DNA of 64,000 nucleotides, taken from positions 64,001 through 128,000 of the forward strand of contig CAMAPH010000002.1 of assembly GCA_945859975.1 (NCBI GenBank), read 5' to 3'. How positions within the stretch are numbered: position 1 is the first letter of the stretch; every line of letters starts with the position of its first letter. The position numbers were made by a program, and so were the translations under genes. The notes under the pieces were generated by a model. It saw only the letters and a list, made by a program, of their open reading frames with translations. It did no database searches and was not told the origin of the DNA. This DNA is from Chthonomonas calidirosea (lineage in GTDB: Bacteria; Armatimonadota; Fimbriimonadia; Fimbriimonadales; Fimbriimonadaceae). Of this stretch, positions 1 through 64,000 are shown in pieces.

Positions 1-3000
1 TGCGGCTTCTCCGATTTCTGCCTCTGGCTGTTCCGGTACGAACGTTTCGAGATCGATCTCGCTGAGTTCGCCAAGCGACTTGACCGGCGTTCCGCCCACG
101 ATTCGTGAAACGCGCTCAAGGCCGTTGACTCCGAGCTTTCGCAATCGGGCTTCAACCTTTCCGAGCATTTCGAGGAACGTGTCGTCCTTCTCGAACTTGA
201 TGTCAAGCAGTAGCTCTGCATTGACGTAAGCCGCGAGAGCTTGGCCACGCATGTGGTTCGCCAATCGGTCCATTTCGCCGAGGATTTCTTTCTCGGATGC
301 GCCTTCGAAGGCAGGGCACTTGTACTCGATTCCAAGGTGCTTGCCAACGTAACCCAAGTGGGTCTCGAGGAGCTGTCCGATGTTCATTCGGCTAGGAACA
401 CCAAGCGGGTTGAGAACGATGTCAATCGGCGTGCCATCCGCGAGGAACGGCATGTCTTCGACCGGAAGAACCCGGGAGATAACTCCCTTGTTACCGTGAC
501 GTCCGGCCATCTTGTCGCCGACCATCAGCTTTCGCTTCTGGGCAACGTAAACCTGAACCGTCATGTTCGTGCCGGCTGGCAGTTCATCGCCTGGAATCTG
601 GAGCAACGGCTCGTCGGTTCGGTCGCAGACCAGTCGGTCGCGCTTCTTCGATTCCTTATAGATGTAGTTGATGCTCGGCGAGAGGTACTTGTACCGGCTG
701 AACACCATGACATCGACGATGATTCCCTTTTCGCCGTGTGGCAATCGGAGAGAGACGTCGCGGGTTTCTTCAGCCTTCTTACCGAAGATTGCGATGATAA
801 GTCGCTCTTCAGCGGTCATTTCGACCTGGCCCTTCGGTGCAACCTTTCCAACGAGAATGTCTTCCGGTCGAACTTCAGCGCCGATTCGGATGATGCCGTT
901 TTCGTCGAGGTCCTTCAGTGCGTCTTCGCCAACGTTCGGAATGTCGCGAGTGATTTCCTCAGGTCCGAGCTTGGTGTCCACCGCTTCCGACTCGTGTCGT
1001 TCGATGTGGATCGACGTGTAAACGTCGTCCTTAACGAACCGCTCCGAGATCAGAATGGCGTCTTCATAGTTGTATCCGTTCCAAGGCGTGAAGGCCACGA
1101 GAACGTTCTTTCCAAGTGCGAGTTCGCCCTTGTCAACGCAGGCGCCGTCGGCAAGAGGATCCTTGTCCAGAACTCGCTGACCAAGGTCAACGATCGGTCG
1201 CTGGGTGAAACAAGTCGACTTGTTACTCTGCACGAGGTGCATCAGCGGGTACGTGTCAAGCTGACCTTCGTCCGTTCGAACCCGAATTTCCTGAGCGGAA
1301 ACGTACTCGACGACTCCACCGCGCTTGGCGATAACTGCCGCGCCGGAGTCAACGGCTGCAACTCGCTCGTATCCGGTTCCAACAAGTGGCTTTTCGGATC
1401 GGAGACAAGGAACCGCCTGTCGTTGCATGTTCGCGCCCATCAGAGCACGGTTAGCGTCGTCGTTTTCAAGGAACGGAATCAACGCCGTGGCAACCGAGAT
1501 GATCTGGGTCGGAGCAACGTCCATGAGCTCAATCTGCTCACGTCGGACGATTGGGTAGGACGCACCACCAACTTCAGCACCAGCGACTCGTACCTGAATT
1601 CGCTCGGAGATGATCTTCGCGTATTCGTCAAGCACCACGTCGGCAGGAGCAACGAACTGACCCGTCTCTTCCTGTGCGGTCAAGTAGATGATTTCGTCGC
1701 TGACCGTTCCGTCTTTAACGATTCGGTACGGCGTCATGATGAAGCCGAATTCGTCAACACGGGCACGGCTCGTAAGCTGGCTGATCAGACCGATGTTCGG
1801 GCCTTCTGGCGTTTCGATCGGGCAGATTCGGCCGTAGTGCGAACGGTGAACGTCACGAACTTCCAGCTTGGCGCTGGTTCGCTGCAATCCACCAGGTCCT
1901 AGGGAGGACAAACGTCGCTTGTTCGTAATTTCCGAAAGCGGGTTCGTCTGGTCCATAAAGGTGGACAGCTGGTTGGAGGAGAAGAAGCTCTTGATCGACG
2001 CGCTAACTGGCTTAACCGAAAGGATGATTCCCGGCAGCAAGTTCTCTTGGTCGGTCGAGGTCATTCGCTCTCGGGCAACCTTTTCCATTCGGACGAAGCC
2101 AAGTCGAAGCTGGCTCTGGAGGAGTTCTCCAACCGAGCGGACTCGCTTGTTTCGAAGGTCATCGATGTCGTCTCGTTCCGACTCTCGTCGAACGTACGGC
2201 ACCATGGCCTTCAGAATTGCGGCGAGGTCGTCGCAGGTCAGATTTCGGATGCTGAGCGGAATCTTGAGGCCGAGCTTTTGGTTCAAGAATCGTCGTCCGA
2301 CCTTTCCGAGGTCGTATCGCTTGATGTCGAAGAACAGGCCGTAGATCAGCTGCTTCGCGGCTTCTTCGTTAGCCGCTTCGCCTGGTCGCAGTCGCTTGTA
2401 GATATCAAGGACAGCTTCTCGAGCGCCGCTCGTTGGGTCGGCATCAATCGTGGCTTCGGCAAGCGAGTTCGTGTATCGAACCTTCAGCGAAGGAAGCTGC
2501 ATGGCTTCGATTCGCTTGGCCGTGGTCGCGTCGATTCGCTCTCCGCGCTTGACCAGAAGTTCGCCGTTGTCGAACAAATCTTCGTGAGGCCGGCATCCGA
2601 TCAGCTTTTCCTGATCTGGGTTTTCGAGAATGATGTCTTCGGTGAAGAAGCGAACGAGGTCCTCGTTGTTCGCAAATGGTTGCTCGACCTTCGTTTCGAA
2701 CTGCTGCTGCTCGGTAGTGAGCGCGTTCAGCAATTCCTGGCTGAAGATCGTGCCCACTTCGACAAGGATTTCTCCGGTCGAGGCATCGATGACCGACTCA
2801 GCAATTCGCTTTCCAACCGATTCGGACAGCTTGGCGGTGATTCGACCTCGGCCCTTTTCGAAGTAGTAGAGCGCCTTGATCATCTGCGTCAACGGCAGTT
2901 TCTTGGTTTGGCTGATCTGAGTTCGAACGACGTTGTTGGCGTCGCTGTCAACTTCGAGCCATGGGCCTTCGTTTGGAATAACGCGAGCGGAGACAACGAC

Positions 3001-3435
3001 TTGCATCGAGCTGTCCACGCCTTCTTCGAAGTACAGACCCGGCGATCGGCTGAGCTGAGAAACGATGACTCGCTCTCGGCCATTGATGACAAAGGTGCCT
3101 TTGTCCGTCATCAGCGGAAGGTCGCCAAGGTAGACCTCCGATTCGATGATGTCTCGTTCTTTTCCGCCAAAGCGAACAATTGCCTTGATCGGAGCTTCAA
3201 ACGTCATGTCGCGATCTCGACATTCCTGAAGCGAGTACTTAGGTTCTCCAAGGGAGAAGCTGACCAACTCGATAAAGTTGGTCATGGTGAAGTCGTAAAT
3301 AGGACTGAAAGTTTCGAACAGCTCAGGAAGTCCCTCTTCCAGAAACCACTTGTAAGAGTTAAGCTGGAGTTCGATCAGGTTGGGGACATCAATAAAGCGT
3401 CCAATTCGCTTGCTGGAAGGTGAAATGACTCGCAT
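1..3435 (-). CDS. rpoB: DNA-directed RNA polymerase beta subunit (runs off the window start)
   Basis: Manual minus-strand translation gives GTFVINGRERVIVSQLSRSPG, GDKMAGRHGNKGV and LNPLGVPSRMNIGQ. It is absent from the ORF track because no stop lies in the window. Start ATG 3435 was chosen because the upstream ATG 3468 overlaps a TAGTAT -10 box. Confidence 0.97.
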   Translation of the reverse strand, partial: MRVISPSSKRIGRFIDVPNLIELQLNSYKWFLEEGLPELFETFSPIYDFTMTNFIELVSFSLGEPKYSLQECRDRDMTFEAPIKAIVRFGGKERDIIESEVYLGDLPLMTDKGTFVINGRERVIVSQLSRSPGLYFEEGVDSSMQVVVSARVIPNEGPWLEVDSDANNVVRTQISQTKKLPLTQMIKALYYFEKGRGRITAKLSESVGKRIAESVIDASTGEILVEVGTIFSQELLNALTTEQQQFETKVEQPFANNEDLVRFFTEDIILENPDQEKLIGCRPHEDLFDNGELLVKRGERIDATTAKRIEAMQLPSLKVRYTNSLAEATIDADPTSGAREAVLDIYKRLRPGEAANEEAAKQLIYGLFFDIKRYDLGKVGRRFLNQKLGLKIPLSIRNLTCDDLAAILKAMVPYVRRESERDDIDDLRNKRVRSVGELLQSQLRLGFVRMEKVARERMTSTDQENLLPGIILSVKPVSASIKSFFSSNQLSTFMDQTNPLSEITNKRRLSSLGPGGLQRTSAKLEVRDVHRSHYGRICPIETPEGPNIGLISQLTSRARVDEFGFIMTPYRIVKDGTVSDEIIYLTAQEETGQFVAPADVVLDEYAKIISERIQVRVAGAEVGGASYPIVRREQIELMDVAPTQIISVATALIPFLENDDANRALMGANMQRQAVPCLRSEKPLVGTGYERVAAVDSGAAVIAKRGGVVEYVSAQEIRVRTDEGQLDTYPLMHLVQSNKSTCFTQRPIVDLGQRVLDKDPLADGACVDKGELALGKNVLVAFTPWNGYNYEDAILISERFVKDDVYTSIHIERHESEAVDTKLGPEEITRDIPNVGEDALKDLDENGIIRIGAEVRPEDILVGKVAPKGQVEMTAEERLIIAIFGKKAEETRDVSLRLPHGEKGIIVDVMVFSRYKYLSPSINYIYKESKKRDRLVCDRTDEPLLQIPGDELPAGTNMTVQVYVAQKRKLMVGDKMAGRHGNKGVISRVLPVEDMPFLADGTPIDIVLNPLGVPSRMNIGQLLETHLGYVGKHLGIEYKCPAFEGASEKEILGEMDRLANHMRGQALAAYVNAELLLDIKFEKDDTFLEMLGKVEARLRKLGVNGLERVSRIVGGTPVKSLGELSEIDLETFVPEQPEAEIGEAA

Positions 3436-3518
3436 AGGAATCGGGAGCGCACGGAGGCGAACATGCATACTACCGGGATTTCGCCCGGTAGCGCAACGGT
3501 TAGGACCCGATTTTTGGT

Positions 3519-3788
3519 TTAGCGCAGTCGCTGCTCAACGGTTTCGGATGGCAAAACCACCGACCGGCTGACCAAGTTATCTACCGCGATCGACTGCTGA
3601 TGAACGAGGCTGCGAAGTTCTGCGATTTCGTGCCGTAGGGCAAGCATTTCCTGGCTAGATTGGCGATTTTGTTCTCCGCCATGAATGAGTTCGGCCATTC
3701 TCTGCTGGTGCTTCGTAAGAATCGCGACCACCGGAATCAGCAGTGCGAGAATCGGGATCATGATGGCGACATTTTCGACAGGAAACAT
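3519..3788 (-). CDS. small membrane-anchored coiled-coil hypothetical protein
   Basis: 89 aa with an N-terminal hydrophobic helix followed by a heptad coiled coil; TATAAT and GGAG upstream. Confidence 0.7.
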   Translation of the reverse strand: MFPVENVAIMIPILALLIPVVAILTKHQQRMAELIHGGEQNRQSSQEMLALRHEIAELRSLVHQQSIAVDNLVSRSVVLPSETVEQRLR

Positions 3789-3830
3789 GGCTCCGACGAT
3801 TATAAGGCATGATGCAGCCGCGGTGGGACT

Positions 3831-4550
3831 TTAGATTCGTCCTGCGGCAATTGCTTCCGGCAACGTGAATCGATTCTCGTACAGCGCTTTGCCAACAATC
3901 ACGCCTTCTGGCGCGGGATTTAGCTGTCCAAGTCCAGAGATATCGGTCAGCTCAGCTACCCCACCCGAGGCGATCAACGGCACCGAAACACCGTTCAAGA
4001 ATCGTTGCATCAGTTCAAAATTCGGCCCCTGTAACGCGCCGTCAGTCGCGATATCCGTTACGATAAATCGTCGTGCCCCGAACGATTCCAACTCTTGGGC
4101 AAACTCAATAAGATCTGCTGTCGAGGTCTCAAGCCAACCTCCGACTGCGACCTTGCCATCCCGAGCATCCAGCCCGCAGACCACCGATTCGCCGAGCTTC
4201 AGGGCTTCTTTCGCGAAATCCGGATCACGAACCAGCGCCGAGCCCAGAATGACCCGGGCTACTCCCGCAGCCAAGGCGGCCTCAAGGTGCTCGGAAGAAG
4301 TGATCCCCCCTCCCAGTTCAATCTTCACGCTGACCTCGGCGGCTATCTTTCGAATGACTTCCAGGTTCCGTGGCTGCCCCGCTTTCGCACCATCGAGGTC
4401 GACGATATGAAGCCACTCCGCGCCACCCTCAACGAACGACTGAGCGGTCGCAACGGGATCCTCGGAATACTTCGTAATCTGCCCGTAATCGCCTTGGTAA
4501 AGCCGAACGCAGTTTCCATCAATCAAATCGATGGCCGGAAGAATTAGCAA
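3831..4550 (-). CDS. hisA: phosphoribosylformimino-AICAR-P isomerase
   Basis: MLILPAIDLIDGNCVRLYQGDY, HIVDLDGA, ASGGV motifs. Confidence 0.97.
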   Translation of the reverse strand: MLILPAIDLIDGNCVRLYQGDYGQITKYSEDPVATAQSFVEGGAEWLHIVDLDGAKAGQPRNLEVIRKIAAEVSVKIELGGGITSSEHLEAALAAGVARVILGSALVRDPDFAKEALKLGESVVCGLDARDGKVAVGGWLETSTADLIEFAQELESFGARRFIVTDIATDGALQGPNFELMQRFLNGVSVPLIASGGVAELTDISGLGQLNPAPEGVIVGKALYENRFTLPEAIAAGRI

Positions 4551-5134
4551 CGCAGAAAGTTCTCCAATATTCGAATACCTACCGAACCGCTCTTCTCTGG
4601 GTGGAACTGGGTCCCTTGCACGTTCCCCCGCTTCACTGCCGCCGTAAATGGCTCACCGTGAAAGGCAGTTGCCGTAACATCCTGCGGATTTTCGCAGCGG
4701 GCAACCAGCGAGTGCACAAAGTAGACCTGTTCCCCGGCCTCGATGCCCTCAAAAATGGGCGAAGGTTGCGGAAACGCCAATGCGCTCCAACCCATGTGCG
4801 GAATCTTGATCCCCTCGTGTCGAGGCAAAAACTGAATCTGCCCGGGAATCAACCCGAGTCCTTCGTGGTGGCCAAATTCTTCGCTCGCATCGAACAGCAG
4901 CTGCATGCCCAAGCAAATTCCAAGAATCGGGACGCCATCATCTGCCAGCCCGCGAATCCCGTCGCGAAGCGGTAAGAGATGTTCCATCGCCGCGCCAAAA
5001 GCGCCAACGCCGGGAATGATGAGCTTCGTCGCACCGGCAACCTGGTCGCGAATTTCGCACTCAACATCAAGGGAACGGACCGCTTTAGCAACCGAACTCA
5101 GGTTGTTGATGCCGTAGTCCAGGATGGTTACCAC
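4544..5134 (-). CDS. hisH: imidazole glycerol phosphate synthase, glutaminase subunit
   Basis: PGVGAF, GICLGMQ, QFHPEKS motifs. Confidence 0.97.
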   Translation of the reverse strand: MVTILDYGINNLSSVAKAVRSLDVECEIRDQVAGATKLIIPGVGAFGAAMEHLLPLRDGIRGLADDGVPILGICLGMQLLFDASEEFGHHEGLGLIPGQIQFLPRHEGIKIPHMGWSALAFPQPSPIFEGIEAGEQVYFVHSLVARCENPQDVTATAFHGEPFTAAVKRGNVQGTQFHPEKSGSVGIRILENFLRC

Positions 5135-5160
5135 GGCTGAATTTTACCGGCGATGCCCAA

Positions 5161-5763
5161 TCAGTCCCGCTTACCCTTGGTAGAACTTGAGCGTCGCTCC
5201 GACTTCTCCGCCGCAAATTTCAGCGCTCGTCCAAAGCCCTTAAAGATCGCCTCACAAATGTGGTGGTCATTCTCCCCTGCGATCTGATGAATGTGCAAGG
5301 TCACTTTGGCGTGCGTTGTGAATGCCCGGAAGAATTCCCGCACGCACTCCGTTGAGAGATCCCCAATCTTTTCACGCTTAAAGTTGACGTTATAGCCAAG
5401 AATCCCGCGACCGCTGATATCAAGTGCCACTAAGACTAACGCTTCGTCCATCGGCGTGTGATTGCTGGCGTAGCGCTGAATGCTCTTCTCGTCCGAAATG
5501 GCGTGGGCGAATGCCTGCCCAAGCACGATTCCGCAATCTTCGACCGTATGGTGATCATCAACCTCGAGGTCGCCTTCACACGTGAGTCCGAGGTCGACCT
5601 GACCATGGAAAGCCATGAGCTGCAACATGTGGTCGAAGAAGCCGACTCCGGTCGAGATGTCTTGCCGCGTTCCGCCATCAAGATCCAGAACCACCGTCAC
5701 GCGGGTTTCATGCGTTTCGCGTTCGAGTTCGGCGTAGCGGACGCCCGGTGCAGACTTTGCCAT
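5161..5763 (-). CDS. hisB: imidazoleglycerol-phosphate dehydratase
   Basis: FFDHML, DDHHTVED, NDHHICEA motifs. Confidence 0.97.
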   Translation of the reverse strand: MAKSAPGVRYAELERETHETRVTVVLDLDGGTRQDISTGVGFFDHMLQLMAFHGQVDLGLTCEGDLEVDDHHTVEDCGIVLGQAFAHAISDEKSIQRYASNHTPMDEALVLVALDISGRGILGYNVNFKREKIGDLSTECVREFFRAFTTHAKVTLHIHQIAGENDHHICEAIFKGFGRALKFAAEKSERRSSSTKGKRD

Positions 5764-5999
5764 CCGTTAAATCTACTCTAACGCCCGTTTCCGAACGGGC
5801 CAGCGAGGCAAAAAAACGGGTGCGCTAGGAAAAGTGCTCGCCTCGGACTTCAACATCGAAGCCACTTTCGTCGAGACCCATCGGTCGCGCCCCCGAAAAA
5901 CGACAAAGGCAAGGGTCACAAACTCGCCGAAAGAACATCGTTGTTCCGCCTATCCGCAGGTCATTCAACCTGCTTCGTGCACGAGATTCGACTCTCACA

Positions 6000-6115
6000 T
6001 CGCTTACGGAGTTAGCTGTCGGGTTCGGGTCAAGAGCTCCCCTAGCGGCATTTCTGCCTCATTCACCCCTATAAGTACGGTTCCCCCGCTCTCTGAAACC
6101 AGAGATTAAGCGCTT
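6000..6115 (-). promoter_or_regulatory. c-di-AMP (ydaO/yuaA) riboswitch aptamer
   Basis: Minus strand reads CGCTTAATCTCT...AGAGAGCGGGGGAACC...GGGGTGAAT...CCCGAACCCGACAGCTAACTCCGTAAGCG, matching the ydaO conserved blocks. CGCTTA pairs with TAAGCG. A TATAGT -10 box lies just upstream (about 6134-6139). Confidence 0.88.
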
Positions 6116-6206
6116 GGCTTTATCGCCATCAAAACTATACACGAAAGAAAAGGGGGCGATATCGGACTTTCTCACCCCGGCCTCGGCGGTATCCTCTGAC
6201 ACGACT

Positions 6207-7085
6207 ATGGCGATCCTTGTCGATAAAAACACCCGCGTTATCGTTTGCGGCATGACCGGAAAGGAAGGCAGCTTCCACGCCGAACAGATGATCCAATACG
6301 GAACGCAAGTGGTAGCCGGAGTTACCCCCGGAAAAGGCGGCACGACCCACCTCGACCGACCTGTCTTTGACAGCGTGAAAGATGCTCGCGAGGCAACCGG
6401 TGCCGACGCTGCGATCATTTTTGTACCTGGCCCTTTCGCCGCCGACTCCGTGCTCGAGTGCGAAGACGCTGGCGTTGAGTTCATCACCTGCATTTCCGAC
6501 TGGCTCCCAATCCACGACGAGATCCGAATGGTGAACCGAGTGCGCGATAACAACACCAGTCGCCTCCTCGGTCCAAACTGCGCCGGAATCATCACTCCTG
6601 GCGAGTGCAAGATGGGCATCATGCCCGGCAACATCTTTAAGCCAGGCCCGATCGGAATGGTTTCCCGCTCTGGAACCTTGACCTACGAAATCGTTTGGGA
6701 AATGACCCGAGCCGATCTCGGTCAAACCACCTGCGTTGGCATTGGTGGAGACCCGCTCCCTGGCACTCGATTCATCGAAGTCATGGAAATGTTCGAAAAG
6801 GACCCGGCAACTAAGGCGGTTGTCATGGTCGGCGAAATCGGCGGATCGGACGAAGAAGCCGCCTGCGAATACATGAAGTCGATGAGCAAGCCGGTTGTTG
6901 GATTCATCTCCGGCCGAACCGCCCCTCCTGGAAAGCGAATGGGCCACGCCGGCGCAATCATCAGCGGCAACACCGGAACGCCAGAATCCAAGGTGAGCGC
7001 GCTTCTCGAAGCCGGCGCATCGGTCGCAGACCGAACCAGCGACGTTCCTCGCTTGCTCCAAGAAGCCCTTGCAAAAGTAGGCTAA
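6207..7085 (+). CDS. sucD: succinyl-CoA synthetase alpha subunit
   Basis: [11 protein letters not shown] start, [23 protein letters not shown] (phospho-His). Confidence 0.97.
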
Positions 7086-7086
7086 T

Positions 7087-8193
7087 TTGTCCTTCCAACT
7101 CGAACGGTACTTCGACTATGCGGCCACAACGCCCATAGACGAAGCCGTTCGGGCGGAGATGCTTCCCTTCCTTGGCGAAGCTTTCGGCAACCCAAACTCA
7201 ACCCACGCATGGGGCCAGCGCACCCGCGCCGCCGTGGAACTTGCCCGCGAGCGGATCGCCGAGGCGACCGGTTGGTCGCCAGAGTGCGTGACCTTTACCG
7301 CCAGCGCGACCGAAGCCAACAACTGGGTCATTGCGCAACATCCGGGCGGCCAAATGAGCCCGTTCGAACACGAAGCGGTCCGCGCTCCCGGCTTAGCGAA
7401 CGGCTACTCCGTGATTCCAAACCACGGACTAGAGCTTCTGCCCGCACCGGGCGGATCCCGTCTGCCCCTGGTTAGCAAAATACTAGTCAGCAACGAGACC
7501 GGCACCGTCTGGAATCCAAACTCGTTCTTTGAAGCTTCAACGCACGATTTCATTCACTCCGACGCAAGCCAGGCCCTAGGGCGAATCGATCTTCAGTCCA
7601 CCACGGCGGACTTCATGACCTTCAGCTCCCACAAATGCTATGGCCCAAAAGGAGCGGCAGCACTCGCGACCGGCAGTGCCTTGAGCCCGATGCTACTTGG
7701 CGGTGAGCAGGAAGGTGGGCTCCGGGCTGGGACGCTGAACGTCCCCGCAATCGTTGGCTTCGGCCTCGCCGCTCAAATTGCGGCAGAACGCCGAGAAGCC
7801 GATTGGCAACACGCGGAAGAACTCCGAGCCATCGTCCTGACCGAGTTGGAACACGTTTCGGACTGGAGAATCAATGGTGTGGACGCCGCATGGACGTACG
7901 AGTCGTCCCCAATCTACAACGTCCCTTACATCCTCTCCCTCAGCTTCCTAGGTGTCGAAGGCGAAACTCTCGTCATCGAAGCCGATGCGGCCGGGTTCGC
8001 AATCTCTGCCGGAGCCGCCTGCAGTTCCGGGTCAACCGAGCCCAGTCACGTGCTCACTGCGATGGGCGTACCGCGCGAATGGATTCGCGGGACAGCAAGA
8101 ATTAGCTTCGGCCGGTACAATTCTAAGGAAGCGGCACGTGCGCTTGGCCACTTTCTCCGGGTCTCTTTGGATCGTTTACGCCAAAAGTCTTGA
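7087..8193 (+). CDS. cysteine desulfurase (IscS/NifS class I)
   Basis: YFDYAATTP, SSHKCYGPKG (PLP Lys), SAGAACSS. Confidence 0.92.
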   Translation: MSFQLERYFDYAATTPIDEAVRAEMLPFLGEAFGNPNSTHAWGQRTRAAVELARERIAEATGWSPECVTFTASATEANNWVIAQHPGGQMSPFEHEAVRAPGLANGYSVIPNHGLELLPAPGGSRLPLVSKILVSNETGTVWNPNSFFEASTHDFIHSDASQALGRIDLQSTTADFMTFSSHKCYGPKGAAALATGSALSPMLLGGEQEGGLRAGTLNVPAIVGFGLAAQIAAERREADWQHAEELRAIVLTELEHVSDWRINGVDAAWTYESSPIYNVPYILSLSFLGVEGETLVIEADAAGFAISAGAACSSGSTEPSHVLTAMGVPREWIRGTARISFGRYNSKEAARALGHFLRVSLDRLRQKS

Positions 8194-8343
8194 GTTTTTG
8201 TGTTGCCGGCAACGTAACCGAACGATTTTTACGTCGTAATACTTTGTTAACGCATCGATAAGAACGAGAAAAAAACTTCATCTAAAATCGGACTGAGAAT
8301 GGCTGGCAGTGACGCCAACGATTTAGTCTGTGAGATGGACACC

Positions 8344-8372
8344 TTGACACGTGTACTTCCGAGTGTTAACGT
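8344..8372 (+). promoter_or_regulatory. sigma70-type promoter upstream of the sigma factor gene
   Basis: TTGACA-N17-TAACGT. Confidence 0.55.
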
Positions 8373-8507
8373 ATGACTTCTTAATCGTCCTTTGGGCGAG
8401 AAGAAATTTTTTAGATCACAGACTCGGGAAGTTCAATGACGAACGCAAGAGGCCGTGACCAACAAGTGAAGCAGTAAGAGCCTGCTTCGGAGGATAACGA
8501 AAATAAC

Positions 8508-9551
8508 ATGCCAGTAGAAAACGGGATTGCCACGGCGCCAAGGCGAGGGCGTGCGATTACGGTTCGCACACCAGGACGCCAAATGTACGCCGAAGCCGGC
8601 AGCACCCCCGTTCTAGATGACCCGGCTGTAGAGCCGGGTGAAGAAGATCTGTTAGACCTTGAGGCGGCGGACGAAGAAGAGGAAGAGGCTAAACCCACTT
8701 CCGATGACTCTGAAGAACTTGAGATGTGGATGCGGCAAACCCGCCGCGCACAACTTCTGACTCCAGAGCAAGAAGTCGATCTCGCCCGTAAGGTTCAAGC
8801 CGGAGACATGAACGCGAAGCGGATTCTCATCGAATCCAACCTGCGACTCGTTGTCTCTATCGCCAAGAAGTACAACGCGCGAGGAATTCCGCTCGCTGAC
8901 CTGATTCAAGAGGGCAACCTCGGTCTCATTCGTGCGGTCGAAAAATTCGACTGGCGAAAGGGCTTCCGATTCAGCACGTACGCCACTTGGTGGATTCGAC
9001 GAGCCATCGCTCGTGCGATCATCAACCAGGGACGAACAATCCGAATTCCGGTTTACGTTGCCGAGTTGATCAACAAGGTCGTCAAGACGGCTTCCCGATT
9101 GCAGCAAGAACTTCAACGAGAACCGACCGAAGAAGAGATTTCGAAAGAAGTTGGCCTCTCGATTGATCGTGTTCGAGAAATGATGCGGGTTGCCGTGGAG
9201 CCAATCTCCTTGGAAACACCGGTAGGCGAAAAGGATAACTCCAGCATTGGAGACTTCGTTCAGTCGCAGAACATGCCTTCCCCGGGAGACGTGACCTTCA
9301 CGCTCATTCGGCGAGAGGAAATCGATGGCATCCTTGGTCGACTGACCTCGCGAGAGCGAGACGTCGTTCGACTCCGGTTTGGCCTAGATGACGGTCGTCA
9401 GCGCACCTTGGAAGAGGTCGGAACCGAACTCAACGTCACCCGAGAGCGAGTTCGACAGATCGAACTCCGTGCGATGAAGAAGCTCCGCCACATTGGCCAA
9501 GAGCTGAACGCGCAAGGATTCACCATCACGCCTTCGCCCGCGAACGGCTAA
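8508..9551 (+). CDS. RNA polymerase sigma factor, RpoD/SigA-like
   Basis: [34 protein letters not shown], region 4 [16 protein letters not shown]. Confidence 0.93.
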
Positions 9552-9557
9552 GAAAGT

Positions 9558-9597
9558 AAAAAAGGGGAGCGGACCAAATGGTCCGCTCCCCTTTTTT
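9558..9597. terminator. bidirectional intrinsic terminator
   Basis: A6-GGGGAGCGGACCA/TGGTCCGCTCCCC-T6 between convergent genes. Confidence 0.9.
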
Positions 9598-9609
9598 GCG
9601 TCTGACGGT

Positions 9610-10038
9610 CTATCGGCCAGATTTGAGCAAGTCGCGAATCTCGACCAGCAACTTCTCTTCCGCCGTCGGTTCTGGTGGTGCCGCTGGCGCTGGCTCCACT
9701 TTCGGCTGGAGACGATTCACCGTCTTAACCAGGAAGAAAACCACGGCCGCAACGATCAAGAACTGGATGAGGCTGTTCAGAAACGAGCCGTACGCAATGA
9801 CCGGCCCCAGCTTCTTGGCTTCGACTAGAGCGAGACCACTGGGTACCTTGGCGTCCAGCGGCACATAAAGGTTGGTGAAATCCACTTTGCCGACCAGCAA
9901 GCCGATGGGCGGCATGATGATCTCATCTACCAAACCCGTAACAATCTTGCCGAATGCAGCGCCGATGATGACGCCGACGGCAAGATCTACAACATTCCCA
10001 CGAAGCGCGAATTCTTTGAATTCCTTAACAATTGACAT
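9610..10038 (-). CDS. mscL: large-conductance mechanosensitive channel
   Basis: [37 protein letters not shown]. Confidence 0.97.
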
Positions 10039-10068
10039 AAAGAAACACATACGAACTGACGACATTCA

Positions 10069-10725
10069 CTAGAACGTTCGCTCAGAAAGTCCAATCGAAA
10101 GTACCCGCTCAACCGCCGCCCCGAACGCTTCCGCCACCGCTTGAGCATCAAACGGCGTGAAAACGCCTACGTAACCCCGTATCTGCGAGTCCATCGGCCC
10201 GAACGGAAAGCTACTCTGAAGTAGTGCACCGTGATTGGTCACGCGCAACGCGCAACCGCCCAATTTCTTCCCGGTCGACCGATCCGTGACGTCATAGCCG
10301 GTCCGGAGCGAAAAGCAATCGGCTGACTCTGACCCACTCGTCGCCTTCAGGTCGTTCGCAATGACCGCATCAATTTCTATGGTCTGAAAAGCCGCAAGGA
10401 TTGGCGAAGTCAAACTCTCGTAAATAGGTCCGAGGCTGCGCAAGCTGGACTCGCTCGGCAACGGAACGGCGACCGAGAGACAGATATCCTGACCATGTTG
10501 AACCGCTCGGCCACCCGTTGGCCTCGCTACCCAGTTTGCCGTTAGCCCGTTTTGAAAGACCCGCTCAGGTCGCTGAAAGCGCCCCAGAGAAACCCAGGGA
10601 CCATCCCAAAAATAAGCACGGGCTCCCGGCTGTCCAGATTCCGCCGCTGAAAGGAGTTCCACGTCCAATTCCATGTTCCGAGGCCCGTAAAGCGGACCTT
10701 GGACTACAAAACTAGACGTGCTCAA
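10069..10725 (-). CDS. lipoate-protein ligase / octanoyltransferase family protein
   Basis: NMELD, SLGRFQ, RPTGGRAVQH, GKKLGG; adjacent to gcvPB. Confidence 0.8.
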   Translation of the reverse strand: MSTSSFVVQGPLYGPRNMELDVELLSAAESGQPGARAYFWDGPWVSLGRFQRPERVFQNGLTANWVARPTGGRAVQHGQDICLSVAVPLPSESSLRSLGPIYESLTSPILAAFQTIEIDAVIANDLKATSGSESADCFSLRTGYDVTDRSTGKKLGGCALRVTNHGALLQSSFPFGPMDSQIRGYVGVFTPFDAQAVAEAFGAAVERVLSIGLSERTF

Positions 10726-10727
10726 CG

Positions 10728-12230
10728 CTAAGCCAAGACCGGCTTTGGAGCTTGCCAGCGTACGTCGAGGTTCTTCACTGCCGCCGTTTCGTCAAGGCGG
10801 CCAACAACCGCGGTCGATGGTGCCGCGTGAAGCACGTCGGGAGTCGTCATTGCCTCATGGCAAATCTCGATCATCGCGTCGCAGAATGCGTCAAGCGTTT
10901 CCTTCGACTCCGTTTCGGTGGGCTCTATCATGAGGCACTCCGGAACGATCAACGGGAAGTAGTTCGTTGGCGGGTGGAATCCGTAGTCAATCAGCCGCTT
11001 GCTGATATCAAGCGCCCGAACGCCATGGTTCTTCTTATACTTTTCCGCGGTCAGGATGCACTCGTGCATACATGGTCGATCGTGAGCCGGCGGCAGGACT
11101 TCCTTTAGCCGAGCCCGAACGTAGTTTGCGTTGAGCACGGCGTAGCGCGAAATGTCCGCCATGTTCTCGCGGCCGTAAGCCATGAGGTAGGTGTAGGCCC
11201 GGACTTCCATCAGGAACTGGCCGTAGTAAGCACTCACTCGGCCGATGCTCAAAGGTCGCTCGTATTCGGCGATCACTTCTCCGCTTTCGTCATCGCGCTT
11301 AATAACCGGCACCGGCTGATATGGGGCGAGGTGGGCTTGGAGGCCAATTGCGCCGCATCCCGGACCGCCGCCGCCGTGTGGCGTGCTGAAGGTCTTGTGC
11401 AGGTTGAGGTGCATGCAGTCGAAACCGTGATCGCCCGGTCTCGTCGTGCCGACCATTGCGTTCATGTTTGCGCCGTCGCAGAAAACCTGGCCGCCAGCGT
11501 CGTGGATCATCTTGCAGATCAGCGAGATGTTCGGTTCGAACAAGCCAAGGGTGGATGGGTTAGTGAGCATCAAGGCGGCAACCTTATCCCCATGCTCTTC
11601 GAGCGATTTGGTCAGGGCCGCGAGATCGGTGTTCCCGTCGGCATCGGTTGGAACCGGCTTCACGTCGTAACCGCAACGGGCCGCCGACGCAGGGTTCGTT
11701 CCGTGGGCGCTGTCGGGCACGAGAACGATGTGGCGCTGAGTCTGGCCAATTCGCTCGTGATACGCCTTGATCAGCATTAAGCAGGTCATCTCACCGTGTG
11801 CGCCAGCGAGCGGCTGAAGCGTAATGGCATCGAAGCCTGTGACTTCGCAAAGAATCTCTTGGACTCCGTTAAGGAGCTCAAGTGCGCCGGGAATGGTCTC
11901 GACCGGCTGCATCGGATGCAACGCCGCGAATCCGGCATAACGGGCCGTGACCTCGTTAATCTTCGGGTTGTATTTCATCGTGCATGACCCCAACGGATAG
12001 AAGCCGGTGTCGATGCCGTAGTTGATTTGGCTCAGGTTTGTAAAGTGGCGCACCAAATCCAGTTCGCTCACCTCTGGCAAATGGAGTTCTTCTCTCAATT
12101 CGCCAAGTGCAGCCGAAAGGTCCACTTCGGGGGTGTCGCACTTCGGGACATTGCAACCCAAGCGTCCAGATCTGGACTTTTCAAAAATGAGTTGGGGCTC
12201 GGGGACTCGCTTAGAACGCGTCGGTCTCAC
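10728..12230 (-). CDS. gcvPB: glycine dehydrogenase subunit 2
   Basis: YPLGSCTMKYNP, HLNLHKTFSTPHGGGGPG; start GTG 12230 sits 6 nt after TACAAT. Confidence 0.96.
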   Translation of the reverse strand: MRPTRSKRVPEPQLIFEKSRSGRLGCNVPKCDTPEVDLSAALGELREELHLPEVSELDLVRHFTNLSQINYGIDTGFYPLGSCTMKYNPKINEVTARYAGFAALHPMQPVETIPGALELLNGVQEILCEVTGFDAITLQPLAGAHGEMTCLMLIKAYHERIGQTQRHIVLVPDSAHGTNPASAARCGYDVKPVPTDADGNTDLAALTKSLEEHGDKVAALMLTNPSTLGLFEPNISLICKMIHDAGGQVFCDGANMNAMVGTTRPGDHGFDCMHLNLHKTFSTPHGGGGPGCGAIGLQAHLAPYQPVPVIKRDDESGEVIAEYERPLSIGRVSAYYGQFLMEVRAYTYLMAYGRENMADISRYAVLNANYVRARLKEVLPPAHDRPCMHECILTAEKYKKNHGVRALDISKRLIDYGFHPPTNYFPLIVPECLMIEPTETESKETLDAFCDAMIEICHEAMTTPDVLHAAPSTAVVGRLDETAAVKNLDVRWQAPKPVLA

Positions 12231-12411
12231 TCGAAAATTGTACCTACGCACCCGAAAACATCATCTCTATCGGAAAACGAATTCTTCAATAAAGAAAAAG
12301 TCAAGTTTTTTGAGAATTTTTCTCCTTTAAATACCCCTCGCCCGTATTGTGAAATGGACCAAGTGCCTATAGAATTGCGCACCGGCCCCGATATGGGAGC
12401 GGAGTGTAGTC

Positions 12412-13335
12412 ATGCGATCAAACTTACAATTTGCCCTTCCCCTTTGCGCGCTCGCGCTTGTACTTGGATCTGCTGGTTGCGGCGGTTCTGCGACCGATGC
12501 GGCCACGAGCGTTCGCTCCGGTCTCGTCACCGCCCAAGAAGAAACGCCGCTGATGGCGGTTACCCGTTGCGGCTTCGTTGAACCATCCGCTGCCGAGCAA
12601 ACACGAATCGAGCTTGGCCTCCGACCGGTGAACGCCAAGGCTTGGACCACCGTCACGATCCCGGTTTACTGGCACGTTATCAACAAGGGAACGGGCCTTG
12701 CAAACGGGGATATTCCTCAGTCTCAGATCGATGCGCAGATTCAGGTCTTGAACAACGCTTATTCCGGCGCAACCGGTGGCGTGGACACCGGCTTTCGCTT
12801 CCAGCTGATCTCTGTCGATCGAACTACGAACGCAACCTGGTACACGATGACCCCAGGCACGACTGCTGAAACGCAGGCTAAGAACGCGCTCCGACTTGGT
12901 GGAAAGAACGCTCTGAACGTTTACTCGGCGAACATCGGCCAGGGCCTGCTCGGTTGGGCAACCTTCCCATCGTCGTACGCAAGCGCTCCGAAGAGCGACG
13001 GCGTAGTTCTTCTCTTCTCTTCGGTTCCGGGTGGAACGGCTGCTCCATACAACCTTGGCGATACCGGTACTCACGAAGTCGGACACTGGCTCGGCCTTTA
13101 TCACACGTTCCAGGGTGGATGCACCAAGAACAACGACTTTGTCGCCGACACAGCGGCAGAGCGATCACCAGCCTACGGCTGCCCAGCAAACCGAGACTCT
13201 TGCACGGGGCGAAGCTACCCAGGAACCGACCCGATCACGAACTTCATGGACTACACCGACGATTCGTGCATGTTCCTGTTCACCAATGGTCAGAGCACCA
13301 GAATGCAGAGCTTGTACACCACGTACCGCCTGTAA
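12412..13335 (+). CDS. secreted/lipoprotein M43 (pappalysin-type) zinc metalloprotease
   Basis: Signal peptide ending in AGC; HEVGHWLGLYH zinc motif; NFMDY Met-turn. Confidence 0.92.
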   Translation: MRSNLQFALPLCALALVLGSAGCGGSATDAATSVRSGLVTAQEETPLMAVTRCGFVEPSAAEQTRIELGLRPVNAKAWTTVTIPVYWHVINKGTGLANGDIPQSQIDAQIQVLNNAYSGATGGVDTGFRFQLISVDRTTNATWYTMTPGTTAETQAKNALRLGGKNALNVYSANIGQGLLGWATFPSSYASAPKSDGVVLLFSSVPGGTAAPYNLGDTGTHEVGHWLGLYHTFQGGCTKNNDFVADTAAERSPAYGCPANRDSCTGRSYPGTDPITNFMDYTDDSCMFLFTNGQSTRMQSLYTTYRL

Positions 13336-13345
13336 CCCAGATCCC

Positions 13346-13382
13346 AAAAAGACCTCCCCAAAAATTCGGGGAGGTCTTTTTT
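13346..13382. terminator. bidirectional intrinsic terminator
   Basis: AAAAAGACCTCCCC...GGGGAGGTCTTTTTT. Confidence 0.88.
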
Positions 13383-13393
13383 GTGCGTGCAGA

Positions 13394-14731
13394 TTAAGCG
13401 AGCGCGTTCTTTAGCGACGCAACAAATCGATCCAAATCAGTCCGTGTCCGCTTTTCGGTAACCGCGACAAGAAGAGAGTTCTCCATTTCCGAGTAGTACG
13501 AGCCCAGAGGCAAGCCCGCCAGAATGCCATCTCCAAGCAGGTGATCTCGAACATCGGCGGCATTCTTTGGAAGATCAATAACGAATTCGCAGAAGACCTT
13601 CGCGCTCGCGTGGCGTCGATGCACGCCGATCACTGCAAGTTCGCTGATCAAATAATGAGCGTTGCGGACGCTTGACTCCGCCACTGCCTTCATTCCATTC
13701 TTTCCAAGCGCGCTCATGTGAACGGTGCAAGCGAGAGCCATCAACGCTTCGTTAGTACAGATGTTTGAAGTCGCTTTTTCACGCCTAATATCCTGCTCTC
13801 GCGTTCGAAGGGTCATGACATAGCCCGGAAGATCGCCATGCGCCTCCTTGGTACGGCCCACGATTCGGCCCGGGATGCTTCGAACGAACTCTTTCTTCGT
13901 GCAGAAAAGACCGACGAGCGGGCCGCCAAGACCCATTGCGACGCCCATCGGCTGCCCTTCGCCAACCACAACATCTGCGCCATACGCACCAGGAGGGCTC
14001 ATCAGTGCGCAGCCGACAGGATCAGCCGACACGATGAACATTGCACCGTGGGTCTCGCTCGCCTGTTTAGCTGCGTTCAGATCCTCGATAACGCCAAAGA
14101 AGTTGGGACTTTGAACGAGGATGCAGGATGCTCCAGCCGCTGCCGAGTAGTCCGTCGTGAGACCGTTTTCGATCGGCAAAGTTACGACCTCGATCCCCAT
14201 CGACCAGCAATACGTGTCAAGGACCTGTCGGTAATGCGGATGCACGGCCTGGCTGACCGCGACCTTGTCGTGCCCTTTGATGCCAACGGCCATGATGGCG
14301 GCTTCCGCCAGCGCAGTCGCGCCGTCGTACATCGAGGCGTTCGCCAGATCCATGCCGTACAGTTCGGCGATCATGGACTGAAACTCGTAAATTGTCTGCA
14401 GATAGCCTTGCGAGGCCTCTGGCTGGTACGGCGTGTACGAAGTAAGGAACTCGCCACGACTGATGATCGCGCTGACTGTGCTGGGAACGTATCGGTCGTA
14501 AATCCCGGCTCCAAGGAAGCAGACGTTGTCTTCCAGGTTGACGTTCTTCGCGCTCAATTCTTTGAGATGCGAGGCCAGTCGATTCTCGTCGAGAGCATTG
14601 GGAAGCGCGAGCGCGCCCACTTTGACTCGAAGATCATCCGGAATTTCCCGGAAAAGTTCGTCGATAGAATCTGCTCCGATCGTTGCGAGCATTTCGCGGA
14701 CGTCGGCTTCGGTGTGTGGAATATATGGCAT
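13394..14731 (-). CDS. gcvPA: glycine dehydrogenase subunit 1
   Basis: MPYIPHT, SYTPYQPEASQG, REQDIRREKATSNICTN. Confidence 0.96.
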   Translation of the reverse strand: MPYIPHTEADVREMLATIGADSIDELFREIPDDLRVKVGALALPNALDENRLASHLKELSAKNVNLEDNVCFLGAGIYDRYVPSTVSAIISRGEFLTSYTPYQPEASQGYLQTIYEFQSMIAELYGMDLANASMYDGATALAEAAIMAVGIKGHDKVAVSQAVHPHYRQVLDTYCWSMGIEVVTLPIENGLTTDYSAAAGASCILVQSPNFFGVIEDLNAAKQASETHGAMFIVSADPVGCALMSPPGAYGADVVVGEGQPMGVAMGLGGPLVGLFCTKKEFVRSIPGRIVGRTKEAHGDLPGYVMTLRTREQDIRREKATSNICTNEALMALACTVHMSALGKNGMKAVAESSVRNAHYLISELAVIGVHRRHASAKVFCEFVIDLPKNAADVRDHLLGDGILAGLPLGSYYSEMENSLLVAVTEKRTRTDLDRFVASLKNALA

Positions 14732-14737
14732 TTCGAA

Positions 14738-15118
14738 TTAGCCGACGATTGCCTGATAGCGCGCTGCATCCATCAGCGCATCCACGTCTGCCGGGTTGGA
14801 AAGTCGCACTTTCAACATGAAGCCGGAGCCGTACGGATCAGAATTCACCAGCGCCGTATCTACCGCCAAGGCGGGGTTGGCTTCGATAACTTCGCCAGCT
14901 ACCGGAGCGTAAAGATCGCTAACGCTCTTCACGGATTCGACTTGGCCAAAAACGTCACCGACTTGGAGAACACGTCCAACCTCGGGAAGCTCAACAAAAA
15001 CAACGTCTCCGAGTTCGCTTTGGGCAAAGTCGGTCACTCCAATCGTGACCACATCACCTTCAACTTTCACCCACTCATGCGACTCGACGTACTTTAGATC
15101 ACCAGGGACATTGGACAT
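14738..15118 (-). CDS. gcvH: glycine cleavage system H protein
   Basis: SHEWV, VESVKSVSD (lipoyl Lys), VNSDPYG. Confidence 0.97.
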   Translation of the reverse strand: MSNVPGDLKYVESHEWVKVEGDVVTIGVTDFAQSELGDVVFVELPEVGRVLQVGDVFGQVESVKSVSDLYAPVAGEVIEANPALAVDTALVNSDPYGSGFMLKVRLSNPADVDALMDAARYQAIVG

Positions 15119-15245
15119 AGCTCGGTATACGGAAGATTACCAGTCCCCCTCATCCAACAGAATTCGAGCCGATGAAATTGCTAGAAATCACCGTTGACTG
15201 AGCATCGAGATACTATTTCTTGCGCTTTAGGTGATAAATTAATCC

Positions 15246-16028
15246 GTGATGCGATCGACGATTTTTGCTGCGCTGCTGCCCTGCGTGATTTTGGCCACAG
15301 CATCCGCCGATCAAGGAGCAAAGAAACCAGCTGCTCCCTCTGAGAAGCCCGTGATCGACGCGATTCTCAAGATGCACCCCAAGATCATGAATCTTGAGGT
15401 GATCATCGCTGCTCGCCTCACGAAGACCCAGCTTGAAGATTTGCGCACCAACTTCCAGGTGACGACGTCAACGGCGATGTTCCGGCACTCGGCCCAGACT
15501 TCGAACTTTGTGCTGTACAAGAACCCAGAAAACGATGTGCAAATCGGCCCTGAATTCTGGCCGGGCCTCGTTCTTGAGACTTCGATCCTGAACCCGGCGC
15601 AACGCCGAAGTGCCGCCCGAGCGTTGGCCAATCTTGAAAATGTCGGAACGCTTCGGCTTCCAGAGGTGCAAACCTACCTTGGCCTCAACGCGGCTCAGAA
15701 GAAGAAATTTGCCCAGATCGCTACGGCAAGCCCACTGCTTACGGAGGCTGAAGTCATTTCGCCCATCGAAAAGACGGCTGGCCTGTTTGCGCAAATCAAC
15801 AACGCGTACGAAATGTCGGTGGAGAAAACCCTGACTCCCGCCGAATTCGACGCTCTGACGGCGCAGTTTGCCGATGCCATTAAGCGTCTGATCGCATTGA
15901 AGCAGGAAGAAGAAGTCGCTAGAAAAGCGGCCAACCGATTTAAAGCCTTCTTCGCGCTGCTCACGCCCGCTCAGCAAGCTAAGTGGCGCGCTTTTGCGAC
16001 CATCGAAGCACGGAAACCCGATTTCTGA
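15246..16028 (+). CDS. secreted helical hypothetical protein with LTxxQ-type motifs
   Basis: Signal peptide; LNPAQ, LNAAQ and LTPAQQAKW repeats reminiscent of Spy/CpxP. Confidence 0.6.
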   Translation: MMRSTIFAALLPCVILATASADQGAKKPAAPSEKPVIDAILKMHPKIMNLEVIIAARLTKTQLEDLRTNFQVTTSTAMFRHSAQTSNFVLYKNPENDVQIGPEFWPGLVLETSILNPAQRRSAARALANLENVGTLRLPEVQTYLGLNAAQKKKFAQIATASPLLTEAEVISPIEKTAGLFAQINNAYEMSVEKTLTPAEFDALTAQFADAIKRLIALKQEEEVARKAANRFKAFFALLTPAQQAKWRAFATIEARKPDF

Positions 16029-16053
16029 GCCGCAGTCGGTACTCTCCGTTTCG

Positions 16054-16776
16054 GTGAAGATCGCGTTTGTTTCGCTATTCCCAGAGCACATCACACCCTG
16101 GGCATCTTCGAGCATGATCGGGCGTGCCGCCACTCGGGGTCTGATCGAACTCAAAAGTGTGAACCCGCGGAACTTCACGTACGACCGCAACAACAAGGTG
16201 GACGACACCCCGTTCGGCGGTGAACCGGGCATGTTGATCAAGGCTGAGCCCGTCGCGTTAGCCGTCCAATCCTTGGGCTGGAACAAGCCGAAAGTGATCT
16301 TGACCGACCCTGCCGGCAAAAGCTTCCAGCAGTCCGATGCGATTCAGCTCTCTGCCGAAACTGAACTTGTCTTTCTGTGCGGGCACTATGAAGGCATTGA
16401 CGACCGTGCCGCCGAGTATCTGAACGCGGAGCGGTTCAGCATCGGCGATTACATTCTCACCAGCGGCGAACTAGCGGCGATGGTGATGGCGGATGCAATT
16501 GTCAGAAATCTTCCCGGCGTGCTTGGAGATTCGAACAGCCTTTCGGCAGACTCTCATTCCGACGGGCTGCTGAGTGCTCCGAACTACACCAAGCCGGAAA
16601 CCTGGCGCGGCATCGACGTACCACCTGTCCTCCGGAGCGGAAATCACCGTGAAATTATCAAGTGGCGCAGGCAGCAAGCTCTGCGCATTACGCTTCAGAA
16701 TCGACCTGATCTCTTGGCAAAAGCCGAACTGAGTGCGGAGGACGCAAAACTCATCTCATCCCCGGACAAAACGTAG
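16054..16776 (+). CDS. trmD: tRNA (guanine37-N1)-methyltransferase
   Basis: VDDTPFGGEPGM, LCGHYEGID, SIGDYILTSGE, VPPVLRSGNH. Confidence 0.96.
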   Translation: MKIAFVSLFPEHITPWASSSMIGRAATRGLIELKSVNPRNFTYDRNNKVDDTPFGGEPGMLIKAEPVALAVQSLGWNKPKVILTDPAGKSFQQSDAIQLSAETELVFLCGHYEGIDDRAAEYLNAERFSIGDYILTSGELAAMVMADAIVRNLPGVLGDSNSLSADSHSDGLLSAPNYTKPETWRGIDVPPVLRSGNHREIIKWRRQQALRITLQNRPDLLAKAELSAEDAKLISSPDKT

Positions 16777-16925
16777 AGAAGCCCTGGGGTGATGTGTCAT
16801 ACTTGCTTCTTGCGTTCATGCGCCTCTTCCTGGCGCCGCTGGACTCGATGGGAGCGTTCAGCGCTCTACCGGGCCACCTCTAGGTTCAAACCTGAGATGA
16901 GCTCAACGAAAAGGAAGGAACAGAT

Positions 16926-17276
16926 ATGTCAAAGCAAGCGATTTTGAACACCGTCGCCCAGCCGTACTTGAAGACGGATTTGCCAAAGATTTGGCCTGGC
17001 GACACCGTAAAAGCCTCCGTAAAGGTACGTGAAGGCGGCAAAGAGCGAATCCAGCTCTTCGAGGGCACGGTTATTGCCATCAAAAACGGAGGAATCGCCG
17101 AAACGATTACCCTTCGCAAGATTTCCAACAGCGTTGGCGTGGAACGAACTTTCCCACTCCACTCGCCAAACGTTGCGAAGTTTGAAGTGACCAGACGTGG
17201 TCGCGTTCGACGAGCCAAGCTTTATTACCTCCGAGACAAGGTTGGTAAGGAAGCTCGAATCCGCGAAAAGCGCTGA
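16926..17276 (+). CDS. rplS: 50S ribosomal protein L19
   Basis: [34 protein letters not shown]. Confidence 0.98.
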
Positions 17277-17298
17277 TCCCAAATCCCACATAGAACCT

Positions 17299-18273
17299 AT
17301 GAGCCAGCTGATGTACTTCGATCCGTCGTGCCTGCTGGCTCAAGCCATTGGTTCCCGTGAGTTCATCGACAAAGTTGCCCGAACTCCGCTCAGCGAGATC
17401 TTCTACCTATCGCTGGCCCTAACCATTCTTCGGTTGGCCGCGTACCCGATTCTCGCAAAGACCGAAATCCACAAACGCGGCTTTATCTACAAGATCGCGA
17501 AGTTCCTGAACGAGTTCTTCGACGCCGTCATCTATGCCGGCGTGTTTGTGTTCATGCTCATCCGGCCCTTCGCATTGCAAGCCTTTGTCATTCCTTCGGG
17601 ATCCATGTGGCCGACCCTGTATGTGAACGACCTGATCGTGCTGAACAAAGCGGTGTATCGTTTCTCTAAGCCGAAGGTTGGCGATATTGTCGTCTTCCGA
17701 CCGCCAGTGGAAGCACTGCAAGCCTCGCAGTTGTACGAAGACGGTCAGCCTAAGGTTGACTACATCAAGCGATGCGTCGGCGTGCCAGGCGACGTGGTTG
17801 AACTCCGCGAAGGCGTTCTTTACCGCAATGGGAAAGAGGTCGAGGAACCACACAAGAATCTGACTGACTGTCCAGATCGCCGGGGTTGTGAAAACAACTA
17901 CGTCACCTTGACCCCAGAGCAGATTGCCGAGCGGACCCGAGCCAGCTTCAAACTTGTAAAGCGCGGCGACAAAATCATTCCGTTTAACTACACCGAGTTC
18001 GACGCCAATGCTGCGATCCCGATGTCGAAGTCTTGGTCCGAAGGTCCAGCCTATGCCGTTGCTGGCGCATACGTCATTCCGGATGTTGAAGAAGCGAAGC
18101 GACTTAAGGATTCCCCCGCAGAGATGTTGCCAACGGGCTACTACCTCTTCATGGGCGATAACCGAAACTACTCCTTCGACGGCCGTGGCTGGGGCATCGT
18201 GCCCGAGTCGGAGATCGTCGGCCGAGCCGAAGCCATCTGGTTCCCGCTAAATCGAATCCGCCTCACGAAGTGA
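17299..18273 (+). CDS. lepB: signal peptidase I
   Basis: IPSGSMWPTL (Ser), YIKRCVG (Lys), MGDNRNYSFDGR; two N-terminal TM segments. Confidence 0.93.
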   Translation: MSQLMYFDPSCLLAQAIGSREFIDKVARTPLSEIFYLSLALTILRLAAYPILAKTEIHKRGFIYKIAKFLNEFFDAVIYAGVFVFMLIRPFALQAFVIPSGSMWPTLYVNDLIVLNKAVYRFSKPKVGDIVVFRPPVEALQASQLYEDGQPKVDYIKRCVGVPGDVVELREGVLYRNGKEVEEPHKNLTDCPDRRGCENNYVTLTPEQIAERTRASFKLVKRGDKIIPFNYTEFDANAAIPMSKSWSEGPAYAVAGAYVIPDVEEAKRLKDSPAEMLPTGYYLFMGDNRNYSFDGRGWGIVPESEIVGRAEAIWFPLNRIRLTK

Positions 18274-18354
18274 CTATAAGGCCCCGAGCGTGGGTCGCTT
18301 CGTTTGTTGTTGCTACAGTCGCCGAATTCTAGATCGATTACTGATCGTAATTAC

Positions 18355-18657
18355 TCAGCCCGGCTGACACGAACCCAGCGCAATCAAGATTTGACCAACG
18401 AGAGCGCGGGTGGCCCTTGGTCCTTGACCTTCGGGTTGAACGACGTAAACCGCAATTGAGCGCTTCGAAATGTCGTGATCTTTGGGAATTCCGGCATCAA
18501 ACGTCAGAAGGACATCAAATCCGGCATCAACGGCTAGAGCTAGCAGTTCCCCGTTTTTAGTTCCCTTCCAGCCGAGGCTAACCACATGCGCGCACTCGTG
18601 TCCAATGAAGTCTTTGACCAGCTCAAGCGGGAAGTTTTCGTCCAGCAAAACCCGCAT
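18355..18657 (-). CDS. DUF5615-type PIN-like putative toxin (possibly shortened by a premature TGA)
   Basis: MRVLLDENFP, GWKGTKNGELL, FDVLLTFD; translationally coupled to the DUF433 gene. Confidence 0.85.
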   Translation of the reverse strand: MRVLLDENFPLELVKDFIGHECAHVVSLGWKGTKNGELLALAVDAGFDVLLTFDAGIPKDHDISKRSIAVYVVQPEGQGPRATRALVGQILIALGSCQPG

Positions 18658-18899
18658 TAGCCTACGAGTTGCAAGCCAGCCGCTTCACGGATTGCGCTGT
18701 TTTCCCATTCAAGAACGGCTTCGACCTGCTCCCTGGTGATGCTGGGATAGTTCTCGAGAAAGTCATGAAGTCCGACGCCTTCCTTTAGGTTGTCTAAGAA
18801 AACCGTAAGTGGAACGCGGGTTCCTTTGAAACACAACGCCCCGTGCATGATCTCAGGATCGATGGTGAGAACGCTTTCTAAGCCTGTGGGTACCGTCAT
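18657..18899 (-). CDS. DUF433 putative antitoxin
   Basis: IDPEIMHGALCFKGTRVP...FLENYPSITREQV. Confidence 0.9.
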   Translation of the reverse strand: MTVPTGLESVLTIDPEIMHGALCFKGTRVPLTVFLDNLKEGVGLHDFLENYPSITREQVEAVLEWENSAIREAAGLQLVG

Positions 18900-18979
18900 C
18901 TCTCATTACAGCGTACGGCATTATTGGCTCCAACGCATGCCGAAAGCGCCTGTGGAAAAAATCGTCACGGGGCGGTTAA

Positions 18980-19055
<76 letters not shown>

Positions 19056-19094
19056 CAGCGCCTATAGGGTACCGCCGCGAACCATAATATGGAC

Positions 19095-20561
19095 ATGACG
19101 CCGACGTCGCATTTTGCTCCTGAAGACTTCATTGGCGACGATGCCCTGATGATCGAGACCGCCGAACGGTTCTCTCGCGAAGAAGTCGTCCCGCGCGCTG
19201 AGGCCATCGACCATCAGGAGCCCGGCCTGATGCCGCGGCTGATCCGCGAAGCCGGACAACTTGGACTATGCGGGATCGACACCGCCGATGCCTACGGCGG
19301 ACTCGGACAGAGCAAGAACCTCGCGGCACGGATGCTGGAAATGCTCAGCCTCAACGGCTCATTCAGCGTTACCTACGGCATCACCAGTGGCATCAGCCAA
19401 GTCGGCCTGTCCCTCTTCGGAACGGACGCCCAAAAAGCCCAGTGGCTCCCCGCTCTCGCCATGGGAGATCAAATCGGTGCCTACTGCCTGAGCGAACCGA
19501 ACAGCGGCTCCGACGCCCTCAGCGCCACCACAAAAGCTATTCCTCACAATGGCGGCTACTCGCTGACTGGCACGAAGATGTGGATCAGCAACGCCCAATG
19601 GGCCGATGTCTTCCTCGTGATGGCCAAGGTGGATGGCGAAAAGTTCTCCGCCTTCCTGGTTCCGCGAAACACCGACGGACTAACGGTCGAGCGCGAAGAG
19701 TACAAGATGGGTCTCAAAGGATCCAGCACTGCCCGGGTCACTCTGAACGATGCCTGGATCCCGGCCGAGAACCTTCTTCACGAAGAAGGCAAAGGCCACC
19801 AAGTCGCCTTCAACGCTCTCAATATTGGCCGCTTCAAGCTGGCCAGCATGAGCATCGGGCCCGCTCGCTACGCTATCGAGATTGCCGCCGAGTACGCCAA
19901 GAACCGAAAGCAGTTCGGCCAATCCCTCGCTTCCTTCGGGATGATCCAAGAAAAGTTCGCCCGCATGGCGGCGCTGTTCTATGGCGCCGAAAGCGCGATC
20001 TATCGAGTTGGAGCGTTGATCGACGATGCCTTTGCTGAAACCGGCGGAACCATCGATGGCAACCGGAAAGCCGCGGAGAAGTACGCCATCCAGTGCGCGA
20101 TGGTCAAGGTCTTCAGCACGGAAGCCGAGTCTGAGATCGTTGACGAAGCACTTCAGGTCTATGGAGGCTATGGCTTCACGGAAGAGTTCCCCATTGCTCG
20201 CGTTTACCGCGACGCCCGCGTGAGCCGAATTTACGAAGGAACGAACGAGATCAACCGTCTTTTCATCGCCGGACGCCTGGCGAAGGAAGGCGTCATTCCT
20301 CCTTTCGAACGCCAAACCGAGCAAGCCGCCGCGGCTGATCTTGCCATGTACGACTTCATCCTCGAATCCGCAAGATTGAGAAGCGAACGATTCCCTTCTC
20401 TTGCCCCGCTGCATGACGTTCTGACCGAGATTCTTGCACCCAAGCGCATCTTGGCGAACTCACGGATCAAAGGCGATGGAGACATTGACTTCCCAGAACC
20501 GGACGTCGAGGCCATCGGCGCGGCCACGCTTGAGCGTGGCCGGCCTTGGTCCGGAGTTTAG
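19095..20561 (+). CDS. acyl-CoA dehydrogenase
   Basis: AYCLSEPNSGSDA, GTKMWISN, QVYGGYGF, RIYEGTNEINR; start 6 nt after CATAAT. Confidence 0.93.
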   Translation: MTPTSHFAPEDFIGDDALMIETAERFSREEVVPRAEAIDHQEPGLMPRLIREAGQLGLCGIDTADAYGGLGQSKNLAARMLEMLSLNGSFSVTYGITSGISQVGLSLFGTDAQKAQWLPALAMGDQIGAYCLSEPNSGSDALSATTKAIPHNGGYSLTGTKMWISNAQWADVFLVMAKVDGEKFSAFLVPRNTDGLTVEREEYKMGLKGSSTARVTLNDAWIPAENLLHEEGKGHQVAFNALNIGRFKLASMSIGPARYAIEIAAEYAKNRKQFGQSLASFGMIQEKFARMAALFYGAESAIYRVGALIDDAFAETGGTIDGNRKAAEKYAIQCAMVKVFSTEAESEIVDEALQVYGGYGFTEEFPIARVYRDARVSRIYEGTNEINRLFIAGRLAKEGVIPPFERQTEQAAAADLAMYDFILESARLRSERFPSLAPLHDVLTEILAPKRILANSRIKGDGDIDFPEPDVEAIGAATLERGRPWSGV

Positions 20562-20953
20562 GACGGATCGAATCGAAGGTTGATTCGGTAATCCTCGCCT
20601 TCAACGGTGACATTTTTAAAGTCAAATGCCCAGCGAGTTGGGTTGCCGATTGAGCCCTTGAACGCGAAAATGAGAGCTGCATCTGCGTCCAACTCGCCAT
20701 TCACAAGGACCTTAGCTTTCGAAGTTGAGTGGTGCTTTGCTGCGACGTTAATCTCGACATCCGCACCATCTTCTCCTTTGAAAGAGACGGTGGCGTTGAT
20801 CTCAACTGGAGAGGCCACAAGGGCAGTAACAGTGCCAGGAACACTTTTTCCATCGTATTGAACCGAGAGCACGGACCACTTAGAAGCATCACCAATCTGG
20901 TCGAAACCTCCAGGAAGCTGTTTGAGAAGTTCGAGAATCGCTTGTAGATTCAT
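20558..20953 (-). CDS. hypothetical beta-rich protein
   Basis: 131-aa ORF filling the gap, AT-richer than its neighbours; no family recognised. Confidence 0.6.
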   Translation of the reverse strand: MNLQAILELLKQLPGGFDQIGDASKWSVLSVQYDGKSVPGTVTALVASPVEINATVSFKGEDGADVEINVAAKHHSTSKAKVLVNGELDADAALIFAFKGSIGNPTRWAFDFKNVTVEGEDYRINLRFDPS

Positions 20954-21057
20954 AACAACATCACCATAACCTTTTGAATATATTATTTCAAGTTAATAAT
21001 TCTTAACATTGGGTCCTTTCGACCCGTTGCTCGGCAAACGCGCTTTAGACTAGACGC

Positions 21058-22065
21058 ATGCTTGCATCGTTGCTCCTTGGCTCGCTTCTCGTCCAGACCC
21101 CATCTTCCCTTCCGCCCATCGGCCTTGCGCTGAATGTGAAGGAGAGCGCCAGAGAAGAGGACTTCCTCGACAGTGCTCGTGAGCAAATCCGCTTCGGGCT
21201 CACAGCAAGTACCGTTTCGTATAGCTGGAACGAACTAGAGCCAACGCCCGGAGCATTCGATCTCAAGAAGGCCGATGACTCCATCGGAATCGCAAAGTTT
21301 GTGGGAGGCGATGCATACGTCACGATCAAGGTTCTCGACACCACCAACAAAATCCTTCCCGAGGACCTGAAGGGTCAAGCGTTGAATTCGCCAGAAGTCA
21401 AAGAGCGGTTCGCCACCCTCCTCCGAAACCTGCTCTCTCGGTTCAACAACAAGGTCAAGGCAATCAGTCTTGGCAATGAAGTCGATGTGTATCTGACCGC
21501 TCACCCGGAAGAAGTGCCCGCCTACTTGGATTTCCTTGCCGCCGGACGGGCCGTTCTAAAGGAGAGCGCGCCGGATATGAAATCTGGCGTGACCACAACC
21601 TTCGAAGGGCTGCAGCAGAATCGCCCCTTGATCGAAAAGCTCCAGAACGGCAGCGACGTCGTCTTCATGACCTACTATGCGACCAAGCCGGACTTCAGCC
21701 CGCAACCTCTCTCGGAGGTCCCAAAGAACTTCAGCACGATGCTCAGCTTCGCGGGCAGCCGCAAGCTCGCCCTCCAAGAAATAGGGCTACCAGCCTCAGA
21801 AACGCTCTCCAGCAGCGAGGACATCCAGGCGAAGTTCGTGACCACGGTCTTCGACCTCCTTCGCAAGCACAAGAGCCAGATTGAAATGGCGACGTACTTC
21901 ATTCAAGTCGACTTCAACCGCGACTTGCTGGATGTTTACGCGAAGTACTACGGCTCCGACGATCCTCGATTCCGTGCGTTCTTAGGCACGCTCGGACTCC
22001 GCAAAGCAGACGGAACACCCCGAAAGGCGCACGCAGAATTCAAGAAACAGCTTCAACAAGGCTGA
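21058..22065 (+). CDS. secreted clan GH-A-like glycoside hydrolase
   Basis: Signal peptide; WNELEPTPG, SLGNEVD and LQEIG (putative catalytic Glu pair). Confidence 0.7.
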   Translation: MLASLLLGSLLVQTPSSLPPIGLALNVKESAREEDFLDSAREQIRFGLTASTVSYSWNELEPTPGAFDLKKADDSIGIAKFVGGDAYVTIKVLDTTNKILPEDLKGQALNSPEVKERFATLLRNLLSRFNNKVKAISLGNEVDVYLTAHPEEVPAYLDFLAAGRAVLKESAPDMKSGVTTTFEGLQQNRPLIEKLQNGSDVVFMTYYATKPDFSPQPLSEVPKNFSTMLSFAGSRKLALQEIGLPASETLSSSEDIQAKFVTTVFDLLRKHKSQIEMATYFIQVDFNRDLLDVYAKYYGSDDPRFRAFLGTLGLRKADGTPRKAHAEFKKQLQQG

Positions 22066-22206
22066 AATCCGAACGGTAATTAGGGTGCCTGAAACTTTGT
22101 CTTTGCATGATTTCAAATAATTGAGGATAATCCTCGTAATCGTTCGGCAGTGTAGGCGAGCGGGTATCTGCCTCGACCTGCGTCGGGGCATCTATTTGGA
22201 GCAACA

Positions 22207-23616
22207 ATGACGCCATCAGACGCCCTGAGTTACATTCAAGAAAACGACGCCCAGTTCGTTGAGATTCGGTTTACCGACCTGCTCGGAACGTGGCAGCACT
22301 TCACCGTTCCGGTGGACCACTTCGATCACGACAAGTTCGAAGACGGCCTCGCCTTCGACGGCTCGAGCATCCGCGGTTTCCAGGCCATCAACGAGTCGGA
22401 CATGCTGCTGATCCCGGATCCAACGACCCTGTTCATGGACCCGTTCACCGATGCTCCGACTGCGGTCGTCATCTGCAACATCGAAGACCCGCTCACCCGA
22501 CAGCCATACGGAAAGGACCCACGCTTCACCGCCATTAAGGCCGAGCAGTACCTGAAGTCCACCGGAATCGGCGACACGGTCTACTTCGGACCAGAAGCTG
22601 AGTTCTTCGTTTTCGACAGCCTTCGCTACTCCACCAAGCCAGAGGACACCTTCGTTAAGATCGAATCGGACGAAGCTCACTGGAACAGCGGTTCGGAAAG
22701 CGGCACCGGTTACACGATTAAGCCAAAGGGTGGCTACTTCCCTTGCGCGCCGGTCGACAAGCTTCAGGACCTGCGATCGCTCATGGCGCTCAAGATGCAG
22801 GACGTTGGCATCAACGTCGAAATGCACCACCACGAAGTCGCCACCGCCGGTCAGTGCGAAATTGACATGCGGTTCGACACCCTTGTGAAGATGGCCGACC
22901 AGGTCATGAAGTACAAGTACGTGGTTAAGAACACTGCCTACCAGCAGGGCTTCTTCGCGACCTTCATGCCAAAGCCGCTCTTCGGAGACAACGGTTCCGG
23001 TATGCACTGCCACCAGTCGATCTGGAAGAACGGAGACCCGACCTTCTACGACGAAGCTGGCTACGCTGGCCTCAGCGACAACGCGCGATGGTACATCGGC
23101 GGCATCCTCAAGCACGCTCCTGCGCTGCTTGCCTTCGCTGCTCCAACCACCAACTCGTACCGACGACTGGTTCCAGGCTACGAAGCTCCGATCAACTTGA
23201 TCTACTCGGCTCGAAACCGATCGGCTTGCGTTCGAATCCCGATGGTCAGCAAGTCGCCAAAGGCGAAGCGAATCGAGTTCCGCGCTCCAGACCCAATGGC
23301 CAACCCGTACTTAACGTTCGCGGCGCTGTTGATGGCTGGCCTCGACGGCATCATGAACAAGATTGAGCCACCGAAGCCAATCGACAAGGACCTGTACGAA
23401 CTGCCGCCGCTCGAAAAGGCTGGCATCGAACAGACTCCAGGCTCCCTCCGAGCTACCCTCACCGCGTTGGCGAACGACCACGAGTTCTTGCTCCGTGGCG
23501 ACGTCTTCTCGAAGGAGCTCATCGAGAGCTACATCGAGTACAAGCTCGAACACGAATGCGATGCGGTCGACCTCCGACCACATCCATACGAGTACTACCT
23601 GTACGCGAGCGAGTAA
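22207..23616 (+). CDS. glnA: type I glutamine synthetase
   Basis: FDGSSIRGF, HHEVATAGQCEI, FMPKPLFGDNGSGMHCHQS, KDLY adenylylation motif. Confidence 0.98.
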   Translation: MTPSDALSYIQENDAQFVEIRFTDLLGTWQHFTVPVDHFDHDKFEDGLAFDGSSIRGFQAINESDMLLIPDPTTLFMDPFTDAPTAVVICNIEDPLTRQPYGKDPRFTAIKAEQYLKSTGIGDTVYFGPEAEFFVFDSLRYSTKPEDTFVKIESDEAHWNSGSESGTGYTIKPKGGYFPCAPVDKLQDLRSLMALKMQDVGINVEMHHHEVATAGQCEIDMRFDTLVKMADQVMKYKYVVKNTAYQQGFFATFMPKPLFGDNGSGMHCHQSIWKNGDPTFYDEAGYAGLSDNARWYIGGILKHAPALLAFAAPTTNSYRRLVPGYEAPINLIYSARNRSACVRIPMVSKSPKAKRIEFRAPDPMANPYLTFAALLMAGLDGIMNKIEPPKPIDKDLYELPPLEKAGIEQTPGSLRATLTALANDHEFLLRGDVFSKELIESYIEYKLEHECDAVDLRPHPYEYYLYASE

Positions 23617-23753
23617 GAACACTTCCGTGCTCCCCGGGATTCGGGGAGCACAAGTAGATTGCCTTCAAACATGTCACCGAAGGCGATAGGCAGAAAGGCA
23701 CAATTGTTGCCACCCGCCGACCAAACATCGGAAGTTAAACTGTCCTGAAAGAT

Positions 23754-23984
23754 ATGCAGCCAAGCGATCCAAAGATCCCGGCCAGCGAAGAACAAGGTAC
23801 GGCGGAAATCTCCGTTAGAGAACCTCAGAGGCCTTACGACGCTTCCTATATCCAAGTGGACATGCTGGAAGACAGCCTTCTCATGACACCACTACAACGA
23901 GTTCAGTTTCACCAGGGAGCTCTCGATCTAAGATTGTTGCTCGCGGAGGCAGGAAAGCGTGCAGGGCTTAATCCAAATCCTTAG
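23754..23984 (+). CDS. small helical protein, putative partner of the downstream nucleotidyltransferase
   Basis: VDMLEDSLLMTPLQRV motif; overlaps the start of the next gene. Confidence 0.65.
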   Translation: MQPSDPKIPASEEQGTAEISVREPQRPYDASYIQVDMLEDSLLMTPLQRVQFHQGALDLRLLLAEAGKRAGLNPNP

Positions 23985-24453
23985 TCGGCTCGAAGCCGAG
24001 AACGTGGACTACGTTGTTGTGGGCGGATTTGCGGCCGTCATTTATGGCAATCCTCGCGTCACCGTGGACATTGACATTTGTGTGACCCTGTCGCATGACA
24101 ACCTTCAGCGATTCGCTGATGCGATCAATCCCTTGGAGCCACGGACACGGAGAAACGGCGCTCGCATTGTCCTCGATTCCAAGCCATTAGGCGGAGAGTT
24201 TTCAAAGATCTACACAAGCGCCGGCGAATTGGACGTAATGCATCGACTGACCGGTGTAGAGAGTTTTCAAGCCTTGAGAGATCGGTCGGTGATCTTTGAC
24301 CTAGGAGCACACACGGTTCGAGTCGCCCACATCGACGACCTGATCGCGATGAAAGAAGCCGCCGGGCGGCCGCATGACCTGCAGGACGCGGCTAACTTAC
24401 GATGGTTGCGGGACGAGACGGCGCGACGCGCTGCTCAATCGCCTGACGAGTAG
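23959..24453 (+). CDS. nucleotidyltransferase (pol-beta superfamily, DUF6036/AbiEii-like)
   Basis: YVVVGGFAAVIYG..RVTVDIDI and DLIAMKEAAGRPHDLQD motifs. Confidence 0.85.
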   Translation: MQGLIQILSRLEAENVDYVVVGGFAAVIYGNPRVTVDIDICVTLSHDNLQRFADAINPLEPRTRRNGARIVLDSKPLGGEFSKIYTSAGELDVMHRLTGVESFQALRDRSVIFDLGAHTVRVAHIDDLIAMKEAAGRPHDLQDAANLRWLRDETARRAAQSPDE

Positions 24454-25426
24454 CTTCTTGCGCAATCTCCATCGCGCGCATTCCCGATTCGACATCGGGC
24501 AAATCTCCAATCGATCCTGTTTGGATGGCATCACGCCATGCCTCGTACATTCCCTCGAAGTTCTTTTCAGAAGCTCCCGGCACCGCACGGGTGTTGCTCC
24601 CGTCCAAGATTTCTAGCTTCCAACCCTCACGGTTGTATCGAATCACCCCGCCTGTTCCGATCAATTCATACGTAAACGTGGAGGTTGGCTCTTTCGCCGT
24701 GTGGCCGTAAGTGAAGCTCATATCCACCATAGTGTGTGCGCCAGATTCGTGGTCTAAGTGGGCGTACACGTGATCTGGTGCTTCGTAGTTGCTTACCCAA
24801 GCTCCCGCGCCATGAATCCGGACGACCTCCGAACCGAGCCACCAGCGGGCTAGATCAATTTGATGGACTCCGCAATCCACCATCGGGCCGCCTTCGAGCA
24901 TTCTTCCTCGCCAGAGCGGGCTCTCAATCCACTTCCCGCTGCCGTCGTTCATCCATTGGCCGTGCAGGTTCCAAAGATAAACCAATCTCAGACTGCGGAC
25001 CTCGCCGATGACCCCTTCTCGCACCCAGCGCCGGATATCTTGCGCCGCGTGGCTGAATCGATACACGAGCCCAACCATCAGCAATCGATCCGCAAAGCTC
25101 ATGGCCCGGCACATTTCCTCGGCATGCTCTCGCGTAGTCGTGACCGGCTTCTCACAGAGCACGTGAACCTTTGCGGCGGCGGCGCGCAAGACGTTATCGT
25201 GATGCACTCCGACTGGAGAACAGATGCTCACGGCATCGAGAGGGTGGGCAAAAAATGCATCGAGATCGTCGAAAGGCTGACCGCCGTTCCGTTGGGTGAA
25301 CTCTTGAGCCTTACCGGGAACCGGGTCGTAGGCCGCAGCGAGCTCGACCCCGGAAGTCCGATGAATTGCGGGAGCGTGACCAAACCCGGCCACGCTCCCG
25401 CATCCGATAATCCCAACTCGAATCAC
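24392..25426 (-). CDS. Gfo/Idh/MocA oxidoreductase
   Basis: IRVGIIGCG, HVLCEKP, DCGVHQID. Confidence 0.92.
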   Translation of the reverse strand: MIRVGIIGCGSVAGFGHAPAIHRTSGVELAAAYDPVPGKAQEFTQRNGGQPFDDLDAFFAHPLDAVSICSPVGVHHDNVLRAAAAKVHVLCEKPVTTTREHAEEMCRAMSFADRLLMVGLVYRFSHAAQDIRRWVREGVIGEVRSLRLVYLWNLHGQWMNDGSGKWIESPLWRGRMLEGGPMVDCGVHQIDLARWWLGSEVVRIHGAGAWVSNYEAPDHVYAHLDHESGAHTMVDMSFTYGHTAKEPTSTFTYELIGTGGVIRYNREGWKLEILDGSNTRAVPGASEKNFEGMYEAWRDAIQTGSIGDLPDVESGMRAMEIAQEATRQAIEQRVAPSRPATIVS

Positions 25427-25430
25427 CGAA

Positions 25431-26345
25431 CTATCGTACCGGTGGAGCGAACGGTTCCGTCACCTTGGGCTGGCGCTTGCGAAGTGATCTTCGGAACCAG
25501 AGTCCAACCAAAAGCACCGGTAGCCAAATCGGTCCCATCGCGACAAACCACAACAAGACGGAAACGATGCTTTGAAGGGTCGACCGCATCGAAATCATGC
25601 TTTCACCCCAAGCCTGACTAAACCAGCCCGTGTCCTTTACCGGGGCCGTTGCATCTGCAGACTGAACCCAATTGACCGAGATGTTAGACATCGCAGCTTG
25701 CGCTCGCAAGGACTTGTGTTGGGCGGCCATGCCCTCAATCTCAGACCGCAGCCCCATCAACCGGTCGCTCAAGGCAATGTGATCTTCTAGTTTTCTCGCC
25801 GCTGCGAGCATTTGGCGGTACGAGTTCTCTTGAGCTCGCATGGTTTGTAGCCTTGCACCGAGGTCGGCGACTTGAGCGGTCACGTCCTGCGTTGTGATGG
25901 ACTGGCTGGTCCGGACGCCCTGAGCCTGCAGGAAATCGAGGGCCGAATAGAATTTTCCGGCAGGAACGCGCAACACCTGGGTGACCTGCGCTGATGGTGC
26001 CCCGAGACCCGAACCGGTGGATGATTCGACAAATCCTTCGTTGGTACGAAGCCACTCGGTCGCTTTGCGTTCAGCTTTTTCAACATCCACAACCCGGATG
26101 CTGATTTGGGCCGATTGGATAATGTCGCGGTTCTGAACCCTCGTTTGTACGCTTGCTTGGTTGGAAGCGAGCGTGCCGTCGGCCGACTTTGCGGCTGGTG
26201 AATTCGCTTCCGAGCTGAAAGCCGCCGAAGCGGCCTCGGGGCTGGACTTGACCGCGGTGGCGTAGTCTGCGGGTCCAGACTGGCTGCAACCAAAGCTGGC
26301 TACCCCGACTAACAGGGACGGGACGAAGAACTTTCCGGGCATCAT
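25431..26345 (-). CDS. DUF4349 domain lipoprotein
   Basis: Lipobox-like FGC, LRVPA, QDVTAQ..DL.ARL coiled coil, C-terminal TM. Confidence 0.85.
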   Translation of the reverse strand: MMPGKFFVPSLLVGVASFGCSQSGPADYATAVKSSPEAASAAFSSEANSPAAKSADGTLASNQASVQTRVQNRDIIQSAQISIRVVDVEKAERKATEWLRTNEGFVESSTGSGLGAPSAQVTQVLRVPAGKFYSALDFLQAQGVRTSQSITTQDVTAQVADLGARLQTMRAQENSYRQMLAAARKLEDHIALSDRLMGLRSEIEGMAAQHKSLRAQAAMSNISVNWVQSADATAPVKDTGWFSQAWGESMISMRSTLQSIVSVLLWFVAMGPIWLPVLLVGLWFRRSLRKRQPKVTEPFAPPVR

Positions 26346-26420
26346 TTCATAGCTCCAATTGCGCTGTGGTCCTGCGCACAATTGGAGTGTTAGAAACGCC
26401 AAGAAGCGTTCAAAGAATTT

Positions 26421-26795
26421 TTAGCGACCGGATTTTGAAGCCGGAGAACCCAGATTGCCTGGAGTTTCTTGGAAAGCCGGGGCGTTCTGGTTGCCGTGTC
26501 CAGCACGGTTCGCAACCGTCGGCTCGCCAGGCTGAAGGCCGGTGCCCTTTCCGGCTTCTCCGTAGGTCGTGGTGAGGCCTTGGGTCTGGCCGTTCTTGGC
26601 ACCTTCGGAGTACCGAGTCTTGATGTTCTGGCCACCGGTGGCGTTGGCGGTTCCGGCGAGAGCGTATTCGTCTCCCTTCCAGGTACCTGGCTCATTCGGA
26701 GTCGTTGCCGACTCAAAGCTCTCCCAGCTCTTGATCCGGCAACCGGACAGCAAAAGAACCGTCAAAACCGCGAGAAGTACTGAGCCTTTGCGCAC
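26421..26795 (-). CDS. hypothetical lipoprotein
   Basis: LLLSGC lipobox; GTG start 6 nt after TACCAT. Confidence 0.7.
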   Translation of the reverse strand: MRKGSVLLAVLTVLLLSGCRIKSWESFESATTPNEPGTWKGDEYALAGTANATGGQNIKTRYSEGAKNGQTQGLTTTYGEAGKGTGLQPGEPTVANRAGHGNQNAPAFQETPGNLGSPASKSGR

Positions 26796-26848
26796 CCCTA
26801 AATGGTACCCGCGCGCACGAGATTGTGCGAAAGGCGTAAAGTTCCTGA

Positions 26849-28228
26849 ATGCAATCGTTGTCGTTCCATGGTGCCGCGCAAACCGTGACCGGCTCCTGCC
26901 ACCTCATCCAATTTGGGAAAACAAAGATCCTCGTGGACTGCGGTGTTTTCCAAGGCTCACGACAATTGCGTGACCAAAACTACGCACCATTCCCGTTCGA
27001 TCCGAGTGAGCTTGACCTCGTCATCGTCACCCACGCGCACCAAGATCACATCGGACGGCTTCCCAAGCTGGTGAAAGAGGGCTATCAAGGCAAATTCCTC
27101 GCGACGAAGGCGACCATCGGCCTGGCTCGAATTGCGCTCCCGGATGCCGGACGAATTCAAGAGGAAGACGCCAAGCGCGCTCGAAAGCACGGCAGCCGCC
27201 ACGCCGATCCACAACCGCTTTTTAGTGAGGAAGACGCCTACGAAGCTTTGAAGCGGTTCGAGCCCATTTCTTACAATTCATGGACTCCGCTACCGGGTGG
27301 CGCGCAGTTGCGGTACCGCTTTGCGGGACACATTCTCGGTTCAACCTTCGCGGAGATTGCGTGCCCAGACGGACAAATCCTCCTCATGGGTGGCGACTTG
27401 GGACGCTATAACACGCCGATCATTCGCGACCCGGAAACCGTCGATCATGCGGACTATCTCGTGATTGAAAGCACTTACGGGAATCGCTTCCACAGCCATG
27501 AGGATCCGCGAGCGCGCTTAGCCGAAGTCATGACCAACGCCGTCGAGACAGGCGGTGTGGTGGTCGTGCCCAGCTTTAGCATCGGCAGAACCCAGGAACT
27601 GCTGTACTACATCAGCGAACTGCAAGATGCCGGTCAGTGTCCGAAAATTCCTATCTTCCTCGACAGCCCGATGGCGGTGTCCGCCACCCAACTCTATGCA
27701 AACAGCAAGGAAGAGCATGACGAAGACATGCTGATTGCCGTAAGCGAGGGCGATCACCAGCTGGAGCCCGAGGGCTTCACGATCGTCCGCGATCGGGACG
27801 CCTCGAAGGCGCTCAACTTCCGCCCCGGCCCGTTTGTGGTCATCGCCGGTTCCGGAATGGCAAACGCGGGCCGGGTGGTTCACCACCTGATGCATCGGCT
27901 CGGACAAGCAAACACCCAGGTTCTTTTCACCGGCTACCAAGCCGAAGGCACGCTTGGGCGGCGACTGATGGACGGCGCCGATCGAGTCAAGATGCTCGGA
28001 ACCGAAATTGCGGTCAAGGCAACCGTCGATAAACTGAACTCGCTCTCGGCCCACGCGGACCAGGATGAGATTCTCAAATGGCTTGGCGGATTCCGACGCG
28101 CGCCAAAGACCACGTTCCTCGTTCACGGCGAACCGGATGCGCAACATGGACTTGAAGCGAGAATCAAAGCCGACCTTGGCTGGAACGTTGAGATTCCTGC
28201 GATGAATCAGTCGTTCGAACTCTCCTAA
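26849..28228 (+). CDS. MBL-fold beta-CASP ribonuclease
   Basis: THAHQDHIG, AGHILGS, ESTYG, SAHAD, VHGE. Confidence 0.93.
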   Translation: MQSLSFHGAAQTVTGSCHLIQFGKTKILVDCGVFQGSRQLRDQNYAPFPFDPSELDLVIVTHAHQDHIGRLPKLVKEGYQGKFLATKATIGLARIALPDAGRIQEEDAKRARKHGSRHADPQPLFSEEDAYEALKRFEPISYNSWTPLPGGAQLRYRFAGHILGSTFAEIACPDGQILLMGGDLGRYNTPIIRDPETVDHADYLVIESTYGNRFHSHEDPRARLAEVMTNAVETGGVVVVPSFSIGRTQELLYYISELQDAGQCPKIPIFLDSPMAVSATQLYANSKEEHDEDMLIAVSEGDHQLEPEGFTIVRDRDASKALNFRPGPFVVIAGSGMANAGRVVHHLMHRLGQANTQVLFTGYQAEGTLGRRLMDGADRVKMLGTEIAVKATVDKLNSLSAHADQDEILKWLGGFRRAPKTTFLVHGEPDAQHGLEARIKADLGWNVEIPAMNQSFELS

Positions 28229-28243
28229 CATATGGCTACACGA

Positions 28244-29494
28244 ATGAAAATCCTCGTTATCGGATCTGGAGCCCGCGAACACGCCCTCGTATGGCGACTC
28301 GCGCAAGAAGCAGACGTCATCTGCGCCCCGGGGAATCCGGGAATTGAGGATGAGGTCGAGTGTTTCGCCGTCGCGGCCGTGGATACTCCCGGACTCATTG
28401 CTTTGGCCCGCGAGCACGCGGTGGACTTGGTCGTTTATGGACCTGAGGATCCGCTCATCCTCGGTGGGGCCGACGCCTTTCGCGCGGCAGGCTTCGCCGT
28501 CTTCGGACCCGGCTCCGCAGGTGCCCAGTTGGAGGGGTCCAAGGCGTTCTCGAAGGAGTTCATGGTCTCCGCTGGCATCCCGACGGCAACGCATGAGAGC
28601 TTCGTTGATGCGCAAACCGCGATCGAGTACGCCCGCATCCGATTTGCTGACGGCTACGGTGTCGTAGTTAAGGCCTCCGGCAATGCGCTTGGCAAGGGTG
28701 TGATTGTCTGCGAGGATATCTTCGAAGCAGAAGATGCGATCCAGCGGATCATGGTGGACCGGATTTTTGGCGACGCTGGTGCCGAGATCGTGATTGAAGA
28801 TCGGCTTGACGGTCGCGAATTCTCACTGTTCACCCTCATCAGCGACAACTACGCGGCGAGCTTGCCGATTGCTAGAGACTACAAGCGCATCGGCACGGGT
28901 GATTCCGGGCCAAACACCGGTGGCATGGGCTCCTTCTCTCCTGACGCCTCAATCACACCCGACCTGCTTCACGAGGTCGAAGAACGGATTATCCGGCCGA
29001 CGGTCATTGAACTCCATCGTCGAGGACTGCCTTACAGAGGGAACCTGTTCGCGGGCGTGATGCTCCATAAAGGTCGCCCGCATTGCCTTGAATTCAATGT
29101 CCGGTTCGGTGATCCCGAGACGCAAAGCTTGATGGCAAGAATCCGTAGCGGATTCGCGGCGGCGCTATATGCCGCGGCAATCGGCGAGGCGATCCCACCG
29201 GTGGAGATTTCAGATGATGCGGCGGTCACCGTAGTATTGGCTAGTGCGGGCTATCCCGGCGAATACACGCGGGGCAAGAGGATAGAAGTCGGCCCGGTCG
29301 CCGAAAACGTGAAGCTGTTCCATGCCGGAACAACGGTCGTAGACGGCTGGCTGGTCACGAACGGTGGAAGGGTAATGAGCGTGACCGCGACGGGAGAAAC
29401 CGTGGAGGCCGCACGGTTTGCCGCGTACCAGGCCGTTAGTTCGGTGCGTTTCGAAGGAATGCAGTACCGCTCGGATATCGCCGAATCCATCTAG
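28244..29494 (+). CDS. purD: phosphoribosylamine-glycine ligase
   Basis: MKILVIGSGAREHAL, GPNTGGMG, EFNVRFGDPETQ. Confidence 0.97.
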   Translation: MKILVIGSGAREHALVWRLAQEADVICAPGNPGIEDEVECFAVAAVDTPGLIALAREHAVDLVVYGPEDPLILGGADAFRAAGFAVFGPGSAGAQLEGSKAFSKEFMVSAGIPTATHESFVDAQTAIEYARIRFADGYGVVVKASGNALGKGVIVCEDIFEAEDAIQRIMVDRIFGDAGAEIVIEDRLDGREFSLFTLISDNYAASLPIARDYKRIGTGDSGPNTGGMGSFSPDASITPDLLHEVEERIIRPTVIELHRRGLPYRGNLFAGVMLHKGRPHCLEFNVRFGDPETQSLMARIRSGFAAALYAAAIGEAIPPVEISDDAAVTVVLASAGYPGEYTRGKRIEVGPVAENVKLFHAGTTVVDGWLVTNGGRVMSVTATGETVEAARFAAYQAVSSVRFEGMQYRSDIAESI

Positions 29495-29503
29495 CGGGGT
29501 CCC

Positions 29504-29567
29504 AAAATAAAAAGGGGTGCCCGAAGGCACCCGCTCTCCTTTCAACACACAAAGGAACTAAGCAACG
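29504..29567 (-). ncRNA. candidate ~60-nt ECF-sigma-dependent small RNA
   Basis: Minus-strand GGAACTT-N16-GTCAA promoter (29600-29573) and a minus-oriented terminator GGGTGCC-TTCG-GGCACCC-CTTTTT, with no ORF between them. Confidence 0.55.
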
Positions 29568-29630
29568 ATTCGTTGACTTTGGGCCAGAAAAGAAAGTTCC
29601 AACAAATTTTTCGGCTGGTACCCTTTCGGT

Positions 29631-30926
29631 GTGATTGACCGCTATTGCACCCCTGCGATGACCGAGATTTGGTCCCAAAACGCGAAGTACCAGACTTGGC
29701 AAGACGTGGAGGTTGCGATTGTGGAAGGGCACGTTGCGCTCGGACAAGTGCCGGCAGAAGCGCTCGCCGCAATCCAGACCCGTGCTTCCTTCACGGTCGA
29801 GCGATGCGAAGAGCTTGAGAAAGAAACCCGTCACGACCTGATGGCGTTCGTGCGAAATCTGAGCGAGAACATTGGGCCCGAAGGTCGATTTGTTCACTTG
29901 GGCGTCACCAGTTACGACGTCATCGACACCGCGCTCGGGATCATGCTTCGCAACTCCTGCGACGTGCTTCTGGCTAGCGGAGAAAGGCTTGCAACGGAAA
30001 TTGCTCGACTCGCGAAAGAGCACGCCAACACGCCATGTATCGGCCGTACCCACGGCATCCATGCCGAGCCCATCACTTTCGGATTCAAGTGCGCCAACTG
30101 GTACGCCGAACTCCAGCGAAACCTGGAGCGCCTGCGTACGGCTAGAGCAGAGGTATCCGTAGGCAAGGTCAGCGGCGCGGTCGGCGTGCATGCGATCGCT
30201 TCACCAGAGCTCGAAGTCTGGGTGTGCAATCGTCTCGGACTCCAGGCCGACCCTGCCAGCACGCAGATCATCAATCGAGATCGTCACGCAAACTTTTTAA
30301 ATGTCCTTGCCCTTCTCGGCGCTGGACTTGAACGCATCGCAACCGAGCTGCGGAACCTGCAGCGAACCGAGATTTTGGAAGTCCAGGAGGCATTTGCCAA
30401 GGGACAAACCGGAAGCAGCGCGATGCCGCACAAGCGGAACCCGTGGAACAGCGAGACGGTCTGCGGCCTTGCTCGGTTGCTTCGAGCGAATTCCCACGCG
30501 ATGTTGGAAAGCGTTGCCACTTGGCACGAGCGCGACCTCACGAACTCTTCCCTCGAGCGGATCATTTTCCCGGACTCATGCCAACTTGCCGACTTCATGC
30601 TGAACCGACTAACCAGCATCTTGGCGGGACTACAAGTCTTCCCTGAGCGAATGCATCAGAACCTGCGCCTCATGGGTGATCTCGTTTTCTCGGAGCATGT
30701 GATGATCTCGCTCGTTCAAGCCGGGATGGCTCGCGAGGACGCTTACAAGGTTGCCCAGCGGAATGCGGCGAAGAGTTGGGAGGGCGAAGATTTCCGCACT
30801 TCCGTTACGAACGATCCCGACGTTCAGAGTCGCCTCACCCAAGAGCAGATTGATGAGATTTTCAGCCTTGAGCACCACCTCCGGCACGCAGGTCACACCA
30901 TCGCGGCGGTTGGACTAAAAGGCTGA
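29631..30926 (+). CDS. purB: adenylosuccinate lyase
   Basis: MIDRY, TRHD, GRTHG, GSSAMPHKRNP. Confidence 0.97.
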   Translation: MIDRYCTPAMTEIWSQNAKYQTWQDVEVAIVEGHVALGQVPAEALAAIQTRASFTVERCEELEKETRHDLMAFVRNLSENIGPEGRFVHLGVTSYDVIDTALGIMLRNSCDVLLASGERLATEIARLAKEHANTPCIGRTHGIHAEPITFGFKCANWYAELQRNLERLRTARAEVSVGKVSGAVGVHAIASPELEVWVCNRLGLQADPASTQIINRDRHANFLNVLALLGAGLERIATELRNLQRTEILEVQEAFAKGQTGSSAMPHKRNPWNSETVCGLARLLRANSHAMLESVATWHERDLTNSSLERIIFPDSCQLADFMLNRLTSILAGLQVFPERMHQNLRLMGDLVFSEHVMISLVQAGMAREDAYKVAQRNAAKSWEGEDFRTSVTNDPDVQSRLTQEQIDEIFSLEHHLRHAGHTIAAVGLKG

Positions 30927-30927
30927 A

Positions 30928-31587
30928 ATGTGCGCGAGATTCGGCGTCCAGCTTTCCCAAGCTCAGCTTGAGCTGACCTTCGGAATTGCGCCGGAAGAAG
31001 ACGAACTTCTGGATCAACCGGAGGTTCGTCCGACGGACATGTCGATCATTCTGGCCTCCGACGCGGAAAGCCAAAGATGGCGCAAAGTTCGCTGGGGACT
31101 CGTGCCGAGCTGGGCTAAGGACGACCGCTCCGCGGCCAACCTCATCAACGCCCGAAGTGAAACGGCCGCCGAAAAGCCCTCCTTTCGCGAAGCGATGAGT
31201 AAGCGCCGGTGCGTCGTTCCGGCGAGCTTTTACGTGGAGTGGCGTGACGAGGCTGCGGACGTGCAACTCAACTTGTTCGGTGAGCCTACGGCAATCTCCA
31301 AGCCCAAGAAAGTCAAGTACGCCTTCTTTCGGGCTGACGCCGAGGTCACCATCCTGGCCGGCCTGTGGGAACGATGGGCCGCTCCGGACGGTCCGCTTGA
31401 GACCTTCACCATCCTCACGTGCGCCCCAAATGAGCTTGCTGGTGAGTTTCACGACCGCATGCCGTGCTTACTGAGTGATGAGGATGCAGAAACTTGGCTT
31501 CGCCCAAGCACAACGGTCGAAGAAGCTCAAGCACTTCTTCGACCGTTTGATTCCGCCCAGATGGGTACTCGGCTAATCGCCGACTGA
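30928..31587 (+). CDS. SOS response-associated peptidase (SRAP/YedK/HMCES family)
   Basis: N-terminal MC, RWGLVPSW, INARSET, FHDRMP. Confidence 0.93.
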   Translation: MCARFGVQLSQAQLELTFGIAPEEDELLDQPEVRPTDMSIILASDAESQRWRKVRWGLVPSWAKDDRSAANLINARSETAAEKPSFREAMSKRRCVVPASFYVEWRDEAADVQLNLFGEPTAISKPKKVKYAFFRADAEVTILAGLWERWAAPDGPLETFTILTCAPNELAGEFHDRMPCLLSDEDAETWLRPSTTVEEAQALLRPFDSAQMGTRLIAD

Positions 31588-31588
31588 G

Positions 31589-32587
31589 TTATTCGCCGAG
31601 CAAACCGTTTAGGTAAGCCGCGAGCCGGTAGCCGCCGAGCACCGCCATTTTTCGCGAAAGATCTGCGGTTCGGCGCTCATAGCCTGCGGGCACCACGCCG
31701 CGGTTGGTAAGGCCACGGTAGACCTCGGCAACCGCCACCTCGCTCTGTCGCTTGGCGATCGCTTCCCAGTTCAGGTTGGCAACGTCCTCATCCTTCGGCT
31801 TAAGATCAGCCCGCGAAAGCCACGCGTTCGTTACCGCGACGAAGCTCGTGAGCCCATCCTGCTTCAGAGCCTTTTCGATTCCGTCATCCCAATAACCATG
31901 CAGTCGGGTCTCGGTCGCGCTCGGAGTCACCTTAATGAAGAATTGATTCCCACCATCATCGCCTCCAGGGAGGAATTCGCGACCAAAGTGCTCTGAGCAA
32001 TGCAATGGTTGGTGAATATCGGCGATCACGTGCGTCGCCCAGTAAATCCAGAATGCGCCTTCGCGGTACTTCTGATTGGTTCCGGCGAGGGTGGTTCGCA
32101 ACCCATTGTCTATCTGCTTCAAGCCATAGAGCGCGTTTGAGGGGCGTGGCGGCGCTGGTGTTCCCGAGCCGGCAAAGAACAACGGGAAATCTACGTAGTG
32201 CCAAGTCTTCATCCGGTTCTCCTCGCTTCCACGCTGGAACGGATCTTGCGTAGGCTTCGTCCCCGGAGACTGCTTGTTAAGGTTGTTCACCCAGTCTTCA
32301 AACCGCTCAGACGGCTTTCCTTTGATGTCGTCCGGCCACAGACCTGCCTCGCGGAACCACGGTCGAACCCGACTTTCGAGGTACTGCTCGGAGTACACAT
32401 TATCGATGGGCCGCTTTGGCTGATAGGCGGTGTCCCCTTCAATGAGCGCACGAGCAATCTTTGCTTTCACCGCAGGCTTGAGAAGCTTCCAGGCGATGTC
32501 GTTGACTTGCTGGTGACCGATGCCATCCCAGCCGAAAGCCGAAGCTCCGGCAGCGAGGGTGAGCACGAGGCAGATATTGCGGCGCAT
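31589..32587 (-). CDS. S1/P1 nuclease, secreted
   Basis: Signal peptide then WDGIGH, WPDDIK, WHYVD, DIHQPLH, LHGYWD. Confidence 0.9.
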   Translation of the reverse strand: MRRNICLVLTLAAGASAFGWDGIGHQQVNDIAWKLLKPAVKAKIARALIEGDTAYQPKRPIDNVYSEQYLESRVRPWFREAGLWPDDIKGKPSERFEDWVNNLNKQSPGTKPTQDPFQRGSEENRMKTWHYVDFPLFFAGSGTPAPPRPSNALYGLKQIDNGLRTTLAGTNQKYREGAFWIYWATHVIADIHQPLHCSEHFGREFLPGGDDGGNQFFIKVTPSATETRLHGYWDDGIEKALKQDGLTSFVAVTNAWLSRADLKPKDEDVANLNWEAIAKRQSEVAVAEVYRGLTNRGVVPAGYERRTADLSRKMAVLGGYRLAAYLNGLLGE

Positions 32588-32751
32588 GCCTATGGATACC
32601 TCAGACATCTAGAGTTTCATGCAACTATCCGAGACCCTCGTGATCAAATCTATCGCTTCATAAGGATGGAAAATTGCACTGATTCTATCGAACCGAATCT
32701 ACTTAATGACCATCATACGAGAGGGACTCATGTCCCATCTAAGTTGCCGTC

Positions 32752-35565
32752 ATGAAAGCCGGACCATTTGCACTCGCCCTATTCACGCTCTCAACAATGT
32801 CGTTGGCAGACAGCCCGCAATCGCGCCAGGCCGGCGTCCGATGGCTTTCTGACATCGTGATTCAACTTAAGCCGAACCAGAACGCAGAGATTTTCGCCAC
32901 TCTCAACGGCCTCAAGTACAAACGCGCGCTCCCTTCGATGAAGGACAGTTTTGTCTTCACCGTCGCCAATTCGTCCCTCGTGCCAGATGAAGTCGCTCGC
33001 TTGCGACGGAACCGAAACGTCATTGGCGCTTGGCAAGACGTAGTCGCGCCACGAATGCAGTGCCAGTTCGTTCCCAACGACCCGTACATCAATGCAATCG
33101 AGACGCAACCCAACGCCCCGTCCGATGACACGTACTATTACGGCCAAGCCGTTATCGGGTTCGAAGCGTTCGCGCAGTCATACACCGGCTCGTCCAAGGG
33201 GTATTCGCCGTTTCCAATCCCGATCAACTTTCTTGATGACGGTTTCGAAGGTGCTCACCCAGACGTAGCCATCAACACGTTTGGTTATGATTTCATCGGA
33301 AACGATAACGACGTCCGTCAGCCTGGTTCCTTCCACGGCACCGCGATGATCGGTTTGGCAACCGCCCGAGGCGGAAACGGGATTGGAGTCTGTGGTACGG
33401 CTCCTCACGCAACGGCGAATGGAGTCCGCGTCAACGTCGTTTCTGGCCCGATCTCTGCCTATGTAAACGCCATGAATAGCGGCTATCCAAATAGCGCCAT
33501 GGTTCACGGAAGCGTGATCGCGACTCCTTGGCTCTCTGCCCCACTGGCTCGCACCGGCCTACAACAGTCGAGTACGAACCTCAGCCTCGTGCATTTGATG
33601 CCGTCCGGAAACATGAATCGAACGGCGGAAGCCGATGAGATGCTCACCAGTTCGGATGTGATCGTTGTAAGCGGCTACAACATTAACACGTCAACCGGAG
33701 ATAACGAGATGATCGAAAACTCGGCGTTCGGCCCGAACGTTTTCTGCACGGCGCCGGCGTCGATTTCTAGGGAGCCGAGCATGTTCGGCTCGCCACCGAT
33801 ACTGCGGGGCTTCGGAACCACCGAATCTCTGTCCGGAGGGTTTGGCTCAGACGGGCGCCTGCTTTCTGGCTATACCGACCGGTTCTCGGGCACGAGCGCA
33901 TCGGTCGCGATGATGGGAGGCGTGATGGCCCAGTTCCAAGAGTCGGTCCTGAGCCGGCCAAGCATGTTCCAGACCCGCGTCATTAAGCATCTGATCGCGA
34001 GAAACTCCACCCCGATCAATACCGAGGACAACACCAATCCACGCGGCGGCTGGATTACGAACGCCGCCGGGCGCCAGTTCAACAACAGCTACGGGTTCGG
34101 ACGAGTTCGGGTGCTCGACATGATTCGGGACGGAGCGATGTTCGATGGAGTCACCGCTCCAAGCTTTACGTCGAACGCACTCGAAAATCCGGTTGGTATT
34201 CCAGACAACGATGTCGTCTCCATTCCATTCGAAATGTCTGCGGCGGCACCGCTTGAGGATGTCCAGCTGTTTCTGAATACCGATCACAACAACATCGGGC
34301 AGCTTCGAATCGAGCTGGTGAGTCCAGCGGGGACGGTTGCTTTGTTGAAACCCGAAGACTTCTCTGACACCACAAACGGTCTGGTGTGGAACTTTAGTGC
34401 CAATACGTTTTGGGGCGAAGCGGCCACCGGAACTTGGCAACTGAACATCAGCGACCTCTCGCTAGGAACGGCTGGAACGGTTGATGCTGCCATTCTTCGC
34501 CTGAACACCGGACAGCTGATTCCGCGAGGTGTGGTGAACGATGCGCAGTTCATCGATGCTACTTTCCGAACTCCGCTGTATCGTGGAGCTCAGACCGAAG
34601 CTACCGTTACCCTTCGCAACACTGGTTCAACGACTTGGAGCGAAGCCCAGTCCTACCGACTGATCTCACTTCCGTTCGGAACAAACACCTGGGGACGAGT
34701 CAACGTTGCCTTGGGACCTACGGAGACGGTCGCACCCGGAATGCTCAAGACATTCCGCTTTAACATCGTCGCACCGAATACAGTTGGTTTCCACCTGTTC
34801 CAATGGCAAATGCGACGGGGCGCTGCACCGGCGGCAAACTTTGGTCAGACCACTCCGTTCCGAATGCTGGAAGTACGCGACGGCAACGATGCGCAGTTCG
34901 TGAGCTTCTCCACTCCAACGTTTATGCAGGCAGGTCAGCGCTATTACGTGCGAGTGATCATGAAGAACGTCGGAACGCGATCTTGGACCAATGCTGGCAA
35001 CTACTATCTCGTTTCGCAAAACCCGTTCAACAACACCACTTGGGGCCGAAACAACGTGCCACTTCCCGTGACCGACAACGTTCGAACGAACCAGTCGAAG
35101 GAGTACTTCTTCCCCGTTATCGCACCGAATACTCGCGGATTTGTGAACATGCAATGGCGAATGCGGGAAGGCGGTCGTGAGAACTTCGGCGACTTTACAA
35201 ACAACGTTCCGGTGTACGTGACCCCCGACAAAGGTGTCCTGGTATCGGAGAACTTCGATGGCGACTTCTTTGCCGGTGGAACGGTGAGCTACACCATCAC
35301 GATGCGCAATACCGGAACGTCAACATGGACCCGAGGAAGCTTTGACCTCGTTTCGTTGATTCCAGAAGCCGTCACCACTTGGGGTTGGCTCAGCGAGCCG
35401 ATTCCTGAGGGTGTCTCCGTTCCGCCCGGTGGAACCTTGGCGCTTTCGGTGAACCTGCGCTGCCCGCTCGTTCCTGGGGAGTATCCGTTCGAGGTTGGGT
35501 TCCGGCACACCACATCGAATCGCTTCTTTATCAATGGAGCACCTCGAACGTTCACCGTAAACTAG
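32752..35565 (+). CDS. secreted S8 (kexin-like) serine peptidase with P-domain and three Ig-like repeats
   Basis: Triad DDG / HGT / GTSAS; YGFG; P-domain; three NDAQF...NxGT..W repeats. Confidence 0.88.
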   Translation: MKAGPFALALFTLSTMSLADSPQSRQAGVRWLSDIVIQLKPNQNAEIFATLNGLKYKRALPSMKDSFVFTVANSSLVPDEVARLRRNRNVIGAWQDVVAPRMQCQFVPNDPYINAIETQPNAPSDDTYYYGQAVIGFEAFAQSYTGSSKGYSPFPIPINFLDDGFEGAHPDVAINTFGYDFIGNDNDVRQPGSFHGTAMIGLATARGGNGIGVCGTAPHATANGVRVNVVSGPISAYVNAMNSGYPNSAMVHGSVIATPWLSAPLARTGLQQSSTNLSLVHLMPSGNMNRTAEADEMLTSSDVIVVSGYNINTSTGDNEMIENSAFGPNVFCTAPASISREPSMFGSPPILRGFGTTESLSGGFGSDGRLLSGYTDRFSGTSASVAMMGGVMAQFQESVLSRPSMFQTRVIKHLIARNSTPINTEDNTNPRGGWITNAAGRQFNNSYGFGRVRVLDMIRDGAMFDGVTAPSFTSNALENPVGIPDNDVVSIPFEMSAAAPLEDVQLFLNTDHNNIGQLRIELVSPAGTVALLKPEDFSDTTNGLVWNFSANTFWGEAATGTWQLNISDLSLGTAGTVDAAILRLNTGQLIPRGVVNDAQFIDATFRTPLYRGAQTEATVTLRNTGSTTWSEAQSYRLISLPFGTNTWGRVNVALGPTETVAPGMLKTFRFNIVAPNTVGFHLFQWQMRRGAAPAANFGQTTPFRMLEVRDGNDAQFVSFSTPTFMQAGQRYYVRVIMKNVGTRSWTNAGNYYLVSQNPFNNTTWGRNNVPLPVTDNVRTNQSKEYFFPVIAPNTRGFVNMQWRMREGGRENFGDFTNNVPVYVTPDKGVLVSENFDGDFFAGGTVSYTITMRNTGTSTWTRGSFDLVSLIPEAVTTWGWLSEPIPEGVSVPPGGTLALSVNLRCPLVPGEYPFEVGFRHTTSNRFFINGAPRTFTVN

Positions 35566-35719
35566 GCTCGACAATGCGACGGGCAGTCAGAAATGGCCGC
35601 CCGTCGCAACTTTATCAGCTTAAAATTCTCAATTCTTTATAAATTGGGAACCATTTTGTCCTTCGCGGACTTAGAATGGATTGTAGGCAGTGATTCTGCC
35701 CCCAAACGAGGAAAAGACC

Positions 35720-36256
35720 ATGATCAACACCCTAATCGCTCTCAGCGCCGTCGCGTTCGCTGGCCCTAACTCTGGTCTCAAGCCAGGCGAAGCCATCACG
35801 CCTTTCCACCCAACGCACGTTGCTGGCCCTCTCGCTGGTTCGACCGACTGCTTCCCTTGCACCTTCCAGAACCGACCACAGGTTCAGGTTTGGGTTAACG
35901 GCGATGACAGCGCAAACGTTGGCAAGATCGTCAGCGCCCTCAACAAGGCCGTCGAAGCTAACAAGTCAAGCGAATTCAAGGCCATGGTCGTCATCCTCGC
36001 ACCAGCCGGAAAGAAAGCTGCCTACGTCAGCATGGTTAAGGGAATGATTCCAAACCTCAAGCAGGCAACCGCAGTTTCGGTTCTCGAGAAGAACGAAGAT
36101 GCCGTCAGCGCATACAAGATCAACACCTCGGCCGACGTCAAGAACACCGTTTTGGTCTACAAGAACTGGAAGGTCGCACAGACGATGACCAACCTCAAGG
36201 CAGACGAAGCTGGCGTTAAGTCGCTCAACGCTGCTATCGCAAAGATCGCTAAGTAA
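35720..36256 (+). CDS. secreted redoxin-like hypothetical protein
   Basis: Signal peptide, SGLKPGE, CFPC motif. Confidence 0.65.
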   Translation: MINTLIALSAVAFAGPNSGLKPGEAITPFHPTHVAGPLAGSTDCFPCTFQNRPQVQVWVNGDDSANVGKIVSALNKAVEANKSSEFKAMVVILAPAGKKAAYVSMVKGMIPNLKQATAVSVLEKNEDAVSAYKINTSADVKNTVLVYKNWKVAQTMTNLKADEAGVKSLNAAIAKIAK

Positions 36257-36273
36257 GTTAGTCGATCCGTGCC

Positions 36274-36306
36274 GCCCCGCTGAAGTGATTCAGCGGGGCT
36301 TTTTTT
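36274..36306 (+). terminator. intrinsic terminator
   Basis: GCCCCGCTGAA-GTGA-TTCAGCGGGGC-T7. Confidence 0.88.
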
Positions 36307-36345
36307 CGCCTCATTGCGACCGAAGTGCTGTATCATGGTTGGCAA

Positions 36346-36933
36346 GTGGCAATAGCGAGAAATCTAAGAGAGCGTGCGGGCAAGCGTGGTTTCTCGCTGC
36401 TTGAACTTCTCGTGGTGCTGGCGATCTTAGCCGTCCTTGCCGCGCTGCTGTACCCCGTGTTTGTCTCAACGCAACGCAGCGCTCGAACGACTGAGACCAT
36501 CGCCAAGTTGCGAAACATTGCCATCGCGACGGCTTTGTACCGCGCTGAGCATGATGGGGATGGCAACTTTGGGACTCCAGCGGAAATGGGTTTGCCGACC
36601 TTTTTTCAGATGGACTTAATAATGCGGCGCGATGACAATCCGTTTTTCAAGCGATCGATGTTTGAACCCGCATGTGACTGGCACGGAGTCGAGGGAGGCT
36701 TTACATTCGGTTATGTGGAAGAAGAGGACAACGAATGGATGCCAATCCTAAAAAGATTGCGAGGCGATTTTCCTTTGGTATACACAACCGGCTGCACACC
36801 TCCTCGTGCATCGCTGCATAACCCATATATGCCAACGCTTTTTCTCGGAAACGCAGTGGATGGTCACTTAATCCGGTTCACTACCCACGGGAATCCGGAG
36901 TTTTCAGAATACTGGAAGGATTGGAGCCCGTGA
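36346..36933 (+). CDS. prepilin-type N-terminal cleavage/methylation domain protein
   Basis: KRG|FSLLELLVVLAILAVLAALLYPVF; C-terminal H...DGH. Confidence 0.88.
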   Translation: MAIARNLRERAGKRGFSLLELLVVLAILAVLAALLYPVFVSTQRSARTTETIAKLRNIAIATALYRAEHDGDGNFGTPAEMGLPTFFQMDLIMRRDDNPFFKRSMFEPACDWHGVEGGFTFGYVEEEDNEWMPILKRLRGDFPLVYTTGCTPPRASLHNPYMPTLFLGNAVDGHLIRFTTHGNPEFSEYWKDWSP

Positions 36934-37559
36934 TAAAGTCCAAAAAGAACCAATCCAGTAAACGACGGTTACTTCGGTCGGTCACCATCGGACTCGGTGT
37001 CGTATCTGCTAGCATCCTTGGCTTTTTCTTGACTCGGGCGGAAACGGGCGAGGATGTTGCTCGAAAAGTCCTCGCGTGCGTGGAACGGGGCGATGGCGCG
37101 TGCGTCAATAAGTACCGTTGGGAACTTGACAAGCGTGACCAACCCATTTCTGATGCGGAAATGTCCCGGTTCTTGCGCGAGTTTATGGACGCGAGACTGT
37201 CATTGAACGAACCACTTGAGGCACCAAAGGTTGTTGTGGAAAGATCGTCTGTTACAATCGAGAGACAGTATCAAGGTGGGCTGATCGCATTGGCCGTTGA
37301 GCAAACGGAAGCTGGATACCGAGCAATTCATCCGGTAACGATGATGATCCTCTGCTCGTACCACGGCACGCAACGCCTTTCAGGACGAGCCAAAACGCAG
37401 GCTTGGGTGGCAGGACTGACTAAAGATGCGAGTCAACTGAATTCCTACGGCATCATCGGTCTAGAGCGCCAGCCATACGGTTCAGTAGAGACCTTTGAAG
37501 ATTTCGTCCGCCGGAGGACTGCGGTGCTTAGCAAACCGATTCCGAAGATGAAGCCGTAG
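36930..37559 (+). CDS. membrane-anchored hypothetical protein
   Basis: GTGA overlap with the upstream stop, GGAG SD, N-terminal TM helix. Confidence 0.65.
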   Translation: MIKSKKNQSSKRRLLRSVTIGLGVVSASILGFFLTRAETGEDVARKVLACVERGDGACVNKYRWELDKRDQPISDAEMSRFLREFMDARLSLNEPLEAPKVVVERSSVTIERQYQGGLIALAVEQTEAGYRAIHPVTMMILCSYHGTQRLSGRAKTQAWVAGLTKDASQLNSYGIIGLERQPYGSVETFEDFVRRRTAVLSKPIPKMKP

Positions 37560-38070
37560 GTGCGCAACGCGCATGGAACGCCACCACCGCCGCCGCGACG
37601 TGGACGTTGATGCTTCTTCCCTTCCCGGCCATCGGAATAAACACTGCCGCATCGCACTGCTTGAGCACGTTGCCGTAGATGCCCCCGCCCTCACTGCCTA
37701 ACACCAAGCACAACTTGTCGGGGTACTCAAACTCGGTGTACGACACCGCAGAATCTGCGACCTCAACCGCCACCAGCGTGTAACCCACTGCCTTGGCGGC
37801 CGCGACCGCCTCATCATGCCGGGCAAAGTGGTGGAACGGCACCCGCCGATGCGCCCCCATGCTGGTCACGCCAACCATCGGATTCTCGAGCGTCGGCGTC
37901 TTCCCGCTCGCAAAAATCTCCACCGCCCCGCAGGCATCGGCTACGCGAAACATTCCGCCGACGTTGTAGCCATCCGCCCAGTCTTGGAGTAGAAACGCAA
38001 CGTCCATCTCCCGCATTTCCGCTGCCTCAAGGAAGCGCTTGATCTGGGTTTTGGATCGTAGCTGTTTCAT
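37528..38070 (-). CDS. TrmH/SpoU family RNA methyltransferase
   Basis: NVGGMFR, LVLGSEGGG, IPMAGKGRSINV. Confidence 0.9.
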   Translation of the reverse strand: MKQLRSKTQIKRFLEAAEMREMDVAFLLQDWADGYNVGGMFRVADACGAVEIFASGKTPTLENPMVGVTSMGAHRRVPFHHFARHDEAVAAAKAVGYTLVAVEVADSAVSYTEFEYPDKLCLVLGSEGGGIYGNVLKQCDAAVFIPMAGKGRSINVHVAAAVVAFHARCAPTASSSESVC

Positions 38071-38095
38071 CGCGTGGTCGATGCTACTACAAAAC

Positions 38096-38132
38096 AAAAA
38101 ACGGGCTTCGGCGAAAACCGCCGAGGCCCGTT
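38096..38132 (-). terminator. intrinsic terminator of rplJL
   Basis: AACGGGCCTCGGCG...CGCCGAAGCCCGTTTTTT on the minus strand. Confidence 0.8.
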
Positions 38133-38148
38133 AACATCTTGTAACGAA

Positions 38149-38550
38149 TTACTTGATGTCGACTTTGCCGCCGGCTTCTTCGACCGACTTCTTGATCTTC
38201 TCGGCATCGTCCTTGCTGATGCCCTGCTTGAGTGGCTGTGGAGCGCCATCGACGAGGTCCTTGGCTTCTTTGAGGCCGAGACCCGTGAGTTCTCGAACGA
38301 CCTTGATAACCTGAAGCTTGGCAGCGCCAGCTTCGGTGAGGATGACATCGAATTCGGTCTTCTCTTCTTCAACCGGTGCAGCTGCTGCTGCGCCGCCGCC
38401 CATGCCAGCGAACATGGCTGGGTTGAAGCCACCCATCGGAGCAGCGGCGGTTACACCGAACTTGTCTTCGAGGGCCTTCTTGAGTTCTGAGAGTTCAATT
38501 GCGGTCATTCCTGCAATCGATTCGACGAGTGATTCTACGGTGGTTGCCAT
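38149..38550 (-). CDS. rplL: 50S ribosomal protein L7/L12
   Basis: [31 protein letters not shown]. Confidence 0.98.
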
Positions 38551-38555
38551 GGTTT

Positions 38556-39203
38556 TTAGTTTCCTTCTGCTTCCGGGGTCGCCGGGGTTTCGGCCGGAGC
38601 CTCGGTGGCTTCCGGTTCTGCCACAGCTTCGGCGGCGGGCGCTTCGGCTGGGGTCTCTTCAGATGTCGTTGCCGGGGTTTCTACACCCTCATTGACCTTG
38701 TCGGCCACGGCATAAATGGTGCGAATCGGATCGGCGTATAGCGCCTCGATAACGCCCACAAGATTGGTTAGCGGTGCAGCGATGGCACCGATCACTTGCG
38801 AGATCAGTACTTCCTTCGATGGCAGTTCGCTGATGCCTTCAACTTCTTTCGAAGTGTAAGCTCGGCCGGCGAACAGGCCACCCTTCACCACCAGCTTCTT
38901 GCTGGTTCGTGCGTAATCGAGGAGCAGCTTGGCCACTTCCGGCTCGTTCTCGAACACAAACGCATAAGCGGTCGTTCCGTTGTCGTATTCGAAGGGCAGG
39001 TTCTGTCCCGCTTCGCCCGCGGCCTGGCGGAACAAGGTGTTCTTGACGATGTGCAGCTCGGCGCCCTTCTCTCGAAGGCTAGCGCGAAGCGCCTGCAGGT
39101 CCTTAACCTTGAGTCCGCGATAGTCGGTAAAGACTACGCCGCTCGACTTGGAATACCACTCCCGCGTTTGCTCGATGACTTGTGCTTTTTCTGCGGTCGG
39201 CAT
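38556..39203 (-). CDS. rplJ: 50S ribosomal protein L10 with an acidic C-terminal extension
   Basis: [36 protein letters not shown] before ATG 39203. Confidence 0.95.
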
Positions 39204-39235
39204 ATTGCTCCTGTTTTCTCGGAAGCCTTCGGCAA

Positions 39236-39372
39236 CAAAAAAGCCCCTGCCCAAACCGAAGGACAGAGACGTGTGCGAGGCGAACCTCCAACGTATTCTC
39301 TTGTATCCCCTCGGCGGGCCGATCCTTGCGAATCGCTTAAGGCAATTAAGCCACCTGCTGTCTCCAGAGTTC
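39236..39372 (-). promoter_or_regulatory. L10 leader autoregulatory RNA with attenuator
   Basis: GAGACAGCAGG...TTAA...CCCGCCGAGG core, then hairpin TCTCTGTCC/GGGCAGGGG plus T6; TGTCATACT extended -10 upstream. Confidence 0.82.
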
Positions 39373-39468
39373 GTAAGAGTATGACACGAGCGATGCCGCA
39401 GAATGCAACACAAAAAATGCGTCGGCTCCCGAAGCGGGAGTCCGACGCAAGTTTTGAATTCAAAAAGC

Positions 39469-40245
39469 TCAGTTCTTGATCGTGTTCTCAGACAGCTTCC
39501 AGGTGATGTAGCCTTTGTCGCCGTCCGGCTTCGTGTACACCGCGTGGAAGTACGAGAAGTTCTTGTCAAGGTTCTCGGCGTAAACCGTTCCCGCAATCGG
39601 GTTCGTCTTTCCGCGCTCATAGAAGCCGACAAACAGAGGCGAATCCACCGGGAACGAACCCGTGAGGGCGTTGCCGCCGCTCTGGATGGCTCCAACCGGA
39701 CCGACTACCGTGCGCTGAGAATCGGTTTGACTCACCCGTCGCCAAGCCGCGTCGAGGTTTGGCGTTGCTTTGTACGCCGACATCAGGTTGACCCAGGCAA
39801 AGTTGTTCGCGTATCCGATCGGGAAGTCCAGCCAGTTGAAGGCCGAGTTGGAACCGGCGAAGGCGAAGACCTGGAACGAGTACTCCATCTTCTGGTAGCC
39901 ACCGAAGACGTAGTTGCCGGTCGTGGCGTCCGTGACCGACCAGTAAACGTCTGGCCCGGAGAACACGCGGTCAAAGAACTGCCCCTGCTCGAGGTTATCT
40001 ACGATCGTCACTCCGTTGACGCGAACGCGAATCCGCTCATATTCCGTGAAGTTCGCGAAGCGAACCTTTGGCGTCGGATCGAGGATCGGCGCTGGGCCAG
40101 TTCCACCTGCCGTTGTTCCTGAGCCTCCGCTCGAACTGGAGGTCGATCCGCCAGAACTTGACGATCCTCCGCCAGAGCCGCCGCAAGCCAAGATGACAAG
40201 CGCGGCAACCGTAAGGGTTCCGATAGCAACGGGTGAAGTGCGCAT
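39469..40245 (-). CDS. hypothetical lipoprotein (DUF4397-like beta domains)
   Basis: ILAC lipobox, Gly/Ser linker, KVRFAN motif. Confidence 0.65.
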   Translation of the reverse strand: MRTSPVAIGTLTVAALVILACGGSGGGSSSSGGSTSSSSGGSGTTAGGTGPAPILDPTPKVRFANFTEYERIRVRVNGVTIVDNLEQGQFFDRVFSGPDVYWSVTDATTGNYVFGGYQKMEYSFQVFAFAGSNSAFNWLDFPIGYANNFAWVNLMSAYKATPNLDAAWRRVSQTDSQRTVVGPVGAIQSGGNALTGSFPVDSPLFVGFYERGKTNPIAGTVYAENLDKNFSYFHAVYTKPDGDKGYITWKLSENTIKN

Positions 40246-40348
40246 TTTTCCTCTCTGGCGTCCCCAAGCAAGCCGGGGACGCTTTTGCAAGAGTTTAGGT
40301 CACCCGCAAAATGTACGAGGTCACACGATTCCGTGAACTCAAATCACC

Positions 40349-42211
40349 TTATTTTGGCAATGGCAAACTAAGAGCACTCAGGAAGCTACGGAGCTTTTGA
40401 ATTCGGTTTGGCGTGTTCAGATTGATGTCGAAAGGTCGTCCTCGGGCGTCAACGATGACGCCAACCGTGCCGCCTTCCAACTTGACCTGAATGGCCTTGC
40501 CCTTTCCTTCCCCAACGTCAAAGCCTTTTGCCGGAGTAATCGTGACGTTTTTAAACTCGTCTCGACCGACCGGAATCACCTTGACTTCGCCGAACGGCAC
40601 CGAGACGTTGATGCCGTCGCCGGAGATCGTAACGCAAGGTTCGCCGTCCTTGCCCGTGCCGACCGGTGCGATGCAATGTCCGCACTTGACGATACAGTCG
40701 TACTCAAATACTTGCTTCGCGGCCGCGTAAAGGTGCTCGGAAAGCACGCCGAGGTGCGGCATCATGAAGATGCTGTCGACGGTGAGCATCGTGACGCCTT
40801 CCGGCAGGTAGGCATCCATCATCATCAGCGCCGATTGAGCTCGGTTTGGTGCGTGAGAAAGCACGCCGCCGGAGCCGATGACCATGTCGAGCGCCATCAT
40901 GTTGACCAAACTTTGCCCCGCCGCGCCTTGGTTGAAGAGACGGTCGATGTTCGATTCGGTCTGAACGCCGACGAGGTCTCGGGCAAGGGACTTGTGGTGC
41001 AAGAACGCAAGCCGCAGCGCTTCGCGCGAAACCGCATGCTCGATAAGCAAGTCCTCGTAAGTCTGAGGAATCGTCGTCGGACGAATCATCTTGTTGCGAA
41101 GTCGGTTTCGAACCTCCGCTGGCGAAATTTCAAACGGTAGCCATCGGGCAATGTTCTCGACTCCGGTCTCCTTGAGGACGTTACAAATCGAGTAGCTCAT
41201 GCCGAGGTTGGCCGAAACCGTTCGGTTGTAGATGCGCTCGCCGGAACCAGAGAGGAAGACCGAGAAAACGTCGGTGGTCGCGCCGCCGATGTCCACGCCA
41301 AGAACGTTGATCTTTTCGTTTTCAGCGTATTCCTTAAGCAGCTTGCCCACCGCGTTTGGCGTGGCCATAACCTCTTCGCTGGTCCATTCGAGGAGCTTCG
41401 AATAGCCCGGCGCCTGTTGCATCACGTGCTCCAAGAACATCTCGTGAATCTCTTCTCGCGCGGGGCCGAGGTTTTCCTTCTCTAGGGTCGGTCGAAGGTT
41501 GTCAACCACTTGAAGGCTGATGCCCTCGCCGAGAACCTTGCCGACGTCTGCGCTGGCTTGCTTGTTACCCGCGTAAATGATCGGAAGCTTCATGTCGCCG
41601 AATCGTGGCTTCGGGTCGGCGCGGCGAATGACTTCCGCCATTTCGATAAGGTGGCTGGTGGTGCCGCCATCGGTTCCGCCCGACATGAGAATGATGTCGG
41701 GGCGAAGCTGTCGAAGTCGTTCGACCTTTTGGTAGTCCTTTCGACCGTCATCAACGGCTAGCGTGTCCATCAGGATCGCGCCGGCGCCAAGGGCAGCGCG
41801 CTCGGCGGATTCGGCCGACATCGACTTGACCACGCCCGCGACCATCATCTGCAAGCCGCCGCCCGCGCTCGAAGTCGAAACGTACAGGTCGGAGCTTTCG
41901 AGCGGGCCGTTCACGCCACTGCTATCTCGCGCGCCTTCTTTAAGCTGTCGCCAAACTTTCCCGTCCTTAATGAGCGTTCGGCGGCCAGCGGTGTAGCCAG
42001 CCGGAACCGTGGTCTCGGTGATCTCCTCAAGCTCGGTGATCGAGTTGAGCACGCCGAGGGTCACGTCTTCGAACGGTCGTTCAACCGTCGTCGGTGCCTC
42101 ACCACGGGCAACGAGGCGATAATCGCCGGCCTCGTTCTGCTCAATGAGGATCGCCTTGGTCGTGGTGGAGCCGCAGTCGGTAGCTACGATACGCTTGATC
42201 GCGTCGGACAT
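40349..42211 (-). CDS. glutamate mutase L (GlmL/MutL)-like actin-fold ATPase
   Basis: TDCGSTTTKA, SSAGGGL, SGGTDGG, VDIGGATTDVFS, IVDARGRP. Confidence 0.85.
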   Translation of the reverse strand: MSDAIKRIVATDCGSTTTKAILIEQNEAGDYRLVARGEAPTTVERPFEDVTLGVLNSITELEEITETTVPAGYTAGRRTLIKDGKVWRQLKEGARDSSGVNGPLESSDLYVSTSSAGGGLQMMVAGVVKSMSAESAERAALGAGAILMDTLAVDDGRKDYQKVERLRQLRPDIILMSGGTDGGTTSHLIEMAEVIRRADPKPRFGDMKLPIIYAGNKQASADVGKVLGEGISLQVVDNLRPTLEKENLGPAREEIHEMFLEHVMQQAPGYSKLLEWTSEEVMATPNAVGKLLKEYAENEKINVLGVDIGGATTDVFSVFLSGSGERIYNRTVSANLGMSYSICNVLKETGVENIARWLPFEISPAEVRNRLRNKMIRPTTIPQTYEDLLIEHAVSREALRLAFLHHKSLARDLVGVQTESNIDRLFNQGAAGQSLVNMMALDMVIGSGGVLSHAPNRAQSALMMMDAYLPEGVTMLTVDSIFMMPHLGVLSEHLYAAAKQVFEYDCIVKCGHCIAPVGTGKDGEPCVTISGDGINVSVPFGEVKVIPVGRDEFKNVTITPAKGFDVGEGKGKAIQVKLEGGTVGVIVDARGRPFDINLNTPNRIQKLRSFLSALSLPLPK

Positions 42212-42377
42212 GGACTTATTATGAACATGGATTGGCTTCAGCGAAGTTTGAAGCTAGCGGAGACCGTCGTCTTGAAGTACGGCGATTCCGGTGCGTACTG
42301 CAAGGACTTTGTTTAAGTTTGCTTGCACGACAAATTTTCTGATTACGCAGGGTCGGTTTCGCCGTCTTGATGATGTG

Positions 42378-43400
42378 ATGAAAATTGCGGTATTGGCGGG
42401 TGTTCTTTTGGGGATCAGCGGGGATTGCCTGGCCAGTGGTCCAGTGCTACCTATCCCGGCGAGCAACATTTTGTTCAGCCACCGGATTAATGCGCAGCAA
42501 CCTGATCTGATCGTGGACAAGTTCGAAGCCAACAACGAAAACGTCCGAGGGGTTCTACGAAGCCTCTTTAAAAAGATGGGAGTTGCGGGCTACACGATTG
42601 ATCCCACAGTTCAGGGGAACGTGACGCTATCACTATCACGAATTTCGTTAAATACCGCTTTAGAATCATTAGTGCGTCAGGTTGATGCGACTTTTAGGGT
42701 CGAGGATGGGATTTACCAAGTACTGAGGAAGGAACCTTCGCCAAGTCCCGTGTCCACGACTCTAAACAAAACAGGGATACGATGGGTTAGCTACGAAGAC
42801 CCCGAACTCAGAACTCTGGTCCAAAAAGCACCAGTCGGAGACGAGGTTGGAGAGAAACTGATCACGATCGGATCGGGTTCCGATGAAGACATTCGTGACT
42901 TCCTTTCTCGAATCTTTTCCGAAGCATACGTGTCGTTCGTACTCAGCCCGAAAATTGAAGGTAAGGCGTATTGCACATTTAACTCGATGAAGCTGAAGGA
43001 TGTTCTAGCTGTCCTAGGCGAAGTTCACGGGTTTCACGCGGAGTTGCGAGCGGGTTGCTACGTTCTGCAGCCAACCCTTCAGGTGGCGGTGAATCTCGCT
43101 CCCTCCAAAAGCAGCCGCATTCTGGTTCTTGACGGCGGCACGGTGGAGCTAATGGCGTCCCCCAGGGCGAGCACGGCAGGAAAATTACCGGCAAAGCGAC
43201 TGCGGTCCGTCCCGGTCGCGGATGAGATCACCGCGCTGTTTCGACAAATGAACGCGAAGTACCGCATCTCTCCGAACTTGCCAAAGATTTCCGGGAACCT
43301 CCCCAGCGAATCTAAAGCGTCAAGGTTGTATCGACTCAAGAATCTTGCCAACGTGAGCGTGAAGCTTGAAAATGGCGTCTACGTAGTTCGACCAAAGTGA
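42378..43400 (+). CDS. secreted protein with tandem STN/secretin-N-like domains
   Basis: VRGVLRSLF..GYTIDPTVQGNVTL repeated degenerately; no C-terminal barrel. Confidence 0.7.
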   Translation: MKIAVLAGVLLGISGDCLASGPVLPIPASNILFSHRINAQQPDLIVDKFEANNENVRGVLRSLFKKMGVAGYTIDPTVQGNVTLSLSRISLNTALESLVRQVDATFRVEDGIYQVLRKEPSPSPVSTTLNKTGIRWVSYEDPELRTLVQKAPVGDEVGEKLITIGSGSDEDIRDFLSRIFSEAYVSFVLSPKIEGKAYCTFNSMKLKDVLAVLGEVHGFHAELRAGCYVLQPTLQVAVNLAPSKSSRILVLDGGTVELMASPRASTAGKLPAKRLRSVPVADEITALFRQMNAKYRISPNLPKISGNLPSESKASRLYRLKNLANVSVKLENGVYVVRPK

Positions 43401-43549
43401 CGCTTGGCTAGGGCCCGAACCTTGGAAGAAGCTCAATTTTCAACTTAGTGTTAAGAGAGCCGAATCCTGCGGAGGAACGCGCAAAATCTGACGCACGAAA
43501 TCGACAGATTCGTGTTGTCACCATAAGTGACCAGCGATAGAATGACGGC

Positions 43550-44461
43550 ATGCGAGCGGTCTGTGTTGCTCTGTTTGTTTTTGGTGTTTTGTCGAACGGT
43601 TTTGGAGATATAGCCCCGATCTCCGGTCAAGCCCCGGTGCTGGTTACTTACAAAACTCAAGGGGCAGAGGTTCGCGAGGTCCTTCGCGAACTGTTTCGGC
43701 AGGCCAAGGTCAGCGGATATACGATCGATCCCGATGTGCAGGGCAAGGTCCAGTTCTCGGCTGCGAAAGTGCAGATTGATGTTGCGCTTGCATCCGTTCT
43801 AACTCAAGTGGGCGCGACGTTTTCCGCTGAGAACAACGAATACCGAATCTTCTCGAAGCAGCAAGCCGCAATCCAGACGACGGAAGCCCCTGGTTTTGAA
43901 GCCAAACGTGCGAGCTTCAGCTTCAGTGGCGAAGATTTAGAAGCGGTTGTTGCTCACATTTTTAGCGAGTTCGATCAGAGCTTTGTGATGAGCTCAAAGA
44001 TCCAAGGCAAAGTAACACTGATCTTCAACTACGTCACCCTTCCGGTCGCTCTGGATCGCCTTGGCCGCGCTTGCGGATTTACGTATGAGTTGAAGGACAC
44101 CGTCTACACCTTGTTGCCTTCCCAAACGAGCGCACCGCTTGGAATGGAAAGCGCTTTGCCTGGGTTCTCCGAGCGACTGGCGACCACGACTTTAGCCGAC
44201 CAGAAGGGCATTCAAAAGGAAGTCCCGGCCAGTTCGGGACAGTTTGTCGCCCTTACCTTCACTGATCGCCGCGCTTCCGATCTCTTTGCCGAGACCTTTG
44301 CCCAAATGCGACTGCGGGTAAAAATCATGCCCGGACTTACGCAGAAACTGAGCGGCTACTTTGCCGCCGGAAGTTTTGAGTCGCGACTCTACGAACTCAA
44401 GACCCTCGCGAACGCCAAGGTCACCCTCGAAAAAGGCGTTCACGTCGTGCGGCCACGCTGA
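43550..44461 (+). CDS. secreted protein with tandem STN-like domains (paralog of the upstream gene)
   Basis: VREVLRELF..GYTIDPDVQGKV; shared C-terminus SRLY.LK.LAN..V.LE.GV.VVRP. Confidence 0.72.
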   Translation: MRAVCVALFVFGVLSNGFGDIAPISGQAPVLVTYKTQGAEVREVLRELFRQAKVSGYTIDPDVQGKVQFSAAKVQIDVALASVLTQVGATFSAENNEYRIFSKQQAAIQTTEAPGFEAKRASFSFSGEDLEAVVAHIFSEFDQSFVMSSKIQGKVTLIFNYVTLPVALDRLGRACGFTYELKDTVYTLLPSQTSAPLGMESALPGFSERLATTTLADQKGIQKEVPASSGQFVALTFTDRRASDLFAETFAQMRLRVKIMPGLTQKLSGYFAAGSFESRLYELKTLANAKVTLEKGVHVVRPR

Positions 44462-44462
44462 C

Positions 44463-44795
44463 TCAGGTCGTCAGCACTGAATAGGTAGCGAACTCGCTTT
44501 GCATCGGCGGTGCTTCCCCACAGGCTTTCGCCGTCGCGAGGTCGGCAAAAGCGCGCCGATGCCCTTCGATGAACTCAGGAGAAGCGGTCCACGCCTTGAA
44601 GCTGTCCTCATCCTGCCACTGACTGACCACCAGGTAGGGCTCCTCTGGCTTCGCGGGACGTAGCACCTGCATGCTCACGAAGCCCGAAAGGCGGTCAATG
44701 GCCTGCGCACGAGTTGAGAACAGCTCCTCAAATCGGGGCCGATAATCTGCGCGAACGACGATGCGATTTACCGCGACGAATCCGATATTTTGCAT
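44463..44795 (-). CDS. antibiotic biosynthesis monooxygenase (IsdG/HmoA-like) family protein
   Basis: FVAVNRI, FEELF..R, GF, W..EDSFKAWTASPEF..GH. Confidence 0.85.
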   Translation of the reverse strand: MQNIGFVAVNRIVVRADYRPRFEELFSTRAQAIDRLSGFVSMQVLRPAKPEEPYLVVSQWQDEDSFKAWTASPEFIEGHRRAFADLATAKACGEAPPMQSEFATYSVLTT

Positions 44796-44932
44796 AGACT
44801 TACTCAAAAGTTTGATGAGCCAAACTTTTTTCATTCTACACAAATCCGTCCAGTTTCGTGAAATCAAGGCGAACACTGAACAGATTCCGTTAAGTTCGCT
44901 ATAATGGACCCGTCCAGAAACAGGAGACCCTA

Positions 44933-46081
44933 TTGGCAGGAGTAGCGTTCAAAAGCGTAACAAAGGTGTACGGTAAGGACGTCAAGGCGGTCAGCGACCT
45001 CAACCTCGACATCCAAGATCAAGAGTTCATGGTCCTCGTCGGGCCTTCAGGCTGCGGAAAAACCACCGCCCTGAGAATGATCGCCGGCTTGGAAGAAGCG
45101 ACCGGTGGAGACATCATGATCGGCGACGTTCGCGTCAACGACGTTCCGCCAAAGGATCGAGACATAGCGATGGTTTTCCAAAACTACGCGCTCTATCCGC
45201 ACATGAACGTGTACGACAACATCGCGTTCGGTCTTCGGCTTCGAGAACTCAAGAGCTTCTTCTGGCAAATCACCCATTTGGCCGAAGCCAAGACGATCAA
45301 GGAAGACATCGACAAGCGGGTCAAAGAAGTTGCCCGTATGCTGGACATCGAGAAGTACCTCCATCGAAAGCCGAAGGAACTCTCAGGCGGTCAACGACAG
45401 CGTGTCGCTCTTGCGCGAGCCATCGTCCGAAAGCCGAAAGTCTTCTTGATGGACGAGCCGCTATCGAACCTGGACGCAAAGCTCCGCGTTCAAACTCGAG
45501 CCGAGCTCATTCGACTTCACCGCCAGCTCGGAATCACGACCGTATATGTCACCCACGACCAGGTCGAGGCCATGACGATGGGCCAGCGAATGGCCATCAT
45601 GCGCGACGGCATCCTCCAGCAGTGCGATCAGCCTGAAAAGGTCTATCAGTACCCGGCAAACAAGTTCGTTGCGGGCTTTATCGGCTCTCCTCCGATGAAC
45701 TTCATCGATGCTGAGATTCGCATGGAGAACGGTGTCGCGATTGTTGACGCCGGGGAGTTCAAGCTTCCGGTGCCAGATGGCAATCCTGCAGCTCACATGA
45801 GCGGCAAAAAGATCACCCTCGGCATTCGCGCTGAAGACATTCACGACGCTGCCATTCCAAGCAACGTGGTTGCGACCGATGCGAATAGCGTCCAGGCAAC
45901 CGTTGACGTAATGGAACCACTCGGCCACGAGTACGTTGCTTATCTGAAGATCGGCAAGATCAACCTAGTTGCTGCCATCAGCAACGAGAGTAAGGTCCGC
46001 GTCACCGAAGTCGCCAAGTTCGTGGTCAACCTTGACCGCGTACACCTCTTCGATGCCGAGACCGAACAGGCAATCCGCTAA
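44933..46081 (+). CDS. MalK/MsmX-type sugar ABC transporter ATP-binding protein
   Basis: GPSGCGKT, LSGGQRQ, MDEPLSNLD, C-terminal OB domains; no permease genes adjacent. Confidence 0.95.
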   Translation: MAGVAFKSVTKVYGKDVKAVSDLNLDIQDQEFMVLVGPSGCGKTTALRMIAGLEEATGGDIMIGDVRVNDVPPKDRDIAMVFQNYALYPHMNVYDNIAFGLRLRELKSFFWQITHLAEAKTIKEDIDKRVKEVARMLDIEKYLHRKPKELSGGQRQRVALARAIVRKPKVFLMDEPLSNLDAKLRVQTRAELIRLHRQLGITTVYVTHDQVEAMTMGQRMAIMRDGILQQCDQPEKVYQYPANKFVAGFIGSPPMNFIDAEIRMENGVAIVDAGEFKLPVPDGNPAAHMSGKKITLGIRAEDIHDAAIPSNVVATDANSVQATVDVMEPLGHEYVAYLKIGKINLVAAISNESKVRVTEVAKFVVNLDRVHLFDAETEQAIR

Positions 46082-46095
46082 GAAACCTGAATCCT

Positions 46096-46134
46096 AAAAG
46101 CGCGAGGTGAACCTAGGTTCCCTCGCGCTTTTTT
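46096..46134. terminator. bidirectional intrinsic terminator
   Basis: AAAAGCGCGAGG...CCTCGCGCTTTTTT. Confidence 0.88.
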
Positions 46135-46147
46135 GCGTCTTCTGTTT

Positions 46148-46343
46148 CCCCTAAGGGCGACGACGGGACTGACCGCGGGAAGAGTCTTGATGTTTAAGGT
46201 TTGAGGATTGAAGTCACGAACTTTGAGTTTTGAGGCCATAGGCCGCTTGATCAGGTTCAATGATTCTTGTCAAGAATCAGCCAGGATTCGATGTTGATCG
46301 AAGGTGCTAAGTCAGTCGTATTCCGTCAATCGCCCTTAGAGGC
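46148..46343 (-). ncRNA. candidate ~200-nt structured ncRNA with a heptanucleotide repeat tract
   Basis: Long terminal helix CCTCTAAGGGCGATTGACGG / CCGTCGTCGCCCTTAGGGG extended by GACTGACT/GGTCAGTC, whose mismatches are G-U on the minus strand; internal hairpins; TYAANNN repeats; TAGAAT -10 box at 46355-46350. Confidence 0.7.
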
Positions 46344-46363
46344 GGCTTCATTCTATCGGTTTT

Positions 46364-46813
46364 TCACTCGGAAAACTCAATGGAAACGGTGGCGTTGTGC
46401 TCGTCCAGACGATCCTGAAGTTCGTCGATCTCCGCTTCAAGCCGCGATACTTCTTCTTCGACTTCGCGGGCGGAAAGGGTCGCGATGTACTCCTGCGGTT
46501 CCTGCATTCCGTACGGTTGCATGAACTTTCCCGACGTGGTCGGAATCCTCCGCAAGAAGCTGATGTGACTCTTCAGTTCCCCGATGCGATAGATCGTCTC
46601 CTGAATCGGAGCATTGGCGAGGCTAATTGCCGCTTTCAATTTCACGAGCGCCTCAGTTGCATTTCGGAGTTCAGCGAGACTTGCCGCCACATCAAACTCT
46701 TCCCTGCCGCCAACGAGGCGCGAATTGTGAGCGGTCACGATGCCCTGAAGCTTTTGAATCTTCGCCACTTGGCGATTCTTGAGCTTCAGGGCTTTCGCGA
46801 GCGAGATTGCCAT
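46364..46813 (-). CDS. DIP1984/DUF6847-like coiled-coil protein
   Basis: 149 aa: MAISLAKALKLKNR..., LVKLKAAISLAN, EIDELQDRLDEHNATVSI; ATG overlaps the upstream TAA and sits 6 nt after TACCGT. Confidence 0.8.
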   Translation of the reverse strand: MAISLAKALKLKNRQVAKIQKLQGIVTAHNSRLVGGREEFDVAASLAELRNATEALVKLKAAISLANAPIQETIYRIGELKSHISFLRRIPTTSGKFMQPYGMQEPQEYIATLSAREVEEEVSRLEAEIDELQDRLDEHNATVSIEFSE

Positions 46814-49344
46814 TACTGGACGGTAACCCAGACCGATGTGCTCGCCGAACCGAACTGAACGGTTCCGCGGGTGAACTTCCAGCAGGACTGATAGAGGCCA
46901 ACGGTGTTCGGCGCCGTGAGTCGAGCCTGAACCGTGATCGTTTGGCCAGGTGCAACGTTGCTTCCGGGCGGCATTCCGAGGCGGCTCTTGCCGAATGTGG
47001 TCGACCCCACGGGCATTGAGGTCAGCGCAAGGCGCTGCACATCCGCCGAGGTCCAGTTCTGCGTACCGGCGTTTCGGAACGTGAACGCGACCGTGAAGAC
47101 TTGCCCCGGTGCGACCGTGTTCGGAACCTGCTGGGAAACAAACGCGGCATCCCATTCGGTGTTGACCGACATTGGGACCGAAATCGTCGTGGTCGTTCCG
47201 TTACCGTTGGTAACCGTTAGCGTTGCGTAGAGTTTTGCGCTAGGCGTGATAGCGGCATGATTCAGCACGACTTCATTGCTGGTCGGAGCAATTTCGGTGT
47301 TCGCGACAACATCGCCTGCGCCAGCCGTTCGACCAATCTTGATCTGGTACTTCTCGATTCCCGTCTCGGTGTCGTATGCCCAGAGCTTGAATCGAGTCGC
47401 CGAGTAGGCGCCACCCGTCGGGACGCCTTCCCAGTTGGAAAAAGCAAATCGATCCACGATCGGCGCGGTGTCATCACCGGTGTAAGTTCCGCACCAGAAG
47501 TCCGTCGCCGGTGCATCGCTGCCCGAAATGACTTCGACGCGCCGGACCTTAGTCTTCCCAAAGGCCACCGCGGTTACGGTGTACATGCCCGGTGCCAGCT
47601 GGTCGTATCGGTACGTACCGTTAGCAAGCGTCGAGGTTTGGTAGGTGATCGTGCCACCGTCCTTCTTAGCGCGAACCGTAGCGTTGCCTTGTGCAGTGCC
47701 TTCGTTGTAGACGATTCCTTCGATTGCCCCGGCGGTAGCTCCTCGGGAGTCCGCATCCTGCAACAGATAGTAAGCATCAAGCGAGCCGTAACCCTGGTGG
47801 GTCTCCCAAGAGCCTTTCGGTGCGCCGTACACGCTCAGTGCCGACCGCTGCAAGGCTCGATAGGCCCGAAGGTTCTGCATGCCCTGAGCTCGATCCATAT
47901 CGTTCTTGCCGTAGTACAAGCTTGCCGCGCCCGCGACGATCGGGCTCGCCATCGATGTTCCAATCAAGTAGCCGTAGCCAAGGTCATATCCTGGCGCCCC
48001 GACGTCCATGATCGGGTTATGGGTGGTCATCGTGGTGGAGTAGATGTACGCCAGCATCGCGATCGGGTCTTCGATGTTGCTGTAATCGAGGATGATGTTT
48101 CCTCCTGGTGCAGCGAGGTCGATGTACGAACCGGTTCCCGCGTAGTAGTCCGAGGCATGGATGTAGCCGTAGCCGTTCGCGGTGACCGCGAAAGCGCCAC
48201 TGCAAGCCGCAGGATAAATCGGCCCTAAGTCACCGCCACCGGCGCCGTCCTCGTTACAAGCCACCACGACGAGGACTCCCTTCTGCCAGGCGTAGGTCAC
48301 CGCGTCCTGGAAGAGCTGCGAGAAGTTTTCCGTGCCAAGGCTAAGGTTGATGATGTCCACGCCATGATCGGTCGCGTAGAAAATCGCGCCCGCCGCATCG
48401 GCGTCTGAGCCGTTTCCGGTGTCATCGAAAACGCGGAGATTGATTCCCTTGCTTGGATAGCCGAGCCCGACGATTCCCTTTCCGTTCCAGTTTCCGTTGT
48501 TCCCAGAAGCAAGGGCAAGTCCGGTGACGTGAGTGCCGTGCCCCATCGCATCTTCGGTGGATCCTTCTTGCAGAACTTCGCCAAAGCTGAACTGGGCGTC
48601 CAGGCTCAAATCGAACTGCCCGCCTTCTTCGATGCTGCTGTCAAATCCCCCGGCGTTGATGAAGTCCGGGTGTTGTCGCTCAACTCCGGTGTCGATGACC
48701 GCGATCATCGGCACGTTCTGTGGTTTGTCGGCGCTCGTAAACCATCGATTGGGCCAATCGTTCCAAGCATCGAAAGCGCTGGTCTCGTCGAGATACCAGA
48801 GCCGGCGATACGTGACGCCCTCTCCGAGCGGAATCATTGGCTCTCCGATTTCAATAACGTTCCAGTCCCCGTCATTGGGCTCTGGCAAGAGCGGATAAAT
48901 TTTGTTGAGCGGCTGTGCCGCCACGACGTTTGGTTTGCCCTTCAGGCTTGCCGCGACCGCCTTGGGATCCTCGCCCTTTCCGAGTTGCCATACCGTCCAG
49001 CCGGACCGCTGAATCCGGTTTCGAAAATTCTCGGAGCGCAATCCGGTAGGCACAAAACGAGCGCGCGTCGCTTCGGTTTTCGTTAGCTCTGCCGCAACCT
49101 TGGTCGGAAACTTGACCAAAACGTAGCCAGGAACGATCTCGTTCTTGCGCTTCGCGGGAATGTTTCGCTTCAAGATGCTTCGCAAAACCAATCCCAGTGG
49201 TTTCGGTGCAAAAATAGAAACGGCCGGATTACCGATGACTCGGCTTCTCCGTCCTAGCGATTCGCTCACGGGACCAACGGTCTGGGCGGGAGCAACGGCA
49301 ACCAGAAATAGGCTTGCAGCCAAACTCAAAACTCTAAAATTCAT
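46813..49344 (-). CDS. secreted S8 serine peptidase with C-terminal Ig-like domains
   Basis: Triad VIDTG / HGTHV / GTSMASP; terminal DAAFVSQ...RNAGTQNW domain. Confidence 0.92.
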   Translation of the reverse strand: MNFRVLSLAASLFLVAVAPAQTVGPVSESLGRRSRVIGNPAVSIFAPKPLGLVLRSILKRNIPAKRKNEIVPGYVLVKFPTKVAAELTKTEATRARFVPTGLRSENFRNRIQRSGWTVWQLGKGEDPKAVAASLKGKPNVVAAQPLNKIYPLLPEPNDGDWNVIEIGEPMIPLGEGVTYRRLWYLDETSAFDAWNDWPNRWFTSADKPQNVPMIAVIDTGVERQHPDFINAGGFDSSIEEGGQFDLSLDAQFSFGEVLQEGSTEDAMGHGTHVTGLALASGNNGNWNGKGIVGLGYPSKGINLRVFDDTGNGSDADAAGAIFYATDHGVDIINLSLGTENFSQLFQDAVTYAWQKGVLVVVACNEDGAGGGDLGPIYPAACSGAFAVTANGYGYIHASDYYAGTGSYIDLAAPGGNIILDYSNIEDPIAMLAYIYSTTMTTHNPIMDVGAPGYDLGYGYLIGTSMASPIVAGAASLYYGKNDMDRAQGMQNLRAYRALQRSALSVYGAPKGSWETHQGYGSLDAYYLLQDADSRGATAGAIEGIVYNEGTAQGNATVRAKKDGGTITYQTSTLANGTYRYDQLAPGMYTVTAVAFGKTKVRRVEVISGSDAPATDFWCGTYTGDDTAPIVDRFAFSNWEGVPTGGAYSATRFKLWAYDTETGIEKYQIKIGRTAGAGDVVANTEIAPTSNEVVLNHAAITPSAKLYATLTVTNGNGTTTTISVPMSVNTEWDAAFVSQQVPNTVAPGQVFTVAFTFRNAGTQNWTSADVQRLALTSMPVGSTTFGKSRLGMPPGSNVAPGQTITVQARLTAPNTVGLYQSCWKFTRGTVQFGSASTSVWVTVQ

Positions 49345-49424
49345 GGGCAGAACCAATCCTCAGAGAGAGTTTAACGGAAAAAAGTCAAAAGACCAACCAT
49401 TCCTCCCCCAGAACGTTAGCCTTT

Positions 49425-49453
49425 TTAGACTTGGAATAGGAAGGCGTTGTTCC
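49425..49453 (-). promoter_or_regulatory. ECF (sigmaE-type) promoter upstream of the S8 peptidase
   Basis: GGAACAA-N16-GTCTAA. Confidence 0.6.
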
Positions 49454-49488
49454 GTGGCAAGTAACCTGTTTGCAGGTCGGATTTGAGC

Positions 49489-50154
49489 ATGTTTTTCTGC
49501 CTGCGAATCGATGTCGATTACGTTCCGTGGGATACGCCAGATGCGGAGGAGTTTGGGCATGGCGAGCCGGCGATGTTACTGCGAATCTTCGAGTTTGCAA
49601 AGGAGCGAGGCCTGAAGTTCCAGTTCTTCGTTTCCAACCGAGTGATCCGAGCTTTTCCCACTACCGCCGATGCCATTTTGAACGAGGGACATGATCTCGA
49701 TTGGCTCTGCAAGCATCCCGATGATTCCGCCTCCCGCTACGAAGAGGCCCTTGTTCTTCTCCGGGCCATTGGACATTCGCCACGAGGCGTCGCGGTAAAG
49801 CAGGTTTGGCCAGAATCGGCAGCGACCCAGCACTTCGAAGGCATCGAATTCCTCAGCTCCGAAGGGGCCTTTTGCCCAACCGCATGGCGGCACTTTCCGA
49901 TTGAGCTGAAGCAAGCGCGTTCGGCGCAGCAAGCCGGGATGAGTGTTCGGACTTGGACCGATACGGCCAAGAGACTCGTGCGCGACGCTGCGAGCCGTAA
50001 TCGCAACGTGACGATCGCGGTCCGGCCTCAAGCACTTGCTCGTTGGGACCCTCGTCTCACCCACCTCGCCGAAATCGTGGACCTCGCCACCGCCGTGATG
50101 CTGCCCGTGATGACTCTTCGTGAGGCGTTTAGCGTAGCCCAGGCAGATTCATAA
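49489..50154 (+). CDS. polysaccharide deacetylase-like fold protein
   Basis: LRIDVD start motif and K.QFFVS; canonical His residues not evident. Confidence 0.55.
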   Translation: MFFCLRIDVDYVPWDTPDAEEFGHGEPAMLLRIFEFAKERGLKFQFFVSNRVIRAFPTTADAILNEGHDLDWLCKHPDDSASRYEEALVLLRAIGHSPRGVAVKQVWPESAATQHFEGIEFLSSEGAFCPTAWRHFPIELKQARSAQQAGMSVRTWTDTAKRLVRDAASRNRNVTIAVRPQALARWDPRLTHLAEIVDLATAVMLPVMTLREAFSVAQADS

Positions 50155-50593
50155 CCACCGTCCACTCATCGGGCGTTACCGGCATGATGCTGAGGCGCTG
50201 CCCGCGCCGTGTTACGAACATTTCTTCAAGGCCCGTGGTCTGACGCAGCTCCGCGAGGGGCACGACGCGCGAAAATTTCTCAACGAATTCAACGTCTCGA
50301 ACCAGCCATCGCGGGTTGTCTGGCAGGCTCTTCGGGTCGTGGTATTCCGAAGTTGGATCGAACTGCGTGGGATCGGGATAGGCCTCGCTCGAGATTCTTA
50401 GAACTCCGACAATTCCGCTGGGCGCCGAATTCGAATGATAGAAAAACGCAAGGTCTCCGATGGCCATCGAGTCTCGAATAAAGTTGCGAACCGTGTAGTT
50501 TCGGCAACCTTCCCACATTTCAGGCTTGCCCGCCTTCGCGAGATGGTCAATTGAGTAAACGTCCGGCTCGGACTTCATCAGCCAGTAGTTCAT
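50129..50593 (-). CDS. EVE domain protein
   Basis: MNYWLMKSEP, WEGCRNY, FYHS, QRLSIMPV. Confidence 0.93.
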   Translation of the reverse strand: MNYWLMKSEPDVYSIDHLAKAGKPEMWEGCRNYTVRNFIRDSMAIGDLAFFYHSNSAPSGIVGVLRISSEAYPDPTQFDPTSEYHDPKSLPDNPRWLVRDVEFVEKFSRVVPLAELRQTTGLEEMFVTRRGQRLSIMPVTPDEWTVVMNLPGLR

Positions 50594-50670
50594 GAAACAT
50601 ATTGTGCCGACCCGAGCAAAACTCGGATCGGCATATATCACACCAGCAGGCTGGTTTATGGCAGGCTGGT

Positions 50671-51867
50671 TTACGGGAGGCTGACGTGAACGGCGATGTC
50701 GCCGGTCACCGCGCTGATGTCCAACACGCCGGTGCCTTCGCCGATCCGGCCGGTGATCCGCTGCGCGGTTCGGTGCTCTTCTGACAGCTCACCGCTGAAT
50801 GCGACTTCGCCGTTGAGCGTCGAGATCGAAACCCGAGAATCCGAGTTCGCGGGAATCTCGATGTTCGCATCACCGGACACCGTCCGAATATTGACCGTAC
50901 CGCTGACCGCATTGATGAGCGACACTGCGATGTCCCCGGAAACGGTTTCAAGCGAGATCACCTTGCTTTCCAATCGCTTGGCACTCACATCGCCGCTTGC
51001 GGTTCGAGCACTGACGTTTCCGCGAATGTTCTCCAATGAGACGTCGCCTGACTTGTGCTCGATATTGAGGATCGTCGCCGTTACGTTTGAAACGTGAACA
51101 TTTCCAGAATCGGAACTGACCTCAATTGCGCCATTCAGCCCCGAGAGGTGAATGTCGCCGGATCGACTATTGATGCGTACGCCAGCGCCAGTCTCGTGGA
51201 TGTGGATGTCGCCCGACTCGGCCCGCACTTCGATTGCGGCAAAGCCGTTAAGATCGATGTGCAAGTCGACGTTGAGCCCGGTCATATCCGGCTGCTTGAT
51301 CACGACCGCATGGTCGCTCTCCTCGATCGTGAGGGTGTATTGGTCAGCTTTTGCCTTCGCGTCATCAAGTGACGCGCCCCGAATTGAGGCTTCGGCTCGA
51401 ACGTTTCCGATCTCCTTTCCGCCATGGATATGGATGTCGCCAATCGGATTCTCGATCCGAAGCACCTTGCCGGTTGGAACCATCAACGGCAGGTCGATGC
51501 TCTTGTGCTCACTCGTTCCCAGCCAGCCAAGATTGACCGATCCCTTCGAAATGTCATCGATCGTCTCGCGAACGATATCTCGGCCACGCTTGGCGCCTTC
51601 GTTCATCTTTCGGCCAAGATCGGCCCAGTCAATGGACTCGGTCTTTTCACGCGCCATCCTCTCAAGGTCTTGGAAGAACCCAGAGATCTGATCTACGGGT
51701 GGCTTCGGGGCATCGGGCGGAGGAGGAGGAGTGCCCGCATCAGGAGCCACACGTTCGGTTTCGGTGCGTTCTCCCTGCATCAACGCCTCGATCAAATCGG
51801 CCGCTTCATCTGCGGTTAAAGCACCATCGGCTACGAGTTGGTTGATTTTTCGAATTTGTTCTTTCAT
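50671..51867 (-). CDS. DUF4097 beta-helix repeat protein with an N-terminal SHOCT-like segment
   Basis: LVADGALTADEAADLIEAL; repeated SGDI/V strands. Confidence 0.85.
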   Translation of the reverse strand: MKEQIRKINQLVADGALTADEAADLIEALMQGERTETERVAPDAGTPPPPPDAPKPPVDQISGFFQDLERMAREKTESIDWADLGRKMNEGAKRGRDIVRETIDDISKGSVNLGWLGTSEHKSIDLPLMVPTGKVLRIENPIGDIHIHGGKEIGNVRAEASIRGASLDDAKAKADQYTLTIEESDHAVVIKQPDMTGLNVDLHIDLNGFAAIEVRAESGDIHIHETGAGVRINSRSGDIHLSGLNGAIEVSSDSGNVHVSNVTATILNIEHKSGDVSLENIRGNVSARTASGDVSAKRLESKVISLETVSGDIAVSLINAVSGTVNIRTVSGDANIEIPANSDSRVSISTLNGEVAFSGELSEEHRTAQRITGRIGEGTGVLDISAVTGDIAVHVSLP

Positions 51868-52259
51868 CGGAGTTCCTGTAATCTTCGCTTTGCCTCTTGA
51901 GCCGACAGTTCGCCGTTCTCAAGCTGCTCGATAATTCGTCGTTTTTCATCCACAATCGCTTCCCGGCGGTTCTCTTGCTGGGGCGGGTGTAGGTCAAGTG
52001 CGGCAAGCAAGGCATCGAGTCGCCCGCGCACGGTTGGGTAGCTGATGCCAAGCTCCTTCTCTACGTGGCTGAGCATTCCGCGGCACTTCAGGAATGCTTC
52101 CAAGAATTGAACGTGCTCGGGCTCAAGCTTCGCATACCTCGGGATCTCGAACTTGCCTCGAATCGTTATCCCGGACTCTTCGCTGGCGAGTTCGCTGATG
52201 TAAAGCTCTCCGCCGGAGACCGGGTCTCGTGGTGGGATGGGATGAAGACTTGACTTCAT
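51864..52259 (-). CDS. DUF2089 family HTH protein
   Basis: FLKCRG..VEKELGISYPTVRGRLD; SHOCT-like end. Confidence 0.88.
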   Translation of the reverse strand: MKSSLHPIPPRDPVSGGELYISELASEESGITIRGKFEIPRYAKLEPEHVQFLEAFLKCRGMLSHVEKELGISYPTVRGRLDALLAALDLHPPQQENRREAIVDEKRRIIEQLENGELSAQEAKRRLQELR

Positions 52260-52376
52260 GGTTCTATTATTCTCGTCTTTTTAAATGTTTCACGAGATTT
52301 TAATAAGTTTTTTCAATTTTCGTCTTTAAATTATGAAGTTTTCAGTGAATTCAGGCTCACAAAGTACAATTTGGGC

Positions 52377-53855
52377 ATGGCTAATGCACTGGAGTCCCTG
52401 AAGGACCGATTGTTCGATGTGAACGCGCTCAACGTCGCGGCGGTAATCATGGACTGGGACCAGCAGACGTATATGCCAAAGCAAGGCTCCGACGCCCGTG
52501 CCGAACACATGAGCATCTTGAGCCGAATGGCCCACGAGATGTTCGTGGCCGACGACACGCAGCGCTGGACGGAGTCTGCCCAGCCGACTTCCGAAGACGA
52601 TGAAGCCCTGATTCGGATCGTCAAGCGGCAACTCCTTTTAAAAACTAAGTTGCCAAGTCGGTTGGTCGAAGAAAAAATGAAAGCATCCGTGCTTGGCCAT
52701 GAAGCATGGGTGAACGCCAGAGCCAACAACGACTTCAACGCATTCGCTCCAGTTTTGGAGAAGCTGTTTGATCTCTCCCGTGAAGAAGCGGAATGCTACG
52801 GCTATTCCGATGACATCTACACTGCTCTTCTCGATATCTACGAAGAGGGTGCCACCGCGGGCGAGGTCCGGTCCATGTTCGACGCCATCAAGGGTCCACA
52901 AGTTGAGCTCGTAAAGGCCATCGCCGCTCAGGGTCCAGTGGATGACTCCTTCCTCCACGGCGAATGGGACACCGCTGCGCAGCAGAAACTCACGCTCCAC
53001 TACGTAAAGGCCATTGGCTTCGACCTTGAAAGAGGTCGGCAGGACACCGCACCACACCCGTTCTGCACCACTTTCTCGGTGAACGATGTCCGGCTTACGA
53101 CCCGGTTCAAGCCGTACCTGCCAAGCAGCATTTTCGGCTCTTTGCACGAAGCAGGCCACGGACTTTATGAGCAGGGCTCGCCTAAGGCTTGGGACCGCAC
53201 ACCGCTCGCTGGCGGAGTTTCGCTGGGAGTTCACGAGAGCCAGTCTCGGCTTTGGGAAAACCTCGTTGGCCGATCCCCCGCCTTCTGGGAATGGGGCTAT
53301 GGCGACCTTCAGAATGCCTTCCCGGCCCTGAAAGACCACTCGCTCGACAAGTTCCTCAAGGCGGTAAATCGCGTGCAGCCATCGTTCATCCGCGTGGAAG
53401 CAGACGAGCTGACCTACAACCTTCACATCATCATTCGGTTTGAAATCGAAAGCGCCGTTCTGAAGGGTGAGTTGGCGGTCAAAGACATTCCGGATGCATG
53501 GAACGCGAAGTACGAAGAGTATCTCGGTATCACGCCGAAGACCGACTCCGAGGGCTGCCTCCAAGACGTCCACTGGTCAATGGGCTCGATCGGCTACTTC
53601 CCTACCTACACCATGGGCAACCTACTGAGCTACCAGATTTGGGCTGCGATGCAGGCTGATCTCGGCGATCTCGATGCGCTCATCGCGGTCGGCGACTTTG
53701 CTCCGATCCTGAACTGGCTGCAGACCAAGATCTACCGACAGGGCAGCAAGTTCCCGCCGAAGGAACTGATCGCTTCGGTGACCGGCAAGCCAATGGGCGC
53801 CGAGGATTACCTAGCCGGCCTGGGTGCAAAGTACCGGAATCTGTACGGGATCTGA
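52377..53855 (+). CDS. M32 carboxypeptidase
   Basis: HPF, HEAGH, HESQS, IRVEADE, QDVHW, YFPTY. Confidence 0.95.
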   Translation: MANALESLKDRLFDVNALNVAAVIMDWDQQTYMPKQGSDARAEHMSILSRMAHEMFVADDTQRWTESAQPTSEDDEALIRIVKRQLLLKTKLPSRLVEEKMKASVLGHEAWVNARANNDFNAFAPVLEKLFDLSREEAECYGYSDDIYTALLDIYEEGATAGEVRSMFDAIKGPQVELVKAIAAQGPVDDSFLHGEWDTAAQQKLTLHYVKAIGFDLERGRQDTAPHPFCTTFSVNDVRLTTRFKPYLPSSIFGSLHEAGHGLYEQGSPKAWDRTPLAGGVSLGVHESQSRLWENLVGRSPAFWEWGYGDLQNAFPALKDHSLDKFLKAVNRVQPSFIRVEADELTYNLHIIIRFEIESAVLKGELAVKDIPDAWNAKYEEYLGITPKTDSEGCLQDVHWSMGSIGYFPTYTMGNLLSYQIWAAMQADLGDLDALIAVGDFAPILNWLQTKIYRQGSKFPPKELIASVTGKPMGAEDYLAGLGAKYRNLYGI

Positions 53856-54106
53856 CCGGTCGGACGGTCGAGGGTTTTGAATTTCTCACACTTCTTCGAG
53901 TCCCGGTGATCCGAAACTTGAAGAAGTGTGATATCTTTTTCTTGGATTGGCGGGAAACTCCGGTCTTGCCTGCGCTCGACGTTGAGCCAGGCTAAGCAAT
54001 CCCTCTGCGGCCGATTTTCAGCCAAAGATTCGTTCGGTTTCTGCTTCCGAACGTTCAAGTAAGCGAGTAGATCACATTCAAACCTGCTTCCTTGGTTTAA
54101 TGAACT

Positions 54107-56065
54107 ATGCTCAAATCCACCCTGTTGGATGCCCTACAAGATCGCGTGCTCATTTATGACGGCGCGATGGGGACGCAGATCCAAGGGTCGAACCTGACCG
54201 ATGCCGACTTCATTCTCCGGCCGGAGCATGGCCACTCTCCTGCCCTGGCGGCTGCCGCCGAGCGACTGAATGGCACTTTGCTGGATGGCTGCAACGAAAT
54301 CCTCAGCATCACCCGGCCCGAAGTCATTCGCAATATCCACGCGGCGTACTTTGCGGCGGGTTCTGATCTGGTGGAAACCAACACGTTTGGTGGAACCTCG
54401 ATTGTCCTTGCCGAATACGACATTCCCGAACTCGTTTATGACCTGAGCCTGGCGAGCGCTCGAATCGCAAAAGAAGCAGCGATCGCCGCGAGTACCACCG
54501 CCAAGCCACGATGGGTTGTTGGAGCTTTGGGTCCAGGCACGAAGCTGATCTCGCTCGGCCAGACCACTTGGGAAGAACTAGAGGAAACCTACAAAACGGG
54601 ATTCGTTGGACTCATCGAGGGTGGCGCGGATGCGCTGCTTCTGGAAACTCTCCAAGACTTGCTGATGGTGAAGGCCGGGGTTGTCGCGGCCGAGAAGGCG
54701 ATGGCCGAGACTGGCAAGCGCCTTCCCCTCTTTGTCCAAGTCACGATGGAGCAGACCGGAACCATGCTCCTCGGCTCCGAAATCGGCGCCGCCCTCAACA
54801 TGCTGGAGGCATTCCCGAGCGTCGTCAGCTTCGGCATGAACTGCGCGACTGGCCCGGTCGAAATGGCTCCTCACGTCCGATTCCTTGGTCAGAACTCGAC
54901 CCGCCCAATCGCCATTCAGCCCAACGCGGGACTACCGCAAATGGAAGCTGGGCGAGCGGTTTACAAGCTGAGTCCTGACGATCTTGCTGGCCACCACGAC
55001 CGGTTCGTTTCTGAAATGGGAGTCGCCCTCTGCGGCGGCTGTTGCGGCACGACACCTGCACACCTCAAGGCGGTGGCCGATGCCGTCGGCGGTCGCCGGC
55101 ATCAGGACAACGCACACTGGCAAAAGAGCCGAGCCGTGTTTCCCGGATTCGATTTTGAGATTAAGCAACCCGAGCAGGCCGATGCGTTTGCCCTCGTCGG
55201 GTGCTCGTCGCTCTACCAATTCCAGCCGTACGTTCAAGACAACAGCTACCTGATCATCGGCGAAAAGACAAACGCCAATGGTTCGCGTGCCTTCCGCGAC
55301 ATGCTGGCAGCGGAGAACTGGGATGGCCTGACGGAGCTCGCTCGGGAACTGGAGGGCGAAGGCTCGCACATTCTTGACGTGTGTGCCGCCTACGTTGGTC
55401 GCGACGAAGTTAGGGACATGAAGTCTTTGCTGGCCAACTACAACCAGCACATCACGGTGCCGATCATGATCGACTCGACCGAGGTTCCGGTGATGGAAGC
55501 GTCGCTTCAGGCATTGGCAGGCAAGCCGATCATCAACTCGATCAACTTTGAGGACGGTGATGACCGTGCCCGAAAGGTTCTGGGCTTAGCGCGAAAGTAC
55601 GGCGCCGGCGTGGTTGCGCTGACGATCAACGAAGACGGCATGGCCAAAACCGCCGAGAAGAAGTTGGAGATCACGGACCGACTGATCGCCCTGACTCGCG
55701 AGTTCGGATTGCCCGACCACGATGTCTTCATCGATACTCTCACCTTCACTTTGGGTTCGGGCGACGAAGAATTCCGCACCGCAGCCATTGAAACGATTGA
55801 GGCCATCAAGGGGGTTAAGGAGCGGTACCCGAGGGTGAACCTGACGCTTGGCGTTAGCAACATCAGCTTCGGCCTCAAGCCCGCTTCGCGGCAGATTCTG
55901 AACAGCGCATTCCTGCACTTTGCCCGTGAAGCTGGGCTAACGAGTGCCATCGTCCACTTCAGCAAAATCCTTCCGGACAACCGGATTCATCCCGACATCT
56001 GGAAAATCGCTTCGGACCTCGTCTTCGATCGTCGCGAGTTTGCCGAAGCACCCGTCGAAGCATAA
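54107..56065 (+). CDS. metH: cobalamin-dependent methionine synthase, homocysteine-binding plus pterin-binding half only
   Basis: DGAMGT, GMNC, GGCCGT, IGEKTNANGS, GVSNISFG; ends at 652 aa with no DxHxxG B12 domain. Confidence 0.9.
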   Translation: MLKSTLLDALQDRVLIYDGAMGTQIQGSNLTDADFILRPEHGHSPALAAAAERLNGTLLDGCNEILSITRPEVIRNIHAAYFAAGSDLVETNTFGGTSIVLAEYDIPELVYDLSLASARIAKEAAIAASTTAKPRWVVGALGPGTKLISLGQTTWEELEETYKTGFVGLIEGGADALLLETLQDLLMVKAGVVAAEKAMAETGKRLPLFVQVTMEQTGTMLLGSEIGAALNMLEAFPSVVSFGMNCATGPVEMAPHVRFLGQNSTRPIAIQPNAGLPQMEAGRAVYKLSPDDLAGHHDRFVSEMGVALCGGCCGTTPAHLKAVADAVGGRRHQDNAHWQKSRAVFPGFDFEIKQPEQADAFALVGCSSLYQFQPYVQDNSYLIIGEKTNANGSRAFRDMLAAENWDGLTELARELEGEGSHILDVCAAYVGRDEVRDMKSLLANYNQHITVPIMIDSTEVPVMEASLQALAGKPIINSINFEDGDDRARKVLGLARKYGAGVVALTINEDGMAKTAEKKLEITDRLIALTREFGLPDHDVFIDTLTFTLGSGDEEFRTAAIETIEAIKGVKERYPRVNLTLGVSNISFGLKPASRQILNSAFLHFAREAGLTSAIVHFSKILPDNRIHPDIWKIASDLVFDRREFAEAPVEA

Positions 56066-56094
56066 AAAATGCCCTCGGTCAAAGACCGAGGGCA
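56064..56094. terminator. terminator hairpin between convergent genes
   Basis: TGCCCTCGGTC-AAA-GACCGAGGGCA with an A-run (U-tail on the minus strand). Confidence 0.75.
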
Positions 56095-56121
56095 AACGGG
56101 CAATGGCCCTAACTCAGTTGA

Positions 56122-56907
56122 TCAGTCTCGGGTGTCGAAGCAGAAAGCGATCACTCGATCGGAGCCTCGGAAAGCTCCGTAAAGGGTAAGCGCCCCAGTT
56201 GCTAGGTCGATCTGGTGGATCGTGCTTGAGCTTGAGCCCGGAAGGTTCACAACGATGAAGCCGCGGTTCTTGCCGCTTCGGCTGTAAATATCAAAGCTCG
56301 TTCTGTCGTCCAGGTCGACGCCAAGGTTTGCAACCACGGTCAGGGTGCCATCATTGGGTGGACTCTGGAGAACGAGGGCATCGAGTTCGGAATCGATGTT
56401 ATAGAGAGCGGTCGAAGTTGCACCAGCGAAGCTATTGGTGTAGGCCGAAGCGACGATGTTCGGCGCGGTTGCGGTACCGAAGGAAAGGGTTCCATCGATG
56501 AGGGCAACGCCGGTTTCAACGTTTACGCGCAGGTTCTGGTTCTGCGTGCTGGTGATCCGAAGTCGGTCTGGGACCGGATTGAAGTCAACTCCGAACTTGG
56601 AGCCGTTCAGCATCGTCGAGATCAGCGAAGCCGGGGTTGCGTTTGCGGTGAGCGGGTTGATGGTGTACAGGTTGCCGAAGCTACCGACGCCGTAGACCAT
56701 GCCGGTGGCCGGTCGCGAATCGATTCCAACGATCTTTTCATTCGGAGCAAGACCGGTAATCGCCAAGGTGTAGTAAGGCGATTGAGGTGACGTATGCTCA
56801 AAGGAAACAAAGTTTCCAGATTCCGTGACCGCGTAGGAACGAACGGCGTGAGCGCTTGCAACAGCAGCTCCAAGAACAACGAAAGCAAGGATCCGATTTG
56901 TTTTCAT
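56122..56907 (-). CDS. DUF4394 domain secreted protein
   Basis: GIDSRPATG, GVDFNPVPDRLR, AYTNS, LQSPPNDGTL. Confidence 0.88.
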   Translation of the reverse strand: MKTNRILAFVVLGAAVASAHAVRSYAVTESGNFVSFEHTSPQSPYYTLAITGLAPNEKIVGIDSRPATGMVYGVGSFGNLYTINPLTANATPASLISTMLNGSKFGVDFNPVPDRLRITSTQNQNLRVNVETGVALIDGTLSFGTATAPNIVASAYTNSFAGATSTALYNIDSELDALVLQSPPNDGTLTVVANLGVDLDDRTSFDIYSRSGKNRGFIVVNLPGSSSSTIHQIDLATGALTLYGAFRGSDRVIAFCFDTRD

Positions 56908-57065
56908 AAGAATCTCCAGCAAGCTGGGCATTTTGATTATAACCTTAATTGCTCTTTTGTGCGCACTTTTTTACTTTCGTGCCTTGTTTTTGATCTTTTT
57001 CAACATCTAGTCGGAGTGAGGGTTTTTTCGATGCGCTTGGGGTATCCTTTCTTGTTCACGACGTT

Positions 57066-57350
57066 ATGGCAAACCTGAAGTCAAGCAAGAAGGATATGCG
57101 ACGAAGCCGACGAAAGTCGCTCGTCAACAAGTCGGTCAAGAGCGCGCTCAAGACCTACATCAAGAAAGTTAAGGTCGCGGCCGCAGTTGCCGCTCCGGAT
57201 GCTGACGCGATTCAGAGCGCCCTTACCCTCGCGGTGAAGGCACTGGACAAGGCTGCTCAGAACGGAACGATCCACAAGAACCAGGCGGCACGCCGAAAGA
57301 GCCGAATTGCCAAGGCTGCAAACGCTGCCAAAGCTAAGCTCGCTGCCTAA
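57066..57350 (+). CDS. rpsT: 30S ribosomal protein S20
   Basis: MANLKSSKK, IHKNQAARRKSR. Confidence 0.97.
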   Translation: MANLKSSKKDMRRSRRKSLVNKSVKSALKTYIKKVKVAAAVAAPDADAIQSALTLAVKALDKAAQNGTIHKNQAARRKSRIAKAANAAKAKLAA

Positions 57351-57361
57351 ATTCACTTTCT

Positions 57362-57398
57362 AAAGCCCTCGATGAGATAACTCATCGAGGGCTTTTTT
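57362..57398. terminator. intrinsic terminator
   Basis: AAAGCCCTCGATGAG...CTCATCGAGGGCTTTTTT. Confidence 0.88.
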
Positions 57399-57402
57399 AC
57401 GC

Positions 57403-58077
57403 CTACTTGATCTCGACGGCTTCGAGTTCGAACACGAGGGTTGCGTCCGGTGGAATGACCCCGCCGGCACCCTGCGAACCATAACCCAAAGTTGGTGGGA
57501 TTGTGACCGTGCGCTTTTCGCCCTTGCGCATGCCGAGAATTCCTTGCTCGAATCCAGGAATGACTTGCTGCGCGCCAAGTTTCACGGCTATCGGCTCGCC
57601 GCGAGTGTAGCTTGAATCAAACTGCTTGCCACCCTTAAGCGTGCCCTTATAGTGAATCTTGACATCCGAACCGACAACGGCTGCTGGACCAGATCCCTTC
57701 TTTGTAACCTTGAACGTTGCTCGCTCGATCGCTTTAAGCGTCACATCAAACAGCAAAGTTGAATTCGCCGGGATGTCGCCCTGAGCTTGGTCACGATAGC
57801 CCATCTCCGGCGGAATACGAAGGCTTCTCTTGCCGCCAACTTTCATACCGGCCACTCCCTTATCCCAGCCCTCGATTACCTGACCGACTCCGAGGCGGAA
57901 CCGGAACGGGGCACGGCCGATGCTGGAATCAAACTTCTTGCCGTTTGTGAGGGTGCCGGTGTAATCCACCACCACAAAGTCCAGCGCCTGAGCCGCTTGG
58001 CCGCTGCCTACCTTAACGTCCTTCACTACCATCTTCTCTGCGCTCATCATCGCAATTGCCGCAACCGTGGCTAACAT
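57403..58077 (-). CDS. two-domain FKBP-type peptidyl-prolyl isomerase
   Basis: Two FDSS..VI.GW/FE.G...IPP..GY repeats. Confidence 0.93.
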   Translation of the reverse strand: MLATVAAIAMMSAEKMVVKDVKVGSGQAAQALDFVVVDYTGTLTNGKKFDSSIGRAPFRFRLGVGQVIEGWDKGVAGMKVGGKRSLRIPPEMGYRDQAQGDIPANSTLLFDVTLKAIERATFKVTKKGSGPAAVVGSDVKIHYKGTLKGGKQFDSSYTRGEPIAVKLGAQQVIPGFEQGILGMRKGEKRTVTIPPTLGYGSQGAGGVIPPDATLVFELEAVEIK

Positions 58078-58134
58078 GCTGGCAGGGTACCCGTCGATAT
58101 TCTCACTGCGTTCCCTCGAAGATATACTGACCGA

Positions 58135-58740
58135 GTGCGGAAATGGATGCCTCTGCTCGGATGGATTGCCTTGTTCTCGGCAGCAAGCGGCCAAACGGCG
58201 GTTCCACAAGGTTCAACCCCGACCGAAACGCTGAACCAATACGATGACCCCGTAGTGCGGCGTACCGTTTCGCTGGCTGGAAACTATTCCGTCACCGAAA
58301 TTCTCGACTTCATGAAGTCGTTTAGCGTCAACTTCGTCGTCCCGGCACGAACGGACCTCGATACGTTCCGGCTTCGTCTGAACATCCAAGACAAGCCTCT
58401 GCGCGACATCATGGTTTGCGTTTCGACCGCGATGAACGGCACTTGGATTTATCAAGCCGGGATTTACATCTTGCGGCTACCCGGCACTGACCTTGTTCGC
58501 ACGGCCGCACCGGCGCCAAAGTCGCCCAATCCCAACGCGATTCTGCCTAAGCTGTCCGACGACGAATTCACGCGACTTCGCGAAGCCGCGGAACAAATGA
58601 AGGCGAAGCCACCAACGCCGAAGCCGGCTCCCGCCCCCAAGGTCGCGCCGAAGAAAGTGACCACAAAGAAGCCGACCACGCGAAAGCCAACGGTAAGAAG
58701 AACTTCGTCGAAGCGAAAGAGATCATCCTCGCGGCGTTAA
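58135..58740 (+). CDS. secreted protein with a single STN-like domain and a basic Lys/Arg/Pro tail
   Basis: Signal peptide; LNIQDKPLRDIM...GTWIYQAGIYIL; KKPTTRKPTVRR tail. Confidence 0.6.
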   Translation: MRKWMPLLGWIALFSAASGQTAVPQGSTPTETLNQYDDPVVRRTVSLAGNYSVTEILDFMKSFSVNFVVPARTDLDTFRLRLNIQDKPLRDIMVCVSTAMNGTWIYQAGIYILRLPGTDLVRTAAPAPKSPNPNAILPKLSDDEFTRLREAAEQMKAKPPTPKPAPAPKVAPKKVTTKKPTTRKPTVRRTSSKRKRSSSRR

Positions 58741-58765
58741 GCGCCGTTCCGGGTAACACCGGCAA

Positions 58766-59767
58766 ATGGAATATCGATCCCTCGGCCGCACTGGCATCCA
58801 AGTTTCCGTTGCCTGTTTCGGCACCATGACGTTCGGCTGGGACCCGGAAGATTGGGGCAGTTCCGAGGAGGCGTCGATCCAGATCACGAACACTGCCCTC
58901 GATCTGGGGATCAACTTTTTCGATACCGCCGACGTGTACGCCCGCGGCGTCAGCGAAACCATCCTTGGCAAAGCTCTCCAGGGCAAGCGCGCCGAAGTCG
59001 TGCTCGCGACAAAATGCCACGGCAAAATGTCCGATTCAGACGTGAACGCGTCGGGCAATTCGTATCGGCATATCATCCTCGCGTGCGAAGCGTCATTGAA
59101 ACGACTGGGCACGGACTACATCGACCTTTACCAAATTCACCGGCCCCAGCCGAGCGTTCCCATTGACGAAACCCTCCGGGCACTGGATGATCTGCGTCGG
59201 GCCGGAAAGATCCTTTATGCGGGTTGCTCAACGTTTGCGGCATGGCAAGTCTGCGAGGCGCACTACGTAGCCAAGGAGCTTGGCGCGGCTGGATTCGTCA
59301 CCGAACAACCACCCTACAACCTCCTCGATCGACGCATCGAGCGTGAGCTTCTTCCCTTCTGCCGAACGTACGATTACGCTGTCATCCCTTGGTCACCGTT
59401 GGCGGGTGGAATGTTAAGCGGCAAGTACCTCGATGCAAAGCCGGAAGAGGGACGCTACGCCAAGAGTGATCCGGGCGGACGGCTGGCGCAGCTGCCGATG
59501 GACAAGCTTCGTGAGTTCCAAACCGTGGCGACGGAACTTGAAATGAGCATGGCCAGCCTGGCGCTGGCCTGGGTTGCGAACCAGCCAGGAATCACCAGCC
59601 CAATCATCGGAGCAAGAAGCGAAACCCAACTGAAGGAATCGGCTGCTGCCCTTGAAATCAAACTGAGCGACGAGACGCTGAAAAAGATCGACAGCATCTT
59701 TGCGCCGGCGTCGCACTCTGTTGCTTACTACAACGCAAACTTCGGGCCGAACGCACGAACTCGATAA
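58766..59767 (+). CDS. aldo/keto reductase
   Basis: LGRTG, FFDTADVY, LATK, IDLYQIH, WSPLAGG. Confidence 0.95.
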   Translation: MEYRSLGRTGIQVSVACFGTMTFGWDPEDWGSSEEASIQITNTALDLGINFFDTADVYARGVSETILGKALQGKRAEVVLATKCHGKMSDSDVNASGNSYRHIILACEASLKRLGTDYIDLYQIHRPQPSVPIDETLRALDDLRRAGKILYAGCSTFAAWQVCEAHYVAKELGAAGFVTEQPPYNLLDRRIERELLPFCRTYDYAVIPWSPLAGGMLSGKYLDAKPEEGRYAKSDPGGRLAQLPMDKLREFQTVATELEMSMASLALAWVANQPGITSPIIGARSETQLKESAAALEIKLSDETLKKIDSIFAPASHSVAYYNANFGPNARTR

Positions 59768-59815
59768 TCTTGCACCTTCTCCCCGGTAGAGAGTGTCTTG
59801 AACTTCCGGGGAAAC

Positions 59816-60499
59816 ATGTTAGCGAAGGCGCTTGTATCTGAATTCGTAGGGACGTTCGCGATTTGTTTCGTTGCGTTAGCCGTGAAGGCCAATCTCGGCG
59901 AAGTACCGGGAGGTTTGCTCGGCATTGCCCTTGCAAATGGGCTGGTGGTGGCTTGCTTCGCCACGGCGGCGGGACCGATCAGTGGTGGACACTTTAACCC
60001 GGCGGTCACGATCGGTTTTTGGGTTGTCCGCAAGATGGATCACCTTCGGGCATTGACGTACATTGGCGCTCAACTTGCTGGTGCGGTCGCCGGTTCGTTC
60101 TTCGCGAGTTCTTCGTTCACAAACGACCCGAACGTCGCCGCGAAAGGGCTTTCGGCGGTAGAGCTTGGGTCCACCGTCGGGGCTGCATTTGTCGCGGAGA
60201 TCATTGCGACCTTCATGCTGATGTGGGTCATCTATGGCACAGCCGTAGATCAGCGACAGCCGAAGTTTGGTGCCTTGTACGTCGGACTATTTGTGGCCGT
60301 TGGCATCCTTGCCGTGGGACCGATCAGCAGCGGTGCCATGAATCCTGCCCGCTGGTTTGGACCCGCGGTGGTTACCGGAGATTTCAGCGCCTTAACGCTG
60401 TTTGTTGGTGGTCCGGTTGCCGGGGCCATCTTGGCATCTGTGGTTTATTCCTGGTTCTTAAAGGAAGACGCCAATAAAAAGCCCGAAGCTATCGCATAG
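59816..60499 (+). CDS. MIP/aquaporin family channel
   Basis: SGGHFNPAVT and MNPAR motifs. Confidence 0.95.
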   Translation: MLAKALVSEFVGTFAICFVALAVKANLGEVPGGLLGIALANGLVVACFATAAGPISGGHFNPAVTIGFWVVRKMDHLRALTYIGAQLAGAVAGSFFASSSFTNDPNVAAKGLSAVELGSTVGAAFVAEIIATFMLMWVIYGTAVDQRQPKFGALYVGLFVAVGILAVGPISSGAMNPARWFGPAVVTGDFSALTLFVGGPVAGAILASVVYSWFLKEDANKKPEAIA

Positions 60500-60517
60500 C
60501 TTCGGGCAACTGGAATC

Positions 60518-60814
60518 TCAGAGTTCGCCAGCGGCAGCCATCTCGGCAAGCGTTTTGTAGTGCTTGTCAGCCTGTGCAGCGTCGTTGTTGTGATACTGCA
60601 AAAACGGAGCCTTTTCGGCCTCCGGTACGGCGGCCCAACCGGCTTGTTTCTTAGCGGTTGCGGTCATTGCAGGAAGAAGCGCCTGCTTTGCGGGATCATC
60701 GCTGGTTTTTTCGACCTTTGCGGTCGAGTCAACCTTAACATTCTGGTCGTTGTTGGGTTCACATCCAACCAAAAGGATGGAAGTGAGGGCGACAAAAAAG
60801 AGGATCTTGTTCAT
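60518..60814 (-). CDS. small lipoprotein
   Basis: LLVGC lipobox; directly downstream of the pseudopilin-like gene. Confidence 0.75.
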   Translation of the reverse strand: MNKILFFVALTSILLVGCEPNNDQNVKVDSTAKVEKTSDDPAKQALLPAMTATAKKQAGWAAVPEAEKAPFLQYHNNDAAQADKHYKTLAEMAAAGEL

Positions 60815-60856
60815 ATACAAAAAGGCCCTCCGCTTTTGCGGAGGGCCATGGGCTCT

Positions 60857-61867
60857 TTAGAGCTGAACTGGGAGACCCGAGATTGGGTCGAGGATGTTCT
60901 GGTTGTTAACCGTGTACATCTGAGCGCCCCACATGTATCGGTTTGGTGCGAGGGTTGCGTTGAACTTGGAGTACTTCGCAGATCCGTCGGCCATGCCGTA
61001 GTTGTCGCCTTCGTTCCATCGGAATGCCGAGTGGTACGAGATGAGTGGGTAGGTGCCTGCTGGGTTGCTCTTGCAGTTCGCGAAGACGTTTCGGACCTGG
61101 CCGAAGTTCAGCGCGTAAAGCACAGCAGTTGCAGCGTCGGTGTTCTCACCAAGGTACTGCTGGGTGTTAGCAGCATCTCGGGTAACGGCGTTGGTGGATC
61201 GGTGCGAAGAGTTTCGGATACCGGTTCCAAGCGACTGGCCGTTCAAGCACTCGAGGTTGTCGGTGAGACCAGCGATCATGATCGTGCTGGAGACCGCTGG
61301 AAGAACGGTCTGGCTGATAACCTTAACGCCTGCGTTGAGGTCGTTGATGTTTCGAGCTCGTGGCATAACCGCACTGTTAACGGTGTACGAAAGTCGTGGA
61401 ACCTGGTTGTCGATGATGAAGCCACCGAGCGAAGGCGTTCCTGGAGGGGTGTTGCCGCTGACTGCACATCGGTCAGCCTGCTGTCCGGATGGGAAGCCCT
61501 TTCCGCTGTTGTTGTTAGCCGAAGCGAAGCACGTTGGACCGTGACCGCGGAGGGTGTCTCCTGGGCTCACGAACATGTCAACGTTCTTGATGTATGGCTG
61601 GCAAACGCCGGACCAGTGCTCGTATCCGCCAGCGGTACCGCCAAGAGCTGGGCTGAATGCGCGGTGGAAGTAAGCCGATGGAAGAACGTCATCAGCATCG
61701 CCCGAGTAGATGAGGATGCCGAGCGCGGTCTGCTTGATGTTCGAAAGATCCTGAGTCTTCTTTGCAGCAGCCTTAGCCTGTGCGAAGACAGGGAATAGGA
61801 TCGCGGCGAGAATTGCGATGATCGCGATGACCACCAAGAGTTCAATCAGAGTAAATGCCTTTTTCAT
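60857..61867 (-). CDS. prepilin-type N-terminal cleavage/methylation protein (DUF1559-like)
   Basis: MKKA|FTLIELLVVIAIIAILAAILFPVFAQAK; C-terminal NYGMADG. Confidence 0.92.
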   Translation of the reverse strand: MKKAFTLIELLVVIAIIAILAAILFPVFAQAKAAAKKTQDLSNIKQTALGILIYSGDADDVLPSAYFHRAFSPALGGTAGGYEHWSGVCQPYIKNVDMFVSPGDTLRGHGPTCFASANNNSGKGFPSGQQADRCAVSGNTPPGTPSLGGFIIDNQVPRLSYTVNSAVMPRARNINDLNAGVKVISQTVLPAVSSTIMIAGLTDNLECLNGQSLGTGIRNSSHRSTNAVTRDAANTQQYLGENTDAATAVLYALNFGQVRNVFANCKSNPAGTYPLISYHSAFRWNEGDNYGMADGSAKYSKFNATLAPNRYMWGAQMYTVNNQNILDPISGLPVQL

Positions 61868-62122
61868 GGTTGCGTTCCTCACGCAACGTATAGAGAACCC
61901 CGGGAAAGTTAAGACAGGGTTAACGAAATGTTAAGGCTTCGTAAATTTTGACCTTCGTGATGCATTTCTTAGATCGAATTTTAATGCTGAAAATCGATGA
62001 TTTGAACCTAAGTAGGTTGTAGGTTGAACCTACTCAACGGACAGGAGTACATTTAACAATGAATCGGCCTTGTTTTACTTGTAACACTTTTCAGTGACAT
62101 TGGATGACAGGCCCTCTTAACG

Positions 62123-62157
62123 AAAAAACGCCCGAAACAACTGTTTCGGGCGTTTTT
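62123..62157. terminator. intrinsic terminator downstream of clpC
   Basis: AAAAAACGCCCGAAACA/TGTTTCGGGCGTTTTT. Confidence 0.88.
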
Positions 62158-62176
62158 GGTACTTCGAACCGCGAGC

Positions 62177-64000
62177 TTAGTTCAGCGCGAGTTCTTTCTG
62201 TGGTTCGTTGCCGTCCGGTGTACTCTTCCGTCGAAAGATCACCGTATCGGTTCCTGGCTCAAGTTCCGCGATGATCACGTCACCAGTCTGGAATCGGCCG
62301 AGCAGCATCTCTTCGCTGAGCGGATCCTCAATGAATCGCTGAACCGCTCTTCGAAGCGGTCTTGCGCCCATGTTCGGATCGTAACCCTTGTCGACGAGAA
62401 GGTTCTTGACCTCTTCGCTGAGTTCGATCTGAATCCCCATCGAAGTCGCCTGCTCGTTGACTCGCGCCAAGAACAGCGAAGCGATCTGGAGGATCTCTTC
62501 TCGCTTGAGGTGTTGGAACACGATGACTTCATCGATTCGGTTGATGAACTCAGGGCGGAACGATTTTTTCATTTCGTCCAGCATCTTGGTCTTCATGTTC
62601 TCGTACACCTTCGGATCGTTGTAATCCGGTCGCGTATCGCGGAAGCCAAGTCCCTTGTCCATTTCGATCGGACGAACTCCGATGTTCGAAGTCATGATGA
62701 TCAGGGTGTTTCGGAAGTCCACCGTCCGTCCCTGCGAGTCGGTCAACTGTCCATCTTCCAGAACCTGGAGAAGCAAGTTGAAGACTTCAGGGTGTGCTTT
62801 TTCGATTTCATCGAAGAGCACAACGCAGTACGGATTTCGCCGAACCTGCTCGGTCAACTGACCGCCCTCATCGTAACCCACGTATCCGGGAGGGGCACCG
62901 GTCAGTCGGCTTACCGCGAATCTCTCCATGTATTCGGACATGTCGATTCGGACCATGTTGCTTTCCTTTTCGTAAAGGTAAGCCGCAAGTGCCTTCGCGA
63001 GTTCGGTCTTACCGACACCGGTTGGGCCAAGGAAGACGAACGAGGCAATCGGTCGCTTTGGATCCTTGAGTCCGGATCGGGAACGTCGGATCGCTCGCGA
63101 GACCGCGCGGACCGCATCTTGCTGGCCGATGATTCGCTCGTGCAAGTCCTCTTCCATGCGAAGTAGCTTTTGGCTCTCGGTCTCGACAAGTCGCGTAACC
63201 GGGATACCGGTCCAGCTCTGGACGATGCCAGCGATTTCGGGCTCACCAACGACAGGCTCCGGTTTTGGCTCGGCTGCCCAAGCTTCTTCTCTTTCGAGAA
63301 TGCTAGCTTCGAGGCCTTCAATCTCAGCCTTCATCTTCTCAAGCATTTCCTGATCTTCTGATCGCTTAGAAAGATGCTCGAAATTCGTTCGAAGCTTCGT
63401 CAGCTTTTGTCGATCGGCGCGAACGTCTGCCGGCGGCAAACTCTGCTGCAAGCGAACTCGCGAAGCGGCCTCATCGATCAGGTCGATTGCCTTGTCGGGC
63501 AAAGTTCGATCCGAGATGTAGCGCTGAGACAATGAGACCGCGCTGGTGATCGCCTCGTCGGTGATCTCCACTTGGTGGTGAGCTTCGTATCGCTCACGCA
63601 AGCCGCGCAAAATCTCAATCGCTTCTTCTTCACTCGGTTCTTTGACTTTGACCGCTTGGAATCGTCGCTCAAGAGCCGCATCTCGCTCGATGTACTTGCG
63701 GAATTCGTCCTGCGTCGTCGCACCAATGCACTGGAGTTCGCCGCGCGCCAAGGCAGGCTTCATGATGTTTGAGGCATCAATCGCGCCTTCGGCTGCACCA
63801 GCTCCCACCAAGGTGTGAAGCTCGTCGATGAAGAGAATGACTTGGCCTTCCGACTTGCGGACCTCTTCCATCACTTTCTTCATGCGCTCTTCGAATTCGC
63901 CGCGGTACTTCGTACCAGCGACCAATCCAGCAAGGTCAAGGGAAACGATGCGCTTGTTCTTCAGGATCTCTGGAATGTCACCAGAGACGATTCGAAGGGC
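62177..64000 (-). CDS. clpC: ATP-dependent Clp protease ATP-binding subunit (5' part outside the window)
   Basis: [49 protein letters not shown]. Confidence 0.93.

Follow-up and report, generated by a model that had tools for sequence, protein, structure and literature searches.

With moderate confidence, we regard the expressed, structured RNA of about 195 nt that follows a DIP1984-like gene in the window (the whole stretch of 64,000 nt of DNA that was analysed) as the dedicated partner of the DIP1984-fold protein encoded by this gene, both together forming a ribonucleoprotein for tRNA or RNA damage. The transcription unit has the order gene, RNA at the 3′ end, terminator, and in the RNA a long covarying helix closes a single-stranded, G-poor loop with a GAUSCCGA-type motif and eight phased CA units. 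The features are:

46364–46813, minus strand: DIP1984-like gene, 149 aa plus stop codon (open reading frame and sequence)
46350–46355, minus strand: TAGAAT hexamer, 7 nt before the first paired base (sequence)
46148–46342, minus strand: whole structured ncRNA, 195 nt, termed type A DIP1984-associated RNA (fold, full-length model R2)
46323–46342, minus strand: 5′ strand of the closing helix P1, CCUCUAAGGGCGAUUGACGG (covariation, 50 sequences)
46148–46166, minus strand: 3′ strand of the closing helix P1, CCGUCGUCGCCCUUAGGGG (covariation, 50 sequences)
46310–46317, minus strand: 5′ strand of the inner helix, GACUGACU, pairing with GGUCAGUC
46167–46174, minus strand: 3′ strand of the inner helix, GGUCAGUC, pairing with GACUGACU
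46261–46302, minus strand: variable region with two hairpins (sequence)
46287–46302, minus strand: hairpin UUCGAU-CAAC-AUCGAA in the variable region
46261–46279, minus strand: hairpin UGAUUCUUG-A-CAAGAAUCA in the variable region
46234–46256, minus strand: position of motif M (alignments A4 and A5, column counts)
46181–46234, minus strand: G-poor tract of eight 7-nt units with phased CA (sequence, alignment)
46096–46132, no strand assigned: bidirectional terminator-like hairpin (inverted repeat 46096–46107 / 46121–46132)

The RNA begins 21 nt 3′ of the stop codon of the gene. Its ends pair in P1 (CCUCUAAGGGCGAUUGACGG with CCGUCGUCGCCCUUAGGGG; 19 pairs, one bulged U, two U-G pairs), which is followed by the inner helix (GACUGACU/GGUCAGUC; 8 pairs, one of them U-G), amounting to about 27 bp in all. 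A minimum free energy of −68.3 kcal/mol was calculated for the 195 nt, compared to −47.6 ± 4.0 for 200 shuffled sequences (z −5.19, none as good), which bears out the closed minus-strand structure that had been predicted at this distance from the gene; the predicted hairpins UUCGAU/AUCGAA, UGAUUCUUG/CAAGAAUCA and GGCC/GGCC are present as well. Folding energy alone cannot give the strand, since the plus strand of the element also folds well (−79 kcal/mol, z −3.96). Across the family, pair 4 of P1 is G-U in 16 cases and pair 10 is U-G in 16 cases; on the opposite strand these would be A-C mismatches, in agreement with the earlier use of G-U pairs to assign the minus strand.

Covariation of the closing helix among homologs, as anticipated in the original prediction, was seen at all 10 pairs, each being changed on both sides. 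Standard pairs made up 89.9% of cells in 50 sequences versus 67.6 ± 1.4 in shuffles (0 of 500 reached this value), with 118 compensatory cells versus 41.7 ± 6.2, in counts that lean towards the helix under test, to which the A5 alignment was fitted; slid controls paired at 28–46%. When 37 whole elements were aligned with MAFFT, the helices fell out of register and RNAalifold returned no consensus structure; clade-wise folds and a model-guided alignment solved this problem. A further control, in which the 5′ region of one locus was combined with the 3′ region of another, gave a median of 16 versus 22 for the true pairs (95th percentile of the control 22, exceeded by 21 of 52 true pairs). This control is uninformative, because the helix is common to partners from the same clade and the DNA has a high GC content, and it was left out of the evidence.

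Within the loop, four of the CA units have an A that does not vary in any of the 46 rows left after filtering at <90% identity, and the columns of motif M read G42/A43/U38/C42/C35/G45/A41 of 44–46 rows. The family consensus of the eight tract units is UCAA, CA, UCA, UCAA, CA, CAA, CAA, CUCA. The alignment thus contains the 7-nt repeats that had been expected to be conserved among homologs, with eight CA units in 7-nt phase. In the window itself, the heptads are degenerate (CA, CA, CG, CA, CA, UA, CA, CU, at spacings of 7, 7, 8, 7, 7, 7 and 7), and Tandem Repeats Finder called no repeat in 46000–46900; the phase of the heptad tract described earlier becomes clear only in the cross-species alignment. 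Motif M, of which the family consensus is CUGAUG..GAUSCCGA, is also degenerate in the window; its sequence there is ACCUGAUCAAGCGGCCUAUGGCC, with a GGCC-UAU-GGCC hairpin. The variable region of other clades carries hairpins with anticodon-loop-like or T-arm-like loops. The hairpin loops of the window RNA are CAAC, GAC and UAU, and the tRNA-like hairpins of other clades are absent from it. Same-genus genomes without the protein have tandem arrays of closely similar heptamers, such as (CTCAAGG)n, after the stop codons of unrelated genes. A tract of CA heptads therefore does not need the 149-aa protein, and its reader could be a general host factor. The suggested novelty of the RNA was confirmed against Rfam 15: none of its models matched the element at E ≤ 10 (scan of 45000–48000), none reached its gathering score over the element in 20 related loci, and none hit it at E ≤ 0.1 in 9 further loci. 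ARAGORN detected 0 tRNA or tmRNA genes in 40000–52000.

A sequence-only model of the RNA core (R1) was used to search 64 sources (365,588 bases, both strands, E ≤ 1). It matched 60 of them, once each, always on the strand of the gene and just downstream of the homolog, as expected from the proposed two-part cassette. The matched sources span Armatimonadota, Planctomycetota, Verrucomicrobiota and huge phages, and in the window R1 matches 46175–46254 with 42 bits. Among the four remaining sources, one contig ends 28 nt past the stop codon (L050), two have doubtful protein matches (L071, L072), and in one, an AT-rich phage, the element was seen by eye (L075). RNA size across the family is about 170–225 nt. 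The pair has a patchy distribution, with carriers making up 11 of the 46 genomes of the genus; in all 10 same-genus genomes in which the gene or a pseudogene of it occurs, R1 matches next to it. The full-length model R2, which matches the window at 46152–46338 with 79.5 bits, matches 4 of the 46 genomes, all of them carriers, and found 0 full-length copies in the 35 same-genus genomes without a protein match. In one locus (L015) the gene is a pseudogene and the RNA is kept, and in two others a reading frame lies between gene and RNA (phage L114; a small one in L076). Cultured carriers are Paludisphaera soli JC670 and Singulisphaera sp. Ch08.

DUF6847/DIP1984 is a widespread family with a structure solved since 2009 and a function that is not known; a narrow search of the open literature returned it only as a hypothetical plasmid gene. 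The NCBIfam model of the family, NF038048, matches residues 5–143 of the 149-aa protein with 33.5 bits (E 4.2e-8), below its curated cutoff of 70 bits, and the gathering cutoff of PF20935 (DUF6847; 27 bits) was not reached either, with 19.3 bits, or 18.2 bits in the genome scan. PF20935 is present in several homologs at 43–49% identity. The AF2 model (pLDDT 94.1) predicts a three-helix bundle with a small sheet and matches the DIP1984 fold of PDB 3KDQ with a VIA-align Z of 13.0 (rmsd 2.4 Å, 142 of 149 residues), the next entry reaching only Z 8.6; Foldseek gave a TM of 0.71. As the 3KDQ fold extends over the whole chain, the protein is a divergent sister group of the DIP1984 family. By sequence, the type A protein profile retrieved only coiled-coil noise from the PDB (E > 0.05). 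An automatic 'YicC' label on one homolog was not borne out by a Pfam scan, and other public names of homologs are 'hypothetical' or uninformative. The protein had been proposed to be oligomeric, and it is indeed predicted to pair with itself (ipSAE 0.69 versus 0.00 for the best control; of proteins with solved structures, 20 of 30 pairs and 1 of 23 single chains reached the mark). The runs agree in at least 98% of contacts with a partner pLDDT of at least 88. The crystal structure 3KDQ contains 4 chains, and the predicted dimer may be an echo of it.

Canonical DIP1984 genes, which score 184–199 bits with NF038048 and which we call type B neighbours, are followed by a different RNA in all 8 loci read. 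This type B RNA combines a motif resembling a D-loop with a hairpin resembling a T-arm, and also contains a CA-phased tract and a 3′ end rich in G. In the 5 Armatimonadota genomes examined for this, neither TROVE nor RtcB adjoins the type B genes. T-arm-like hairpins were also seen in locus L108.

The neighbourhood of the pair gives an idea of its putative function. In loci of the Verrucomicrobia type, tRNA arrays were found in 10 of 14, and in 7 the RNA is immediately followed by tRNA-Phe. RtcB follows the RNA in 3 loci. One locus (L062) has the order Ro60/TROVE, DIP1984-like gene, RNA; this is the only one of 56 genomic loci with adjacent Ro60. Among viral loci, tRNAs lie within 3 kb in 7 of 21, and a scan of 14 non-redundant viral loci detected an Rnl1-like ligase, cREC, a kinase as the immediate upstream neighbour and a second RNA ligase on the downstream side in L115, an RNA ligase and a phosphoesterase in L124, cREC in L114, a phosphoesterase in L109, a CCA-adding-like enzyme in L122 and a PP-loop enzyme in L117. 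Forty-two of the 56 genomic loci, including the window, have unrelated housekeeping neighbours with no tRNA or repair gene near; in the window, the cassette is flanked only by a protease gene on one side and an ABC ATPase gene on the other, and RtcB is present elsewhere in the genome.

These neighbours raise the view that the RNA has another partner (RtcB, an ATP-grasp RNA ligase, Ro60, PNPase, Rho, Hfq or another general factor), the protein being merely a co-expressed member of the pathway. Ro60 directly upstream in L062, RtcB or ligases flanking the pair in several loci, and tract-like heptamer arrays in genomes lacking the protein speak for this, as does a loose resemblance of motif M (GAUSCCGA) to Ro60-contact motifs quoted in the available part of PMC4201824. 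We nevertheless consider it unlikely: the search for TROVE came up empty in the window's genome (95.8% complete) and in 4 of 5 further carriers, the DIP1984-like gene is the only constant neighbour of the RNA, and each of the two protein subfamilies has its own RNA type.

In most loci the RNA starts 3–35 nt after the stop codon and a terminator comes next, an arrangement that fits co-transcription with the gene and gives no support to the autonomous cassette originally proposed. In the window the start ATG of the gene overlaps the TAA of an upstream S8 protease gene as TAATG. The promoter elements claimed for gene and RNA, TACCGT-N6-ATG and TAGAAT, are present as sequences; they did not hold up as promoters, as a scan of 45900–47000 gave 0 sigma-70-like sites, and TAGAAT is common only to the window and its 97%-identical relative. 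The terminator predicted behind the RNA is there and separates it from the convergent ABC ATPase gene, with 12-bp perfect arms, a 13-nt loop and an A-run and a T-run; the terminator scan did not call it, probably because the 13-nt loop exceeds its limit. Each of the 4 metatranscriptome runs examined (4 studies; lake or freshwater) gave one contig of 151–161 nt within 46151–46324 (46151–46303, 46164–46303, 46158–46309 and 46164–46324), from which ends, strand and level cannot be read. The contigs carry 2 differences. The coding region had no contig cover in 3 of the 4 runs, uncovered parts of 46050–46900 being in themselves no evidence of silence.

An element so close to the stop codon, with a terminator behind it, a C-rich and G-poor tract and no promoter-like sites found, could also act in cis as a 3′ UTR (a stabiliser, a Rho-loading or termination signal, or an autoregulation site) and have no function in trans, and the heptamer arrays of relatives likewise lie right behind stop codons of other genes. 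We hold this to be quite improbable, considering that the helix of about 27 bp round a conserved loop covaries over at least 3 phyla and phages, that library contigs fall on the RNA and not on the coding region in 3 of 4 runs, that reading frames separate gene and RNA in L114 and L076, and that in tRNA arrays the RNA is placed like another RNA gene.

A toxin-antitoxin or abortive infection system of the type III kind, in which the RNA neutralises a toxic protein and frees it on infection or RNA damage, had also been suggested, and the combination of a small protein with a repeat-bearing RNA, its patchiness within the genus and its occurrence in phages would suit it. The details point elsewhere and make it very unlikely: the units are of 7 nt instead of tens of nt, the RNA lies downstream and not upstream behind a terminator, no nuclease-like fold was found among the structure matches listed, and L015 keeps the RNA beside a pseudogene. 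PADLOC reported no system, with weak coiled-coil LmuB matches for the window protein and none for 3 other proteins, and tblastn against 72,556 plasmids gave no match. A mobile repeat (MITE) or chance hairpin, to which the long terminal inverted repeats around about 150 nt might point, is refuted by the single copy in the 3.12-Mb genome, the fixed position beside one gene family across phyla and the covariation of the helix with G-U pairs.

If the RNA is the dedicated partner of the protein, it would be cut out of the mRNA or outlive it. Protein dimers would bind it, most likely at the phased CA units. The contacts would be made by two conserved patches of the protein, an N-terminal one (KALKLKNR) and a C-terminal one (LQDxLDxxN), both of which lie outside the predicted dimer interface. 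The resulting ribonucleoprotein would act in response to tRNA or RNA damage, as its neighbourhood suggests; it might serve as a decoy or sponge for tRNA-directed ribonucleases, or as an adaptor for repair or degradation enzymes, by analogy with Y RNA for Ro60. We consider it a bold and improbable extension that the whole DIP1984/DUF6847 family is RNA-partnered, with a cognate RNA per subfamily, as a new class of ribonucleoproteins in the tRNA warfare of bacteria and large phages, in which phased, codon-like CA(N) units and anticodon-loop-like hairpins dock to or mimic tRNA anticodon loops and soak up anticodon nucleases or pass broken tRNAs to RtcB or RNA ligases. UCAAR units might complement a Gln-type anticodon loop or mimic a Leu(CAA) loop. 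A covarying, expressed RNA linked to DUF6847/DIP1984 offers the first testable function for the family, and type A RNA represents a new RNA class beyond Rfam 15. Its recurrence in phage tRNA arrays and RNA-repair cassettes, and the single locus with Ro60 next to it, suggest that a so far unrecognised player takes part in the contest over tRNA integrity among phages, bacteria and their toxins.

Among known systems, Ro60 (Rsr) with Y RNA or YrlA, as in rsr-yrlA-rtcBA RNA-repair operons, shares an RNA of about 100–200 nt with a helix of its 5′ and 3′ ends and a large loop, which adjoins the protein gene on the same strand, sometimes beside RtcB and in phages; type B and some phage copies also have T-arm-like and D-loop-like parts. 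According to the available part of PMC4201824, Y RNA/YrlA carries a GNCGAAN0-1G motif near the 5′ end and mimics T-arm and D-arm; by inspection, the window RNA has neither this motif nor a tRNA-like arm, and its eight phased CA units are without counterpart in that part of the source. Y RNA/YrlA has a Ro60 (TROVE) gene on the same strand within about 4 kb, whereas no TROVE was found in the window's genome, and the 149-aa protein forms a helical bundle instead of a ring of HEAT repeats. Oligomeric proteins that bind repeat-motif RNAs are known from CsrA with CsrB/RsmZ and from TRAP with GAG repeats. Common to these RNAs and ours are a short motif at regular spacing in largely unpaired RNA and a partner that oligomerises, here by prediction; CA every 7 nt, the protein fold, the closed loop and the encoding of the RNA in cis are different, and binding in our case is inferred. 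Type III toxin-antitoxin systems have repeats of tens of nt upstream of the toxin gene, with a terminator between. ToxIN, CptIN and TenpIN resemble the pair in that a small protein gene adjoins a repeat-containing RNA and in their patchy distribution, and differ from it in repeat size, gene order, the nuclease fold, which was not found here among the structure matches listed, and the repair-gene context. RNAs of the GOLLD/ROOL/HEARO type are orphan structured RNAs of phages and tRNA neighbourhoods. Like those treated in the available part of PMC12286853, type A RNA is an orphan structured RNA in phages and beside tRNA genes with a function that is not known. It is much smaller, has an obligate protein-gene neighbour and lacks an Rfam 15 model. 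With tmRNA-SmpB it shares a small dedicated protein, paired RNA ends round an unstructured stretch and, in relatives, a T-arm-like hairpin; the loci scanned have no ARAGORN tmRNA, the RNA has no acceptor end, the protein is unrelated, and the tract has a period of 7 nt, not 3 nt. Cyanobacterial STRR (short tandemly repeated heptamers) form heptamer arrays in intergenic regions and are resembled by the arrays of the same-genus genomes, whereas the tract in the window is a fixed set of eight degenerate units within a conserved folded RNA rather than a variable array.

The structured element lies directly behind the gene for a DIP1984-like protein, and the features of the locus are:

46813-46364, minus strand: DIP1984-like ORF of 149 aa; its ATG overlaps the TAA of the gene for an S8 protease (847 aa)
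46342-46148, minus strand: structured RNA element of 195 nt (type A RNA), beginning 21 bases 3′ of the stop codon of the 149-aa ORF
46096-46132: inverted repeat with perfectly matching arms of 12 bp and with A- and T-runs, between the RNA element and the convergent gene for an ABC ATPase

The two ends of the RNA element pair with each other through stacked helices, two in number and about 27 bp in total, of which three pairs are U-G; within them lie three small hairpins and a tract poor in G. A minimum free energy of −68.3 kcal/mol was calculated, compared to −47.6 ± 4.0 for 200 shuffled sequences (z −5.19). The closed structure that the original prediction had placed 3′ of the coiled-coil gene is confirmed. 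Since folding is also favourable on the opposite strand (z −3.96), the RNA strand must be fixed by evidence other than fold energy. A 60-aa ORF (46078-46260, minus strand) overlaps the RNA and the terminator; it shows no sign of conservation in other clades and was taken as spurious. Elsewhere in the window, a 369-aa ORF and the 303-aa ORF next to it (42291-43400 and 43550-44461, plus strand) have repeat-like, similar bodies and near-identical C-terminal ends, and appear to be paralogs to which no function was assigned.

None of the Rfam 15 models matched the RNA element, in agreement with its presumed novelty. A scan with one genome per prokaryote species yielded 56 loci with a gene for a relative of the protein, labelled as Fimbriimonadaceae, Gemmataceae, Isosphaeraceae, Planctomycetaceae, Verrucomicrobiota and a few oddly labelled MAGs. 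Carriers in culture include Paludisphaera soli JC670 and Singulisphaera sp. Ch08. When the 330 bases 3′ of each stop codon were read by eye, a common anatomy was seen nearly everywhere: a long closing helix and, inside it, variable hairpins, a GAUSCCGA-type motif, eight 7-nt units with phased CA, and CCUC. The sequence of the closing helix is wholly different from clade to clade. Across 46 rows of less than 90% identity, four CA units have an A that never varies, and the spacings of the units are 7, 7, 8-10, 7, 7, 7 and 7. A sequence-only model of the RNA core (R1, 90 positions), run on both strands of 64 sources (365,588 bases), matched 60 of them, once each and in every case on the gene's strand, just downstream of the gene. 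The four sources lacking a match are a contig ending 28 nt past the stop codon, two doubtful protein hits, and one AT-rich phage, in which the element is visible by eye. In two loci, the RNA is set off from the stop codon by long near-perfect palindromes (L030, 2969-3090; L040, 2975-3059) that look like small mobile or REP-like insertions.

Covariation of the closing helix, proposed as a check in the original prediction, was found in an alignment of 50 elements that was made with a full-length model including this helix (R2). Standard pairs fill 89.9% of the cells compared to 67.6 ± 1.4 after shuffling (0 of 500 shuffles reached this value), two-sided changes occur in all 10 pairs, and 118 cells are compensatory versus 41.7 ± 6.2 in shuffles, all of these counts being biased toward the closing helix, to which the alignment was fitted. 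Slid controls paired at 28-46%, and the clade-specific closing helices are plain in the raw sequences. Pair 4 is G-U and pair 10 is U-G in 16 sequences each; read from the other strand, both would be A-C. These pairs and the constant orientation jointly place the RNA on the gene's strand.

Six metatranscriptome runs contain a small share of an 851-nt stretch of the locus, and the contigs of four of them, from four studies, were aligned to it. Each of the four held one contig of 151-161 nt with 2 differences, confined to 46151-46324 inside the RNA, a cover that tells neither the ends nor the strand nor the level of the RNA. The coding region had no contig in three runs and a diverged contig in the fourth. 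In one run an adapter remnant abuts position 46164. Contaminating DNA is hard to reconcile with RNA-only cover in four independent libraries; this cover fits a stable RNA that outlasts its mRNA. In most loci the RNA starts 3-35 nt after the stop codon and is followed by a terminator hairpin, so that co-transcription with the gene, followed by processing or differential stability, is the simplest reading. Gene and RNA had initially been credited with a promoter each. Both hexamers are present, but a promoter scan returned no site, and an own promoter for the RNA is less likely. Its TAGAAT recurs only in a 97% relative.

The 149-aa protein reached 33.5 bits against NF038048 and 19.3 bits against PF20935, below the respective cutoffs of 70 (curated) and 27. 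Its AlphaFold model, built with 36 homologs as input (pLDDT 94.1), had 3KDQ, a Corynebacterium diphtheriae protein of unknown function, as its sole clear structural match (Z 13.0, rmsd 2.4 Å over 142 residues, TM 0.71; next entry Z 8.6). Taken together, the sub-cutoff scores and the clear match of the model make the protein a divergent sister of the DIP1984/DUF6847 family. A homodimer with antiparallel pairing along the long second helix was predicted (ipSAE 0.69 versus 0.00 for the best control). Among proteins of solved structure, this mark was reached by 20 of the 30 pairs and 1 of the 23 single chains. At least 98% of the contacts agreed between runs, with a partner pLDDT of at least 88. 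Because 3KDQ was solved with four chains, this prediction may partly reproduce that structure. Conservation is highest in two patches, N-terminal KALKLKNR and C-terminal LQDxLDxxN, both of them outside the predicted dimer interface.

Within the genus, 11 of 46 genomes have a protein match (the window's genome is counted, as are a pseudogene and a weak, partial hit), and R1 hits directly behind the gene or pseudogene in all 10 genomes that have either. R2 at E ≤ 0.001 found four carriers and had no hit in the 35 genomes without a protein match; stricter filters in this search meant that some carriers were missed. R1 also matches many tandem heptamer arrays, among them (CTCAAGG)n, (CCTCAAT)n, (CTCAAGT)n and (GCTCATA)n, of up to about 430 nt. 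Their units resemble the heptads of type A RNA, and they lie directly 3′ of the stop codons of unrelated genes:

L078-L107: heptamer-array loci, in genomes G017, G052, G003, G016, G018, G009, G049 and others
L086, about 1394-1819, and L079, about 1472-1608: examples of such arrays

The window's own genome has no heptamer array at E ≤ 0.01. The arrays occur in same-genus genomes that lack the DIP1984-like protein, which tells against a simple pairing of this protein with its RNA: any factor that reads the arrays there must be a different one, and it could also read the CA-heptad tract of type A RNA. Direct binding of the DIP1984-like protein to the RNA, as originally proposed, has in our estimate an even or slightly better chance.

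Among 151 sampled Armatimonadota genomes, 15 have a protein match, and in 8 of these it is a canonical member of the DIP1984 family (184-199 bits for the four scored on NCBIfam, about 181 bits for three on Pfam; one matches 3KDQ at E 1.3e-27). All eight canonical genes are followed by a different RNA:

L136-L143, other Armatimonadota: type B RNA, about 0-240 nt after the stop codon of the canonical gene

Type B RNA has a 5′ AGYNGGUAR motif that is tRNA D-loop-like, a closing helix of GAGCAC with GUGCUGG, and a hairpin with covarying stems whose loop, in five of eight cases, is a T-arm-like UUCRA. A tract with phased CA and a 3′ end of the form GAGGGYGGG..GGGG are further parts of type B RNA; Rfam gave no match. 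One type B locus has eight tRNAs upstream. That each of two protein subfamilies has an RNA of its own argues for co-evolution of protein and RNA. PF20935 (DUF6847) was also found above its cutoff in the control genome of Deinococcus radiodurans, which serves as model organism for Ro60/Y RNA.

tRNA-like parts were seen in members of the RNA family as well. Hairpin loops of 7 nt and the form YUNNNRN, which is the anticodon-loop pattern, were predicted by RNAfold in 11 of 48 elements versus 0-2 in 20 shuffles. Verrucomicrobia-type RNAs have two such hairpins each (loops such as CUGUAAA, CUGCAAA and CUGAAAA), CUGUUAA and CUGAAAA recur on different stems in Planctomycetaceae and Isosphaeraceae, and one phage copy carries a perfect T-arm-like hairpin. 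The window's RNA contains neither anticodon-loop-like nor T-arm-like hairpins. Opposite the RNA core, ARAGORN called an unusual tRNA-like fold whose anticodon has 2 bases in L035 (3069-3161) and L067 (3061-3153), minus strand; these calls are probably spurious.

Most genomic loci are flanked by unrelated housekeeping genes, and no tRNA gene lies within 6 kb on either side of the window's RNA. Ten of the 14 Verrucomicrobia-type loci are located inside tRNA arrays of up to 16 tRNAs; tRNA-Phe directly follows the RNA in seven and RtcB is encoded downstream in three, while single loci have a Ro60/TROVE gene directly ahead of the pair or a phage integrase upstream. In a deltaproteobacterial MAG (L061), a group II intron domain (965-1104) and a SAM-alpha riboswitch ahead of metK (1478-1553) lie upstream of the DIP1984-like gene.

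The protein is also encoded by two huge uncultured phages (462 and 595 kb) and by 21 contigs in IMG/VR that measure up to 340 kb. R1 detects the RNA in 11 of the 21, and most of the remaining AT-rich viral loci have a similar element when read by eye. tRNAs lie within 3 kb in 7 of the 21 loci, and in L113 the gene stands amid 18 tRNAs. The neighbours at 14 non-redundant viral loci were scanned with Pfam. In L115 the order is Rnl1-like ligase, cREC, P-loop kinase directly upstream, the pair, and another RNA ligase. An RNA ligase together with a phosphoesterase lies upstream in L124 and its three near-copies, and other loci have cREC, phosphoesterase, a CCA-adding-like enzyme or a PP-loop enzyme. 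Another ORF separates gene and RNA in two phage loci (L076, about 3490-3580; L114, 3449-4297), its product being small and rich in Lys/Pro in one case and a papain-like peptidase in the other; upstream in L076 there are ThiF and JAB genes as well.

We consider it very probable that the element is real, i.e., an expressed, conserved RNA genetically tied to a DIP1984-fold gene. A role in tRNA or RNA damage conflicts is a tentative reading, with a chance somewhat below even. The type III-like toxin-antitoxin reading was rejected as improbable. A MITE was rejected as well, the 3.12-Mb genome holding one copy of the element. In the main texts of papers, no published description of the gene-RNA pair was found and DIP1984/DUF6847 came up in an unrelated paper; the main-text literature on RNA-repair operons and phage tRNA-array RNAs held nothing on the pair. 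The portions consulted of two papers, which mention neither the DIP1984-like protein nor its RNA, describe related settings: surveys assign the components seen at the viral loci to phage repair of cleaved tRNAs (PMC7824862), and in cyanobacteria tRNA operons are co-regulated with rtcB under translational stress (PMC8421152).

Follow-up and report, generated by a model that had tools for sequence, protein, structure and literature searches.

RNAs that bear short repeats and have a protein partner are a kind already known. A passage on HutP (PMC2425495) describes a hexamer each of whose faces binds three XAG motifs set apart by 4-nt spacers. By that account the motifs of the Bacillus subtilis hut terminator RNA are single-stranded and recur at a 7-nt period, each being bound by one subunit; the element reported here has the same period, and part of its units are predicted to be single-stranded. 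The precedent shows that a 7-nt register suits an oligomer. The systems differ in that HutP recognizes XAG at three plus three sites in a 5' leader and acts on termination, whereas here approximately eight KCAAR sites lie 3' of a gene. HutP is furthermore not a helical bundle, shows no homology to the protein encoded beside our element, and is absent from the titles of the 50 listed Foldseek matches of that protein. A HutP-type binding site was rejected, the period being shared but the KCAAR motif and the position 3' of the gene being different.

The trp leader RNA of the TRAP system carries 11 (G/U)AG repeats, as stated in an excerpt of PMC3064811. There, too, short repeats stand in a row, wrapped in the case of TRAP around a protein ring; the motif, the 5' leader location and the protein fold all differ from what we find, the TRAP-bound RNA is not free-standing, and no homology links the two systems. 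The spacers between TRAP repeats are 2–3 nt long, shorter than those here, and a TRAP-type binding site was rejected on both motif and spacing. CsrB and RsmZ are small RNAs whose many short motifs titrate a protein. They are not encoded beside the gene of that protein, whereas the present element does lie beside a protein gene. Their GGA motifs are found mostly in hairpin loops (PMC6546359). Since no such Rfam match was obtained and the repeats here are CAA-based, a sponge of the CsrB/RsmZ type was rejected as well.

GOLLD and ROOL are presented in part of one account (PMC12286853) as non-coding RNAs of phages and prophages, of unknown function and often near tRNA islands. They appear there as far larger molecules (many GOLLD RNAs exceed 800 nt), ornate and RNA-only cages, with no known protein partner. 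Membership in either family was rejected because no Rfam match was found and the element measures 142–228 nt compared with more than ~500 nt; only the tRNA-array surroundings are common to them.

Three further systems were compared with the locus. The omega RNAs of TnpB and IscB are encoded at the 3' end of the protein gene, and a single transcript supplies the protein together with its RNA partner; the nucleases so encoded are guided through base pairing of that RNA. The gene-then-RNA layout is alike, but the present element contains no sign of a guide segment. Type III toxin-antitoxin RNAs consist of repeats of tens of nucleotides (~34–45 nt) upstream of an endoribonuclease gene. An RNA of this type was rejected, as the units here are 7 nt long, lie downstream of a gene for a helical protein, and are accompanied by no significant PADLOC match. 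Cyanobacterial STRR sequences are heptanucleotide tandem repeats. These and the arrays that we encountered in sister genomes (described below) share with the element a 7-nt period and an intergenic location, and the sister-genome arrays also share its TCAA core, but they comprise many near-identical units, are multi-copy and are independent of the gene, whereas the element has approximately eight unlike units held in a fixed register and closed by a stem. A simple heptanucleotide tandem repeat was rejected given that Tandem Repeats Finder (TRF) makes no call, that the element is single-copy and that its register is conserved across phyla.

A search of window positions 45800-46700 against Rfam 15 with E up to 10 returned chance rows only (best 18.6 bits compared with a threshold of 80), no family reaching its gathering score was located at the element in 16 related loci, and positions 1880-2180 of locus L043, again searched with E up to 10, gave one chance row. 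A literature search found no paper describing this gene or this RNA.

A heptad array within a structured RNA

The window is the whole 64,000-nt stretch of DNA analysed here, and coordinates without a locus name refer to it. The element lies on its minus strand, directly behind a DIP1984-like gene; facing it is the convergent gene of a MalK-like ABC ATPase, whose end is at 46081. The features are as follows.

46364..46813, minus strand: DIP1984-like gene, 149 aa (coding sequence 46813..46367, stop codon TGA 46366..46364)
46148..46342, minus strand: complete RNA element of 195 nt, bounded by the two arms of the outer stem, from the fold
46310..46342, minus strand: 5' arm of outer stem P1, three stacked helices, from the fold and as an inverted repeat
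46148..46174, minus strand: 3' arm of outer stem P1, from the fold
46342..46329 with 46161..46148: P1 helix of 14 bp
46327..46323 with 46166..46162: P1 helix of 5 bp
46317..46310 with 46174..46167: P1 helix of 8 bp
46287..46302, minus strand: small internal hairpin of 6 bp with a 4-nt loop, from the fold
46261..46279, minus strand: perfect 9-bp inverted repeat
46234..46255, minus strand: conserved box before the array together with a clade-specific hairpin, from alignment A6
46244..46234, minus strand: the clade-specific hairpin, 4 bp
46184..46233, minus strand: heptad array with an 8-nt third unit, from direct reading and TYAA counts
46177..46183, minus strand: closing unit UCUUCCC, corresponding to the family's CUCWU array end, from the family alignment
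46175..46255, minus strand: stretch matched by core model R1 (42.9 bits, E 1e-11)
46092..46132, no strand set: hairpin of 16 bp in the minimum free energy (MFE) fold, preceded by an A-run and followed by a U-run

Read directly on the minus strand, 46233..46184 resolves into seven consecutive units (7+7+8+7+7+7+7 = 50 nt), of which five begin with TCAA and one with TTAA, while the 8-nt third unit begins with TCGT. The first-pass annotation had described seven units, six of them starting with TYAA; the sequence agrees exactly, and nothing else in the window or in simulations equals it. Six TYAA occurrences in 50 nt constitute the maximum of the window on both strands (64 kb; next best 5), and 100 simulated 64-kb sequences (first-order Markov) had maxima of 3 (24 runs), 4 (73 runs) or 5 (3 runs), with none reaching six. 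The longest TYAA chain at 7/8-nt spacing has four members in the array, compared with two (84 runs) or three (16 runs) in the simulations. The second densest TYAA cluster of the window, five in 50 nt at 57124-57175 on the plus strand, has no 7-nt period. TRF at a score of 30 does not call the array as a tandem repeat.

Folding of the intergenic interval 46366..46085 (282 nt) yields −96.9 kcal/mol, with a z-score of −5.6 and none of 200 shuffles as good; this result and the contigs recovered inside the element from four RNA libraries (see below) bear out the proposal of a structured RNA at this position. The outer stem starts 21 nt after the stop codon of the DIP1984-like gene. The probability of being unpaired is 0.64 in the array compared with 0.30 elsewhere, and the description of the array as single-stranded is correct for units 1, 4, 5 and 6 (P > 0.85) but not for units 2–3 and 7, which are predicted in helices. 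Specifically, UCUUGA at 46275..46270 pairs in the MFE fold with UCAAGA at 46190..46185, in unit 7, a pairing with which the 9-bp inverted repeat competes, and units 2–3 pair with 46266..46251 in the ensemble computed for the window. The box preceding the array has the family consensus GAUnCCGA, is conserved as sequence, and occurs in the window in its GAUC version at 46252..46249. Two hand-proposed helices joining the GAU box to units 2–3 were rejected as traits of the family, since 53% and 48% of cells were paired, no better than in slid controls.

The hairpin at 46092..46132 is probably a bidirectional terminator common to the convergent genes; a consensus scan did not list it as a terminator, and the same scan found no promoter-like site. 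Folding energy in the window gives no preference to the gene strand (−68.3 compared with −76.5 kcal/mol, the opposite strand being slightly better); the gene strand is taken as the RNA strand on the basis of gene orientation, the strand-specific CAA periodicity and the G-U pairs present in other clades. Several other assignments were tried and rejected: the small 60-aa ORF at 46260..46078 as the role of the array, because a 7-nt period is not coding; coding across the core, because 7 of 36 loci have no open frame there; and the ends of a MITE or transposon, because the element is single-copy in its own 3.1-Mb genome.

The adjacent gene and its companion RNA across genomes and phages

Upstream of the DIP1984-like gene lies an S8 subtilase gene (847 aa, 49356..46816, minus strand), whose stop codon overlaps the ATG of the DIP1984-like gene in the sequence TAATG (46811-46815). 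Translation of the two genes may be coupled through this overlap; at other loci the subtilase is not kept as a neighbor. The 149-aa protein aligns end to end (5-143 of 149) with NCBIfam DIP1984_fam NF038048 at E 4e-8 and 33.5 bits, under the cut-off of 70, and scores 19.3 bits with Pfam DUF6847 (PF20935), under the cut-off of 27, PF20935 being annotated on some close homologues in precomputed tables. An AlphaFold2 model computed with 37 homologues (pLDDT 94.7) consists of three long helices and a small sheet. Its top Foldseek match is 3kdq (E 5e-4, probability 1.00, TM 0.71/0.70; next match E 0.45), that is DIP1984, a Corynebacterium diphtheriae protein of unknown function and the only significant match among solved structures. 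The modeled fold thus suggests that the protein forms a distant branch of the DIP1984 family; by sequence, with profile A1, the solved structures gave only coiled-coil noise.

Residues K7, A8, L9, K12 and N13 are invariant in 37 sequences, and the basic N-terminal motif is the most conserved stretch of the protein. Homologues fall into at least 1458 clusters at 90% identity (E <= 0.001, 8000 candidates scored), and nearly all of the named clusters go by ‘hypothetical’; viral sequences make up 86–98% of the nearest ESM Atlas clusters, which serves as a lead only. PHROGs contains no significant family for the protein, and PADLOC returned no significant match, its sole row being LmuB at E 0.004 for one of four proteins. 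A four-copy homo-oligomer prediction (alignment A5) scored 0.67 compared with 0.50 for the control and is counted neither for nor against an oligomer. Among the literature matches listed for DIP1984, DUF6847 and septicolysin, only ‘septicolysin’ occurs and none concerns the function of the protein.

A scan for relatives of the gene, using one genome per species, yielded 56 loci. By label these belong to Fimbriimonadaceae (the group of the window), to Gemmata, Fimbriiglobus, Singulisphaera, Paludisphaera and other Planctomycetota, to Verrucomicrobiota, and to a few oddly labeled bins; the cultured planctomycetes Paludisphaera soli JC670 and Singulisphaera sp. Ch08 carry the locus. At nearly all loci the stop codon is followed by the same order of parts, namely a stem arm, variable hairpins, a GAUnCCGA-like box, approximately eight heptads, a CUCWU end and the second stem arm. 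Clustering of all ORFs from 52 grouped genome loci revealed no other protein-coding neighbor conserved across clades.

The first-pass annotation had named period-7 autocorrelation downstream of homologues as the check on its heptads, and such autocorrelation is present. In 330 nt downstream of 52 homologous genes, CAA-CAA pairs number 95 at lag 7 (shuffles 3.3 ± 1.9), 84 at lag 14, and 49 and 42 at lags 21 and 22, while the opposite strand is flat with 2 pairs at lag 7; the corresponding z-scores overstate the signal because the loci are related, and the loci span at least three phyla. The periodicity is visible by eye in each grouped clade. A strict YAA chain at 7/8 spacing is only 1–2 units long in 18 of the 52 loci, arrays contain approximately eight units, and in most clades, including that of the window, the third unit is 8–9 nt long. 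Across 163 YAA-core units taken from 33 representative sequences the consensus is KCAARVY, and all seven positions are biased: position 1 has mostly U (67%), otherwise chiefly G (29%); at position 5, G (47%) and A (32%) together make up 79%; U falls to 6% at position 6; and C (56%) and U (25%) account for 81% at position 7. The last three bases of the proposed TYAANNN unit, at first read as variable, are in part constrained throughout the family.

R1, a sequence-only covariance model of the core, was built from the 33 sequences of alignment A6, which include 32 of the genome loci and no viral locus. Searched against 78 sources (542,608 nt, both strands, E <= 1, default filters), it gave 69 matches, each in a different source and each on the strand of the gene. 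Besides the window, the sources matched were 53 of the 56 genome loci and 15 of the 21 viral ones. Matches whose position was checked lie within a few hundred nucleotides of the stop codon, except at L080 (~900 nt). Among the three genome loci missed, one has 28 nt left and two have a partial or weak protein match; among the six viral misses, five retested with filters off gave 5.9–6.9 bits or nothing downstream, and the sixth, L078, has the same downstream units as L077. In a set of 41 relatives, each of the seven gene-bearing genomes carries an R1 match beside the gene. Apart from the array locus, no place in the window's whole genome matches R1 with an E-value better than 0.009. Window and genome G014 have the same array, letter for letter, while bases close to it differ.

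Two loci deserve separate mention. The gene copy of genome G015 (L017, G015:C142:4572-4988) has three TGA and one TAG codons in frame and is followed by an RNA core scoring 32 bits; these stops reflect either recent decay or read-through. In a bin labeled as a delta-proteobacterium (L060), matches to a group II intron domain and a SAM_alpha riboswitch (965-1104 and 1478-1553) lie just upstream of the module.

The RNA measures 160–230 nt. The distance from stem to stem is 142–228 nt in 25 other loci, the two shortest values arising where the stem finder took the inner part of the stem, and the 5' half around the small internal hairpin varies in length and sequence between clades. The arms of the outer stem have unrelated sequences between clades and are complementary within them; in a cross-phylum full-length alignment (A7) the core aligns well but the arms do not. 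A test based on the longest uninterrupted stem, crude in that shuffle means are ~9 bp, found that the stem was equaled by no more than 5 of 100 shuffles at 29 of the 55 loci and by none at 13. RNAduplex energies of the arms had a median z of 0.2 relative to shuffles, an uninformative comparison, since arms rich in G and in C still pair with each other once shuffled. Consensus folds computed for each clade contain a long outer stem, with many G-U pairs in the Planctomycetaceae-type set that fit the gene strand. Compensatory changes in these folds are few (5 of 65 pairs and 6 of 46 pairs), as each clade is shallow, and RNAalifold applied to the core of 33 sequences predicted 0 pairs.

The gene is also present on 21 IMG/VR viral contigs, several of them 134–340 kb long. 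In five whole viral records (1.07 Mb in all), three of which are rated 100% complete at 165–221 kb, R1 found one match each in three records, always just downstream of the gene. The gene is likewise carried by two GenBank ‘uncultured phage’ records (462 and 595 kb), where weak core matches with UUAA-type heptads come directly after it. Same-strand tRNA genes, as many as 19 in one locus, are found no more than a few kb from the module at ten Verrucomicrobiota-type and five viral loci. The packing can be tight: several loci leave ~30 nt between a tRNA and the start of the gene and a few nucleotides between the end of the element and the next tRNA, and at L043 these gaps are 34 nt and, measured from the 3' arm of the outer stem, 5 nt.

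The anticodons found near the module (L043, L048, L062, L069, L074, L075 and L079) include Phe-AAA, Ile-TAT and Ile-AAT, and the same arrays contain a suppressor-type tRNA (CTA) as well as one call whose anticodon has four bases; unusual anticodons are typical of mobile or phage tRNA sets. Three contigs labeled Bifidobacterium, Bifidobacteriaceae and Sulfotelmatobacter (L033, L064 and L069) bear a Verrucomicrobiota-type module and the tRNA order of L043 and L048, and may be mis-binned mobile or phage DNA. Gene and RNA travel as one module among Armatimonadota, Planctomycetota, Verrucomicrobiota and jumbo phages.

Recovery of the element from RNA libraries

Six metatranscriptome runs share a small part of a 1.2-kb query, and four of them, from four studies, were examined. 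In all four runs a whole contig of 151–161 nt falls inside the element, with two differences each.

46151-46303, 46164-46303, 46158-46309 and 46164-46324, no strand: spans of the four RNA-library contigs
46151..46324, no strand: span covered by these contigs

Contigs of the flanking ABC gene from the same runs have 9–11 differences in ~180 nt, and the sole contig reaching the DIP1984-like gene (46695-46880), which covers its 5' end and the 3' end of the subtilase gene, has 15 differences in 186 nt. In the four runs the coding sequence is uncovered at 95% likeness or more, the terminator is uncovered, and no contig lies on 46105-46145; uncovered parts of the query were not counted as absence. 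Two runs end at 46164, one of them against adapter-like letters. The contig ends fall within the outer stem, where 46324 pairs with 46165 in the fold, a weak hint of cutting by a double-strand-specific nuclease. In one run the word depth, a weak measure, was 15.4 for the RNA contig compared with 2.9 for the coding-sequence contig of a relative.

Contigs cannot prove the ends, strand or abundance of an RNA, and RNA libraries may carry DNA; within those bounds, the recovery of just this piece in four studies is as expected of a stable, excised small RNA. We hold with high confidence that the element represents a family of RNAs that is conserved, transcribed and linked to the DIP1984-like gene.

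Possible roles of the element

R1 also matches plain tandem arrays of near-identical TCAA-type heptamers in other Armatimonadota (L131 at G017:C56:20800-21300, L132, L133, L134, L135, L136 and L098-L107). These arrays reach ~420 nt and ~60 units, with up to 29 R1 matches in one genome; they are intergenic, often right after a stop codon, and some are paired with inverted copies. They occur in seven genomes of the sister genus and in several others of the Armatimonadota, in which the search did not find the gene, and a protein profile run on five simple-array genomes gave no match in four and a weak match in one. They match only the array part of R1, and they lack both box and gene. In the window's own genome the only period-7 tandem repeat of at least four copies (TRF, 5.1 copies) lies outside the window at C8:58474-58509; it is of the CTCAAAG type and a weak R1 match (E 0.009). 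The window's array is not a microsatellite, yet its motif is a microsatellite unit in this lineage, so that the earlier contention that the repeat is unlike slippage microsatellites is right for the array but wrong for the motif. Either another factor reads TCAA heptads or slippage favors them, and the existence of simple arrays without the gene lowers our confidence in the neighboring protein as the heptad reader.

The best explanation of the locus, to which we give an even chance, is a small RNA, ~160–200 nt long here and closed by a stem, whose heptads would offer serial docking sites to the co-encoded protein; we would put the mechanism at an even chance or slightly under it. The gene and the RNA would be co-transcribed, given only 21 nt between stop codon and outer stem, and the RNA would then be cut out at that stem; its excision and accumulation apart from the mRNA would account for contigs that cover the element and not the coding sequence or the terminator. 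The exposed heptads would constitute a row of equivalent docking sites, one for each subunit of an oligomeric RNA-binding protein, and the simplest candidate for that binder would be the DIP1984-like protein with its conserved basic N-terminal motif. We conjecture that the resulting particle would probably have its target in tRNA or translation during phage-host conflict, because the module is found repeatedly inside same-strand tRNA gene arrays. What was first read from the DNA is upheld in part. A structured RNA lies here, its heptads are its most conserved part and keep their period at related loci, and it is tied to the adjacent gene for a helical protein; docking on that protein, as a ring or filament, is offered here as a proposal. 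Against this explanation stand the simple arrays in genomes where the gene was not detected, the RNA that G015 keeps beside a gene with four stops, the viral and genome loci that R1 does not match, the predicted pairing of units 2–3 and 7, and a folding energy that does not single out the gene strand. The fullest version would be a new ribonucleoprotein in which approximately eight copies of the DIP1984 fold, or four dimers, line up along the KCAARVY heptads of an RNA cut from tRNA-operon transcripts, spread by jumbo phages and kept by several phyla, and acting on tRNAs or the translation machinery in infection; all of this jointly we regard as doubtful.

The RNA may instead be linked to the gene while a different factor reads the heptads, be it a nuclease, an enzyme that handles tRNAs, or a protein of host or phage that binds single-stranded RNA, with the RNA serving as decoy, sponge or guide and the DIP1984-like protein acting elsewhere in the same pathway. 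TCAA heptamer arrays in genomes where the protein was not found point in this direction, as do the RNA that G015 keeps beside a broken gene, the embedding in tRNA arrays with its suggestion of RNA-processing surroundings and, as a weak measure, the greater word depth of the RNA contig (15.4 compared with 2.9 for a relative's coding contig). Such a factor leaves unexplained, however, why the RNA holds its fixed place after one gene while other neighbors change, no candidate partner is conserved nearby, and we consider it unlikely. The close placement of several loci between tRNAs (~30 nt before the gene, a few nucleotides after the element) would also suit a cis-acting 3' untranslated element of the DIP1984-like mRNA with no free-standing function, whose outer stem protects the message after the flanking tRNAs are cut away and whose repeats tune stability or translation, possibly through protein feedback. 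The 21-nt gap is too short for a promoter of the RNA's own, the scan detected no promoter-like site, and the terminator comes after the element, all as a cis element would have it. Nevertheless, the RNA contigs lie on the element only, neither on the coding sequence nor on the terminator, and a protective stem would need neither eight conserved heptads nor a conserved box; a purely cis-acting role appears to us quite improbable.

Were the protein harmful, the repeats could hold several copies of it inactive and release them on infection, as in type III systems. The position of a repeat-bearing RNA beside a small gene, in phages and mobile DNA, would be in keeping with such an antitoxin-like partner, as would the largely viral ESM Atlas clusters (86–98%, a lead only), but 7-nt units, an RNA placed after the gene and not before it, and a helical bundle with no nuclease match and no significant PADLOC match render it very improbable. 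Hardly credible, and already disfavored, is a decayed heptanucleotide tandem repeat common in the lineage and devoid of a function of its own. Long simple TCAA-core arrays in sister genomes and one small array in the window's own genome speak for decay; against it, the element is single-copy in that genome and its array escapes a TRF call, the unit count and the long third unit are the same across phyla and phages, the array is identical in the window and G014 while nearby bases differ, and RNA contigs cover it.

The DIP1984/DUF6847 family is large and has a solved structure in 3kdq, and a conserved RNA partner supplies a testable handle on its function. The RNA joins GOLLD and ROOL in phage tRNA islands, but with an obvious candidate protein, which makes reconstitution straightforward; and since the locus is present in cultured planctomycetes, experiments are possible without cultivating the organism of the window. 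If the fullest version, with the new ribonucleoprotein, is true, it would provide the DIP1984/DUF6847 (‘septicolysin’) family with its first function and, alongside GOLLD and ROOL, would add a third class, dependent on protein, to the RNAs of tRNA islands. The element would constitute a new class among RNAs with repeats and a protein partner if the particle is real, and a fixed row of approximately eight 7-nt sites would newly exemplify, beside TRAP and HutP, an oligomer that measures RNA.
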